64,000 bases of DNA from Vitrella brassicaformis CCMP3155 (GCA_001179505.1 CDMY01000227.1:496001-560000); one strand, 5' to 3'; numbered from the stretch's first letter, positions 1 to 64,000 are shown. Program-made: numbers and translations. Notes: generated by a model not told the origin, from the sequence alone.

Positions 1-26
1 CCCCATATGTCCTGCCTTTCTCTCAG

Positions 27-3000
27 GCTGCCATCAAGGAGGCGCAGGCGCTCCCAGGCCGCACAGCGGAGGCTGTCACCAACGTCGCCACAGCGACGGC
101 AGGCGCAACCAAGAAGGTAAGCACCGGTCACAGATGCCGCATGACGCTGCAATGAACACCATGGCCAATGTGATGGATCCTAATGTGTCTGTATTGGTTG
201 GCCACGTGTGCAGGCTGCCCAGAATGCAGCCGACGAGGCTAAGCGCCGGGCCACTGAGGCCGCCGAGGAAACCAAGGACAGGTGGGGATGTGCCAGCCAA
301 CATCTGATTTGCCTCCCGTCATGCATGGTTGCCTCCCTGCCTGCAGGTTCTTCAATGCGGTTGACTACGTCCTCGAAACACCAACCAGAGTAACCAAACA
401 AGTCAAGGACGCACTCGGTAGGCCACGTGTGGCATGGCTTAACACGCAGCGGGCGGTACACAAACGGACATGCCCTCCCAATGTTTGGCCAGGTATTGAG
501 GAAGCTCCCAAGCCAGCGCCAAAGCCGAAGGCCCCTGCAGCCCCCAAGGCGGCGGCGCCAGGGAGGCCCCTTGACGTAGGGGCGCCTGCTGTGGGGGCAG
601 CGTTCGGTGGCGTCTTCGGCGGCGCACCGGAAGGGCCCAAACCTACGCCCGTCAAGACCAGAGTGGACGAGAAACCTCGACTGAACGGCAAGAAGGAACC
701 GGTACGCATACACCGCCTTCGGCTGTCGAGACTGGGTCAATCCTGCGCATCTTCGCCTGTTCTGCCTTTGCAGGTTGCCGTCGAACGGACTCCAGAGGGT
801 GTGATAATCGTCAAGAGCCCTGAGGCAGCCAAAAGGAAGCCGGCTGCTCCGCCAAAGCCGGCCAAGACCACAAAAAAGGTGAGTGACGCACGTGAAAGAT
901 GTTGTACTTTCTCGGTGGATGTGTCCCTTGCTTGTGTGTGCAGCTCTCTGTCACTCCGGTGGCAGAGGAGACGAGGCCGCCGCCCAGGAAGGAGGTCAAG
1001 AGGGGGCCGGCACCCGAGCCGGCGGTGACCGGAGGCCTCTTCACCGGCGTCTTTGGGGGAGCACCCACTACAGCAGAGAAGCCTGTCACTCCAGTGAAGC
1101 CTGCAGTTGAAGAGGAGATAATCTCAGCCCCGAAGGCACGCAAGGCCCCCACCGGCCAGCCACCTCGAGCGGCAGAAGTGAAGCCAACAGAGGTGTGCAG
1201 AAACCCTCGTGACAGAGTGGTGTGTGAAAGATAAGTGTCTGTCTGTTTCAGGCTCCTGTGCCCAAGGTTGCCCCCACTGCGGCGCCGACACCGACCAAAG
1301 TAAGACAACGAACCAGCGGGAAGGTCAACACATCCATCTACCTTCTCTATTCTCAGGCCCCAGCTGTCGGGAAGAAGGAAGCGCCCAAGGAAGAGGAGGG
1401 TGGACTCTTCGCGGGTCTCTTCGGCGGTGCGCCGGCCGCCCCCGTTTCCAAGCCGAAAGAGCAGCCGAAGCCCGCTCCAAGTCCCGCACTAGCCAAGGCT
1501 GTTGCAGTGGGCGAGGCGCCAACTGAGGCTCCCCCGAGACCCAAGACCTTCCAGGAGAAGCAGGACGCACTGCGGTCCATCCTGGCAGAGCCAGCACCAG
1601 TCAGGAAGGCGCCGCCAACTCCACCTGCAGTGACAGCTGCCAAGCCAAAAACCCCTGCGGCTCCCAAGGCCAAGGAAGTGACCAAGGTCGAGAATGTCAC
1701 ACCTGCTGGGGGCATCTTCGCTGGGCTCTTCGGCGGGGAGCCGCCCGCTCCCACGACACCCAAGGCGCAGCCAGCCAAGCCTGCTGCGGTGAAGCCCGCT
1801 GTCTCTCCAGCGCCGAAGGTAAGGATGGTGGATCACCAGTCACACCGATCGCGACACATTCTGAACACATTATCAGGTGTCTGCCCGTCCTGTTGCGAAA
1901 CCGTCGGCTCCTTCCGTTGGTGGCCTCCTTGGTGGCGCTGTGACTGAGGCCAAGAAGCCTGCTGCTGTGCAGAAGGAGGTCCGCAAGGTCACCCCGGCCC
2001 AGCCTGGATCCTTTGCTGCCCCCCAGGAGGTGGGACCCAAGGTCAGACGGCAGACATCGCGGCCGCCGTCGAGGACTACAGCAGCGCTCACGCCTCCGAA
2101 ACCAATCGTGGCGGTGAGTCAAACCATTGTGTCCGCGATCTTCGCGAAGTCACGAGATGGATTTGTTCTTGATGTTTTCAGGCTCCGTCTGCTGCTCCGA
2201 AGGTTGAGGCGCCCAAGGCGGTGGCTGCCAAGCCTGCAGTCAAGGTAGCTGCCAAGCCGACTGCACCTCCTGCAGCTGAGAAGGGCAAGGCAGCGCCGAC
2301 CGAGGCACCAGTGGCAGGTCTGTTCTCCGGCCTGTTCGGCGGCGCCCCGGCTGCTGCGCCCGTCAAACAGGCTCCTCCGGCAGAGAAGTTTGAGGTCAAG
2401 AAGCCGGCTGTCTCAGCTGCACCACCATCATACGCTGCCCCGATGGTACGCGATGCGAACACCACAACAGATGCGACTAACGTATCTGCTTGGTGTAGGA
2501 GATCGGACCGAAGCGACGAAAGACACAGGGGCGTCCCACGGTGGCCCTCATTGGCGGCGGTCCCACACCTGCACCAAAGCCCATTGTGAAAGCCCCGACA
2601 GCCGCGCCGAAGCCAGTGATGAAGAAGCCAGAAATCAAGAAACCGTCCCCACCAACGAAGGTTGTCACGCCCAGCAAGCCGAGCACACAGGAGGTGAGTT
2701 GTTGGCGATCCAACGAATGATCAGAGAAGTTGAAATGATGCGGCTTTCTTGGTGTCGTTTTGCAACACTCCCTCTGTCAGGTCTCTCCCCTCGGTGGTCT
2801 GTTCTCGGGTCTCTTCGGCTCGCCCCCGGCCGCTGCTGCGCCCAAGAAGACCCCTGCGACCCCCGTCAAGGCCGAGATCAAGAAGCCCGCCGCACCAAGC
2901 AGACCGGCGCCAACTGCCGCACCCAAGAAGGCGACGAGCGCGGCTGCCCCATCGGCGGCTGGTGGCATGTTTGCCGGGCTGTTTGGCGGGGCGCCAAGTA

Positions 3001-5011
3001 CGACGACGGCGGCCAAGAAGGAGGTCCGCAAGCCCGTGATGGCCACCAAGACGATCGCCAAGCCGCCACCTGCTGCACCGGTAAGTCAGAGAAGTGGATG
3101 GGCCAAGGTTGGTGAAGAGAATGATCCCTTGTCTGTGTGTCTGTTGTGGATGGTGTTGGTACCAATATCAGGCTGCTCGGAAGGCCCCGGCTCCCACTGC
3201 TGCGCCTGTGCGAGTGATCCCACGGACCCAGGCGAGCAGCACGCCAGTCAAGGTGCGCAAGCTGGGCTCATCTCAGCCGGTGGGCCTCGCGCGGCCGGCC
3301 GTCACATCGCCGCCCAAGCCCGCAGTCAAGGCAACTGCAGCCAAGCCCGCTGCTGCCCCTTCACCGGCAGTCGCCGTGCCCAGGACACTGCCCAAGGTCA
3401 AGGTGGAGGCGCCAGCAGCACCCAAGGCCTCGCGCATCGTCGCGACACCCACCGCGGCACCCAAGAAGACCCCTGCGGCACCAGCCAAGCCAGCAACGGT
3501 GGCTGCCAGCGCCAAGAAACCATCGCCAGCCGCTGCGCCGCCCTCGAGTGACATTGGGGGCCTGTTCAGCGGCCTGTTCGGTGGCGGCCCGACTGCTGCG
3601 CCCAAGCCACTGGTCAAGGCACCGCCTGCGAAGCCCCTCAAGCAGACGGTCGCCGCGACGGTCGACAAGACACGGCTGGCCAAGGCGGCCCCACCAGTGG
3701 CAGCCAAGAAGACAGAGATCAAGAAGCCGGTGACGCCCAGCAAGCCGAGCACACAGGAGGTGAGTCGTTAGTCATTGAGTGAGTGATCAGCGAACTTGAA
3801 ATGATGCGGCTTGCTTGGTGCCGTTTTGCAACGCTCCTTCTGTCAGGCCTCTCCCCTCGGTGGTCTGTTCTCGGGTCTCTTCGGCTCGCCCCCGGCCGCT
3901 GCTGCGCCCAAGAAGACCCCTGCGGCCCCCGTCAAGGCCGAGATCAAGAAGCCCGCCGCACCAAGCAGACCGGCGCCAACTGCCGCACCCAAGAAGCCAG
4001 TGACCACAGCAGCGAAGCCGACTATCGTGGCAACGCGGCCATCAGCCTCGTCATCGAGGACGAGTGACGCGGGAGGCTTGTTCAGCGGCATGTTCGGAGG
4101 TTCGCCATCGAGCAGCACCAAGTCCACGCCAACAAAGGCCGCTGCCCCGAAGGTGAGGGCAAATGCCCATGAGCTGGCGATCGTCCTACGTGTTAGCATG
4201 TTTGTACGTTGCTGTGTCTACAGGTGATTTCCCGGGGTCAGCTGCCGAGCGAGCCACAGGTCAAAGTCAGGAAGCTGAGGTCATCTGGAAGCAGAAGTAC
4301 CTCTTCCTCCGCTCCCAAGTCATCACCCCGTACACCATCCCGCCCCCCCGTCGCATCCGTCACCCCCCCAAGAGCACCCCAGCCTTCACCGCCGGCCAGG
4401 CCATCTCCACCACCCTCTAGCACACCATCTGGAGGGCTGTTCGGGGGCATGTTCGGCGGGGGATCCAAGCCAGCTGCCCCCAGGACCGCCCTAACAAAGC
4501 CTCCCGTGAAGCCACCTTCCGTCGCCGTCAAGGCCACACCACCACCGGTCAAGAGGAAACCGGAATCAAGTGGTGGAGGTGGATTGGGTAAGCTGGCTGG
4601 GCTGCTCGGTGGGGCGGTGTCGTCGGCGCCGAGCAAGCCAGCGGTGAGGAAGGATCCTGGTGCCGACAGCAGGCGGGCGGCGCTCAGTGGTGTGCTCAAC
4701 GGGGGCGGCCAGAGGCAGTCCAGCAGCAAGGGCAAGGACCTCGACGTGCTCGAGAAGAAGATACTCAGGATATACGAACAGTACCCGGTGAGGGGAGGGA
4801 GGCAACGACACGGGCAGTAGAGAGTCTACCAGTAGACAGACTCTCTATTGCATGGCGTCACGGTTAACTGTCTGCATTTCTGGTGCGTGTGTGTGACATT
4901 CAGTCGCTGAAGAAGGGGTACAATCCACTGGAGACCCCCGAGCAGATCCGCGCCGAGGCCGAGAGGATCAGGAAGCTCTTCCGGGAAGCCAACACACCGC
5001 TGCCTTTCTGA
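27..5011 (+). CDS. 5'-truncated, ~16-exon, ~1,300-aa Pro/Ala/Lys/Thr-rich repeat protein with recurring GG[LIM]FxG[LVM]FGG motifs and a short helical C-terminal domain; function unknown
   Basis: Hand-spliced exons with canonical GT-AG: ~27-116, 214-281, 347-417, 492-700, 773-878, 944-1191, 1252-1323, 1357-1818, 1877-2112, 2182-2444, 2499-2693, 2781-3080, 3172-3760, 3847-4152, 4224-4787, 4904-5011. The frame is continuous and ends DLDVLEKKILRIYEQYP|SLKKGYNPLETPEQIRAEAERIRKLFREANTPLPF* (TGA 5009-5011). Confidence 0.85.
2665..3986 (+). repeat. Intragenic duplication: ~2665-2930 and ~3733-3986 are near-identical copies of exon end + intron + next exon start
   Basis: Both copies read ..cccagcaagccgagcacacaggag|gtgagt..gaaatgatgcggctt..ctgtcag|g[tc]ctctcccctcggtggtctgttctcgggtctcttcggctcgcccccggccgctgctgcgcccaagaagacccctgcg..gcacccaagaag. 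The intron copies are also clearly homologous. Confidence 0.95.
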
Positions 5012-6420
5012 CTGACATAGCCACACGTAGATAGACCCGTAGAGCTCGATACACGAGCAGAAGCTGCAGGTCATCGCCCGAGAGAGAGAAAGAGGGACAA
5101 AGTCAGTCAGGGGGCAGCATTTTTCATGCGCGACCCGAACTGCAGAGAGGAGTGCCATCCATCCATCCATCCATTCATCCATTCGTGGATCCATCGCTGG
5201 CTGTGGCAGGCAGGGAGGCAGGGAGGCATGTACAGACGGGTGTTGATTTTTGGTTGGCTGGTGGCGGGGGAGGGCTGGGGAAGAAGCGGGTGTTACGGTG
5301 CGGCAAGAGAGTGAGTCGCATATTCATCCTTCGGGTATCCATCCCTTTTCGTTTCTGTTGGCGATCGCATCCATGGCTACCTTTCTGTCTGAGTGAGGGT
5401 CTTGTGTTGGGGGGGATTTTTCATGCGGCCAAGCGCACCCACCGCCGGCCGATCGATCAACGTGGGGCCTTGCTTTCTGGACAACCGTGCATATCGCATC
5501 GCATATCCATGAGTGCCTGTACATTCATTCCGCCACTGACTGACTGACTGATTGAGGGATTCCATTGGCTGAATGGCTGGCTGGCTGGCGAATGAATTGA
5601 GAGGGCAGGCAGTGTTTTTACGTACGTGAGAGTGAGGGCGAGAGTGAAAGGTGTGAGAGCATTCCATTTTTTCTCACAGAGCTGTGTGGCTGCGACTGTC
5701 TTGAGCGGCTATCTGGCTGCAATCATATGGATGCAATTGTGCGTGCAGGGGCACACTGACTGACACGTATGTATGCATCGACTGACAGACGTGGTAGGCC
5801 GAGGCCGAGTTTTTGCGTCCCTGCATCCGTGCAGTTTTGCTTTCCGCTAGATGAGATGTGTCGCGTGTGCGGCGATCGGGGCCCTTCCTTATCACTTGTA
5901 CGTGAGTGCACTGCACGTTTGTACGCCATTGGTGGCCAGACACACGGCTAGGTGGATGGCTTGCTGAGACGAGGCATGGTGGAAGGCTTGTTGCGCGTTG
6001 GATGGATGGGTGGAGTGTTGTCTACGTGAAGACCTCTGCGGCCATGTGCGTGTGTTGGTGCGCTGTGTGCCTGTCAACTCATTCATGAATCTGCTTCACA
6101 ATGACGCTCAAGGTTGACTCACCACGTCTGTCCATCGATCGACAGAAAAGCGCTACAGTGCAGTCAGCACACGAGACACCAGGAAGAAAGCAGCAAGGGC
6201 AGGCATAAAACAAATCGACGGAAAACTTTAGGGCCAGGGTCCCTTTTCGCCCCTTTCGGGCCCGTGAGTCTGACACACGAGAAGACCTTTTCCGCTCTAC
6301 ATAGTAGGGAAAAACACCATCGTTACCGTTTCTGTCTGCAGATGCCGCCTGGGGGCGTCTCGGCTGCGCTGGCCACTTGGGGGCCTCCTCATCTCTCGTG
6401 CTTGAGCTTATCGGTCTATC

Positions 6421-7853
6421 ATGATGCTGGTTGCCGTCCTGATCATCGCCGCTGTCCTTCCCTCCTCTTCAGGTGCCCGACAAGGCGCTCTTCCGCACTA
6501 TCGTTCGCGTGTCGAATGGTGTGTCGTGCACAGGCCATGCGCTGTGGGTGCCGTCCAACGGCACAGAGGCGGACACCGACAATAACATGTGCATGGCAGG
6601 CGCTTTCGACCAAAAACTCGCCACCGTCGAGTCAGACGTCCAAAGCGATGATTCAGAATGCTGCTGCGTCACAGACGATTGGCGGGAAGACATGCCCTGC
6701 GATGCGCGAAGACATTGCGAGGTGGGGGAGCTCATTTGTCACCTGCCACCAATTCCATTTGTGCCACTTATTCCATTTGTCCCACCGGATTATCAGCGGA
6801 ACGACGGAAAGCTCATCCCAGGGTCTTGCGCGGAGACGGCGAAAGAAGCGAAGGAGAAGAAGTGGCAGGACACCCACGGCAGTAACCCCCATTGCTGCGT
6901 GTTGGCGTCTGAGGCCGCCTGGAAAGGCGCCATGCGGATCATTTTGGGTTGGACCTTTCCCGCCTTCCATGGCGATGACTGGGAGGAACAGAAGCGACAG
7001 CACGAATACAAGAAATTGGTCGAGGGCGTTGGGCAGGGCGGTTTCTCGGCAAGTTGTTACCGCATCCATTCGGACTCGCTCACCGCATGCAAGGCTGAGA
7101 CCATGCACATGAAATCACAAGGTCTCTTCCTGTCCAACCAGTTCCTCAAGATGCCGCCTCTTGAACAGATGAAACGTGCCAAAGAGTCCTGTGACGTCTG
7201 GCCCTGCCGCGTAAGCGATGGCATGTCTTTGTGCTCAAACTCCAATCTGATGCATATGGGTATCTGCTTTCTCACTCAGGAAAAGAAGACTCTCAGACTG
7301 GAACATCCTCTCGTTAAAGACTTGACGCCGCGCAAGTTGACGGACTTGAAGCGAATCGCTCCAGACACGCGATACAGCTGTGCTGCCGATGCTACACGTA
7401 CGAGGCAACCGAGACATCACCATACATACATGCATGTTGTACATGATGGCCTGCTTGTATGCACTGTTCTTAGCTTGCCAGATAGACGGCCGTTGTCAGG
7501 AAGGTCTCGTGTGCGTGTCATCCCGCGCTCCCCAGGACGTAGAGGGCGTAGCCTACATTCTCAGCGATTCTTCGGAGCGGGACAAGCGGCAGCCATGCAT
7601 ACACAGCCGCATCGCTTGGCTCTCGGGCTTGGCCAAATCTACCCGCGCTGAAGCCGCCAACCTAGACACCACCGGCATCGTCAGGAACAGTGCGCTCTTC
7701 AAAGGTAGCAAGGAGAGGGAACAAAGACAAAGGCAACGAGAATTGGCGCCGCCAGTGCCACTTGCTTGGTGTGTGTCACCTCTTTGGCCCACCTCTTTCT
7801 CTCTCTCAGGGTGCCTGTGCTGCAAAGATACTCAGGCAGGCAACCGGCGCTAG
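6421..7853 (+). CDS. Secreted Cys-rich protein of unknown function (4 exons)
   Basis: ATG 6421 has an in-frame stop upstream and gives MMLVAVLIIAAVLPSSSG (signal peptide-like). An intron at ~6473-6534 joins it to the long ORF 6473-7651 (CCCVTDDW..PCD..HCEVGELIC..HCCVL..). Further exons lie at ~7481-7703 and ~7810-7853 (GCLCCKDTQAGNRR*). Confidence 0.65.
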
Positions 7854-7988
7854 CTGACGAGACCCTTGTTCAAAGGAAGCCACGAATGCATGCATGACCG
7901 AATGCATGCATGCATGAGAGAGAGATTGAATGTCTGATCGAACGAATTTCCTTTGAGTGGCCTGAAAGAGATCATGCACACAATGGAG

Positions 7989-7989
7989 A

Positions 7990-8038
<49 letters not shown>
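7989..8038. repeat. Compound (GT)n(GA)n microsatellite
   Basis: gtgtgtgt...gagagaga run visible directly. Similar (CA)n(GA)n run at ~25908-25949. Confidence 0.95.
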
Positions 8039-8041
<3 letters not shown>

Positions 8042-8608
8042 AGGGGAGTGATGGATGGACCCAGTCAGTCAGCTGACTGCGTCTGTCGATGATGTGTTCC
8101 CTTTTGCGCGGGCGTGTGGGTTGATCGGTGAGTCGTTCCATGGATGAATGCAGACAGAGCGCAAGCAAGAACCAGAGGACGACAGTGAAAGAATGACAGA
8201 TGGACGCAATCATTCAATCAATCAAAATCAAGGAGAGGCTAGTGTTGGTTGGCGAGGTTCACACTGGGTCGCTTCTTCTTCTTCTTCTTGCTGTTGCTGT
8301 TGCTGGTACCTTCCATCTACACGTGTTTGGGGACGAAGAGATGTATGTGGATTTTAATGAGGGTACCGTGTACATTCAGAGGACCGGAGAGACTAGACAA
8401 AGCCCACTGCAGAAGAAGAAGCGACAGCAAGTTCGGCGGCTAGTTCGGCGGCTGTGCCGCCCACCGCCCACCAATCCTTCCGTCCTCACACATGCACACA
8501 TATTGTCCAGCGACAACCGACTGCCTATTAACAGAACCCCTCATTTCATTGATTGCTCTCACACCGACTAACTGCCTGTCATTGGATGGATGGATACGCA
8601 TGTCTTTG

Positions 8609-9431
8609 TCAGGTGCACTTGGCCTCCTCCAGAGGTGGACTTGGGGCCCCCTTGACGTACTTGACGGACACCGAGTTGACGCAGTGCCTCTCGTTGGTGT
8701 CGGTGAAGCGCTCCCCTGTGAAAACGTGACCGAGGTGGCCGCCGCAGTTGGCACACATGATCTCGATCCGTATCATGCCGAACGAGCTGTCCGTCTCAGT
8801 GTACACGCTCTCTGCATCCATCCACACACGACACACATCCACACCGAAGCACGCTGAGTGGGCGTCATTCATTCCTTCCCGCAGCCCACCTACCTTTGTA
8901 GCATTTGTCGAATGCGGGCCAGCCGCACCCAGAGTCGAACTTGGCCTTGGCTGAGTAGAGGGGGTTGCCGCACGCCGCACAGGCAAAGTAGCCCTCATCT
9001 GGGTAGAACCTGCAGGCACAGAGGCAACCGTGCGTAGGAGGGGCATTGTGTGTTGTTTTGCAAGCGCATGCCCACTTGTTGTATTCGCCCGTCCCCGGCC
9101 GCTCTGTGCCCTTCTCGCGAATGATGTGGTACTGCTCAGCTGCAATCACAAGACCATGACGCAGATCCCATCCCGTCAGTCAGTCACCCTGCCGATGCGT
9201 CCATGTCATGTCACTGGCCTTCCTCTCTCTGGCTGCCCTCCTTACTTACGTGTGAGTTCCTTCTTCCATTCTCTGCAAAGGCCAGCCAACACACATGGCA
9301 GTGCAGTGCAGTGCCTGCGTGTGTCACGGTGAGTAGTAGGTGTGTCTGTTGTTCGCTCACTCAGGAGGCTTGTTGATCTCAAAGACATGGCCGCCTTCGC
9401 CGATCTTGGCGCCTCCGAACAGCCTGTGCAT
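8609..9431 (-). CDS. msrB: Peptide methionine-R-sulfoxide reductase B (Zn-binding, Cys-type)
   Basis: Spliced exons give HVFEINKPPE|EWKKELT|..EQYHIIREKGTERPGTGEYNK|FYPDEGYFACAACGNPLYSAKAKFDSGCGWPAFD..|..EIMCANCGGHLGHVFTGERFTDTNERHCVNSVS. Two CxxC motifs, GCGWP and catalytic RHCVN are present. The start codon is uncertain. Confidence 0.95.
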
Positions 9432-9643
9432 GTGGGACAGTCGATGCAGCCTGCTGCGGGAGAATGGCGACAAGGCAGGGACGTTGTGCGGGGCAGCGAA
9501 TGAGGAAATGCGCCTCAATGAGAAGGAGACGACTGCGGGAAGAAGGAGTACTGACGAAGATAAAAGAGCACTCATACGCCACCTCATGTGCTTCGTTTGC
9601 GTCGTGTTGTTGAGAGAAAGACAGACTCAGCGCCGATCAGTCT

Positions 9644-9653
9644 GCGAGCTTAG
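9644..9653 (+). promoter_or_regulatory. Candidate upstream element GCGAGCTTAG, ending 16 nt before the HAD-IIA ATG
   Basis: Exact 10-mer shared with 11952-11961 and 43071-43080; all three are in divergent promoter regions. Confidence 0.5.
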
Positions 9654-9669
9654 AGGTGTTTTGCAGGCG

Positions 9670-10887
9670 ATGCGTTGGCTGGTGTGTCTGATGCTGTATT
9701 CACAACATCTATACAGCCCAAGGCTGGCGGCATTCATCTCTTTTGACGGCTTCTGGACCGATGCCGTTCTTGGGAGGCAGCGCTGCAGCCGGCACCGTCT
9801 GCGTCTGTACGCCTCAGCAGAACCGAGATCTGCCGTTGTGAGTGAGGCGACAACGACCGCACGCCTCGGAAGGCTGTCGCACATCGGAGTCACTTTCGAC
9901 GCGCTGCTTTTGGATCAGTTCGGTGTCCTCCACGACGGCTCGACGCCATACCAAGGGGCGGTGGAGTGCTTCAACCACTTGGTTTCCTCCGGCAAGAAGA
10001 TCGTCCTATTGTCCAACTCATCCAAGCGCAGCGGCAAGACGAGAAGCAAGATGGCGTCAATGGGCTTCAACATGGCTCAGGGTGCGACAGAGATCATCAC
10101 GAGCGGCGATGTGGTCTTCCAGTGCCTCTCGCAGCTGCAAGACTCGTCAGCCTTGGGTGCTGCTGATGAGTTTCGAGGCTTCTCGGCGGAGAGGAGGCGG
10201 TGTGTCGTGTTCGGAAATGGCGACGATGACTGGGAGTATCTGAAGGATTGCGGCTGTCAAGTGGCTGATGTAGCGGATGCTCAGTTTATCCTTGCTCGTG
10301 GGCTCTTTGAGCTGCACCGGGATGCTGAATCGCCGCCAGCAGTCTTGGGCGCGCCGCCCCTTCACGCACTTGGGAGAAGAGTAGCAGCTGCAGCAGGAGC
10401 AGCGCAGCAAGCCGACGTGCCCCAGCTGAGTGAGGCCGAGGGCCTTGTCTATGACGTTCTCCTCCAGTGCCGCGCAGCCGCCCTTCCCATGATCGTCGCC
10501 AACCCAGACTTCACCCGTCCCGACGGCAACGACTCGCCGATGCCCGGCCGGCTGGCAGGGTTATACGAGGCCATGGGAGGCGACGTGAGGAGAATCGGCA
10601 AGCCGCACGGATTGGCGTATCGGATAGCTGCCGACTGGCTCGAGAGGCAGCACTCGGTCCACGACAGGAGCCGGGTGCTGGCCGTGGGAGACTCCCTTCC
10701 CCACGACATTTTGGGAGCCAATCGTGAGGGATATCCGAGTGTGTTTATCGCGGGTGGGGTGCATTATTGCGAGCTGGGGCTGGGGAGACAAGGGGGGAGC
10801 GAGATGCCCGATGAGGAAAGGCTGCGGGCTGTGTTAGACGAGTACGATGTGAGTGCGACTTACTGTCTGCCGTCGTTCGTGTGGTGA
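9670..10887 (+). CDS. HAD-superfamily subfamily IIA hydrolase, intronless, with a putative bipartite (signal + transit) plastid presequence
   Basis: Motifs LLDQFGVLHDG (I), LLSNSSKR (II), IVANPD, IGKPH (III) and VGDSLPHDILGAN (IV). The N-terminus from ATG 9670 is MRWLVCLMLYSQHLYSPRLAAFISF.. followed by an Arg-rich stretch. Confidence 0.9.
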   Translation: MRWLVCLMLYSQHLYSPRLAAFISFDGFWTDAVLGRQRCSRHRLRLYASAEPRSAVVSEATTTARLGRLSHIGVTFDALLLDQFGVLHDGSTPYQGAVECFNHLVSSGKKIVLLSNSSKRSGKTRSKMASMGFNMAQGATEIITSGDVVFQCLSQLQDSSALGAADEFRGFSAERRRCVVFGNGDDDWEYLKDCGCQVADVADAQFILARGLFELHRDAESPPAVLGAPPLHALGRRVAAAAGAAQQADVPQLSEAEGLVYDVLLQCRAAALPMIVANPDFTRPDGNDSPMPGRLAGLYEAMGGDVRRIGKPHGLAYRIAADWLERQHSVHDRSRVLAVGDSLPHDILGANREGYPSVFIAGGVHYCELGLGRQGGSEMPDEERLRAVLDEYDVSATYCLPSFVW

Positions 10888-11218
10888 ACGAACTGCGTGT
10901 GTGTGGATGCCTCGCTTGGCGCGTAGCTAGCTGGATATGATACTGTAGACCGACGGCTGTGATGTGGTCTTTGGGACGAGACGCATTTAAACAACACATG
11001 TATGTATGTGTGGTGTGTGTGGCTACATTGTTTGGTGCACACAGACAACGCCTCGTCAGCCAGACCCAACACACCCGCATGTATGTACTAGTGTGCAGAG
11101 AAAACAGCTCATGCAGTGAATGCAGAGAGCCGTAAGTAAGTCAAATCACTGTCAGCCAAGCCAAGCCAAGCTAGAGTGGTACAAGCAGTCAGGGACCGAC
11201 CAGCCAGGCCGCCAATGA

Positions 11219-11775
11219 TCACCCGCCTCTTCCCCCCCGTCCCCTGCCCCTGCCTCTGCCCCTGCCGCGCGCTCTGCCCCGCCCAGGCCGCTCCTTCGGG
11301 GGCTTGTTCTTGGGCGCGTCGTCTATCAACAGAGTGTCCAACGGTAGAGAATCCTGGATGGATCAACCACACACAAGGGTACACGTGTCATGTGTGTCGT
11401 TGCGATGATGTCTTGTGTCGGTTTCTTTGTGTGAATGGGTGCGGTGCCTACGGGTAGGATGAAGTATCTGATGTTGTTTCCCCTGATGGTGAGGTGGTCC
11501 ATCGACACGGGGTTCTTCTGCTTGACCGTCATCTTGACGTTCTTCAGATGGGTGTTCATCGATATGTCCACACCCAGCACCGTACCCTGCACCACCGTCC
11601 TGCATGGGGATAACGAACACAACACCACAACATACCAACACAACAACATTCAGCAAGACGAATGCGTAAGTGTGTCTGTGCGGGATAGATGCGTGTGCGT
11701 GTGTGTCTACCCATTCTTGAGTTCAATGACGACGCTCTCATTCGAGAGCTTCATCAAGAAGCGCACCAGCTTCAT
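11219..11775 (-). CDS. SNRPD1: Small nuclear ribonucleoprotein Sm D1
   Basis: [22 protein letters not shown]|[38 protein letters not shown]|[12 protein letters not shown].. with a C-terminal GR repeat tail; three exons. Confidence 0.97.
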
Positions 11776-11951
11776 CGTGCCTCACGCCACAACCACCAGA
11801 TGCGGCACTCAACTCAAAGCCTCCTTGTGGAGGGATTGCAACCAGATCTGCCCTTGCAGGGCTCAGACCAGTGTGTGTGGAAGCCGTGAAGGTAGCTCTC
11901 GAGTCGCTTTCCCCTGAGAAAAAGATGCGACCTCAGTTTCCTTCTTGCAGG

Positions 11952-11961
11952 CTAAGCTCGC
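11952..11961 (-). promoter_or_regulatory. Candidate upstream element GCGAGCTTAG (sense to SmD1)
   Basis: ctaagctcgc on the + strand, in the SmD1/P450 divergent intergenic region. Confidence 0.5.
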
Positions 11962-12039
11962 AGAGCGGAAGCAGAGACGAAATCACAGCTTCCGAGGTGC
12001 TGTACGTGCAGACATCGTTGCCGTCAGCGTGTCAGCTCA

Positions 12040-14616
12040 ATGTCGGATTCATCGCCGCCGTCCACTTGGTTGTCATGTGTGTCGTCTGTGGCGAAGACCG
12101 TGGCTCTCGCAGGCGGCGGGGCGGCGGTTGTGTTGGTTGGCGCCAGTGCAGCACGCTTCGCTGTCATCTACGGGTGCTACTGGTGGAACAGGAGGCGCTA
12201 TGATCTGGAGAAGCTGGGCCCGACCTGGGGCAGCAGAGCGATGCCGATTTTTGATATCTTCAGCCCAGAGGGCAAGATGGACGACTGGATAGAAGAGCAG
12301 TGCAGGTGGGAAGCAAAAGACAGCAGCCACGCGCAGGCAGGCAGGCAGGCAGGCAGGCAGAGAAGCAGCACGCAAAGAGTTTTATCTGGTGTGTGCGTTG
12401 TTGACTGGTTTGCGCAGAGATCCGGCTAAGCCGGACCGCTTCAGGACGGTCAGAAGCACGATTGATGCCTGGACGTGTGTGGGTGATGCCCGTGTTGTGT
12501 TGTGTTGCGTTGTGTGCAGGTGGTGAACATGGGTCCGTTTGTGGACGGCAGCCAGATAGTGCTCGTCAACGACGCCGATGCCATCGCCACCGCCCTCGAG
12601 AACCCCGCATCATTCCCCAAAGTGCCCATGTCCCTCGACGGCCTCAAGGCGCTCATCGGGGAGGGGTAACTAGCTAGGCAAGCAACCACAGTCACAAAGC
12701 CATCCTAAGGATGTGTGTGCGTGCAGGCTGGCGACATCTGAGGGCGAGTTGTGGCACCGGAACAGAAAGCTTCTAACCCCCCTGTGAGTTCCACTCCACT
12801 GGGACCATCCATCCATCGGCGGCTGGACGTGTGATTGCTTGAAAACCATGGCCATCCATTCATCCATCCGCAGGTTCCATTTCGCTGCTCTCCGTGAGGC
12901 CTTCCCCTGTATCATCGACAACACCGTGGCCTTCTGCGACCGGATGGAACAGCAGATCGATGCCAGCCCCAACAAGCAGGCGATCGTCACGCGGATCCCG
13001 TTCAAGTGAGCCAGCCAGCCAGCTCCTTCGTTTGCCCTTTCTATCCTGTGCCGTTGGCTCGGGCATGGCATCATTATATTCAGTGATCTGGCCTTGCGTA
13101 TCGTGATTGACAACGCCTTCTCTGGGGAGTTCGACCCACACTGGATGGAAGACGCCTGGACAGTGGCGGTCAGGAGGGCAATGGACTGCCAAATGATCTC
13201 ATTCCTACTAGGTGGGCTGGGCTGATCCGCGGTGGAGTGGGCAAAGGAAGGTGCACATCGATCGCAGAGAGGAGCCCTGTGAGTCTCTCTTTCGTTTGTT
13301 CAGGTCCGTTGGGCCGCTTCATCTCGCGTCAGTACGTGCATCTGAAGGTTGGGCAGATCAGCGACAAGATCAAGGGTGTGGTGCACAAGAGGAAACAGCT
13401 GGCAGCAGAGGCATCCCCGAAGCCCAGCAGCCGGCGGGACCTGGTGTCGCTGCTGATGGACACTGAGGGAATGGCGGACCAACAGAGAGTCGACGAATCG
13501 CTCACCTTCTTATTCGGTCAGTCAGTGAGTAGCTGGAGGCAGGCAGAGAGGGCGAGGCGACAACATCCATTCGGAGCTCATGGTGTTGTGCATGTTGTGA
13601 CATGACAGCGGGTCACGACACCACCTCCAACCTGATCGGCTGGGCGCTGTATCTCCTCTCCAAACACCCTGACAAACAGGTCAACCACACACACGACGTG
13701 CACCAGCCCGTCTCTCTCGCTCATGTGTTGGCCGTCTGTGGCTTGATTCGTTCGTCACGCATGCAGCGATTGGGCCAGGCTGAGGCCGACTTGGTGCTGG
13801 GCGGTCGCGCCGTCGAGCAGGCCGACCTGCCGAAGCTGCAGTACACCAAATGGATCATCAAGGAAACACTCAGGTACCTTTCTACCTCAGCCAGGCGACG
13901 CCCAGCCACGAGCCTTCGTGCCATTGTTGACTGATGCCCCCAGGATGAAGCCTCCGGTGATGCTGCTCGACCGCCTCTGCCGAGAGGAGCTGAAGGTGGC
14001 CGACGTCACACTGCCAAAGGGTACGAGGGAACCGGCCACGCGCTAGCAGTGGGTGTGGGTCTGTTTCCATGTCTTGTTCGCTCGCTCTGTGTGTGCGTGC
14101 GAGCAGGCACGATAGTGTGGCTGGGGTTCTTCTTCGTGGCCAACGACGAGCGGCACTTCGACTCGCCCAATGTGTTCATGCCCGAGAGGTGGGACGAGAC
14201 CACCGACACACAGACGGGCGCTAACGCCAGACACCCCTACGCATACACGCCATTCTCCGCCGGTGAGTGGAGTGAGTGAGGGAAATGAACAAATGGATGA
14301 GGAGCCGCACCATTGAGCCACTCACTGTCGGTGTATGTATTTCCTTCTCCTGCCGGCCCACCATGCCATGCAGGCCCGAGAAACTGCATCGGTACTGAAC
14401 CAGAGAGACACACATGCACACACAACACGTGTGTGATGTGTGCGTGTGTGTGAGTGTGGTACAGGTCAGAAATTCGCCCTTATGGAGGTGCAGGTGGTGT
14501 TGGCGAGCATCCTGCAGCGGTTCCACGTGTCACTCGCCGGCCAAGACCGCGTGACGCGGGTGCTACAGGGCACCACAGCGCCAATGAACCTCATGCTCAG
14601 GCTCACCAAGCGATAG
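12040..14616 (+). CDS. Cytochrome P450 (CYP4-clan-like), ~12 exons
   Basis: N-terminal hydrophobic anchor; C-helix WHRNRKLLTP; I-helix F|AGHDTT; K-helix KETLR; PERW; heme loop FSAG|PRNCIG|QKFA; ends LMLRLTKR*. Confidence 0.95.
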
Positions 14617-15746
14617 ACAGACAGAGTGGCGTAGATTGAATGGGTTGGACTTAGTGAGGGAACGACGCTCAATGAGCGCCGTGCTCTAGTGAGGTGTCGG
14701 GTGTAGCAAGTGGGGTTGGTGAGTGGTGCGTGTAGCCATGCATGGTGCGTGTTACATGTACAATGGAGATTGGTGGCTGATTCTCTGGTTGGATGAACCC
14801 ACTCACTCCACTCGCTCACATAGAGATTCAGGGTAGGTCCATACGGAGGGAGTCAGTGAGTGACACGACACACACACAACACGCATCTCAGTAGTAGGTA
14901 GTATGGGCTGGCTGGCTGGGTGAGAGAGAGGGGAGTGAAGAGCTGAATCACTGACGATCGATCGACGGGAGGGAGCTACAAGTAAGCTGCGCCAAACAAG
15001 AAGCTAAGATCATGTCATGGATGGATGGATGGATGGATGCCCCCGCCACCCAGAGGCCTGCCTCGTCCTTTTGCATTGAAAATTGGATGCCTGATCTGAT
15101 CGCATATTATCTGGATCTATCGTGGGGACACATGTGTGAGGTAGGTTGGAGGATAACGCACTCACTCATCATCCCAGAACTGCACGTGACGTGTGTGTGA
15201 GTGATTGGTGTCATCACTCACCCCATGTCGCGCACAGACAGCCCGGGGACGCCAAACCCGCCACGCTCAGCTCACAGGACACAATAGATAGCAACGATAG
15301 CAACGGCTCTCTCTCGAACGATGCATGTCATGAGCACGCGACACGCACGCACCCCCAAACTCAGTGTGTCGGCAAGAGAGTAACAGGTGCCCGCCCCGCC
15401 AATCCTACCCACCACCCACCATGTACCATGGCATGCCATGCGCCCGCCCCCGACCTCCCAATCCATCCATGGACCAATCACGGCTCACAGAACACTCTCC
15501 ACAGACAGATGGACGTCACAGCGGCTGGCTGGCTTCATGACGGAAAGAGGGAGGGAGGCAGGGAGGGAGGGAGGGTGAGGATGTCTTCAAAACAGACATA
15601 CCGATCAATGCACCACCACACCGCACCGCACCGCACCGCACCACGAGCAATCGCCTCTACTAAACATCGTCTCACGTCACGCAGCATGCACCACATCACC
15701 ACTAGCCATCCACCCCGCCATCCCATCCCCCCTGTCCGTCCCGGAT

Positions 15747-18700
15747 CTAGAATCTGGTGCCGATCTGTCTCTGCAGCTTGGCCTCCTGGTCGGGTGCCAG
15801 GGCGGCCTTGTAGTGGATCTCGAGCACCTCCAGCTCGTGAGTGCCGGCCTGCATCAGGAGCCCCTCGAACAGCGGGATGGGGGCCGACGGCTCCAACACG
15901 CAGCTCAGACGACGCCACGTCCCGTTGGTCGAGTCGTTGTCAATCAAAAACCACCTGATGTGTGCGTGTGGTTGGTGTGGATCGATCAACCACAAGGGGG
16001 ATGGGGTGTGGGTGTGGGTGTGTGCCTGAGCAGGTAGGTACCTGTTTCCTCGATATTCGAATCGGCAATGGACCCGCGACACCGAGGCCAACGTCAGATC
16101 GTTCACCTGACAACACCATAGATACCATCAGCCCAGCCCATTACGTACTTACGATAGATACACTCACACGGACCGGACCCCCCACGCAGGCACCCACCGC
16201 ACCTGGACTGAGTTCCACTCGGCCCTGCCCAGCGTGAAGCTTCGTGAGTTCATGGTGATCTTCTCGCCCATCCTGGGGCCCGATATGAACTCCAGCTCTA
16301 TCGACGGCACCGGCCGCACCACCCGCCGCATCGACTCGAGCCATGCAGCGTTGTGCCCCGGACCCGCCTGGCGCTCGTCGGGAGAGGACGGCGGCGACCG
16401 ACCCCCAGGCACATCCACCAACACATCGGGGTGGGGGAACGAAGGACCGCCCCCACCGCCGCCGCCTGGCGGCTGTCGCGGGCTGGGGTCGTCGGGGAAG
16501 TACCTGTCGCCCCGGCCGCCCCGGCCTCCCCTTCCCGGCCCTCCTGGATCGCCCCCATCTCCCCCGCCCCCGCTGTGCCGCCCGTGCCGCCCACCCATGG
16601 CGAAGACACTGGCGCCCCTGGGCGGGTTGACGCGGAAGGGGGGCCTGGGGCCCTCCTGCAAGATCCGCAGCATGTCTTGCCGCACCTGCTCAAGCGCCTC
16701 GTCCTCTACTGGAGCGGCTGGGGGGCCTCCGGGTGGCCAGCCAGACGATGAGGACGGACCGGGAGCGGCGGCCGACGCATCGGGCTGGCCGTCCTGGCTG
16801 CCCGGGACGGACGACACTGGCAGGGGCAGGGGGCTCTCCATGCGGCCGTCCTCCATGTCGCCCAACGCGGGAGGGTAGCCGTGGTGATGCTGCTGCTGCT
16901 GCTGCTGCTGTCGCTGCGCTGCCGGCCCCCGATGGATGATCGAGTCGTTGTCCTGCTCGTCCCCATCTGCCGCCGGTGCTGCGTCGGGTGCAGCGTCGCC
17001 CTCATCTGCAACAGCCTGTTGCTCTTGCTGCTGCTGCTGCTGCTGGGGCTGGTCGGAGGGCTGCTCACTCTCGCTCTCGGGCGGACTCCTCAGGCGCAGA
17101 CGTGGGGGCCGCAGATCTGCCAGACCTCTGCGAGCAATGGCCTGATCGCCTCGGGGGTCTGGCGGCAGGCCCTTCCCACGCGACTCCTGGTCCTCTGCCG
17201 GCCCATCACTTGAGGACTGTCCCGCTGCTGCCGCAGCGGGCTGTGGGCCGTCTGTGAGAGGTATGTCGGCCTCGTCGTCGATGCTTCTGCCGGGTTGCGG
17301 TGCTGGCGCTGGTCGTGATGGTGGTGGGGGAGGAGGAGGGGGGAGGGGCAGGTTGGGGATGCCCACATCATTGGCATTGATGGTGTGGAGCATCTCCTCC
17401 AGGGTCACACGAGGGGGCGCGCCGGGCACCGTCCGCATCATGACGGGAGGCGGCACGGCGATGGGCGCAGCGTGCGCAAACATCTCCGCTGCCGCCTCAT
17501 CCGCAGAAGGGGCGCGGCCGTCCTGAAGGCGTGATAGACAGACACACCAACACACACAAGGAAGGTGCAACACTGAATTCGCGCCTCACTCTGTGTCTGT
17601 GTGTGTGTGCCAATTACCCATGGCATGTTGAGCGGCAGCTGCTCGCCCTCATCCACCGTCACGGACCGGCTCGGAAAGTTCTGGAAGTGAATCAGCGGGG
17701 GAGGGGGCCGCGGCAAAGGACCACCACCCATTCCGGGAGGCGGTCGGCTGGGAGCTGACTCCTGCGGGGGTGTCCGCACTGGACCACCACCAGCACCTCC
17801 ACCACCCTGTTGCTGTTGCTGTCTCGGCCCGATGCGCACCACCTCTTGCTCTGCAATGGACTCCAGAGGCCCCTCTACACCTCTGTGGCCCCTGCCCCGC
17901 CCCTCTCGCCCCATGACGGCCGAAGGAGACGACCCAATGGAACTCGCCGTGCCGGCCACCGACGGCGGCACAGGGCTGTCCCCGCCACTAGGCTGCCTCT
18001 GCGGCTGGGCAGCAGCTGCTGGTGGGGCTTCGGGTATGAGGGCGTCGGGTGGTGGGACGAGGGCCGCCTTCTGCAGGGCCTGGTGGGCACTCCAGCCGTC
18101 CATTGCAGCCGGTGGGTGGGGCTCATCCGTCGACCCCACATCATGAGCACCGCTGGAACTACTGCTTGGCGGAGGGACTGAAGGAACCTCGAGGATTTGT
18201 TCAACACCAGAGGCCCTGCGCTCGCCTTGCCGGCCGCCGTCTCTCTGCCCTGCTGCCTCGGCTGACGGCCCCGACCCCTCAGATGCGCTGGTGGGTCCAT
18301 CAGCGGCTGACGATGATGCGGCCACACCGGACGTTTGTGGCTGCGTGGGTCGCGAGCGTGGGACGACAGGGATTTGATGGACCGGTAGGGTCAGCGGTGG
18401 TCCTGGCGCCGGTGCGTGCGGTTGGGGTGCGGCTGCACCCCCTCCGTTGCCGGCCCCGTAGGGGGGCGGTCCCCAGAGGTTGCCGCCCTCGACGATCTGC
18501 GCACCTGCCCGCCGCTTCCGGGCGATGAAGCCGAGGCCGCGACGCACGTGTGTCACCTGCACCGGCCGATTCCAATCCAACTGACGATCAGCTAATCAAT
18601 CGGAGACAGACAGAGGGCACATCACATCGCACCACCCATGTGCATTCATTCGTTTGTTCTTACTTACCGACGACAGCCTCGCTTGCGGTGAGGACCTGCT

Positions 18701-21700
18701 CCCCGCCATCCTGCTCCTGGGCCCTCGTGTGGTTGTCCAGGTCCTCGAGGATGCGCATGCCGCCCGGCCAGAACGAGAAGCTGCCCGGGCTGTCGCTGCC
18801 GTCCAGTCGATCATCACCAGCGGCCGCTGCAGCAGCAGCAGCAGCGGCCGGGGCAGCGGGCAGGCCAGCGAGGAGCGGCAGCTCCTCTCCCTCCTTCTCC
18901 CCCTCCTGCCCCTCCTCGTCTTTGGTCGGTGCCGCCTCTGCCGCCTCGGAGGACGGCTTCACGCCGGTGGTGGCGTCTTGCTCGGGAGGGGCAGGTGCTG
19001 CCGATGAACTGGACGGCTGATTCTCTGTCGGCTCGCCGTCGGCCGTCAGATCATCGACAGCAGCTGCAGCCTGAGTGTCTTGGTCGCTGGGGTTGCCGCG
19101 AAGGACCCTCAGGAGCAGCGCGCCGGGGGCGGCCATGTCGTCTGCATCATCTGCCAGCGCCTCCTCCTCTCTCTGCGCTGCCGGTGCCGCCGGCCATAGC
19201 TTGATGCGGGCGCTGCTGGTCTTGCCCCTTTGGGTGGAGTCAGTCTCCTCTGACTTCTTCTTGCCTGGCTTGCCGCCAGGTGGTCCGGGTGGCGGGGGTC
19301 CGTGCCCCCCTCCCCTCCTGGCACTGCGGTTCTTGGGCGCGTAGCCACAGGACCTGACGATGAACTCCACGCCGCCGACGCGGATCCATGCCCCAGGGTA
19401 GAGCGGCACGCTGCCCTCGATCTTGACAAAGGTGCCCCATTTTGAGCCGGCGTCCATTAGGAAGTACCTGTTAGCGCCCGGCTTGTAGACGATGTTGAAG
19501 TGCGATCGGGATGCGATCTGCTCACTCATGGGCCAGTCGGGCAGGAGGATCTTGCGGGACGAGCTGCGGCCGAACTTGGTGATGTACGGGAAGCGGGTGC
19601 CCTCCGGCGTGATCAGGATGCCCCCACACGCCTGCACCACCGGGTGCTCCTTCAAATCCCCCGAGTGCACACTGCACCACACACACACACACATGCGAGC
19701 AAGAACGGACGTCTTCCTGTCTGTGTGTCTCTTGTCGTTCTGACCGCAGCAGAAGGGCCTTGGTGGTGAGGGATCGCTCTGACTGGATGACCCTGAGCGC
19801 CCGCCACCTCAGCTGCTCGGTGCTGAAGTCGCGCTTGAGCGGCTCGTCGTTGGGGGGCGTCTCGGCATCCAGGTTGCACACACCGTGGGCTAGGTTGACC
19901 ACGTTGGTGGCCACCCCCATGTGGCGGTCCTTGAAGAGCTTCTTGACCAGCCCAGGCAGCAGCGACGGGTACAGCAGACGGGGCATCGCAGAAGGATTCA
20001 GAAGCGACACGATCCAACTCTCAGGCATACGCCGCTTTACTTTTTCCTCCCCGTCAGCTGAGCCCTTCCTCCCTCCCTCGTCACCACCACCACCAGCAGC
20101 TGCGGCCGCTGCTGCCGCTGGCTCTGCGTTCGATGCGGGTGCGTCCGGCTGCTCGGCCTCTTCATCCGGCTGAGAGCCACTCTCTTCCGCGACTGGTGGT
20201 GGGGCAGCGCTGCTGCTCTTGGTGCCCTGGCCTCCCTCTGGAGGGCAGCCGTTGGCCGATTCCGCACTCTGGTGGTCGGCCGTCGCGCGGGAGCCTGGAG
20301 GAGCCAACCCTCGCCGATTGGATAGGTCGCTGGATGATGCCATGGATGAGGCAGCGCTGCTTTTGTCACTGGTCCTCCGATGCGACGATGAGCCGCCCCT
20401 CTTGTCATTGGTCCGCGAGGACGGGCTGCCGACCACTCTGTCGAAGTCCCTCTTGTGTCTGCCCTGCCTGCTGCCGCCAGACCGGGGCTGGGGCTGGGGA
20501 ACCGAAGACGGCGACTGGTCTTGAGGCGAGATCACCATTGACGATGGCCGCATCTCCTCCTCACCACCACCGCCATCCCCGCCCCCACCCCCACCCTCTC
20601 CCACCCCCTCTCCCAGGACCGGCACATGCTCTGAATCCGCGGCGTCCATTGAGGAGCTCTGTGCCGTCTCCTGGCTGTCCTCCAGGCTCGTCGGCGGCTC
20701 GGGTCCCCCCTTGACGCCGTTGATGTCACCTGGAGCGGCCGCCACTGCGTCGGTCTCGTCAGTGGTGTGTGTACGGCCCTGGCTGCTGGCGAGGTCCGAG
20801 TTGGTGCCCTCGTACTTCTGGTACTCGGGGGGCGGGCCGTCGGGCGGTGGCTGGAAGGGCGGCACGATGACGGGCAGGTCGAAGACACCGCTGGCACTCA
20901 ACTGATCGCCTGATGACGTCGACGCACCTGATATACGGATGAATGAATGAATGAATGGGGCAGAGAAGGAGACATGTGCACATGTCATGTGAGTGCCGTC
21001 CGTCCTCGCTCTCTGAGGCTGATACTGGGCGTGGCGTCTGGCTGTGCTGTCTGTCTGTTTTGCCTGCCCCACCCACCCACCTGCGACCTCTCTCTGCCAT
21101 CTCGGATCACCAAACGCATCTGTACAGTACACAGACACACCAACGGCACGGCACGCAGGTCACTCACTGTCAGCCTGTGTGTGTTACTGTTTGTATTAGC
21201 TCCCTTGTTTGCCCGACCTCCGTATCCCTCAAATGGCGGGGGTCGGTCGTGCTGCGTCCCCACAGTGGCCCTCGACGGCTTCCCCCCGACGGGCGTCTTG
21301 TCGCGCTGCTCGCGGTGCCTTGCCTTGAGCTCCAGCTTGAGCCCCTCGTGCAGCAGGAGCTGTGCCGGGTCGTCGGGGAGGGGCTTGGGTCTGTACACGC
21401 CGTCGGTGATGTGATCGAGAGTGCGCTGGTAGAGGTGTTCGATGAGGTCCTTGCAGCTGCCGTTGCCGATGCTGTCGAGGGCACGGCAGAAGAACGTCCG
21501 GTGCACCTGGTGCGTATCCTGCGGATCGACCAACTGACATATCAATCAACCCAGACAGACATACAGAGATGAATGAATGAGATTGTCTGAGTGAGTTATG
21601 TATGGGTGGACTGTGTTGTGCTGTGCTGTGCTGTGCTGTGGTGTGGTGTGTGGGTGGTGCGTTTGGCGGCTGACCAGCCTGAGTTGGTGTGTCATGTCGT

Positions 21701-22900
21701 GAGGGAGGCAGGGTGTGTGGTCGAGCAGGAAGTAGTACTCGAACGCCTCCAGGAAGTCGGGCCACGTCACCTTCACACACTGAACACATACACACCCACA
21801 CACGCCGTCCAGTAAGTACATGAGCTGGGTGGTCTGTACTCAGGTGCTGTGCTATCGGGGTGTGTGTGTGTGTGCCTTCCCACGTGTTGGAAGAATGCCT
21901 CCCACAGCCGCGCCCCCTGGTCGGGAGCATGCACACGCCACAGCTCTCTGCATCCATCCATCCCATCCAACAACAGCAGACACAGACACCTGTGATTGAC
22001 TCACGCCCCATCTCACTCCATACGCGTGGTACCACCATCCATACGTACCTTCCCTGGCTGGCCCTTGAGTGCCACCCCGCCACCCACTCACGCAGCATGC
22101 GCTGATGCTCCGCCTCCAACAGACTGACACCACACGACACGACACGACACGACAGACCACACAGAGATGTGATCTTTAGAGTGTTTGGCAGACAGACAGA
22201 CATGCACTGATTGCATCCCATCCTCACTCACTCACTCACTCACTCACACGGACCTCTGCATGCGTATGTGTCGTTTGATGATGTCGACGAGTGTCTGGCG
22301 CACTCCGTGGTCGTTCCATTTGAGATGCTCGAAGAACTCCTCCTCAGTGCACTGAAGCTGAGATACCCATACACACATCCATACACACACACAAGAATGT
22401 CTTGCGTGTTTGGTTTGCATCCCTACAAATGAATGGGTTTGGTGTGATGTGTTGTGAGTGATGTGGGCCGGGCCGGGTGTGGTGGGCCGACTGACTGACT
22501 GACCTTGAGGAGCAGGTCCCGTTGGTGCATGTCGAGCAGCACTCGGTCGCCCTTGAGGTACAGAAACTCCCAATACGCATGCTTAGCCGCATACTGCTTC
22601 AGATGCTCTGCACCACACACACAAAGCAGTGAGTGAGTATACAGACAGGGCCCCTTGTTTGTTTCTGAGTGAGTGGCGTGTGTGTCGATCCCTTGTTACT
22701 GATGAAGTGGTCGAGTGAATGGTTGAGTCTGACGGACCACTCGCCGACAAGCGCGTTGGCGGGGTTGTTGACGTTTTGTGGGAGCTGCTGCTGGTGCCGC
22801 TGGGCCATGGCCTCCACGCGATCCTTGTAGTTGGACAGCCACTCGTCGCTGCTGAGGAAACACAGCTGGACCGGGTGACAATGCTTCAACCTACAAAACA

Positions 22901-22931
<31 letters not shown>

Positions 22932-23278
22932 GAAGGACAAAGTGCAGCCCCCGGGCAGCTGATCTGGGCGTGTCAGACTTGTGTGTCGGCCATAGCTTGA
23001 ACATCCTTACTTGTCTGACAGTTCGCGCAGCATGGCCTTGAAGTCATGTAGCCGTGCGTCCTGCTGCGTCGGGCTCGTGCCGCTGTAATAGTAGTTGGAC
23101 GGATCTTCTGCACAACACACACGCATCACACACCAAACACGCTGATGCCGGCTGGCGCCACCGACGTCGGGCGTGCGTGCCGGTCTGACTGACCTTGAAA
23201 GTTTTGTATTTGTTGGGCGACGGTTGTCTCGAGGTCACGCAGGGAGGCCACAAACGCGCCACACGTTGAACGTGCCAT
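15747..23278 (-). CDS. Large multi-exon protein with two FHA domains separated by long disordered Pro/Gly/Gln-rich regions
   Basis: FHA1 (~19350-19640): KFGRSSSRKI..IASRSHFNIVY..YFLMDAGSKWGTFV..IRVG. FHA2 (~15810-16330): FTLGRAEWN..SVSRVHCRFEY..WFLIDNDSTNGTW. The probable start is MARSTCGAF at 23278, followed by a chain of spliced exons. The N-terminal exon structure is approximate. Confidence 0.75.
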
Positions 23279-23719
23279 GCTGTCAGCAGGGCGAAAGGGC
23301 AGAAGCAAAGTCGGGCAGAAGTGAAAGCTGTCGCCGAATCAGGAGAGACTCAGTGTGCGGATCAGGGACTGTGTCCGGAGTGTGTAGCGCAAGGCCCTTA
23401 GCTGTTGATTGTCCATCTTCTTCCCCTTCTCTCCCTCGCGAGCTTGAAAGCTGGCGGACAGGGAGGGGGTGATTTTCTAAGCTGGACCAACGCAGGACGA
23501 GTACACGGAGGCAGGCGTGTCCGCGTGATGCCCCCGATCCGCCGGCATGCACCTTAATTACATGTCGATAGTACTCACTTGACTTGGTGCTGACGGTGCG
23601 GTTGGTCTGCCCGGCCTCTAGCTGCCATTGTGTGCAGCGGCTGCCCTCCCTGGCGCCGTAGTGTGCAGTCCAGCCGCTACAGAGAGCCTGCGGTGTTAGT
23701 TCTGTTCAAGTAGCCAGCC

Positions 23720-25911
23720 ATGAAGGAGGCGGCAGCCAGCAAGAGTGCCTCGAGCAAGGCGTCGGCATCGACAGACAATCGCAATGGTACGAACATGGGC
23801 ATCAGCACTCAGGGAATGCTCATCAGTATCCTCTGTGACGCTGTGTGTGAATGCAGTGCGGAAGTGGAGAGTTCCCAATGCGGCAGCCGCAGCCAAGCGG
23901 CCATCTCCATCCGCTGGTAGAGAGCACCCTGACGCCGAAGACCCATCGGCGCCCGATCCATCCCCACCTAATGAGCCGCTTGACGCGTCGACCACTATGG
24001 ACGACCAAGAAGCCGATGGGCAGCGGCAGGCTGGCGCGGCGGCCGAGTCTGCCAGCTCAGCGTCGGCGCTGCTGGACCCGCTGGCATCGTTGAGCGAGGC
24101 TGAGCTGATGGCGATAGTAGAGGAGGCCGAGAGCATGACCATTGATGGGACCTATGAGCGGCAGCCTTACACACACAGCAGTAGGAGGCTGGATGATGGG
24201 GGCGGTGATGGTGTGAGGGTGCGCAGCCAGTCGCTGCCGCAGCGTGTGCAGCAGCAGATACAGGACATTCCCGAGGAGATATTGCTGTCTGCGATATGCG
24301 CCGTCTCGGCCAGGAGGTGTGCACCGCACCTGGCTGACTCGACACACACAGCACAGCGGAAGGGGCAGACAAGGAGGGAGGTGCTGTGCTTGCTCTGTTT
24401 CGGCGGGTGCAGGGAGCGGTACCGCACCAGTGGCGGTGGTGGAGGGCTGGAGCTGATAGTGGAGGAAGACGAATGCATCTCGCCCAGTAAGCCTTGTGGA
24501 GTGGATCACCTCGCTGCCTCCACACCACATCCATCTGTGCGTGTCGACGCCTTTCTGTCTGTTCAGATGGCAACAGTCCTGGCGAAGGCGATGGTGTTGG
24601 AGAGGATGACATGTCCGAGGAGGATGACGGTGACGTGGAGCTGACTGTGGAGGTGGAGGACGGTGAGGACATCGAGGAGGCCCATTGCCACGACGCAGCT
24701 GACGAGATGATGGACGAGGAGGAGGATGGGGAGGCGCTCGAGGACCCCAATGACTTCTCCCTGCGGTCCAAGCTGTGGGTGGAGTCGATATCGAGGCTGC
24801 GCCGGTCGATTGACGAGATATACGCACTGTGTGAGTTCGAGTCGGATGAGGAGTGCGTTGCGCACCTCGTGCAGCTCCTGGGTACCGCCATACACGACTT
24901 CCAGGCACTGCAGGACAGAGTCCGACTACAGGTGCGGGGCGGTCGGTGCGTCACAAACACAGACAGACAGACACGTGCACACGTTGATACGCACTAAACT
25001 TCTCTTCGTCCTTCCTGCTCCCTGCTTTGTGAGTGCCGTTTAGGAGTCGCTGCAGCCGGGGGTCGCCTCTTCACCACCATCGACCTCCACGCGCCAGCGC
25101 ACCGTCGTCAGCCCCACTGGCGCCTCGCAATTTGCCATCCCCCCGCGCATGCGTCAGCTGCTGCCGACAGGCCCCAATGGCGACGCGCCAAATGACCCAC
25201 CCTCAGCGGCCCTGCCACCACCAACAGCCATCGGCGTGGAGCACCCAAACGGCGGTGTGTCTTTGGCCTGGACGAGCCGCCCCATGCCGGCGACACGTGA
25301 GGTGCCCAATCCAGTGGAGCTAGGACCTGCGCTGCACCGGCTGCAGAGCTGCCCCCTCCCTGATAGCCCGAGTGCCCCCGGATCGGTGTCGCCTCCCCGC
25401 CACCCGTCCGGGGCGCCCACCCCACCACGGGCGAGGCAGTCCGGAGGCAAGACCAATGCACACACTGCAGGGGAAGCCGCAGGTGTCGATGACGGCAGTG
25501 GGGGAGGAAAGCCCGCACACGCAGCCGACGACGGTGTGGCCGACGTCGGATTGCCGCCGCCCCCCTCCCTCCCTCTCCGGCCGCAATCGACGGACGACAC
25601 GACTGTTCCGGGCGGTGGGGACGGTAATTTGTTCTCGCCGCGGCCGTCTATCGGGTCGTCGAGCATAGGGTCTGGCGGCGCCACGAGGGACCGGCTGCGG
25701 CGTGTGGTGGCGACGGTCCTCAACGCCCACCGGAAGCTCACGTGCCGTCTCGCATCACCGGAGCACTCACAGGTACCCGCCAACGAGGGAGGGGAGGGGG
25801 ATTCACTCACGCACATGTTGATCATGTATGTGATGTGGTTCAGCGTCCGACTGCACCCGAGCTGAAGCGCCGATACGAGGAGCGACAGGTGGGCCGAGTG
25901 ACTAACCAACA

Positions 25912-25949
<38 letters not shown>

Positions 25950-28900
25950 CACTCATTCATTCATGTGTTCTGTGGCCATCAGAGGAAAGCTGAGGACCTC
26001 AAAGCCTTCGAGGACACACGGCGGGTCGAACCCAGCCGCAAAGTCGCAGAACGAGTCGAGTGAGTGAGCCACGCAGACACTCACCAGCCACACTCACTCT
26101 GCCTTACCATTTGTGTCCACAGGCGAGTGCGTCAGCGTCGCGAGAAGGAGCAGGAGGAGAAGAAGCGAATTCTCATGCAGAAAATGTCACGGTCAGCCGA
26201 TGACAAATAAGTACCTCCCTACCTTTGTTGCATTATGGTGTGTGTGGTGTCATTCATTCACTGCCTTTTTCAGTGCTCGTCGTCAGTATCATTCGGCCAT
26301 CAAGAAGATCAGCAACAGGGCACGGGAGCAGACCGTCAAGCTGGAGGAAATCAACTTCATCAGAAACGAACTGCAGAAAAACGCCGAAGGTATTTACAGT
26401 ACACACCGGCAACGAGAGAAGCATGCTATGGTACAGCCAGCCCTCTTCTCGACTGTCCATATCTATGTCTCTCCGCAGCTTTCCTGGAGCAGCGTCTGAA
26501 GATTGCATCGCACTCGCGCGCCGCACAGCAGAAGCAGATGCAGAAGAAACTCGTGCAGCGGGCCGAACGCATCAGCCGGCGAGCAGTGGGGGGAATATAC
26601 GACATGGCCGTTCGCCGTCGGTCAGTCAGTCATGAATGATGCGTGCGTGTGTCGTTCCTTGTGGTTGCAGAACTCTAGAGCAGCGGCGCACGAATGAGCT
26701 CGAGGCACAGGAGGCCAAGCGGGCGATGCTTGAGGCCAAGGAGAAGCAGGTGAATGAATGAATGACTGATTCACTCACTCACTCACTCACTCATTGACTC
26801 ACTCATTCAGTCACCCGTTTGATTGATGGATTGATTGATTGATTGGCTGATTGGCTGATCGATTGATCGATTGATTGTTTTCTCCGCTCGGTCTGTTTGT
26901 CAGGCTGCTGCGAGGCGTCAGGAGCACCTGGATTCGATAGTGCGCAAGTCCCACGAGGATGACCGGCGTGTGTCGATGGCCCTCCGACGCAAGCGAGACC
27001 TCACCATCAACCCCAACCTCACACGGGTCAACAGACAAACCCTCACAGCACACACACACACATACACACGTGCACTCCGTGTCCCATCATCAATCAGACA
27101 ACGCCGGCAGCCCAGCCAGGAGATGCTGCGGACGATGTTGGTGACGAGGGTGCAGCTGACTCGGACGCCCTGCCCTCTCCCCCTACTGCTGGTGGCTCAT
27201 CCAGGCCTGTCTCATCACAGCAGCAGCAGTCGAGACACACATCCAGAGCGACACATGGTGCCGCCTCGAGCAGGACTTCCCACGGTCCTGCTGCGAGGCA
27301 TCCCCACCCCCCGTCTCTGGGCGATAGTGCATCTCGGTCGCACTCTCAACGACAGCTGGTGACCCCTTTGCCATTCCCACCGTCATCGTCGGGTCGCCAT
27401 GGCCGCGCCAACAGCACCACGCAGACGGGCGAGGGAGGCTACAGGCGACACCATCCCCATCCCAACCATCATCCGTCCCCGCCCATGGTGCTGCCGCCGC
27501 ATCAGCCAATCCATCTGCCGGGCGGGCAGACATCCAGACTCAACCCGTACGCAGCGCCATACATCCCTCAGTACTGTCACCCAGACGCTGGGCCCTCCGG
27601 CTATGGCGCCGCCATCCCACTTATGGGCGCGCCAGGACCATCGCGTTCCTACCCAAGAGGGCCGGCGACAGTGCCGCTCGTCACGGCTCCTCCCCCCCGG
27701 CCGCCCCAGATGCCCGACACCGTGCAGCAAACGACATCTGCATCCCTGCCGTCCTTCGCTGTTAGACACAACGCCGCGACGATGACGGCCAACTACTCGT
27801 CCAGCCCAGCTCTGCAGCACCGACACACCATAGGTGAGGAGGCCCCTCCGCCTTACCACCCTGTCAGACCGCCACCCCGGAAGCAGCCAGCGCACCAGGA
27901 CCGCCGGCTACCCACGGTGCCTGAGCGGCTGTCCCATGCGGAGCCGTCGCCCCCGAAAGTCAGTGCTGGCGGTGAGCTACCCTCACAGCGACAATCCGAG
28001 CCACAGCAAGCACCCTCGCCAAAGCATCATGAGGAGCAAACCGGCGGCACACCGTCATCCGAACGCGTGGCGGTGGCATCACAGGCGGCGGCGGCAAAAC
28101 AACCTGAGGACGAGACAAGGGCTGGCGAATCGCAACAGACGAGCGAGCGGCGACCGGCCAGTGCTGCTTCCCAACCACCAGACCAAGAGATCAAGGAGAC
28201 TGATAGAAGCGAACCATCAGAAGGGAGAGAGAGAGGGGGGGGCGATGCACACCAGACCGCTGAGCAGCTGGCCCCGCAGACGACAGACGAGGCCTCGGCC
28301 TCCGCACCCGCCCCTGCGCCAGCAATGCCGCAGATCGATACAAGTGTCGATGGCGGCGATGGTGGAGCAGGTGGTGACCCAGGCGAAGGCAAGCGCGACT
28401 CTCCGCGGTGGATCTACGTCCCCCCTCGCTCAGGCGGCCGGAGCAAGGGGCGCCACTGGCCGTGGCAGGCGGCAGCGGCTGCCCGGGACGGCAGGACAGA
28501 GGAGGGGCCGACGGAGGGCAAGAGGACTCCAGAGGAGAACAAGAACGGCAACGGGGTCACGGCACCAGCGGCAGCACGAGTGGCAACCAAGAACACCGCG
28601 GCGGGTCGTCGGTCTGTCTTCTCGGCGGAGGTGGCAGACGTCATTGCGCCGCCTCAGAAGGCAGGCAAGCACTCGAAGGCGAGGGACAAGGCCAAGACAA
28701 AAGCAGCCAAGAGCAAGGGATCGACCAATGTGGCATTAGGTGCCGCCGACAAGAAGGATGGAGACGAGCAAGAAGAGCTTGTCAAGCCATCCGAGGCTGC
28801 GGGCAACGGGCAATCCGCAGGCAGCGCCACGCAGCCGATGTCCGCTGCGCCGCTCCCCTGCAATGACGCACCGAGCGTCGCCCCATTGCCCTCCGAAGCT

Positions 28901-31900
28901 GCTGATGGCTCGACGGTAACTCGACGCTGGACTGCCGACGACACCGTCAACGTTGACGGCGATGCACAAGCCGCTCCATCATCCGAAGGGGCGGCAGCGC
29001 AGCAGCCACATCAGCCTGAGGGCCCCCCTCCAGCGGTTGCCACTTCTGCTAGTGCCAAGCCCAAGGGCGCTCCTGTGGGCCACAAGAACAAGCGCAAGGA
29101 GAAGCTCAAGCGGCAGAAGGCCGCACAGGCCGCCAAGAAGCAGCAAGAGAGCCAGGCGGCCACAGCTGCGGCCGGGGGCGAGCTGGAGGGGGCGCCTCCA
29201 GCCTCCAGCGCGGCCAGTGGAGCGAGACAAGAGGACGAGAAGAAGGCTGACGGCAGTCCTGTAGGCTCTTCCAAGTCGGCAGCGTCGGCAGCCCAGGCCA
29301 GCCATGAGACCCCTGCCGCGAATGAGCAGAGACCGGAAGTTGCGCCTTCTTCTGCTGCAGCAGCAGCACCAGCTGCTTCTGCATCGACATCGGACGCGGC
29401 TGCTGCGGGAGAGGGACATCCGAAGGAGAGTGGTAAGTATGAAAAACGTGGTTTTGATGGATGCAAATGTGCACTTGTTTCAGACAACAAGCCCTCTCCT
29501 CGGACAGACGCTGCGCAGGCTAACGGCACGAAGCAGCTGGTACAACCAACACGCACACGACGCATTGAAAGATAAGGGGCGAAGCTGGATGATCGACATT
29601 CGTTCTGTACAGGTCTCCCTCGTCAAGAAGATTCCCTCAGAGGCCAGGCCGCTCACCGTATCCCGTGGCTCCACTCCCGGGGCGACCAACCTGCCGGCAT
29701 CTGAGGGCTCGGACACCAACGCCGACCACCCCAACCGCAGAATCACAGCCCCGCGCGTCGGCGCACTCGGCAAGCCTCCCCGCGTACCCCCGGAGTCCCG
29801 CAAGCCGACGGATGACGCCGTGCATTCAGTGCGTGCCTCGCGCAAGATGGTGGAGTTCACAAACTCCGATCCCGAGATGCCCCCGTGGGACTCATCGACG
29901 ACCATCAAGGAGATGCCCCGTCCCTCACGAGACCGCGACGACCCATCAGCCTGCGCCACAGCGGCCGCCACCGGGTCGACCTCTGTGACGCCCGGCAGCA
30001 CCGGCAGCCAGCCGATGCGGTACTGGAAGCTGCAGCGCAACCGCGCTCTCGGGCGGGGCGGAAGGCTGCAAGAGGGCGGGCGAGAGAAGCGTGACAAGAC
30101 GGGTGCAACTGAGTCGGACCGGGCTGCCACTGACCCGGGGGGCAACTCTCGGATGGTGGATCGCAGGACCAGTGGGACGTCGGCCATCTCTCGCGGTGCC
30201 GGGGATGACAGGACTGAGGACGAGGTGGCGTCGCAGGATGCGACGGGCAACCTCCTCACGTTTGACCCGTCGAGCAGCCTCCAGGACTGGGACTCGCAGC
30301 AGGCGGCGAGAGAGGTGTGGCCCCCAGCACCCGTGCAGTGTGCTTTCGAGTGTGCCCACGAGCTCAGAAGACGGCTGGAGGCGACCCACACTGACGGCGA
30401 GGGTGTTTCATCGGTCGCATCTGCCTTGCTGGGTGATGACGAGTGTTTGAAGCTGACGGGGCTTGACAAAGGTCCTGGCGCCGCCAACACGACGCGCATC
30501 ACCAAGCTAGTGACGGACCTGCGGGCGCAGGTCCAGGGGGAGGGGGATGGAGAGGCCATACTCGACGCTGACAAGATGGAAAACACACTCAAAGACCTCT
30601 GGAAGGTCAGGCAGGCCAGAAAAGAAAGAGACAGACCCTGCTGGTCTGGCTGGGTGTCTCATGTTGTGTGTGGATGTGTTCAGGTGCTTGAGCCAGGTCG
30701 CGAGGGCGATGTGCAGCTGTTTCTGCAGCAGAGTGGCCTGACCATCCTGTGCGCACTTGCGGTGCGGTTGCGGCCGAGTGTAGCTGCGTCGTCGGGCATG
30801 TCGCCCATGATAGTTGTCCATCTCAGCCAGTAAGCACTACGCACGCGGGACGCCTTGAGCACACGGAACTCTGATGCTCTCTTCTCTGTCTGTCTGTCTG
30901 ATCAGGCATTTGGCGAAGCTGCTCCACACGCTGATGGCCAACAAGCAGATCGGCAAGTTCTGCCGTGCTGTGTGTCTGCTGACCGGACGACTCTTCCCCT
31001 TCATCGATTGGGCCCTAGAGCTGCTTCCCGGACGGCCATTGAGCACTCTCCCACCTGCTGACGGCCCTCGTGCGGCAGCCAAGACACCCGTGAGGCCACC
31101 GTCACCGAGGACACCCGGGACCGCTGCTGACGGACAGAACAGCAGTGCGGCCGTCGACCCCTCGGCGTCACAGCTGCCTTCACACGCCAGAGGCAGCAGT
31201 GACGGAGGGCCGACGGGCCAGCCAGCCGGCGACCCCTCGGCCGTCAGGACGGAAGACAAGCCAGAGCCGCCCGTCACGGCAAACGGTGTGTCATCGTCAG
31301 TGCCGCCGATATTGCCGTCCCCGTCGCCCTTCCCGTCGCTTGCAGCGATCGGCCCGGTGCTGTCGCAGTTGCTGCAGATCCTGGCGATTGTGCTGAAGCA
31401 GAAGGTGCCCGACTTCCTGCTGCGGCTGCCAGATGACGAGGTGAATCCCGTCGTCGAGCGGTTCGAGGGCCTCAGGCAGGCCTTCATCGGCTATATATTG
31501 TGCTGCGGGCTGCCGGTGCGACTGCGAGAGCACTTCGCCCTCGTCCGTGGCCCACTGGAGGCTCAGGCACAGTCACAGTCGCCCCTGCCGCAGTTCCTGA
31601 AGAGCAGCGGGCAGCTGCTCAAGATACTCACCGGCATGACAGACCTGTGCAGGTTAGTCGAGAGCCGAGCCTACCACACCTGTACGTGTACATCTGCTGA
31701 GGACGTGTGTGTTGTGTTGATCCAGGGACGAGAACTTGTTGATGCACCAGTGCCTGCCCTCAGCTGAGGCTGTGACCAGCTCACCGTCGGACGTGCGGCA
31801 GGTCCCTGCCCGTCTGTCCACTCGTGAGAGCACGACCGACACCGTGACGGCCGTGAGGAGCCAGGCCAGCGGGGCTGATGTCGAGCAGGCTGCTCCTGTT

Positions 31901-33141
31901 GCCGGCGATGGGAAGGGCTGCATGGTGGACGGCTTTGAGGGGTTGATCCCGTCAGGTCTGCATGAGGCGGTCTGTGGCATCCTGCAGTACACAAGGGTTT
32001 TCGGGCTGCTGCCTCTACTGGTGAGGTGAATCAACCAACTGTGGCAGAAGGGTCGCTTATCACTGTGTGTGGGGGTGGGTGGTTTGGTCGATCAGGCATC
32101 TCTGTTGTTGTCTGATGGTCCGCCGCGCATGAGCCCGCCCCCTCGGCTGCAGGCGCAGCTGCTGCAGTTGTGCATACTGTCCACCCAGACACTCAACCAC
32201 TCTGCCAGGATTGGCCTTCCCGCTGTACAGGTCATAGCAACATACACATTTCAAGCAAGCAACCTGTCAGACTGTGTATGTATGTATGTGTAATGGTGAT
32301 GGTGGTTGTTGACAACGTCAGGGTGCTGTGCACGGCAGCCGGAAGGTGTTCTACCATGTCACTCACTTCCTCCTCGAGTACTGCAACTCCAAACTGGATA
32401 GTAAAGCAGAATCGGCAGAGGTCTGCAGGTGAGCCTGCTCGTCAGAAAGGAATGACTAGAGGCAGTCCCACCGCCACACATGTGCAACCAACACACGACC
32501 CGACTCTCACTCCCTTGTCTGTCCATCAATGCAGGGATTTGCTGCACGAGACGATTCATCTGATTGGCTTCGCCTGTCTCCTGCACCCCGACAACCGGGC
32601 ACTCGTCAGTATCGGAGGCGAAAAGGTGAGGGAGAGGCGCGGAGGTCCAAATCAATCAATCTGCCGCAGTGATCTTTCCTGCCCCGTTGTGCGTGCATGT
32701 GTGCGTCAGAGTCTGCTGAAGATCCTGGCGGCCCTGCCTTTTCACTACTTCGTTGAGCCCCTCAACCAGGTGAGCGGGCAACACAGTAAGAGCACCTGAG
32801 TCGGCCACCTAATTCGTTCGGTTGTCCAGGTATTGTTCCCGACGTTGCTGTCGATCTGCTACGCGTCGCCCTCCAACCTCGAGATCCTCAAGGACGACGC
32901 CAACATCATTCCCATATGCAACTTCCTCAGAGACGCTATCCGAAGGGGTCCACACACAGACGAGCAGTGTGGGGTTAACGGCAGCAACGGGGGCGGTGGT
33001 GACGATGGGCAAGGAGGGCTGGGTATGGTGTCCCTTGGCCCCTCGCTGCGGCTGTCGCGTGAGGCGGCCGCCGATGCCCTGGCTTTCTTCGAAGAGCCAG
33101 ACAGGCAGCACATGACCCCGGCGGACGAGAGCGCTGCCTAG
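23720..33141 (+). CDS. SCAPER: SCAPER-like protein (S-phase cyclin A-associated protein in the ER)
   Basis: LWVESISRLRRSIDEIYALCEFESDEECVAHLVQLLGTAIHDFQALQDRVRLQ (~24770-24930) resembles the SCAPER_N domain as I recall it. It is followed by SLAW, a coiled coil (~25850-27000) and a SCAPER-like C-terminus (LLKILAALPFHYFVEP..VLFPTLLSICY..NLEIL). About 20 exons. Confidence 0.8.
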
Positions 33142-33726
33142 CTAGCATCGACGGCTGGCTGCAGTGCATGTGCTCGCCACTCGTCCGTCGGGTGAGTAGC
33201 GAACAGATAGAGCCATAGTGTACCGTAGGTGTCTAATCAGGCTCAGCGCGGCCGGCCTCATGTGAGCATTCACGACCAATTGTTCACGACCTTGCCTTTT
33301 CCTCTTCCTGCTTTTTCTTTGTTGTTATTCTTGTTGTGTAAATGACTTCGCTTGTCGATGGATAGACTCTTCCCCAGTGGATGCCAGATCTCGTCAAATC
33401 GATGCCTTGATCGATGCTGCGCGCTTAGCCGGAAGGCGCAATCGCCTCCCAAGCCTCCCCGCGCTGCGGCGAGGAGCGGCGAGCCTTCCATCCCTAGCCG
33501 TCCGTCCTCATGACATTCACGAGCCCCCACTCCAAAACCTCCTCTTTTCTTCCGAAGGCCCATCGTAGCTTCATCGTCCCATAATCCCGCCCTCCTCTTC
33601 ATCCTTCATTGAACGTCATCACTCACGCACTCTTCTCACTCACCGCCAATTCACCCACCGGACCGCTCCGTCCGCTGAGTCAGGCCATTCCTCGTCGTGA
33701 AGGACGCGGAGGGTTCTCATTTCTGG

Positions 33727-36700
33727 ATGGTGTTTGGAAGCTTTGTCTGTGCCGCACTATGGGTCCTCGGGTGAGCAGGAAGAAAGAAAGCGAGACAAAA
33801 TCGTAGACAGAGGGACGCCTAGCTGCCCTTTGCAGTGAGGCTGTGGGTGAACAGTCTGTGTCTGACGCTGTTGTGTGTCCCTGGCAGGTTGTCCACGGGT
33901 CATTGGCAGGGGGTGGAGGTGAGCGTCATCGACCCCCAGACACTCCAGATCAACCCGCCACTCAGTGTAATGAGTCTCTCCTCCACTTCTGGGAAACTCA
34001 TTGTGAGAGACGGCGAGTGTCTTTGCGTGCGTGATGCATTGCAGGTGACTTTGTCTCTGTCTGAGGTGTACATATCTGCGGCGCCCAAGATGGTCACCGC
34101 CTACAGCACCTGGGGCAACGTGCGCCGGGACATCACACTGAGACTATGCAACTCCAGGAAGGGATGCACCCTGCAGGCCATACACAAGGTACATACCATA
34201 AAGACGGTAACGAGGATGTCGCAGGGATGCACGTGTTTGACAAACGCATGTATCATTCAGAAGCACTGCACACCCTCCAGCCTTCCTGAGAGCCCGATTG
34301 TTAGCTGCCGCCTTCTCCAGCGCACCCTGGCGCTCTCATGGGTCGTCGCGTACGCTCTTCTTGGGGCCATCTGTGCCACTCTCCTGGCTGCCGTGCTCCT
34401 GATGCTGCCTCTCGACTGTATCAAGGCCGACATGCGTCAGACTGGCGAGAGGGGCTGCTCCTACCAGACACTGCATATGACCATCTTCACTCTCTATACG
34501 GGTTGGCAGCACTCACAGACGGACCGGCGCATTCTTTCTCGAGATCAATGATGTCCCTGCCGTCTGTTGGTGTGTGTATGGCTGTGTGCAGCTTCATCCG
34601 TGTGTTCGTTGACGGCTCTGGCGCTGTACGGGCAGACATCGAGCCTGTGGGAACTCATCAACTTCCACCTCATCGACCCACAACGCCTCCTCATCCCAAT
34701 CGGCCTCGTCCAAGCCACACTCTTCGACTGGTCTGTCCTCGGCCCCTCATTCTTCCTGTGCTCCCTCACCTCCCTCGGCAGCACACTGCTGCCAATCATC
34801 CTCCACCGCATCACAGAGGAGACGGGCGGCGCACACAACACGTCCCCCCACAATGAGGAGGCCCAGCTGCCGCAGGGGGGAATGGGTGTGCCGGGTGATG
34901 ATGCGGATCCGGATGAGTCCTTCTCGGCCATCACGCGGGCGGTGGAGAGCGACACGTGCATATGGCGGCAGGGACGGGGGGAGAGGGGCGGCGGCGATGA
35001 GGGGACGGTGTCCATTACCTCGCCTTTGCTGGGCGGCACTGATGAGTCGAGGGGCATGTTCTCGGTGTCCAAGTGGCACGGCTGGACCACATACGTTTTC
35101 GGCATTGTCACGCTTCTGGTGTGTGTCGGAGGTCGGTGAGCTGGTCAAAGCACACACACCACACAGCACAGCACCAACAGCCAGACCGTTGGATGGATGG
35201 ATGATACGGATTGGATTGATCAACTAACTGCATTTTTGCGTCTCTCTTCGCAGCGTCTGTCGTCTTCCTGCTCAAGACGGTGGAGAACACATGCGCCAAG
35301 CGAACATGTAAGCCACGCAGCCCATCTGACATTGCCCTGTCATGTCCAGGGCATGCTCTTCCTTCCGTGTCTCTTGCTGCATTCATTATATCAGGCCTGA
35401 CCAACTCAGCCGACTGGACACTCTGGCAGAAAATCGCCACATACGTAAGACGCGCAGCCACACCGCAGGACGCAGTATATATGGATGTCTGTCCTTTCGC
35501 TGCTGTTGCTATCGATCGTTTGATCGTCAGGGAACGATTCTGTCGATGGACCCGCTGATCCCCGTGTTTGTCCAGGTGTTTGTGGGCATGTTCTGGCCCT
35601 ACGGACTGGTAGAGGAGCTGCAATTTGACCCCGACAGGATCAAGAACAGACTCTTCGCCTTCAGAGTCGTCACCAGAGGTGAATACGCGGCACAGCACAG
35701 CACAGCACAGCACACACCACATACATATACCCATACCAATCATAGCTGGGTGGCTGGGTGGGCTGGTTGCGCAGGCAACGATCCGGTGCTGATCAACGAG
35801 ACCCTTCGCAAGAACACGTCCCTGCTGCTGTGCCACCCCGACCTGCAGTGGATAGTGGAGGCGGTCACACAGAGACAGCTGGGCCTGGCCCTGCAGACGG
35901 GCGTGCGCCCTGAGGCCGTCGACAGGATATACGAGATATACGTCCCCGAAGACTACAGGACGCCCAGAGGTACACAGCGGCATGGGAGACGTGCCTGCAC
36001 GTCACGCGGGGTGCAGCACTGTGTGTGCTGTGTGGTGTCAGGTACGCTGTACAAGGCGCGTAACCTTCAGTATGCGTTGGAGGGTCGGCACAGTGTGCTC
36101 AACAATGACGACTTCATCATCCACCTGGACGAGGAGACCCTGCTCGACCACAGCTCCATCCTCGGCATCAAGGCCTTCTTCGCGCAATACCCCGACCGAA
36201 TCGGAAGTGGTACAGCCGCGCACACACACGCACGCACGCAGAGAGACACAGGATGTGTGCATGTGTCATCCACCATCTGTTTATCGTTGCCACGACACGA
36301 CAGGTCGCATAGTGTATGGCCATGGTCCGGTGGTCAACCTCCTCACCACTTGCATCGACTCCGTCCGCTTATCAGAGGACCACTGCAGGTCCGGCCGGAT
36401 GCACTGCACCCACATACACACATACATACATATGCACACCACAGTATGCACTACACGACGACTACACTGCCGCTCTCTCTCCCTGTCTGTCTGTCTGTTT
36501 GTCTGTCTGTCTCTGTGTGTGTCGATGCTATGCTGTGTGTGTATGCAGGACCCGTTTCTGGCAGAGTTTGGGGTTGCCGTCTCAGGGGCTGAAGGGGTCC
36601 TTCTTCGCCGTCCGCAAGGGCGTGGAGGAGCATGTCACCTTCGATGTCGGCGCTGCTGTCTCCATATGCGAAGGTCGGTCGGTCGATGCCTGCCCCTCAC

Positions 36701-37849
36701 CTCACCCCACCCCACCCCACCCACAGAGACACCACACTCACTTGAAAAGACTGCCTGCGTCTGTGCCTGTGTTGTCATGACGTTGGTTGGTGTGTCCAGA
36801 TGCGTATTTCGGTCTGAAGGCGCAGATGTTGGGTTACAAATTCGGGTGGATTCGCGGCACGATGAGGGAGTTCTCCCCATTCACCTTCATGGACCTCGCC
36901 AAGCAGAGACGGAGGTGGGCAGATGACTGTGTACTCATCCCATCCGCCCTTCCGTCCGTCCGTCCGGCTGCCAATGTGTTCGTGCATTCATTCATGTGTA
37001 TTGTATGTACTGATATGCGCAGATGGATTCAGGGTCACTGGAAGATCATCTGGAGTTCCGAGCTGTCGTGGGGCGTGCGGTGGCCGCTCCTCCTGGCCTT
37101 CCTCATCTGGTCCTCCGTGCCATTCACCGCATTCTTGTGCACCATTTTCAAACTCGCGTGCGCATACAAACAAACCATTAAGAAACAAAAAGGCCTGTCA
37201 ACGCACCTATCTCTGACGCAACCCCACCTATGGCTCTCAGGGGTCGAGGCAGCCAGAGCGACACGGTGCCGTATAGCCCCGCTTTGCTGTGGATAGCCGG
37301 TCTGTCCTACGGCGCCTCCATGGCTTGCTACTTCTTCGGATCGTGCCAAAACTTCTCGATTCGATCCAGGTACTGGCTGAGGCAGGCAGCCATGAAAGAA
37401 GCCACGCGATCGCTGAAGCTGGGCCTTTTTTGTGTGTGTCTCCTGCCATCCGTTCGTCTGTCTGTCAGGGGTCTGTTTGTGTATCTGGTGTTGGTGCTTG
37501 GGACGACCATCGGGCTGCCTTTGGTGACCTTCTGGGAGTCCTTCGTCATGCTCTACAGCCTCGCCACAAGGGACAAAGGCTTCCATGTCGTCCAGAAGAC
37601 ACTCCAAAGTCATTTCTTGATACGCTTTCCCCCTTCGGTAGCACACATCTATGTGTGTGACTTGTGTGCAGATGGTGCCCAGCCGCCGCCCTCACAGAGG
37701 ACGCCCAAGGATGAAGATGACCCCACAGCAGCACTTACAAAGGGTGAGAGGGACGAAAAGCAGAGACACGAATCGAAGCACCCCACATGTGCTTTGCAGC
37801 CTCCACTTGTGCATCCGACGAGACGCAGCCGCAGAGAGGTGGCTCATGA
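33727..37849 (+). CDS. egh: Egghead/BRE-3-like beta-1,4-mannosyltransferase (GT2) with an extended multi-TM N-terminal region; the 5' part may be a separate gene
   Basis: FRVVTR|GNDP..YVPEDYRTPR|GTLYKARNLQYALE..DDFIIHLDEET..VNLLTTCIDSVR..KGSFF..VTFD..ICE|DAYF..EFSPFTFMDLAKQRRRW|IQG matches egghead-family motifs (DxE, ED, QRxRW). C-terminal TM helices are present. The 5' boundary is uncertain. Confidence 0.85.
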
Positions 37850-38259
37850 CCGACAAGGCCGGCGGTGAAGGCAGGTGGCTGCGTGTGTATCGTGGTGAAG
37901 TGACCCCAGCGCTTTTCGCGGATGGGTTTCTGTCGGAGACATGTGTGCCCGCGTGTGTGCTGCGACATGGCGATTTGGTGGCTGTCTTGCCTGCTGACGC
38001 ATGTGGGTCCGTTTGAGAATGCCAAAAGAGGCTGCGTGAGCTGCAAAAGGAATTTGCATGTCGGACCAACCCAAGTCACAAACACACAATCCTTAAAGCC
38101 GATATGCACACACCAAATGGTACGTATCTATGTCTATGTGACTGACGTGGTTGGATGGATGGATGGATGGCTCAATTCTCGCTTCGTTTCGCAATTTCTT
38201 TGTTCCTCTCTCTTTTCTCCCCCCACTCGTGTCCATGCGGTCGACTGAGGCACGCCTTT

Positions 38260-39917
38260 TTACGTGTCTCGCCGCAGCTGTGCTGCCTCAGCAGCGAGGC
38301 CCGAAAAGCCACAGAAGGATCCACCATGGCCTGCCGCAAGCAAGGGCTGCTGGATGCTGGCCCACCCCTCTGGTGGCTGACGTGCCGCGATTGATGGGAT
38401 GGCGTCGTGTGACGGTTGCTGCTCGTGATGGTGGTGTGTTGACAGTGTGTGGGTGTGGCATGACGTGTCTTGCTGTGAGGTGTCTTCGCCCAGGCGATGG
38501 ATGAGGATGGGGAGGAAAAGGCTTGCCAAAGAGGTACCCAGGCAGAGGTAGAAAGACGACCTGCATAAGGGATGTGCACACAGACATCATAGATAGATAG
38601 ACATACACACACACACACACACGCATATACGCATACCCGAGGTATGGTTGGCTTGATCTTTGTCGGTCCCACTCTGTGGGAATCAGCAGACGCTGCGGGT
38701 CGATCTGATGATCACGTATTTAGCACAACTGGTTGTGTGCATGTCTCTGCCAAACCTCTGGACCCACCTGTCGGAAGTCAATTATGTCCCAGAGGCCGTT
38801 GCATTGCGCGTAGCAGATCAAGGCCATGAGGGACGCCAAGCCAGCAGCGCAATACAACGCCAGCACCACCAGATAAGTGGAGAAGGCCAGCACAGGCACC
38901 GACCCCTGGGCCGCACTTGGCTCGGTCGCAGACGCCGATGCCGATAAAGACGCCGATGCGGATGCGTGAGTGGTTCTCTCTTCTCGCGGTGTGTCGTCCT
39001 TGTGGATGGTGAGTGGCCCCGCGGGAGGTGAGGGAGGGGTAGGGACCATGTAAAGCAGGAGAGCAGCGACCATCAGCCCAATGGCAAACACGAGGCAGTA
39101 TTCTGGCACATGAGGAACAGGCGGGAAGATGCTTATGCGCGGAAAGTACACCCATGTGTGTGTGTGTGTGTGTGTGTACCTGTCCAGAAAGACATGAGGA
39201 GAAGGTTTTCGAGGGCATCGCAGTAGACCAATGGATGGGAAGAAGCCACGTGCCAATCGCTCTCCTCACAATAGCGCTGACACACACACACACACACACA
39301 CACACGCGCACGTCGCATGTATGAGCCTTCAAATCGCCGGTTGGCTGTTTCCGCCCGCACCTTCGCAATGAATGCCAAGGGGCAGTCTCCCTTCGATGGG
39401 CATAGGGCTGACACCACCTCCTGCTGCACCGCACTCCATGTCGGAGGCCATGTGGCCGACCCAGCCGCAGCTGCACTGGCGCCTGACATGGCCACTGCCC
39501 CGATGCTGATGTCATTGAGCGAGGCCGCCACTTCCAGAGGCGGGGCAAGCCTCAACAATGCTGGATGGATGACACCAACCTCGACAGTCTGCCACTCGTT
39601 CCCTGTCAATCTGCAGAATAATGACATGCACACACGGACCGAGCTGCTCCATGGCCTCCTCAGATGTCTCACGCGATGAACCAGAAGAAGACACATAGAG
39701 AGGACACGACCACGATTCCCAGCAGCTGGAGGTCCTGTGTCTGGACGACATGGGTGCGGTGCCGGGCGTACGGCGGTAGCAGCAACAGGTCAGCGGCAGA
39801 TTGCGCCATGGCTTCCAGCAAGACTGCTGGTGGGGGCGCCCCCCAGGCCGCATGCATGCAGAATCTCCAGGATTCTGATTTGTCCTGCCTGCGCATCAAC
39901 CAAGGCAGGGGAGCCAT
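38260..39917 (-). CDS. Multi-pass membrane protein, possibly Frag1/DRAM/Sfk1-like
   Basis: Hydrophobic segments LLGIVVVSSLCVFFWFIA, PEYCLVFAIGLMVAALLLYM and TYLVVLALYCAAGLASLMALIC lie on plausibly spliced exons. The exon joins are not fully resolved, and the family call rests on loose motif resemblance. Confidence 0.4.
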
Positions 39918-40378
39918 TGGCAGAGAGCGGACAGTGCGCTTAAGACATTGTGAAATGCTGGCGTGGCCCGCCACCACGTCGGCCAGCCAGGCCAGGCACG
40001 TCAAGGCACGACGATAGCGCACCGCAGTGGGGTCAGCAGCTGGTGAGCGCTGCACTGCAGCATAGCGGTTCCTCATTGCAAGGTTTGTCTGAGATCCCAT
40101 GGCTGCCTCGCGCTAGATTTCGTCACGAGCGAGGCTCTCACAGAGAGCCCGGAAAGGGGCCGGCTAGGATTTTTTCATTTACCGCTGTTCAGCTTTCAGC
40201 AATGCAATGGTATCAATCCATCCAGCAGCCACTCATTATCCACAACTGATGCTGACAAGGCGCACAGATGGTGACGTGTCGTGTCTGTCCACCTGCGTGC
40301 TGTCATGGTAGTGCATTCTCACCATGCACAATACAGCCCAACACACACGTCTCGGCACCCATCGTCATCACCGCCCCT

Positions 40379-42971
40379 TCACCCTGCCTGCAGCTGCCCC
40401 AGCAAGTCTCTGGCCTTGTCGCACAGCTCATGGTCGGCGCCACAACACACACGCAATACCTGAACACAGCATTCACCTGCAGTAGATATGCGAGTACACC
40501 GTGGCCGAATCTCATGTATGACCTCGAAGGCTCTCCTCATGAGTGCATCGGCCTTCGACGTCTCTCCACATGCAGAGAGGATCTTGGCCGTGAGGAACAG
40601 CTGAAGACCGAACAGCGGCGACTGGGCTCCGTACAGGGCTGCATCACACAAGACGTAGATAGAGAATCAACCATTTTCCTTTACGTGCTTTCTGCCCGTC
40701 TTCCCCACGCACCCCGATAAGCTGGCAGGGTCGTCAGTGCGACTGGAGCGGCCTCAGCAAAGGCCTCGACGGAGATCAGGTGCTGCAGCCACGACTCGCG
40801 CAAACGATGAAGCCTAAGAGGACAGCGACGTGGGAAACCAGCTGTCGGGGAGTGGGCAGTGTCCTGCACCCCGGCATCCCTGCTCGCGTACCTCAGGTAT
40901 GCAGGATGAAAGGACGCTCCTGTCCCCATCAGGTCGTGGGTAATGGCCCTTATCTGCTGCTCCCCACACGCACATGCACTACCCTGCCTGGCTGCCGCCA
41001 CCCGGTCTTCAAGCACGCCGATAAGACCCTCATCCACACGGCCACTCGGCTCCTGACGTGTTGTGGTAGCCACCTCGTAGACAGCCGACTGCGCCAGACT
41101 CTCTTCAAGACGTGACCAGCCCCCCTCCTGTCTTCCCCACTTCTGCCGGGCCTCATCCATGTCTGCGGCAATGAGACGCCGACCGCGCCACTCACATGGC
41201 CATCGCCAGTCCCACCCATTGCCGCTGCTGCTGTGGGAACTGGTCTGCAGCGAGTCGTGGTCGCATAGAACTGTTCGCTGCAGGTGCTCCCAGGCTGACG
41301 AAAGGAGGTCGCCTGTTGGGGCGGTATATGTGGGACGGAATGAACCGGTAAGGGGCTTTACAAGGAAGGCGTCCACAACACCCTGTGAACGTATTCATGA
41401 GTGGATGGTTGCTGCACCGCATGTTAGTGCGTGACGGCTTACTTGCAGCGGTGCCTGGTCGTGTGTGTGGCAGAGTGGACACGAGCACTCGAAGAAGTAC
41501 TGCTCCTTCAGATAGCGACGCCGACCTGACGCATCCAGCCATGATGGGGAGAAAGCGACGCCATATAATGACGATACAGGCGATGTGTGCACTCCATGGA
41601 TGTCTGTCAGTCTTACTCACCTTCCGCTGTGTCCGCGACATCCAAATAGCTGATCGTCAGCTGCACCCACAACGCCCAACCCACATCCGCCATCGCTGGT
41701 CTTCTCGCTGATGACCCTTTCCTTCGTCTATTTCACCTCAGTGTCGGGTGTGAGGTCCGCCAGGGTGCGCACAGTCAGCCGTAGACCGGCGAAAGTCGCC
41801 ACACACGACGGCAGGCAGCTGTGCACACAGCACAGAGCACAAGAAGAGCGCTGTCGGACTGTCGATGGTATGTCTGCAACGGTGTGTGTGTGTGTGTGTG
41901 CGTGCGTGCGTGAGTGCGTCTGTAGCCTACGGACGAGTGGTTGAGGACAGCTGCGTCGGGGTAGAAACCCAAACCGACAGGCTGGTGAGTCCACCACATA
42001 CAGACACACATACCACACACACGCGACACCAATGAATGCATTCACATGATTACCCTCAGCCCGGACACGTACCCTCAGCTCTTCATCGCAGATGGAGAAT
42101 GCGTTGCATGAGACCTGAGCACACACTCCCCGCGCCACTCAGTGTGGGCGAATGGGCGATTTGTGGCTTCTGAGCAGACCTTGCACAAGGCGGCGAGGAG
42201 GGTGGTTTGGGCGGGACACCGATTGCCCACAGATGTCGCCCTCAGCATCTTTTCGGCCAGACAGCTCACTGCAGCTGCAATGTATCAAATGCATTGCACC
42301 ACCGCCAAGGAGCTCTCTGTCGGTCACTCACCGAAGCCTTCCTTCTGCCCATCAGTGAGGCCGTCAGGATCTGCAGACAGACAGACAGACAGACAGATAC
42401 ACAAACCAAACCACACTCATGCATTGCCTCCCAACCCACCCACCCATTCCCACACGTACCTCCTTTCAACGCCATGAATGAGTCGAGCGTGAGCGTTGAG
42501 GATGACCCTCCATCACCCACCAGCAGTCGTGAGATGATTTGCACCAGCAGCCGCAGCGAGGGGGTTGGGCACCGCGGATGGACAGCCTGGATCGCGCTGC
42601 ACTCCCATCGGTGCACTCGCCACGCCACTGACTGACACGCAGCGCCACAAAAGGCAACCGCCTACAGCACACCCAACACACAGACAGACTGGAGACTGAT
42701 CCACCGATCCATTGCGCGGCGGAACGTTACCTTACCACGTACGTACCTTGCATCGTCCGCACCGCAGCAGCCGCCTGCCTGGCGTTGCTTCCTTCAGACA
42801 GCCGCTGCACCGCCGCATCTGCACACTCTCCACACTGGGCGGCGATGTGCTGGGAGTGATGACATAGGCGAAGGGCTCGGCAGTGACAATCACCGAGCCG
42901 CGGGGGATCTCGTCGGCTGCAAAGAGGCCGCGGCCCTTCCTCGGATCTCTCCTCGTGACGGTCTTGGCCAT
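40379..42971 (-). CDS. SET and MYND domain lysine methyltransferase (SMYD family)
   Basis: KGRGLFAADEIPRGSVIVTAEPFA (SET-N); CSGC..LLRCGRCK..HRWEC (MYND); QVSCNAFSI, GLGFYPDAAVLNHS|CLPSC (SET-C); YLKEQYFFECSCPLC (post-SET); TPR-like C-terminus. Confidence 0.93.
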
Positions 42972-43070
42972 GGCTCCATCACCAAATCCGCGACGGATTC
43001 GTTTGCTCGCTTCTCGTGAAGCCGCCCGACGCCATGGGAAGGCTGATATGGAAGATGCGGCGATACATAG

Positions 43071-43080
43071 CTAAGCTCGC
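43071..43080 (-). promoter_or_regulatory. Candidate upstream element GCGAGCTTAG (sense to SMYD)
   Basis: ctaagctcgc on the + strand, ~100 nt upstream of the SMYD ATG. Confidence 0.5.
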
Positions 43081-43349
43081 AAATGTGGCGTCGGTTTCGA
43101 GAGGCAAATTGGCGGTTTTCCCTGTGCAGTGTGAGGACTGAGGGCTGCCAGGAGCTGAACATATTTGCTTTTCCAACAAGTCTTGACGCACAAGACGCGA
43201 GAGAGTCAACGCTGACGTTTCCCTGACCCTTTGGAGGATGGTGGTGACTTCTGCTATTGGGTCGTGACGCCTGCTCGTGCTGCCGATAAGCCACGGAGCC
43301 TGGCCTGCCTCTTTCAGCCGCCCTCCATAGAAAGAACGGCAGCAGCGCC

Positions 43350-43742
43350 ATGATGGGTGCGATGATTTGCGGCTGCCTGGAGCCACAGCGGTGCATTGTG
43401 GATCAGAATGAGATGGAGATTGGCTCCCCCCGCGGCGCCTCTTCATCGGCCTTCGCCGTCACCTCGCCCCCCATCAGTGCTCGGGGCGTCCCCCGGCCTC
43501 CCAATGTCCATCCCAAGGACGCCACGCCCTATGTCAACCGCTACCCCAACAACACCCTGCCGCACAACACGAGCATTCTCAAGTCTGCTCGCGTGTCGAC
43601 CGCCAGCCCACGGCTGTATAGTCCAGGAGCGGGAGTGCCCAAGAGCGCCGACAGCCTCCCAGCGTCGCAGCTGGGGACGCCGAGGCCGTATGACATCAGC
43701 CAACACGTATCGCCGAGGCCACTGGGACAGAAGGCCAATTAG
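43350..43742 (+). CDS. Small intronless Pro/Ser-rich protein with a putative N-myristoylation/palmitoylation N-terminus
   Basis: ORF (M)MGAMICGCLEPQRC.. of 130 aa, divergent from SMYD, with several SPR/TPR motifs. No family is recognisable. Confidence 0.6.
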   Translation: MMGAMICGCLEPQRCIVDQNEMEIGSPRGASSSAFAVTSPPISARGVPRPPNVHPKDATPYVNRYPNNTLPHNTSILKSARVSTASPRLYSPGAGVPKSADSLPASQLGTPRPYDISQHVSPRPLGQKAN

Positions 43743-46125
43743 CTTGCCTGGGAGGGAGAAGGGGAGGGAGGGAGGGGTGGTGTGGGTCAGGTTTGTGGCT
43801 TATTCCTCTCTGACAGACATGCACAACACTCGGGTGCCTGTGGGTCCGCTCGCGTGTGTGTGTGTGCGGTTTTGAACGACACTCCCTCTCCTGGCTGGTT
43901 CGGCTGTTGAAAGACAGACAAGACAAGACGACTGGCTGGCTGTTTGTGTGTGGCGTGCTGTGCTCTATCTACCTATCTATCTATGGCTGCATTTATATCG
44001 TGCCCTCCCCCCACTTGCCGTTTGTCCGTCCGTCCGTCCGTCCGTCCGTGCGTGTACAGCTCAACCACTGGCCGACTGATACGATGCGTACCTTGCTTGC
44101 TGCCTGCCTGCCTGCATACCGTTAAATAGTTGGATAGCGACCGACGTGTTTCTCTCTTTTTGGCGGGGTGATCTGACCATACACACATAGGTATGCACCA
44201 AACCCATACACACAAGTGCTGTGCTGCATGGGGGAGCATCGCACGCGAGACTGGATGGATGGCTGGATGGATGGACGGATGGCTGGCCATTTCTTTCTTT
44301 GTCGATTGGCTTCTCCCTCCTTCCCTGCCGGCCTGTCCGTGGGTGTTCGGTACAGTACGTGTGGAATGGAATGTGCGTGTGCGAGTGTGTGTGCGCATAG
44401 GATGCTGGCTTGGCGCCTGTCCGGTGAGATAAATACCTGCGTGCATGGCAAAGTAGAGAGGGAAACGAACGATCGGTGTACAGACGACGACCGGGGGTGC
44501 AGAGAATGTGTGTGTGTGGATGGATTGCCTGCCTGCCTGCCTGCCTGGCTTGTGCGTCTGGGAGAGTGTCTGTATGTGTGTGAATGAACCAACATGCGGC
44601 GTGGTGTTGTAATTTTGATTAAACGGTGTGATTATATAATATGATGGCGCCGTTGCTGCCTGTGCTGTTGGCTGTGTGTTGAGACCAATTCAATCACTCA
44701 ATGCCGCGCACTGTTGACTGCATGATCGGTCGGTCGGTCGTTGCATTAAATGGGAGTCATGCAGATATCAAGCACGGTCACTCACCTCAACCTCACGCAC
44801 ACCCACACCCTCATAACACCATCACCATCTCTCGATGGAGAACACGCCCACACGCCCATTTATCCATACCCGCCATCAAACGGTCTTGCCCACGGCTGCC
44901 GTGCCGGTGTGTCACGCAAACAGGCCAGCCCGGCCACGAACACGCCGACACGAGATGTGCCCGTGTCGACGCAGCCGTGGCCGTGTTGATCGGCATCCCG
45001 AGACACATCCAGCGAACACTTCTCATCTCACGTCATCAGATCTGTGTGCTCGCCCAGGTCCGTCTGTCCGTCTGTCTGTCTATGAGTGTGTGTAAAGAGA
45101 CCGACTACCAAATGACCGTAGAGACGCCACACCATGTACACGTACACGTACCCATCACACGCACATGCGTACGTACGTGTCCGTACGCAGCTCACGAATG
45201 AAGGAATGATGAATAAAACCCGCCACACGCACAAGCGATATCGGTATGATGCACTTGAAAGTGTCATGCAGCAGCGACCCGGCGTGCACGTCACATGACA
45301 TGTCATGAAATCAACCAGACAGACAGAGACAGATGTGGTGCGTGTCTCCCTCTTGGATGGCGGCGCCGCCCCAAAAAACAGGGGCGGGCGGCCGGTCGGG
45401 AGACACACCTCACATCACATAATACAACGCAACCACACACAGGGACACACACGGCACAGGGGGCAGGCAGAGTAGCAGTCAGTGCACTGAGCTAGCAGGA
45501 CCAGCGAAAAAGTCGTTCGTTCTTTGCATGTGTGTGTGTGTATGTATGTCACTGTGACAGAGCCGCGTCGACGGGTCGGGAAAAACGCCTGATGGACAAA
45601 CCAACCTGACATAATAATATATATATGTACGTGTGTGTAAGTATGTACCCCCTCCCTGTCCCCTCCCCAGGTCACGTCAGTCACACCACATCACAGCACA
45701 CGCACCCGCAACGCACACACCATGAGCAGACCACATGACACGCTCCAAAAACTAGCTAGCCACGGCCTGACGCACGCACGTATCTGTTGTAAAAGACGAC
45801 CATCATACGCACCGACGCCATCCGGCTGGCCAGTGTCACCCACGGACACGGCAGCAAAACAGCACACAGACAGGTAGACAGACAGCGATCCGTAAAAGCA
45901 AAATCTGTACACACAGGGAGGGAGAACACGTCAGGGGAAAAACCACGCACGGCCCGAAAAGAAAACAACACGACACACAGGGAGGGGTAGACGGGAGCCT
46001 AGACCTGCACGCCGTCCTGCTTGCCGTCCCTGCATCACACACACCACACCAAAAGAGAGTGAGATTCATACCAAGATCACCGTCCAGCCTCTATTGTGTA
46101 GTGTTGGTGAGCTGAGCTCCTCAGC

Positions 46126-48542
46126 TCACATCATGTCTTTCTCGGCAGCCATGTGCGCCCGTGGTGACATCCGCGGTGAGCCGCCAGGCGACATGCCGAC
46201 CCAGTTGTAGGCGGGGCCGCCGTGCTCGTCGAGGTCCATGCCCTCCTCCTCGATCTCCTTGCTGATCCGCAGCCACCCCATCATCTTGATCGCCCCGAAA
46301 GTCAGGCATGCCAGACCGCCCGACCACGCCGCGATGGCGAGGATGCCGACGACCTGCGCGCCGAGCAGCCCGCCCTGGCCCATGGTGAAGAGGCCTGACC
46401 CGTTGTGGAGCAGACCAAGGGCGAAGCAGCCCCACGCACCACACGCACCGTGCACTGACATCAAAACACGACAGAGAGACACGCATCGCATGAGTGTTTT
46501 TGACATGAGAAGCCAGTTGACTCTGTAGTGCGCCCGCCCACTCACCGCAGCTGGCCTCGAGAGGGTCATCGACGTGCAGGAGGTCGTTGAGCTTGGAGGC
46601 GCCGACATAGATGCATCCGGCGACGAGGCCGATGACGAAGGCCGCCCATGTCTCGACGTCGGCGCAGCCGGCAGTGATGCCCACGAGGCCGGCAAGGAAC
46701 CCGTTGGCCAGACCGGTGACGTCGAACTTGAAGCCCTTGGCAAAGTAGCTCTTGAGGATGAAAGCAATCCCACCTGTCCGCACACACGCACATGGATGCA
46801 TCTATGCATACATCGATGTCTGTCTGTGGCTCTCAGCAAGTCGCTTGCTGGCTGAGTGACCGACCGGCGGCGCCAGCCGAGATGGTGGTGTTCTGCGCAA
46901 CACGCGCGGCCTGGGCGATGCCTGCGCCTGAGATGGCGAGCGTCGAGCCGCAGTTGAAGCCATACCTGTCACACACAGCGACTTCCATTAGGCGCAACCG
47001 GGCGTCCGGTTCTGCTCTGGTGGGTGGTGGTGGGTGGTTACTTACCAGCCGAACCAGAGGATGAGTGCGCCAAGGCCGACGAAGGGGATGTTGTGGGGGT
47101 AGAACTCATAGGGGTCCTCCGTCTCAGAGTAGCGGCCCGTACGGGGGCCGCACAGCCACGCACCGAACCATGCCGCTACACCACCAGTCATGTGCACAAT
47201 GCCAGAGCCCGCGAAGTCTGACAGACAGCATCACACGATTACAGGGAGTGTCGTTGGTCTTGCGGGTTCACTCACTCAACTCACTCACTCACCGCTGAAG
47301 CCGAAGGTGGAGAGCCATCCGCCGCCCCAGGTCCAATGCACGATGATGGGGTAGATGAGGCCAATCATGATCACGCAGAAAGTGGCGTACGCCTCCAGAC
47401 GGGCTCGCTCCGCAACGGCACCCGACACAATGGTGGCTGACCACATGCAATGCAGCACAGCACACAAGATCGTCCCATGTACGCGCCGCGGGTACTGTGC
47501 TGTGACGGTGACTCGCAGTACCTCCAGCCGAGCAGAAGGCGAACTGGAAAAACCAGTCTCTGAAGTGGAGTGAGCCGGCGTCGAGATCATGGTCGTACTC
47601 GGCACTCGCGCCGCCAAACAGACTCGTGCCGAGGAAGCCACCGCCGTCGGCACCGAACTGACATCACACGCACCCACGCACCCCCGTCCGTACAAGAACG
47701 AAACGGAATCACACACCGGCTGTCTGCACGTGGGTGGGTGGCTGGCTGTGGCTGCTTACAGCGAGTCCATAGCCCCAGATCCACCAGACGATGACCGAAA
47801 TGGACTTGTCCATCAAGTTCTTGGCCAAGATGTTGGACGCGTTCTTGGCACGCACCGAACCTGCCTCAAGCATCGCAAACCCCTGCACACAACACACATT
47901 TGCAGCATGCGTGCGTGAGTGAGACAGAGACCCCCAGGCAGCTGTCTGTCTGTCTGTCTGTCTGTCTGTCTGCGGCTGTGCGAGTGAGTGAGTTGACTGA
48001 CCGCTCCCATGAAGAAGACGAGTGCGCCCGACATGACGATCCATGCGCTGTCGATGGAAAAGGTGAGCTCTTCGATGAGCGCATTCACCTCCTGGGCGTT
48101 GGAGGCCTTCCATGTGCATGTAGTCGGATCCTCCGCAAAATCCGCCTCGGTGCAGTCCCGATCATTCGCCCCCTCCCAGTTCTGGGCGGCCACACAGCAG
48201 CACCAGCACAGCAGCCGTGCACTCACACAGATGCCGGATCTTTGCCGTGTTTTGTCCCCTCACCTACCTTGCATCCCGCGGGGAGTGTGCCGGCGTCGAA
48301 GTCCTCTTTAGTGCACTGATTAGTGGTCAGCAGCCAGGCAACACAAGACAAACAAACCACGCAGGCGTGCGTGTGAGGCATCTGAGTGCATGCGGCCTCT
48401 TCTCCGCCCCTCCCTCCCTCCCTCCCTCCCTCCCTTGTGCTGTCAGTCTTCCCTGACTGACCTCAGTGTCCATGATGTAGGTTGCCGCCCTGGCGACGGC
48501 GAACAGCCCAAAGAGGGCGAGCAGAGCAGCAAGCGACCTCAT
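46126..48542 (-). CDS. amt: Ammonium transporter (Amt/Mep family) with a signal peptide and a short Cys-containing ectodomain
   Basis: FFM|[63 protein letters not shown]|[28 protein letters not shown]. Both pore histidines are present. Confidence 0.97.
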
Positions 48543-48834
48543 CTTGCGATGGTGCGATAGAGTGAGTGAGATGTGAGTCCGCAGGAAAGATCTCCGCAGT
48601 CACGACACCGTCTCACCACCAGGCGAGCTACTGTTCTCGAAAAGCTGGCCAAAACGGCCAAAGCTCTGACTGGCTGAGTTTCAAGTGCGAGACGATCGAT
48701 GTTGGCCAGGGAGGAAGGGTGCAGACAGACGAGTGTGTCCTGCAACGCAGTAACCAACCGACCGACATGCACAATCGCTGTGACGTTGGGGAACTCATGA
48801 TCTCTGGGAAAAGGCTCGGCTTGAGTTGCAACTT

Positions 48835-48844
48835 GCAAGCTTAG
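48835..48844 (+). promoter_or_regulatory. Candidate upstream element GCAAGCTTAG (sense to NAXD)
   Basis: One-mismatch variant, ending ~24 nt before the NAXD ATG. Confidence 0.45.
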
Positions 48845-48868
48845 CCGGCAGACCCGTGTTTTTCGTGA

Positions 48869-50789
48869 ATGCCCCGTGTCATTCGGGCTGCACTGCTCTT
48901 CATCATTGCAGCTGCAGTCGACACATGTGTTTTTGCGGCATTTTGTTCATCAGCATCACTTCCACGGCTCTTGAGGCACTCTGCGCCGTCGATGACTGAG
49001 CTGCAGAGCTCAGCCGGTCCACAGAAGATGACGACAAATGCCCTCATTCGATGTGAGAGAACACACATTCAACACACGGAATCGACTGTGTGTGCCTGTG
49101 TGTGTGCAGTGACTAGGTCCATCATCCCGCCCCTGAGCCCTTCGCTGCGCAAGGGGGATCTCGGTCAGATAACAGACAGATCTGAAGACCAGAGTGATCC
49201 GCAATGGCATCCACACACATCGGTTGGGTGCTGGGTCGTCTTCAGGGTGCGTGGCCGTGATCGGCGGGTGCTTCGAGTACACGGGAGCGCCGTTCTATGC
49301 GGCCATTTCGGCGCTGAAAACGGTCAGAGCGGACCAATGAAGGCATTCTGCTGTTAAGCAGGAGTGAGCTGCCTCTGCAGGGCGCCGACCTGGCCCACGT
49401 ATTCTGCACGCCGGGTGCCTCTGTGCCCATCAAGAGCTACAGCCCAGAGCTCATTGTGCATCCTGTAAGTGAGTGGGAAGACCACAGAAGGAAAGGCTAC
49501 TATACGCCGGCGCCATTCACTGATGGCTGATGGCTATGTTTCTGCTGACAGGTGCTTGCGTGTTCTAACGAGAGCGGCTCTCGGTCGCCGATAGACTCCA
49601 TCGAAGAGGTGGGCAAGAAAACAAAGTGTGCACAGCCTGTGTGAATCACAGTCACACAGCTTCTTTCCGGTCATTGTCAGATAGGGCGTTGGCTCAAGAA
49701 GATGACGGCCGTGGTGGTCGGTCCGGGGCTGGGGCGGGACGACGCCACGCTGCAGGTGGCGTCAGCCATCATGCAGAAGGCACGCGAAATGGACCTGCCG
49801 CTGGTCAGCCAGCGAGGAACGGACGGCGCACGGGGACAGCGGCAAAGCTGTGATTCACGTGTGTGCAGGTGATCGATGCGGATGGGCTGCACGTGGTCCG
49901 GCTGGACCCGCAGCTGGTCAAGGGCTACCGGCGGTGCATCCTTACCCCAAATGCCAACGAGTTCCAGCGGCTCCGAGACGCACTGCCCGCTGACAAGACG
50001 GACCCTGCTGCTGCTGGTCAGCCCCTCAGCGTCGTCAAAGAGAACCCTCAACACCCACTACCAAAAATAACAGGTGGGTACATTCATACGCCCGCTCCCC
50101 CAGTCCCTCGCAAACGGCAGATCTGGTGCTGTATGGGTGGGTGGGTGTGTGCAGAGGAGGCGTTGTCTTTGACGAGCGCGCTGTGCCGCGCCCTTGACGG
50201 CGTCACCATTGTCCGCAAGGGCCCGTCCGACTGCATATCCGATGGGCGCGTTGGCATGGTTTGCGCTGTCACCGGGGCCAGCAAACGAGCAGGTACCTGG
50301 CTGACTGAACAGACTCGCCGACCACACCTGTCTGTTGTCTTTCAGGTGGCCAGGGCGACGTCCTATCTGGCAGCGCAGCGACGTTTGTGTCGTGGGCGAT
50401 GAGAGGCACAGACGAAGCGGAAGGCCCGCCGAGGCACCTTCTTGCCTGCTACGGGTGGGTGGCCTTGGAGGATGGCATTCCCTGCTTCATGCATGCACAC
50501 ACACATGCCGCCTCTGTGCCTCCTCTCAGTGCGTGTGCGTTGACGCGGGCGAGTGCTGCCGCGGCCTTCGCAAAGAAGAGGAGAAGTGAGCAACCTGCAG
50601 CTGTCTTCAACCGTTCTGTGGACGCGCTGTGTCTGTTTTTTCCGCAGGCATGACGGCGCCGGATGTCATCAGCGAGCTCGGAGAGGCGAGCCAGAAGTCA
50701 GCCAGGGAGGCGTTAGTGCAGTCACTTTCTGTGCGTCGTCCTCCTGCTGTGTGTGTGGGTTGCAGGTGTTTGAGAGTCTGTGTGGATGA
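48869..50789 (+). CDS. NAXD: ATP-dependent (S)-NAD(P)H-hydrate dehydratase (NAXD/CARKD) with a putative bipartite presequence
   Basis: RKGDLG|[25 protein letters not shown]|[58 protein letters not shown]|GQGDVLSG. The N-terminus is [25 protein letters not shown].. Confidence 0.93.
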
Positions 50790-51333
50790 TGAGTGGGACG
50801 GGCGGGTGAGAGCGTGTCTATCAGTGTGTGACTTGCAATGGCATTACGTGAAAGATCTTGATAAGGCTCAGACACTACAGGCGCAACTTCGACGGGCGGG
50901 CAGACGTGTCGTGAATGGCTAGCGGACAGCCACTGATGGCGATCAAATGCCTTTGAGAGACGGTGTGTGTCTGCAAGGTGTGCATTGGGATGGGATGGAA
51001 GTGGGATGGGTTGAATGATGGGTCTATAGACCCTTTGTCACTTGACTAAACAAAGACACATGAACGGACAGTCGGCCATCAGATTATCTGTCACCCCAAT
51101 CGCACAAGGTAGTCTCAGTTATGTACAGAAAAGAATGCATATGCACAGTGTATCTCAATCGAAGGGAGAGGAGTACACAAACGGAAGACAGAACACCACT
51201 CAGACGTACGTACTACGTAGGACAAACACACAGTTCTTGAGACAATACACAGTTCAGCTCAGAACACGCCACACTAGACCACACCACACCCTCCATCTGA
51301 TTGATGGATGTGTGGATGCATCGCCCATCGGCT

Positions 51334-51761
51334 CTACTTACGACAGAAGAGGGTCAAAAACACACAGGCACACACCAGGACGGCCATACCAATAAACACT
51401 CCCCCTATTATCAAGAACGTCACCCCGCTTCCGGCCCTTCCGTTGGCTTCGTCGGCAGGGTCGAAGATCTTGAAGCACTCCGGACTGTTGCCGCATTGGT
51501 ACACCGAGCTGACCTCCCTCCTTGCCCTCCAACAGTCCACTGTTTCTCCTTTGTTGTACGTCGGGCTCACACAAACACAAATACCCCGCTGAGCATGGGG
51601 CGGACCGCCAGCGGGCCGGGCTCTTCGCAATAAGTCCTCTTGCGCTTCCTGCAGTCTGACTTCCTGACTTGACGCTGCTCGACACTAACGACGCCAGATG
51701 ACAGCGAAGCTGGCAGTGATTGCAGAGGAAGGCAGATCGAAGGAGTTCTTGGTTGCGGCAT
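51334..51761 (-). other. Unresolved coding-like fragment encoding a Cys-rich segment plus a C-terminal TM helix (partial gene or pseudogene)
   Basis: One frame gives ..CVCVSPTYNKGETVDCW..YQCGNSPECFKIFDP..GVTFLIIGGVFIGMAVLVCACVFLTLFCRK*. It has no in-frame ATG, and I found no convincing splice to the ATG at 51761. Confidence 0.3.
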
Positions 51762-51955
51762 GCGTTTTTTGAGCTAGAGCAATAATTGCGCGTGAAACGT
51801 GTCCAAACTGCTCTCAGCTCGCACATCCATCCCATCCCCCTCGCTCCCATCCTCTCCCTTTGTAACGCCCTTGTAGCCTCCCTCTTTGTGATCTCGCTCC
51901 CCCCACCACTCTCGCTCGCCTTGCGCAGGAAGCTGCCCCTCCCGGCCTGACTTGT

Positions 51956-52805
51956 ATGAGGTGTTCAGCCGATAGGAAGATGGGTGCCAGGTACAAGGAC
52001 CAGTTCCTCAAGACACAGGTACCCACCCCAGCACCCGGCCAGATGCCGATCTATCCATTTCATGGGATATATGGCGGTCTCCTGCGTGCGCGTGTCCGTG
52101 TGTGTGTGTGTGTGTCAGCTGTGCCCCTGGTACAAGCAGGGGCGGTGCAACAGACCCCTCACATGCCGGTAAGGACTGCAGATGACCCTGGATGGAATCA
52201 TGGACGCGTCAGCATCATGACGGGTGTCGTTGCGTTCGTTGGGTTCCGTTGGTTTGGTCAGGTTTGCGCATGACGAGTCGGAGCTGCGGGCGCCTCCTGA
52301 CCTGTCGAGGACGGCCTTCTGCCCTAGACTCATGAAGGTCCGCTCAGATGCGCTGAGGGAGGGGAGACACCGGACAGATCAGTGCACATGGGTGCGGGCT
52401 GGTTGTGCGGATGGTTGAGAGACACGAGTTGATGATGTGGTGTGGTGTGGTGTGGTGTGTTGTGTGTTAGGTTGGTTGGTGTGACGAGCCCACGTGCCCC
52501 TACGCGCATAGCCAGAAGGAGCTGCGGGCGACCAAGTGAGCTGATTCCCTCCCTCCTTGCAGAGGGGAATGGAATGCACACACACCGTGCCGCTCACCGC
52601 TTCCCGCTTCGTGTGTGTGGTTGTGTTGTTTGTTTGTTGTTGCGTTCAGGCATTTCCTGAAGACGTCGATGTGTCAGATGTGGTTGAGTGGTAGCTGTCC
52701 CTCGGGCATCCGCTGCAGATTCGCTCACGGAGCTGAGGAACTCAGGAAAAAGTACGCTAGCTCCACCACACACCACCATACCCCACCCGCACACATCCCT
52801 CTCTG

Positions 52806-52836
<31 letters not shown>

Positions 52837-54328
52837 GTGCAGCAGTAGTCCGAGCAACGACGTGTCCCCGAAGCACCGCGAGGTGCCTTTGAAGGACCCG
52901 GAGGGTTCCAGCAACAACCTGCTGGCGATCCAGCAGAACCTGCAGTCGCTCAACGTTAACAGCCTGGCGAGCCTCATGAACCTCAACCTCTCCCTCAGCA
53001 ACTGCATCCCCCCGCCGCAGCACAATCCACACACCATGACCACCCAGCAGCAGGCACAGGCCGCCCTCATGACCAACCAGCTCTACCAGCAGCAGCTACA
53101 GCAGTACGCCAAGCTCATGCTGCAGAACGCCGCCGTCGCCAACAACACCCTCAGCCAGCTGCAGGCTGGCACCTACACCAATCCCAACACCAGCCAGGCC
53201 CAGGCACAGGCGGCCGCACTCACCGCAGCGGCAGCGGCATACCAGGCCAACCCAGGCCTGCTGCTCAACGGGCAGCCCAACGCCACTCCCAACCCGCCGG
53301 TCATCATCAACGGGCAGCCCAACGGGAATGCACCTCTGCTTCTGAGCGGCCAGACCACCATCCCCGGCCTGCAGAACTACGTGCCACAGTACCCCCTCCC
53401 CGGCCCCGAGCAGCTGGCAGCCGCCCTGTCGCAGCAGCAGGGCGCGCACCAAGGCACCAGCCCATCGGAGGCGGCCAAGGGCGGCCAGACGCCGCACAAG
53501 TCGCCCCTGGTGCCGTTCTTCGCCGGCGTGGGTGGGCAGCAGGTGCCTGAGGGTGCGGGGATGTTCCAGCTGCCGGACCTGACGCAGAGCTGGATGGGGG
53601 CCCACCAGGGGCAGACCATACTGCAGAACGCCCTCGAGGCCTCATTCAAGTCGCAGCACTCGACCTACGCCGCCACCAACGGCGTGGTCCCGCAGCAGGA
53701 GGGTACCCCCACGGCCAACGGCTACGTGCCCTCGTACCACACGGGCTACCCCGCACAGCATAGCGGGTACGGGATGCCCCCCCAGCACACCAGCTGGAGC
53801 GCACACCAGGGCTCTACCGTCACACCCATGTCGGGCGGCGGGTGGACCAACGGCACCACCACCGACCGGTCCTACTCGGACGGCACCAACAAGGGCGGCG
53901 AGGACGGGACGGACACCAACAACGGATCGCCGTCGCGCACCTCGACGGTGCAGTACCCCGCCCACCCCCCCAACGGGCCGGGAGGGGGCGTGCCGCACTC
54001 GGTGTCCGGGCACATCTCCACCTCCCCATCGTCCGAGGGCTCGCCCATCAACCGCGGTGGCCTGACGTTCAACAGCGTGTTGCTGCCCGAGATCTTCCCG
54101 GCCAACAAGAGCTTCCCCACCTTCCTGGGCGGTGTGGGCGGGCACGCCAAGAGCGGCAGCGACGACACCACGGTCGACGGTGCCACCCCCAACGGGACCC
54201 CGGTTGGGGAGGGCACGGAGGAGACCAGCGCCGAGACGCCCGAGCACGACGAGGACCACGAGCGGCACTTCAAGCACTTCGACGCCATCGGGCAGGAACT
54301 CGTTAAGGGCATCGACGCCCAGAACTAA
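51956..54328 (+). CDS. Tandem CCCH zinc-finger RNA-binding protein with a Gln/Asn/Gly-rich disordered C-terminus
   Basis: FLKTQ|LCPWYKQGRCNRPLTC|RFAHDESELR, RTAFCP..AHSQKELR and FLKTSMCQMWLSGSCPSGIRCRFAHGAEELRKK. A long final exon runs ~52845-54328. Confidence 0.9.
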
Positions 54329-54329
54329 C

Positions 54330-57300
54330 TAAGCTGACACACACAGACATGTAGATCGATAGCTAGGCGGGGGGATGGGGCTGGATGGGTTGAGGGAGGC
54401 AGCGACAGACATACAGACACATGAGTGCCTGGGTGGGTGGCTAGTGCAGGTGAGGGTGAGAAGGGACGGGGGCAGGTGGACGGACGGACGGACGGGCTAG
54501 GGATGGGCGGGAGGTGTCACACCAGATGCCGCCTCGCCCTGTTTTTGGTGAGTGACTTGTTGCCGGGGGTGGGTGGTGGATCCTTTGTCGCGTCCTGACT
54601 CGTGCCTGACTGCCTGCCTGCCTCTTTCTTGCTCGTCGTGTGTGTCTGTGAGTGTGTGTGTGTGTGTGTGTGTTGGCGTACTGGGTGGAGAGAGAGAGAG
54701 AGTGATGAGTGCTTTTGCCGACTGAGAGTGGCGTACGTACGTGTACAGCTTTAATCTGCAAGGCTGACTCGCGGGAGGGAGGGAGGGAGGGGTACACACA
54801 CATACTCGCGTAGACAGAGACCGGTCAGCTGCCCAGCCTTTGTTTTTTTCTCAGCCGTTGGGGGTTGGCTCGCTTGGCTTGCTGCTGGGCGGACGGCATA
54901 GCAGCGGAGAGAGAGAGGGGGGATATACAGGTACGCGTGTGTGTGTGTTGTGTGTGTATATGTGTGTGTGGTGTGATATTTCAAGGGCCGGTGTGTGTGT
55001 GTATGGTATGGTCATATGGTATGGTATGCTTATGCTATGGTACGGCTTTCTATCTATCGCTGCCTGCAGAGAGAGAGAGTGTTTCATGGGATGGATGGAT
55101 GGGTGGATCAATGATGACATTGACTAGAGGAAGGGAGGGAGGGAGGGAGGGAGGGGGGCGCGGTGGCCCGTCCTTTGTGTCATGGTGCTTCCTTTCACTC
55201 ACTACATTGATGTGGATGGATGTGCGTCGACTTTTCTCTGTGCAGTGGCTGCCAGGTGATTTATCGTAGTTTGTTTTTGTGTGTTCGTTGCGCTCGCGTG
55301 AGGCAGGGCAGGCAGGCAGACAGAAAGAGATCCACGCATGCAGCATGGATGGATGGATGGGTGGACCGACAGCAGACAGACAGGCAGGCACGATGGCAAG
55401 CTCAACTCAGCTACTCTCTCCCTGTCCAATTGATTGTCCCGTGCAATGTCCTCTCGTCGTTGTACCTTTCTTTTCTTCATCTGATCGCTCAATGGCGATC
55501 ATTCTATCGATCGCGTCCTATCGATCGCCACCCTCGCTCGGGTGCAAACACGTCGGGCATTCATATCTACGCTGCATTGGATGGATGGATGGATGGATGG
55601 GGCTACGCCGCCGCCTTTGCTTTGCTTTGATACCATCGCACTAGAATGCCGAGGGAGCAGAGAGAGGTGAGGGAGGGGGCGGGTTGCCTGTGTGCCGGGC
55701 TCGCTCGCGTGTGCGCAGGGGTCTGTCCGTCTGTTCCTCTGTCTTTCTTTCTTTATTCGTGAGATCCTGTGTGGCGGAAGAGGTGTTTTCCGTTTGGGTG
55801 GCTAGCAGCTGGCAAGTTGGCGGGAGAGCGGTGAAGGGAGGGAGGGAGGGAATCTGAGCGATTTTTCGATCCGCGGCAGACGGGCACCTGCTTGGCTGTC
55901 TGTCTGTCTGTCTGGCTTCTCGTTTGCCTGCCTGCTGTGGGAGTGGGCCTCGATGTCTCATCTGCTCCTTCTTTCTCCGCCTCGACCTTTCCCTGTCGTA
56001 GCTCGCTAGCTGTGTCGATATCCCCAACTCAAGCAACTGCCGGCCGTGGTCGGCGCTCGGCTGGGTCGCCCCTCTTCTTTCTCTTCTGTCCCGTCATGAC
56101 TAGCGAAGGGGTGGATGCATAGCGGGCGAACGGTGCGGTTGACGCTGTTGGCCCGGGTTTAATGCAGGATACGCCCATACCCATGGCATGACACACACAC
56201 ACACTCCCTCGCAACACACGCTGTGAAAAGGGTGGGGGGAGGGGAGACGCAGTGGCCATTGACTGCATCCCACGGCACGTACCCATCCACTGACTGCATG
56301 CTTTGATGACCTGCCTGATGCCCTGCCACGCGTCTGTCTGTCGTTGCCATGCCAGTGAGTTTTCTCCGGTAGCCTTCCTTCCTGCGTCGCGTGACGTCTC
56401 GTTTCTTTCAAAGAAACAAACAGTCTTGGGAGTCCATCCATTCAATGCGCTCATTGACACACACGCCTCCCTCCATTGCATGAATGAGCCTGTGTGTGCG
56501 GCCTGTGTGCTGGCAGCTGCGGTGCCGTGTGTGGTGTTGTTGAGATGAGAGGGAGAGGGCTGAGGGCGGGGAGGGGCACACACGAGGTCGGAGGCTGGCT
56601 GGCTGGCTGGCTGCTTTTTGCGTCAATCGTCACTGTTGTTGGTAGGTATCTATCGCCCTCTTCTCGGCATTCCCGAATGAATGCAGATTGCTTTGATTGA
56701 GGGAAGGGGCGGCATGGCATCCATCGGTGGGTGGGAGGGAGGGACATGCAATGGGTCTGTCTCTGCATGCGTGTGTGGCGGCTCTTTTCTTTATCGTGTG
56801 TGAGTGAGTTGGTTGATGTGATGTGATGCGTCCATGTACATCTTTCACTTGGTTGCCTTTATCTTTGTCTCAGTCAGTCGTCAGTGAATAAGTGTCACCT
56901 ACCCCGCCCTTTTTGCCTTACTTGCCAACACAACCACAGCTGGCCATTTCGGTAGGTAGAAGGAGTAAGTGGCCCGGCCCTCGCGGTGTCTGTCTGTCGT
57001 ATGTGTGTGCTGTTGTTGCTGTTGCTGCTGTGGCTGGTGGTGGTGGTGGTGGGTCAGTGGACAAACCAAACCCCTCACACAAAGATTGACTCGTCATTTT
57101 GTCTGTGACGGGCCGATTTTTGGTCGGTGGATGGGTGGGTGGATGGTGGGTGGGAGGGACCTGCCACTTTGGCTGCCTGTCGGGCTGTCTATAGCACTTG
57201 CTTAGACCCGTTCGCTGGATGGCTGGATGGCTTGTTGGTTGCGGCGTTTTTGCGTTGGTGTGCTCTGCTTTTTATGTAGCAAGTCAGTCGGACGAACGGA

Positions 57301-60300
57301 CGGCGGATGGGCGGATGGATGGGTGGCCGGAGGGGTGGATAGGTAAAGGGAGCTGGCTGTGCAGCGAGGGTGCGGGTGTGGCTGGGATGGGATGGCCCCT
57401 GCCTGGTTGTCCTTTTTGGTTGATGGGATGGGATGGGTGCATTGACTGGTTCGTGAGAACACACAATGGATGGATGGATGGATGGACTTACTCAACCAAC
57501 CAACCACTCACTATACATACCACATACACACACTGGGTGAGTTGAGGTGATTGCCTGACACGAACGCGCAACACAATACACACAGACACACTCACTTCCC
57601 ACATGCCATCCATATGTCTGTCTAGTACATGCCATCTGGCCAGCAGTCGACGGCCGGGCCGGAGGGAGGGACGGAGGCAGCGCCGCCACGCGCAGACGGA
57701 TGTGGCGGTATTTTTCGCGTCGCTTGTCAGTCACACATGACCCGCTCCACACACCACACCACACACCTCAGCCCGCCCCGCCTCGCCGCGCCAGCGTGTG
57801 TGTTGTTTTTTGGTTCGGTCGGGTGATTGGTTAGTCAGACTGCCTCAGCCTGGCAGGAGGACGCTTGACGTGTTGCTGGCCTGGCCTGTTGTGTGGTGTG
57901 GTGTGGTGTATGTGTGGGCCGTGTGTGCTGCCAAAGGCAGCCCTGACATGCATACCTGCGGGATTACATCATGTGCAGACCGCCGCTCATTCACTACTGA
58001 CTGACTCCCTCGACTTCATTCACTGAGACGCACACACGACACGACACGACAATCCAGCTAGCTAGCTTCTCGCGTGTGGCTTTCCTTTTCGCCGACTCGT
58101 CCTGGAAGAATTCGACGGGGTGTGTGTACGGATGCGGCCACCTCCACGCACGGAGGTGACTGTGACCGTACACGCAGCTGGCTCAGTTTTTCCAGGGAGG
58201 GGAATGGCGATTGCTGGGGGCACTCATCGATGTCTCTGTCTGTCTGTCCGTTGGGTGGCGTGTCCTGGCGTGTGTGCCGATCTCACCCCACCCGCTCCTC
58301 TGCGTGATCCGGCGGGACAAGGGTTCTTCATTTTTGGAGCGGTCTGTCAACACAACACAACACAACACATGCCTGGCTAACTGGTTAATCGTGCCCACCT
58401 ACCTATGCCGGGCGGGAGGGCGGATTTCTCAGTGCGTGTGATGAGAGCCCGAGCCCCCTGACTGGCCTGGCCTGGCCTGGCTGAGAGCTGTAGATGATCC
58501 TGCCACCTGCGCGTACGGACGCGAGGGCTATGTTATAGAGACAGACATTCATGTGTGTTTTCATCTGTGCCATGCATGCCAGCAGGTGGGTCGGGGGAGG
58601 GAGGGAGGGAGGGAGGGAGGGTTTGTGCGGTCGGCTGGTCGGTCGGTCCCAGCTGTGAAGGAAAGGCTTTAGCTGCACGCACGTACGTATTGTTTTGCTC
58701 TTTCTCTGTACGTATCCATCCATCCGATGGATCCATTGATTGGAAAGCTAAAAGCTCTTTCAACCGAGTGCAGTGCGCGAGTGAGTGAGTGCCGTGACGA
58801 CGTAGCCTGTCGTGTCGTGTCGTGAGTCGTGTCGTTTCGTCAGGGGTGAAAGCGAGAGTGTCAATCAAAATCCCCTGTCGGATTTTTCGTACCTAATGCT
58901 CCGTCCGATCCCGATGTCATTCACGTCAAGAATGTGCGAAATGTGTGTCTGTGTGTGTGGTTGCTTTATCTATATTCATGTGTGTGTCTGAGTGAGTGTG
59001 AGAGTGGCTGCAGCTAGCTGTGTCCGTCAACTCAACTTTCTTCTGTACCGTAGAATGATATGTATCAATCGCTCTGTGCCGACCGTGCCTCTGTCTCTCT
59101 CTCCCATGCTGTGCGGTGGTTTTGCTGGTTTGTCCATGCTCCTGGCAGCCACATCCTGCCTGTCTGTCTACAGCAGGCAGGAGGAAACCACTCACCCACA
59201 CAGGGCCCACATGGGAGGGGAAGGCAGGGCAAGGAGACGGCTGTGAGCTTCAACACGTGTGTGGGCGTGTGTGCATGCTATATATCCCGCGCGTGTGTTC
59301 GGTAGGAGCGAGAGCGGGCTTTTCAAAGCCATTAGGCCAGCGGGACAGACAGGGGGGCCGGGCCGCCTTTGAACGGCCCGCCTGCGACCCGCCCGCCCGC
59401 CCGCTCAAGTGCGACTTTTTCCGTCAAACCACCGCTCGACAGCGATTGATGTGATGTGATGTGACGTGATGTGTTTGTGCATCTATATATCCTATCCACG
59501 TGTCTCTGGCTGGCATTCATTGATGCGATGTGAATGTGCATGGCGCGGCGCGGCGCGATCGTGTGTGTGTTTTTCCCTGTGCTTTTTGATGTTTGTTGCC
59601 GTTCGTTCGTTGTCTGACAATGAGAGAGCTGCTGCGCAGCTCAGCTGGCTCTCAGAGAGTGTGTGTGTGTGTGGCCGCATTGACCGTCATCACCACCTTT
59701 CACCATTCATTGTCATTGTCCGACCCTCCCTCCGTTTTTGTCACTTGTCTGTCATGCATTCCATATGTGCCGTGTGTGTGTGTGTGTGCGCGCTGGGCTT
59801 GGCGCGTGCACCAGACAGAGAAACAAAGAGACAGACATCCTCGATGCTTTTTATGTTGTTGTCTTGTGGTGTGGTGTTGTTGGGGTGGGTGCCTTCCTTG
59901 CCTGGTGTGCCTAGCCAGCCGACACTTACACGCAACGCAACGCATGTGTCCATCTCCGCCCGGCCCGTCCGCGTGTTCCTCGTTGGTGTGTATGTGGTTG
60001 TTGATGTGTTGTGGTGTGACCATCCGTGTGTGGTGTCTTGTATGTGTGTGTTGATGTGTGAGTGCGTGCGCGGTCACATGAGTGGGGCAGTGAGTGGCTG
60101 GCTGGCTGGCTGGCCTCATCGACCATCCATCCATCCATCCACTGGCTCTGTCTCTGTCTCGCTTTGTCGGTCGTTTAATGCTCTACACCCGTCATGTGGT
60201 ACGCCGTGGTGCGTTGTGCTGTCTGCCTGTGTGTGTCGTGTGGTGTGGTGTGACCATCCGTGTGTGTGTGTGCCTCTGCCTGTCTGCCTGTGTGTGTGGT

Positions 60301-60850
60301 GTTGTGTGATGTCGACAGACATACACCTCCGTGTCTGCGTGTGCCGGCTCAAACCATGGACAATCCTTTCAGAGGTCACGCACAAACCACACACTCACAC
60401 GCCACGCCAGGCACACAGACAGACAGACGTAGAGATACCAGCCAGTCTGCCATCAGTCGGATAAACGACACACATATTTACAAGGCAGAGAAAGGGGGAA
60501 AGGATGGATAAGCGCGAGCCCGTCCTGCGTACGTCGGTCTGTATGCAAGCCCCCGAGGCATGCAATGTAATGCAGGCCAGGCTGCCCGCAACCAAGGAGG
60601 CGAAGCGCCCTGCCTGGCCTGTCCTGTCCAGCCTAGCTAGCTACACCTACGCACTGTCCGTCGTTCATGAAGCCATCCACTGCAGCAGCTACCATGCGGC
60701 CCGGCCCACTCACGCGCCAATAACGCACCACGGCCCGCCAGCTGCACAATCACACACACACACACATCTCACACACATGGGCTGTTCTCATGGGGTCCAC
60801 TGTGAGTGTACCAGGGGGTGTGTGGGCGGTGGGCATGTAGTTTGTCTATG
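54330..60850. repeat. ~6.5-kb non-coding tract rich in microsatellites ((GT)n, (GGAT)n, (GGGA)n, (GCAG)n, (GTCT)n, (GTGTG)n)
   Basis: Only spurious low-complexity ORFs occur here, among dense short tandem repeats. Confidence 0.8.
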
Positions 60851-60851
60851 T

Positions 60852-62097
<1,246 letters not shown>

Positions 62098-62179
62098 GGT
62101 CGGATGCAGCTACACTCACGTGTGTCGGTGGTGCTCACACAGGCTCTCTACAGCGAAAGAAGGAAAAAGAGGCGATCTT

Positions 62180-62189
62180 GCAAGCTCAG
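62180..62189 (+). promoter_or_regulatory. Candidate upstream element GCAAGCTCAG (sense to SRP9)
   Basis: Two-mismatch variant in the 213-bp centrin/SRP9 divergent intergenic region. Confidence 0.35.
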
Positions 62190-62310
62190 CGAATACAACA
62201 GCTCAGCCGACAAAGGGAGAAGGAGCAAATGAACGCGGCTCAGCTGCTCGTGTTGACGGCAGCTAGCAGCTGACGGCGAGATCTGGCAAGATCTGCCAGG
62301 CGCCTGCAGG

Positions 62311-62967
62311 ATGGTGTATCTTGAGGACTTCGATGAGTTCCAGAGCGCAGCGCAGGAGCTCTTCGCCAAGAACTCGGGACACAGACAGGTGAACGAACGC
62401 ACTCACAGCGTCTGCCGCCAGACACAACTCTGTGCTGCCTGGCCTGGCTTGGCTTGGCTTGTTCAGGTACGTTATCAGGTCAAGTATCGCCACTGCGACG
62501 GCAAGGTGGTCCTCAAGGTCACTGACGACCGAGTGGTCAGCCAGTGCCTGCCACGCACCAACCAAGGCAGTCAGCCAGCCAGCGGTCTCTCTGTGTGCGT
62601 GGGGGTGACTGTGACTGTGACTGTGTGTGTTCCCCCAGTGTTTGAAGTACAAGACGGACCAGCTGACTGACATGCGGCGGATAGAGCGCCTCACTGTCCT
62701 CTTCATGCGATGGACCACGTTCAAGGACGTACAGAAGGCCGACCAACTACCCACAGAGCTTGAAGGTACACAAACACACAAACACACACACAGAGGGACG
62801 GACGGACGGACTGACACAACACAAGGACCACCAGGAGAGCCGCAGTCTGCCCAAATGTGTCTGTCCTGTGATTGTCATGTTGTCTGTCTGTGTCGCTTGC
62901 AGAGTCAGGCGAGGCAGCGGCAGCCGCTGGCGGGAGGGCACAGAAGAAGAAGAAGCGGCGAGGCTGA
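62311..62967 (+). CDS. SRP9: Signal recognition particle 9 kDa protein
   Basis: MVYLEDFDEFQSAAQELFAKNSGHR..|VRYQVKYRHCDGKVVLKVTDDRV|CLKYKTDQLTDMRRIERLTVLFMRW..; four exons. Confidence 0.92.
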
Positions 62968-63545
62968 CCTGACATGACCAGCCTGCAGCCAGGCTGGTGC
63001 CTGCCTGCCTGCCTGCCTCGACGTCGTTGCTTGGTTGGCTGATTGAGTTGTGTCCTTATCGACTGACTGGCTGAGCGTGCCGCCCAAAGCTGCACGTATG
63101 CCTCGCTTGCTTTTATGTAGAGTGCGGGCGCGAGGCGGGATGAATGGATATGGGTGGACACTGCCTGCCTGTGTGCATACAAACATGCAATTAGTTTCCT
63201 GCGTGTCAGCCAACGTTTTCTTCATAGGCTTAAGTTAACCGCACATAAATTGAGCATTGGTCCATCATATCCGTCCATCCATCCATCCACTCACTCAACC
63301 ATCGGCACCTCACCTAGCACGCCTCCCCTCCCGCCGCACCGCAGCGATTGACAGACAGATAAGTGCCTTTCCTCGGCCTGGCTGACAAATCAATCCCTCG
63401 CACATCGAAACCAGAGAGGGACCATCATGATCTCCTCTGAGATGGGCCGACGGCCTCCCTGCACCTAGCGTACCTGAAGGAGGGAGCATCAAACAGCACG
63501 AAAGAAACAGTAAGCATCACATCGCCCGCTGTCTGCCCATGCTAT

Positions 63546-63905
63546 CTATGTTCTCTTCTCTCCCTGGATGGACGAGCTGAGCTCACCATACCATGCTTTG
63601 AACTCCGCATTGCTGTCCTGCAGGACCTTCAGGGTGGTCATGTCACGCATGGCGCTCAGCTGCCCGTAGATGATCAGGTCGGCCATGTTGGGACTCTCAC
63701 CCCCCCTGCGTTGATTGATTGCGTCACCGCCATCCATCCAGCCATCCATCCGGCAATGTTCGTTTGTGTCGTGCGAGTGAGTGTACGGTACGCACCTGAA
63801 TTTGCCGCCCTTGTCGCTGACGCGCTTCATCCAGTCAGCGATGGCGTCGAGCAGCTCCTGCCTCTCGTCGGTGATGTTGTACTTCTTCTTGAGCTTGGGC
63901 GACAC
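63546..63905 (-). CDS. 3' end of a microsomal prostaglandin E synthase 2-like GST C-terminal domain protein (5' part outside the window)
   Basis: KLKKKYNITDERQELLDAIADWMKRV..GGKF|..GGESPNMADLIIYGQLSAM..FKAWY.. resembles the PTGES2 C-terminal GST domain. Confidence 0.8.
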   Translation of the reverse strand: MSPKLKKKYNITDERQELLDAIADWMKRVSDKGGKFRCVPYTHSHDTNEHCRMDGWMDGGDAINQRRGGESPNMADLIIYGQLSAMRDMTTLKVLQDSNAEFKAWYGELSSSIQGEKRT

Positions 63906-64000
63906 TGCAGTGCATCCATCCATCATTCACGCAGTCGCCAACAGACACAGACACAGACACACGATGCTGTGCGACCCTCCCTCCCTCCCTCCCTCCCTCT

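What the first reader, a model, noticed from the sequence alone, without database searches (positions are those of the whole stretch)
27..5011. Giant sticker-and-spacer protein with 11 GG[LIM]FxG[LVM]FGG motifs: candidate condensate scaffold, possibly an undescribed pyrenoid/Rubisco linker
Seen: the spliced protein repeats a Gly/aromatic motif at about 595 (AAFGGVFGG), 1033 (GGLFTGVFGG), 1399 (GGLFAGLFGG), 1708 (GGIFAGLFGG), 2314 (AGLFSGLFGG), 2793 (GGLFSGLFGS), 2960 (GGMFAGLFGG), 3558 (GGLFSGLFGG), 3858 (GGLFSGLFGS), 4072 (GGLFSGMFGG) and 4432 (GGLFGGMFGG). Degenerate copies lie near 1918, 2550 and 4597. Spacers are tens to ~100 aa, Pro/Ala/Lys/Thr-rich, basic and predicted disordered. The in-window N-terminal part is helical and LEA-like, and there is a short helical C-terminal domain. 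Established: multivalent short motifs with disordered spacers define pyrenoid linkers (Chlamydomonas EPYC1, diatom PYCO1), which are lineage-specific and non-homologous; GLFG motifs also drive Nup98-type FG phases; Vitrella has a pyrenoid and Form II Rubisco. Inference: this could be a chromerid Rubisco or thylakoid scaffold, a membrane-tethering protein with repeated amphipathic anchors, or an unusual FG-type phase-separating protein.
Basis: partly seen in the sequence, partly recalled or inferred. Interest (0 to 1): 0.85.

Follow-up and report, generated by a model that had tools for sequence, protein, structure and literature searches.

The report
Exported giant sticky-motif protein of Vitrella
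The repeated Gly-Phe motifs are real and sit in an expressed 1,687-residue protein found only in the alga Vitrella, but its N-terminus sends it into the secretory pathway rather than the chloroplast interior, so it looks like a lipid- or membrane-coating scaffold and not a Rubisco (pyrenoid) glue.

Summary
Observation confirmed. Window 27-5011 (+) holds the last 16 exons of Vitrella brassicaformis CEL95434.1 (A0A0G4EHQ5, 1,687 aa, unnamed). Every intron is confirmed by spliced contigs. The protein has 10 strict copies of GG[LIM]FxG[LVM]FG[GS], one AAFGGVFGG variant and 3 degenerate copies. Spacers are 46-158 aa, Pro/Ala/Lys-rich and all net positive. No shuffle of 20,000 gave a single motif. 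Copies use different codons, so the motif is kept by selection.

The pyrenoid reading is not supported. The full N-terminus is a classic ER signal peptide (cleavage about SRA|E). The next 25 residues carry 8 acidic and no basic residues, the opposite of a stromal transit peptide. FG density (1.2 per 100 aa), highly basic spacers and the signal peptide argue against an FG nucleoporin.

New here: residues 279-477 form 18 uninterrupted 11-residue repeats (3.67 residues per turn, Pro-punctuated at 22/22/55). This is the lipid-binding 3-11 amphipathic helix type of apolipoproteins, synuclein, perilipins and LEA3. The motif has the same G-PhiPhi-xx-PhiPhi-GG pattern as the MinD membrane-targeting sequence.

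Best reading, about 40%: an exported, polycationic, multivalent lipid- or membrane-surface scaffold. No homologue was found anywhere. The scan also noted this stretch in an overlapping window (s1-221950).

The parts
27..5011 (+). Last 16 exons (residues 401-1687) of V. brassicaformis gene CEL95434.1. The gene starts about 1.63 kb upstream of the window (L002 6001).
   Evidence: model; spliced contigs; identical to the annotated protein; genomic locus L002.
27..494 (+). Exons 1-3 and the first codon (split across the intron) of exon 4: tail (residues 401-477) of the 18 x 11-mer amphipathic-helix domain (residues 279-477).
   Evidence: periodicity peak at 97.5-98 degrees with amplitude 1.19, against a maximum of 0.78 in 2,000 shuffles; helices at pLDDT 65-76.
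598..624 (+). Motif copy 1, variant AAFGGVFGG.
1031..1060 (+). Motif copy 2, GGLFTGVFGG.
1399..1428 (+). Motif copy 3, GGLFAGLFGG.
1708..1737 (+). Motif copy 4, GGIFAGLFGG.
2314..2343 (+). Motif copy 5, AGLFSGLFGG.
2793..2822 (+). Motif copy 6, GGLFSGLFGS.
2961..2990 (+). Motif copy 7, GGMFAGLFGG.
3556..3585 (+). Motif copy 8, GGLFSGLFGG.
3859..3888 (+). Motif copy 9, GGLFSGLFGS (recent duplicate of copy 6).
4072..4101 (+). Motif copy 10, GGLFSGMFGG.
4431..4460 (+). Motif copy 11, GGLFGGMFGG.
4572..4619 (+). Degenerate copy GGGGLGKLAGLLGGAV (Leu for Phe). Further degenerate copies lie at about 1916-1942 (VGGLLGGAV) and 2541-2570 (VALIGGGPTP).
2657..2947 (+). Older copy of a 291-nt internal duplication that includes an 87-nt intron. 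Its partner is 3723-4013.
   Evidence: 90% identity overall, 83% in the intron, 94% in the 3' exon part.
3723..4013 (+). Second copy of the internal duplication.
4725..5008 (+). C-terminal helical hairpin domain (residues 1632-1650 and 1664-1680 of the full protein), split by the last intron (4788-4903).
   Evidence: pLDDT about 89 from the single sequence. No Pfam, PDB or fold match.
5012..5291 (+). 3' untranslated region, covered by the same spliced contigs at least to 5147-5291.
   Evidence: table 8 (X1 record 4, X2 record 7).

Best explanation
The gene encodes a Vitrella-specific modular protein of 1,687 residues that enters the ER through a cleavable signal peptide. It probably works on the lumenal or extracellular side of a membrane or lipid surface, not in the plastid stroma. 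Its order is as follows. Residues 1-24 are the signal peptide. Residues 25-75 are acidic and 76-125 very basic, with an RQKR-type dibasic site. Residues 226-275 are a weakly hydrophobic Gly/Ala-rich pair of segments. Residues 279-477 are about 200 residues of Pro-punctuated 11-residue repeats. Residues 478-1600 are about 1,120 residues of polycationic Pro/Ala/Lys-rich disordered chain carrying eleven GG-Phi-F-x-G-Phi-F-GG motifs. The last about 55 residues form a helical hairpin. Proposed mechanism (inferred): the 11-mer domain folds into a 3-11 amphipathic helix on contact with lipid, as in exchangeable apolipoproteins, synuclein, perilipins and LEA3, and docks the protein. The Lys-rich spacers bind anionic head groups or other polyanions. 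Each short motif is a weak hydrophobic wedge with the PhiPhi-xx-PhiPhi-GG pattern of the MinD membrane-targeting sequence. Only together do the eleven motifs give strong attachment or self-association, so one molecule can coat or bridge surfaces over tens of nanometres, in the way myelin basic protein does with basic residues plus Phe. Shown: gene structure, expression, motif array, signal-peptide-like N-terminus, acidic post-signal region, 11-mer periodicity, absence of homologues. Inferred: cleavage, final location, lipid binding, and the role of the motifs.
For: The hydrophobic core of the signal peptide scores Kyte-Doolittle 2.04, with Arg-Arg before it and Ser/Ala at -3/-1. An mRNA contig (X1 record 1) extends about 1,300 nt upstream of the window. 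That fits 1,200 nt of upstream coding sequence plus about 100 nt of leader, so the signal peptide is on the same transcript (inference from coordinates). The upstream exons in L002 read through with GT-AG introns. The first 25 residues after the signal carry 8 acidic and 0 basic residues. This is incompatible with stromal transit peptides as described for complex red plastids (PMC12136025). Residues 279-477 keep one 11-residue register: periodicity 97.5-98 degrees, amplitude 1.19, 0 of 2,000 shuffles reach it, and Pro sits at 279/329/351/388/410/465. This helix type is lipid-dependent in apolipoproteins and synuclein (PMC5889406). The MinD targeting sequence is KGFLKRLFGG (PMC5471200), which has the same hydrophobic pattern as the motif. 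The same decapeptide recurs in exported bacterial proteins: seven L,D-transpeptidase-like ORFs carry a signal peptide, an Ala/Lys helix, one conserved SGGLFxGLFGG and a YkuD domain, with Pfam checked on one (PF03734, E 2e-19). It also occurs in a signal-peptide-bearing Gly/Ala/Pro/Lys-rich eukaryotic plankton protein. Motif copies differ at 57% of synonymous codon comparisons, so they are old and kept at the protein level. The basic-plus-Phe cohesion analogy rests on PMC3676292.
Against: No localisation data exist and no dedicated signal-peptide or topology predictor was available. The segment 257-275 (Kyte-Doolittle 1.21, slightly favourable on my hand calculation with the Wimley-White octanol scale) could be a real transmembrane helix, which would put the whole disordered region in the cytosol. 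The central Gly and the flanking Gly-Gly make the motif a poor helix, unlike the MinD sequence, which has Lys-Arg there. 11-residue periodicity with an Ala-rich face also fits a hendecad coiled coil. Pfam apolipoprotein, LEA and perilipin models do not match significantly (best E 2.1). The 13 [ST]Px[KR] and two KVRKLxSS sites would make more sense for a cytosolic or nuclear protein. In Vitrella the Phe at +1 is only weakly conserved (PMC6668581), and the charge rule was derived in diatoms.
Confidence: 0.4

Rival explanations
1. Secreted structural protein of the cell or sporangium wall. The Lys/Pro/Ala-rich chain binds or is cross-linked to acidic wall polymers. The Gly-Phe motifs provide hydrophobic cohesion, as in elastomeric or proline-rich wall proteins (tropoelastin, abductin, Lys-rich arabinogalactan or proline-rich proteins).
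For: Signal peptide. Pro+Ala+Ser+Thr is 53.5% in residues 478-1600, there is no Cys, and pI is 10.9. A plankton protein with a signal peptide and Gly/Ala/Pro/Lys-rich repeats carries the same KKGGLFGGLFGGKK element (L044/L052). From my own knowledge: abductin repeats are Gly/Met/Phe decapeptides, and Vitrella builds thick laminated walls.
Against: The motifs occupy only about 10% of the chain, unlike elastomers. The 200-residue 11-mer amphipathic domain points to lipid rather than polysaccharide. There are no Tyr or Cys cross-linking motifs and no wall proteome. Hydroxyproline glycosylation is not known in this lineage (own knowledge).
Confidence: 0.2
2. Type I membrane protein. After signal-peptide cleavage, residues 257-275 span the membrane and the whole disordered region faces the cytosol or nucleoplasm. 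There it tethers an organelle, or acts as a membrane-anchored FG-type protein, by analogy with vertebrate POM121 or with inner-nuclear-membrane proteins that have long basic linkers.
For: An uncharged 50-residue Gly/Ala/Val/Leu-rich stretch (226-275) is followed by a net positive flank, as the positive-inside rule expects. There are 13 CDK-type [ST]Px[KR] sites, basophilic KVRKLxSS sites and NLS-like PKRRK and VKRKP patches. GLFG-like cores are present.
Against: The hydrophobicity of 257-275 (1.21) is no higher than that of the motif segments themselves (1.23-1.24) and is well below the signal peptide (2.04). A hand sum on the Hessa scale is about +5 kcal/mol, which is unfavourable. If both hydrophobic segments insert, the region is lumenal again. 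FG density is 1.16 per 100 aa with +121 net charge, unlike FG domains. A separate Nup98-like GLFG gene was noted elsewhere in this genome (s1-201669, unchecked).
Confidence: 0.2
3. One reading: a plastid scaffold, namely a Form II Rubisco/pyrenoid linker or a thylakoid-binding protein.
For: High pI, disorder, regularly recurring stickers and a signal peptide, which is the first half of a bipartite presequence. Phe at +1 is not strictly needed in Vitrella (PMC6668581). A metagenomic ORF (L016) with five GGGLFGGLFGGGG copies starts with an Ala/Arg-rich, acid-free stretch that looks like a green-algal organelle presequence.
Against: The post-signal region has net charge about -8 over 25 residues, against the requirement for positive charge. 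The 46-158 aa irregular spacers and 1,687-aa size differ from EPYC1 and PYCO1. There is no Rubisco-binding evidence. Another plastid-targeted five-helix candidate linker was noted elsewhere in this genome (s1-201628, unchecked).
Confidence: 0.05

Closest known systems
Exchangeable apolipoproteins, alpha-synuclein, perilipins and group 3 LEA proteins (11-mer repeat, 3-11 amphipathic helices)
   Same: About 200 residues in one 11-residue register at 3.67 residues per turn, with a weakly hydrophobic Ala-rich face and Pro punctuation at 22/22/55. Like the apolipoproteins, it has an N-terminal signal peptide followed by a possible pro-region.
   Different: There is no significant sequence match to the Pfam Apolipoprotein, LEA or perilipin models. 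The domain is fused to an 1,100-residue polycationic motif array, which none of these families has.
MinD membrane-targeting sequence (KGFLKRLFGG)
   Same: A ten-residue G-PhiPhi-xx-PhiPhi-GG pattern. It is individually weak, so membrane binding depends on the number of copies.
   Different: The Vitrella motif is internal and repeated eleven times, with a small residue plus Gly in place of Lys-Arg in the centre. The basic charge sits in the spacers. It probably lies on the lumenal or extracellular side.
Myelin basic protein
   Same: A very basic disordered protein in which charge neutralisation on membranes plus Phe-mediated hydrophobic contacts give a cohesive membrane-gluing meshwork (PMC3676292).
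   Different: Myelin basic protein is small (about 18 kDa), cytosolic, and has no defined repeated motif. There is no homology.
Pyrenoid linkers EPYC1 and PYCO1
   Same: Sticker-and-spacer design, high pI, lineage-specific, no homologues.
   Different: Those are stromal with proper presequences, have near-identical tandem repeats of about 60 aa, and have proven Rubisco-binding stickers (helix or KWSP). Here the presequence test fails, the spacers are irregular and binding is unknown.
GLFG nucleoporins (Nup98 type) and the membrane-anchored FG protein POM121
   Same: An LFG core with Gly flanks in a long disordered chain.
   Different: About five-fold lower FG density, strongly basic Pro/Ala/Lys spacers instead of polar uncharged ones, a signal peptide, and no pore-anchoring domain.

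Membership tests
Pyrenoid Rubisco linker (functional class: EPYC1, PYCO1) | Targeting to the plastid stroma (bipartite signal: signal peptide plus a positively charged, acid-poor transit peptide) | tested here: not met
   A signal peptide is present, but the next 25 residues have 8 acidic and 0 basic residues, with Glu at +1. The criterion comes from PMC12136025. No dedicated predictor was run.
Pyrenoid Rubisco linker (functional class: EPYC1, PYCO1) | Disordered, high-pI chain with regularly repeated sticker motifs | tested here: met
   11 motifs, pI 10.9, spacers 46-158 aa. The spacing is irregular compared with EPYC1.
Pyrenoid Rubisco linker (functional class: EPYC1, PYCO1) | Stickers bind Rubisco and the pair phase-separates | not testable with these tools
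   This needs in vitro demixing with Vitrella Form II Rubisco, or a complex model.
FG nucleoporins (GLFG type) | Dense FG repeats (several per 100 aa) with short polar, largely uncharged spacers | tested here: not met
   1.16 FG per 100 aa; spacers 46-158 aa; net charge +121.
FG nucleoporins (GLFG type) | A pore-anchoring folded domain or coiled coil, and no ER signal peptide | tested here: not met
   No Pfam domain. A signal-peptide-like N-terminus is present.
11-mer repeat amphipathic-helix lipid binders (apolipoprotein, synuclein, perilipin, LEA3) | Sustained 11-residue (3.67 per turn) hydrophobic periodicity over many repeats | tested here: met
   Amplitude 1.19 at 97.5-98 degrees over residues 279-477; 0 of 2,000 shuffles reach it.
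11-mer repeat amphipathic-helix lipid binders (apolipoprotein, synuclein, perilipin, LEA3) | Sequence membership in one of the homologous families | tested here: not met
   Pfam Apolipoprotein gave E 2.1 and there were no LEA or perilipin hits. No PDB sequence hit. Fold hits were non-specific long-helix proteins with TM-score of about 0.2 or less.
11-mer repeat amphipathic-helix lipid binders (apolipoprotein, synuclein, perilipin, LEA3) | Lipid-induced folding and binding | not testable with these tools
   This needs circular dichroism and flotation assays with liposomes or oil droplets.
MinD-type membrane-targeting sequence | A short PhiPhi-xx-PhiPhi-GG amphipathic segment next to basic residues | tested here: inconclusive
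   The hydrophobic pattern matches KGFLKRLFGG. However, the centre is a small residue plus Gly, and the position is internal rather than C-terminal.
Arabinogalactan or proline-rich wall proteins | A signal peptide plus more than 50% Pro+Ala+Ser+Thr | tested here: met
   53.5% in residues 478-1600, with a signal peptide. This composition rule was defined for plants. Glycosylation, a GPI signal and homology are absent or untestable.

The most novel reading that the evidence does not exclude
A lumenal membrane zipper. This exported polycationic chain has an apolipoprotein-like docking domain and eleven MinD-like hydrophobic wedges. It would glue two closely apposed membranes from the lumenal side, for example keeping cortical alveoli flat or holding the outer pair of the four plastid membranes together. 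That would make it a protist analogue of myelin basic protein working inside the endomembrane system.
Probability: 0.1. Interest if true: 0.75.

Novelty: new variant of a known kind. Interest (0 to 1): 0.35.

Why it matters
If the best reading holds, the protein joins two known membrane-binding devices in one exported polypeptide: a long 11-mer amphipathic helix and an array of MinD-like hydrophobic decapeptides on a polycationic chain. That would be a new way to coat or bridge membranes in alveolates, whose flattened alveoli and four-membrane plastids have almost no known lumenal structural proteins. The result also removes this gene from the list of candidate Form II Rubisco linkers, which remain unknown for chromerids and dinoflagellates. 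The decapeptide also recurs in unrelated exported bacterial enzymes and plankton proteins, so it may be a general, undescribed short linear motif worth testing once. As it stands, this is an orphan protein with an inferred function, not a discovery.

Tried and rejected
- **Pfam:** searches of all large exons, the N-terminal 490 residues and the C-terminal domain gave nothing significant.
- **HMMER against representatives:** exon 15 (188 aa) against 1.84 billion representatives matched only its own cluster.
- **Word-indexed homology searches:** residues 1-490 and the two-motif region 1060-1150 gave no hit. Both are limited to proteins of 928-2,952 aa.
- **ESM Atlas feature searches:** three searches gave no usable hit.
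- **PDB sequence searches:** nothing.
- **Foldseek:** both single-sequence AlphaFold models gave only non-specific helical matches. The N-terminal model is low confidence (pLDDT 54).
- **J-domain idea for the C-terminal hairpin:** rejected, because there is no Pfam hit and no HPD.
- **gamma-ear, FGDF, LIR and clathrin-box readings of the motif:** considered from memory and dropped, because the motif lacks the required acidic context or residues.
- **Histone H1-like reading of the spacers:** dropped, because Lys is 11% rather than about 40%.
- **Literature:** a search for the accession numbers gave no paper. The supplements of the chromerid localisation study do not list the protein.
- **L016 (second motif-array ORF):** no Pfam domain and no homologues.
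- **Rfam on 5000-6600:** nothing.
- **L014:** this contig is labelled as a human-gut metagenome contig. It was returned by the pattern scan and I left it out of all scripts.

Full report
**1. What is in the sequence**

Window 27-5011 on the + strand is the 3' three quarters of a spliced eukaryotic gene. Sixteen exons with GT-AG introns give one open frame of 1,287 codons ending at TGA 5009-5011.

Contigs of runs X1, X2 and X7 skip the introns at these borders. Fourteen joints are listed, and the fifteenth (3760-3846) is seen in record 6 of X2. The DNA-like run X3 is colinear with the genome. The gene is therefore transcribed and spliced as modelled. The runs' RNA status is only a guess of the index, but intron-less contigs with GT..AG borders can only come from spliced RNA.

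All exons from the fifth onward are multiples of three. Every intron in the repeat region is therefore phase 0, a layout that tolerates exon duplication.

**2. Identity**

HMMER of exon 15 against 1.84 billion representatives matched one cluster only. Its members are a 536-aa transcript fragment, a 103-aa fragment, and CEL95434.1 / A0A0G4EHQ5, an unnamed 1,687-aa protein of Vitrella brassicaformis CCMP3155.

My model equals its residues 401-1687 exactly. The genomic locus (L002, contig CDMY01000227.1) places the start codon about 1.63 kb upstream of the window. The upstream exons read through with GT-AG introns.

One mRNA contig (X1 record 1) reaches about 1,300 nt upstream of the first in-window exon. 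That fits 1,200 nt of coding sequence plus about 100 nt of leader (this is an inference from coordinates).

**3.

- There are ten strict copies of [GA]G[LIM]FxG[LVM]FG[GS], at window 1031, 1399, 1708, 2314, 2793, 2961, 3556, 3859, 4072 and 4431.
- One variant, AAFGGVFGG, lies at about 598.
- 22 of the 29 Phe residues of the in-window part sit in the motifs.
- None of 20,000 shuffles of the protein contained even one core motif.
- Spacers are 46-158 aa, 19-24% Pro, and each is net positive. Residues 478-1600 have net charge +121, pI 10.9 and 53.5% Pro+Ala+Ser+Thr. The whole protein has no Cys.

At the DNA level the copies are only 60-87% alike. 57% of codon pairs that encode the same residue use different codons. 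The array is therefore old and kept at the protein level. The exception is one recent 291-nt duplication that includes an intron (2657-2947 and 3723-4013; 90% identity).

Secondary recurring elements exist as well. S[FY]AAPxE[VI]GPK[VR]R occurs twice and KVRKLxSS occurs twice.

**4. The N-terminus changes the reading**

The full protein starts with Arg-Arg, a 14-15-residue hydrophobic core (Kyte-Doolittle 2.04) and Ser-Arg-Ala before the likely cleavage site.

The next 25 residues contain 8 acidic and no basic residues. Residues 25-75 have net charge -11, and Glu rather than Phe sits at +1.

For complex red plastids, the ASAFind 2.0 paper reports that the first 15 transit-peptide positions are almost devoid of negative charges. 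It also reports that positive net charge is required for stromal import (PMC12136025). In Vitrella the +1 Phe is only weakly conserved (PMC6668581), so the charge pattern carries the argument, not the missing Phe.

I therefore rate a pyrenoid or stromal role at about 5%. Caveats: the charge rule was derived in diatoms, and no dedicated predictor could be run here.

**5. Other parts of the protein**

*Residues 76-125.* They are very basic (+11) and include an RQKR-type dibasic site.

*Residues 226-275.* They form an almost uncharged Gly/Ala-rich pair of segments. Their Kyte-Doolittle scores are 1.0-1.2, which is no higher than the motif segments themselves. By hand, the Hessa scale gives about +5 kcal/mol (unfavourable) and the Wimley-White octanol scale about -1.8 (marginal) for 257-275. 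The stretch may be no transmembrane segment, a hairpin, or one span. Only the last option puts the disordered region in the cytosol.

*Residues 279-477.* The in-window helical LEA-like part is the tail of this domain. The domain is a single uninterrupted register of 18 eleven-residue repeats. The hydrophobicity spectrum has one sharp peak at 97.5-98 degrees (3.67 residues per turn) with amplitude 1.19, against a maximum of 0.78 in 2,000 shuffles. Prolines lie at 279, 329, 351, 388, 410 and 465, giving gaps of 22, 22 and 55. AlphaFold models long helices here at pLDDT 65-76.

Eleven-mer repeats forming a 3-11 helix are the lipid-dependent amphipathic helices of apolipoproteins, alpha-synuclein and perilipins (PMC5889406). 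There is no sequence membership in those families, and fold matches are non-specific. A hendecad coiled coil is the alternative reading of the same periodicity.

*The last about 55 residues.* They form a confident helical hairpin (pLDDT about 89) with no sequence or fold relative.

**6. The motif elsewhere**

The MinD membrane-targeting sequence KGFLKRLFGG (PMC5471200) shares the G-PhiPhi-xx-PhiPhi-GG pattern.

Among them:

- Seven soil-bacterial ORFs that look like L,D-transpeptidases. Each has a signal peptide, an Ala/Lys-rich helix, one conserved SGGLF[ADS]GLFGG and a YkuD-type catalytic motif. Pfam was checked on one of them (PF03734, E 2e-19).
- DUF4388 proteins with KKGGLFGGLFGG in a linker.
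- Plankton proteins with a signal peptide and Gly/Ala/Pro/Lys-rich repeats that carry KKGGLFGGLFGGKK.
- One 74%-GC ORF (L016) with five GGGLFGGLFGGGG copies separated by Ala/Lys/Glu/Arg-rich spacers.

The decapeptide is thus a recurrent, probably convergent element, often in exported proteins and next to Lys. Only the Vitrella protein and L016 carry it as a widely spaced array.

**7. Homologues**

None were found by any route. The limits are these. Two searches see only proteins of 928-2,952 aa. The exhaustive search covered only exon 15. The protein is an orphan as far as these tools can see. No paper mentions its accessions.

**8. Interpretation**

Best reading, about 40%: an exported, polycationic, multivalent scaffold for lipid or membrane surfaces. 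The 11-mer helix docks on lipid, the Lys-rich spacers bind anionic surfaces, and eleven weak hydrophobic wedges add avidity or cohesion. This parallels the way basic charge plus Phe contacts let myelin basic protein glue membranes (PMC3676292).

Rivals:

- A secreted wall or matrix protein (about 20%).
- A type I membrane protein with a cytosolic or nucleoplasmic disordered region, possibly FG-like in the manner of POM121 (about 20%). The CDK-type and NLS-like patches favour this one; the weak hydrophobicity of the candidate span counts against it.
- The pyrenoid or thylakoid idea (about 5%).

The remainder is open.

Other notes of this scan, none of which I checked:

- s1-201628 describes a plastid-targeted five-helix candidate linker in the same genome.
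- s1-201669 describes a true Nup98-like GLFG module in the same genome.
- s1-221950 is this same stretch, noted in an overlapping window.

**9. Verdict**

The feature is real and the anatomy is now much clearer, but the headline interpretation is not supported. The function remains inferred. It is a new variant of known design principles in an orphan protein, and the interest is moderate.

Noticed in passing
L016:4789-9024 (minus strand), metagenome contig Ga0209491_10001591: An intron-less 1,411-aa ORF in 74%-GC DNA. It has an Ala/Arg-rich, acid-free N-terminus that looks like an organelle presequence. It carries five GGGLFG[GA]LFGGGG motifs separated by Ala/Lys/Glu/Arg-rich, coiled-coil-like spacers. 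This is a second, unrelated sticker-and-spacer protein using the same decapeptide. It has no Pfam domain and no homologues.
   Followed up: partly
L003, L027, L039, L048, L068, L092, L110 (soil metagenome contigs): A family of ORFs that look like bacterial L,D-transpeptidases. The order is signal peptide, Ala/Lys-rich helix, one conserved SGGLF[ADS]GLFGG decapeptide, then the catalytic domain. Pfam was checked on one member (L048: YkuD, E 2e-19). DUF4388 proteins (L094, L112, L117, L024) carry KKGGLFGGLFGG in a linker. The decapeptide may be an undescribed short linear motif.
   Followed up: partly
window 5150-5900: Just after the 3' UTR lie tetranucleotide tracts: (CCAT)7 at 5155-5182, (GGCA)6 at 5205-5228, (ACTG)5 at 5535-5555 and (TGGC)6 at 5566-5589. 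Many contigs break here with unrelated continuations, so this looks like dispersed repeats. 5189-5900 has several-fold higher contig depth in the RNA-like runs than the gene itself. There is no Rfam match.
   Followed up: partly
window 774-4787: Eleven consecutive exons (exons 5-15) have lengths divisible by three, so all introns in the repeat region are phase 0. In the upstream 11-mer domain several introns fall right after the Pro-Gly that punctuates the helices. Both features suggest growth by exon duplication.
   Followed up: no
L002:5975-6003 (upstream of the window): A 6-codon upstream ORF (MMKQLP) ends with its stop overlapping an in-frame ATG two codons before the annotated start. The signal peptide is the same with either start.
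   Followed up: no
window 2850-2955 and 3547-3572: The base differences in the RNA contigs at these places lie in or next to the 291-nt internal duplication. They probably reflect cross-assembly of the two copies, or alleles, rather than editing. The transcript fragment P0001 likewise reads GGLFSALFGG and QEVSPL where the genome has GGLFSGLFGG and QEASPL.
   Followed up: no
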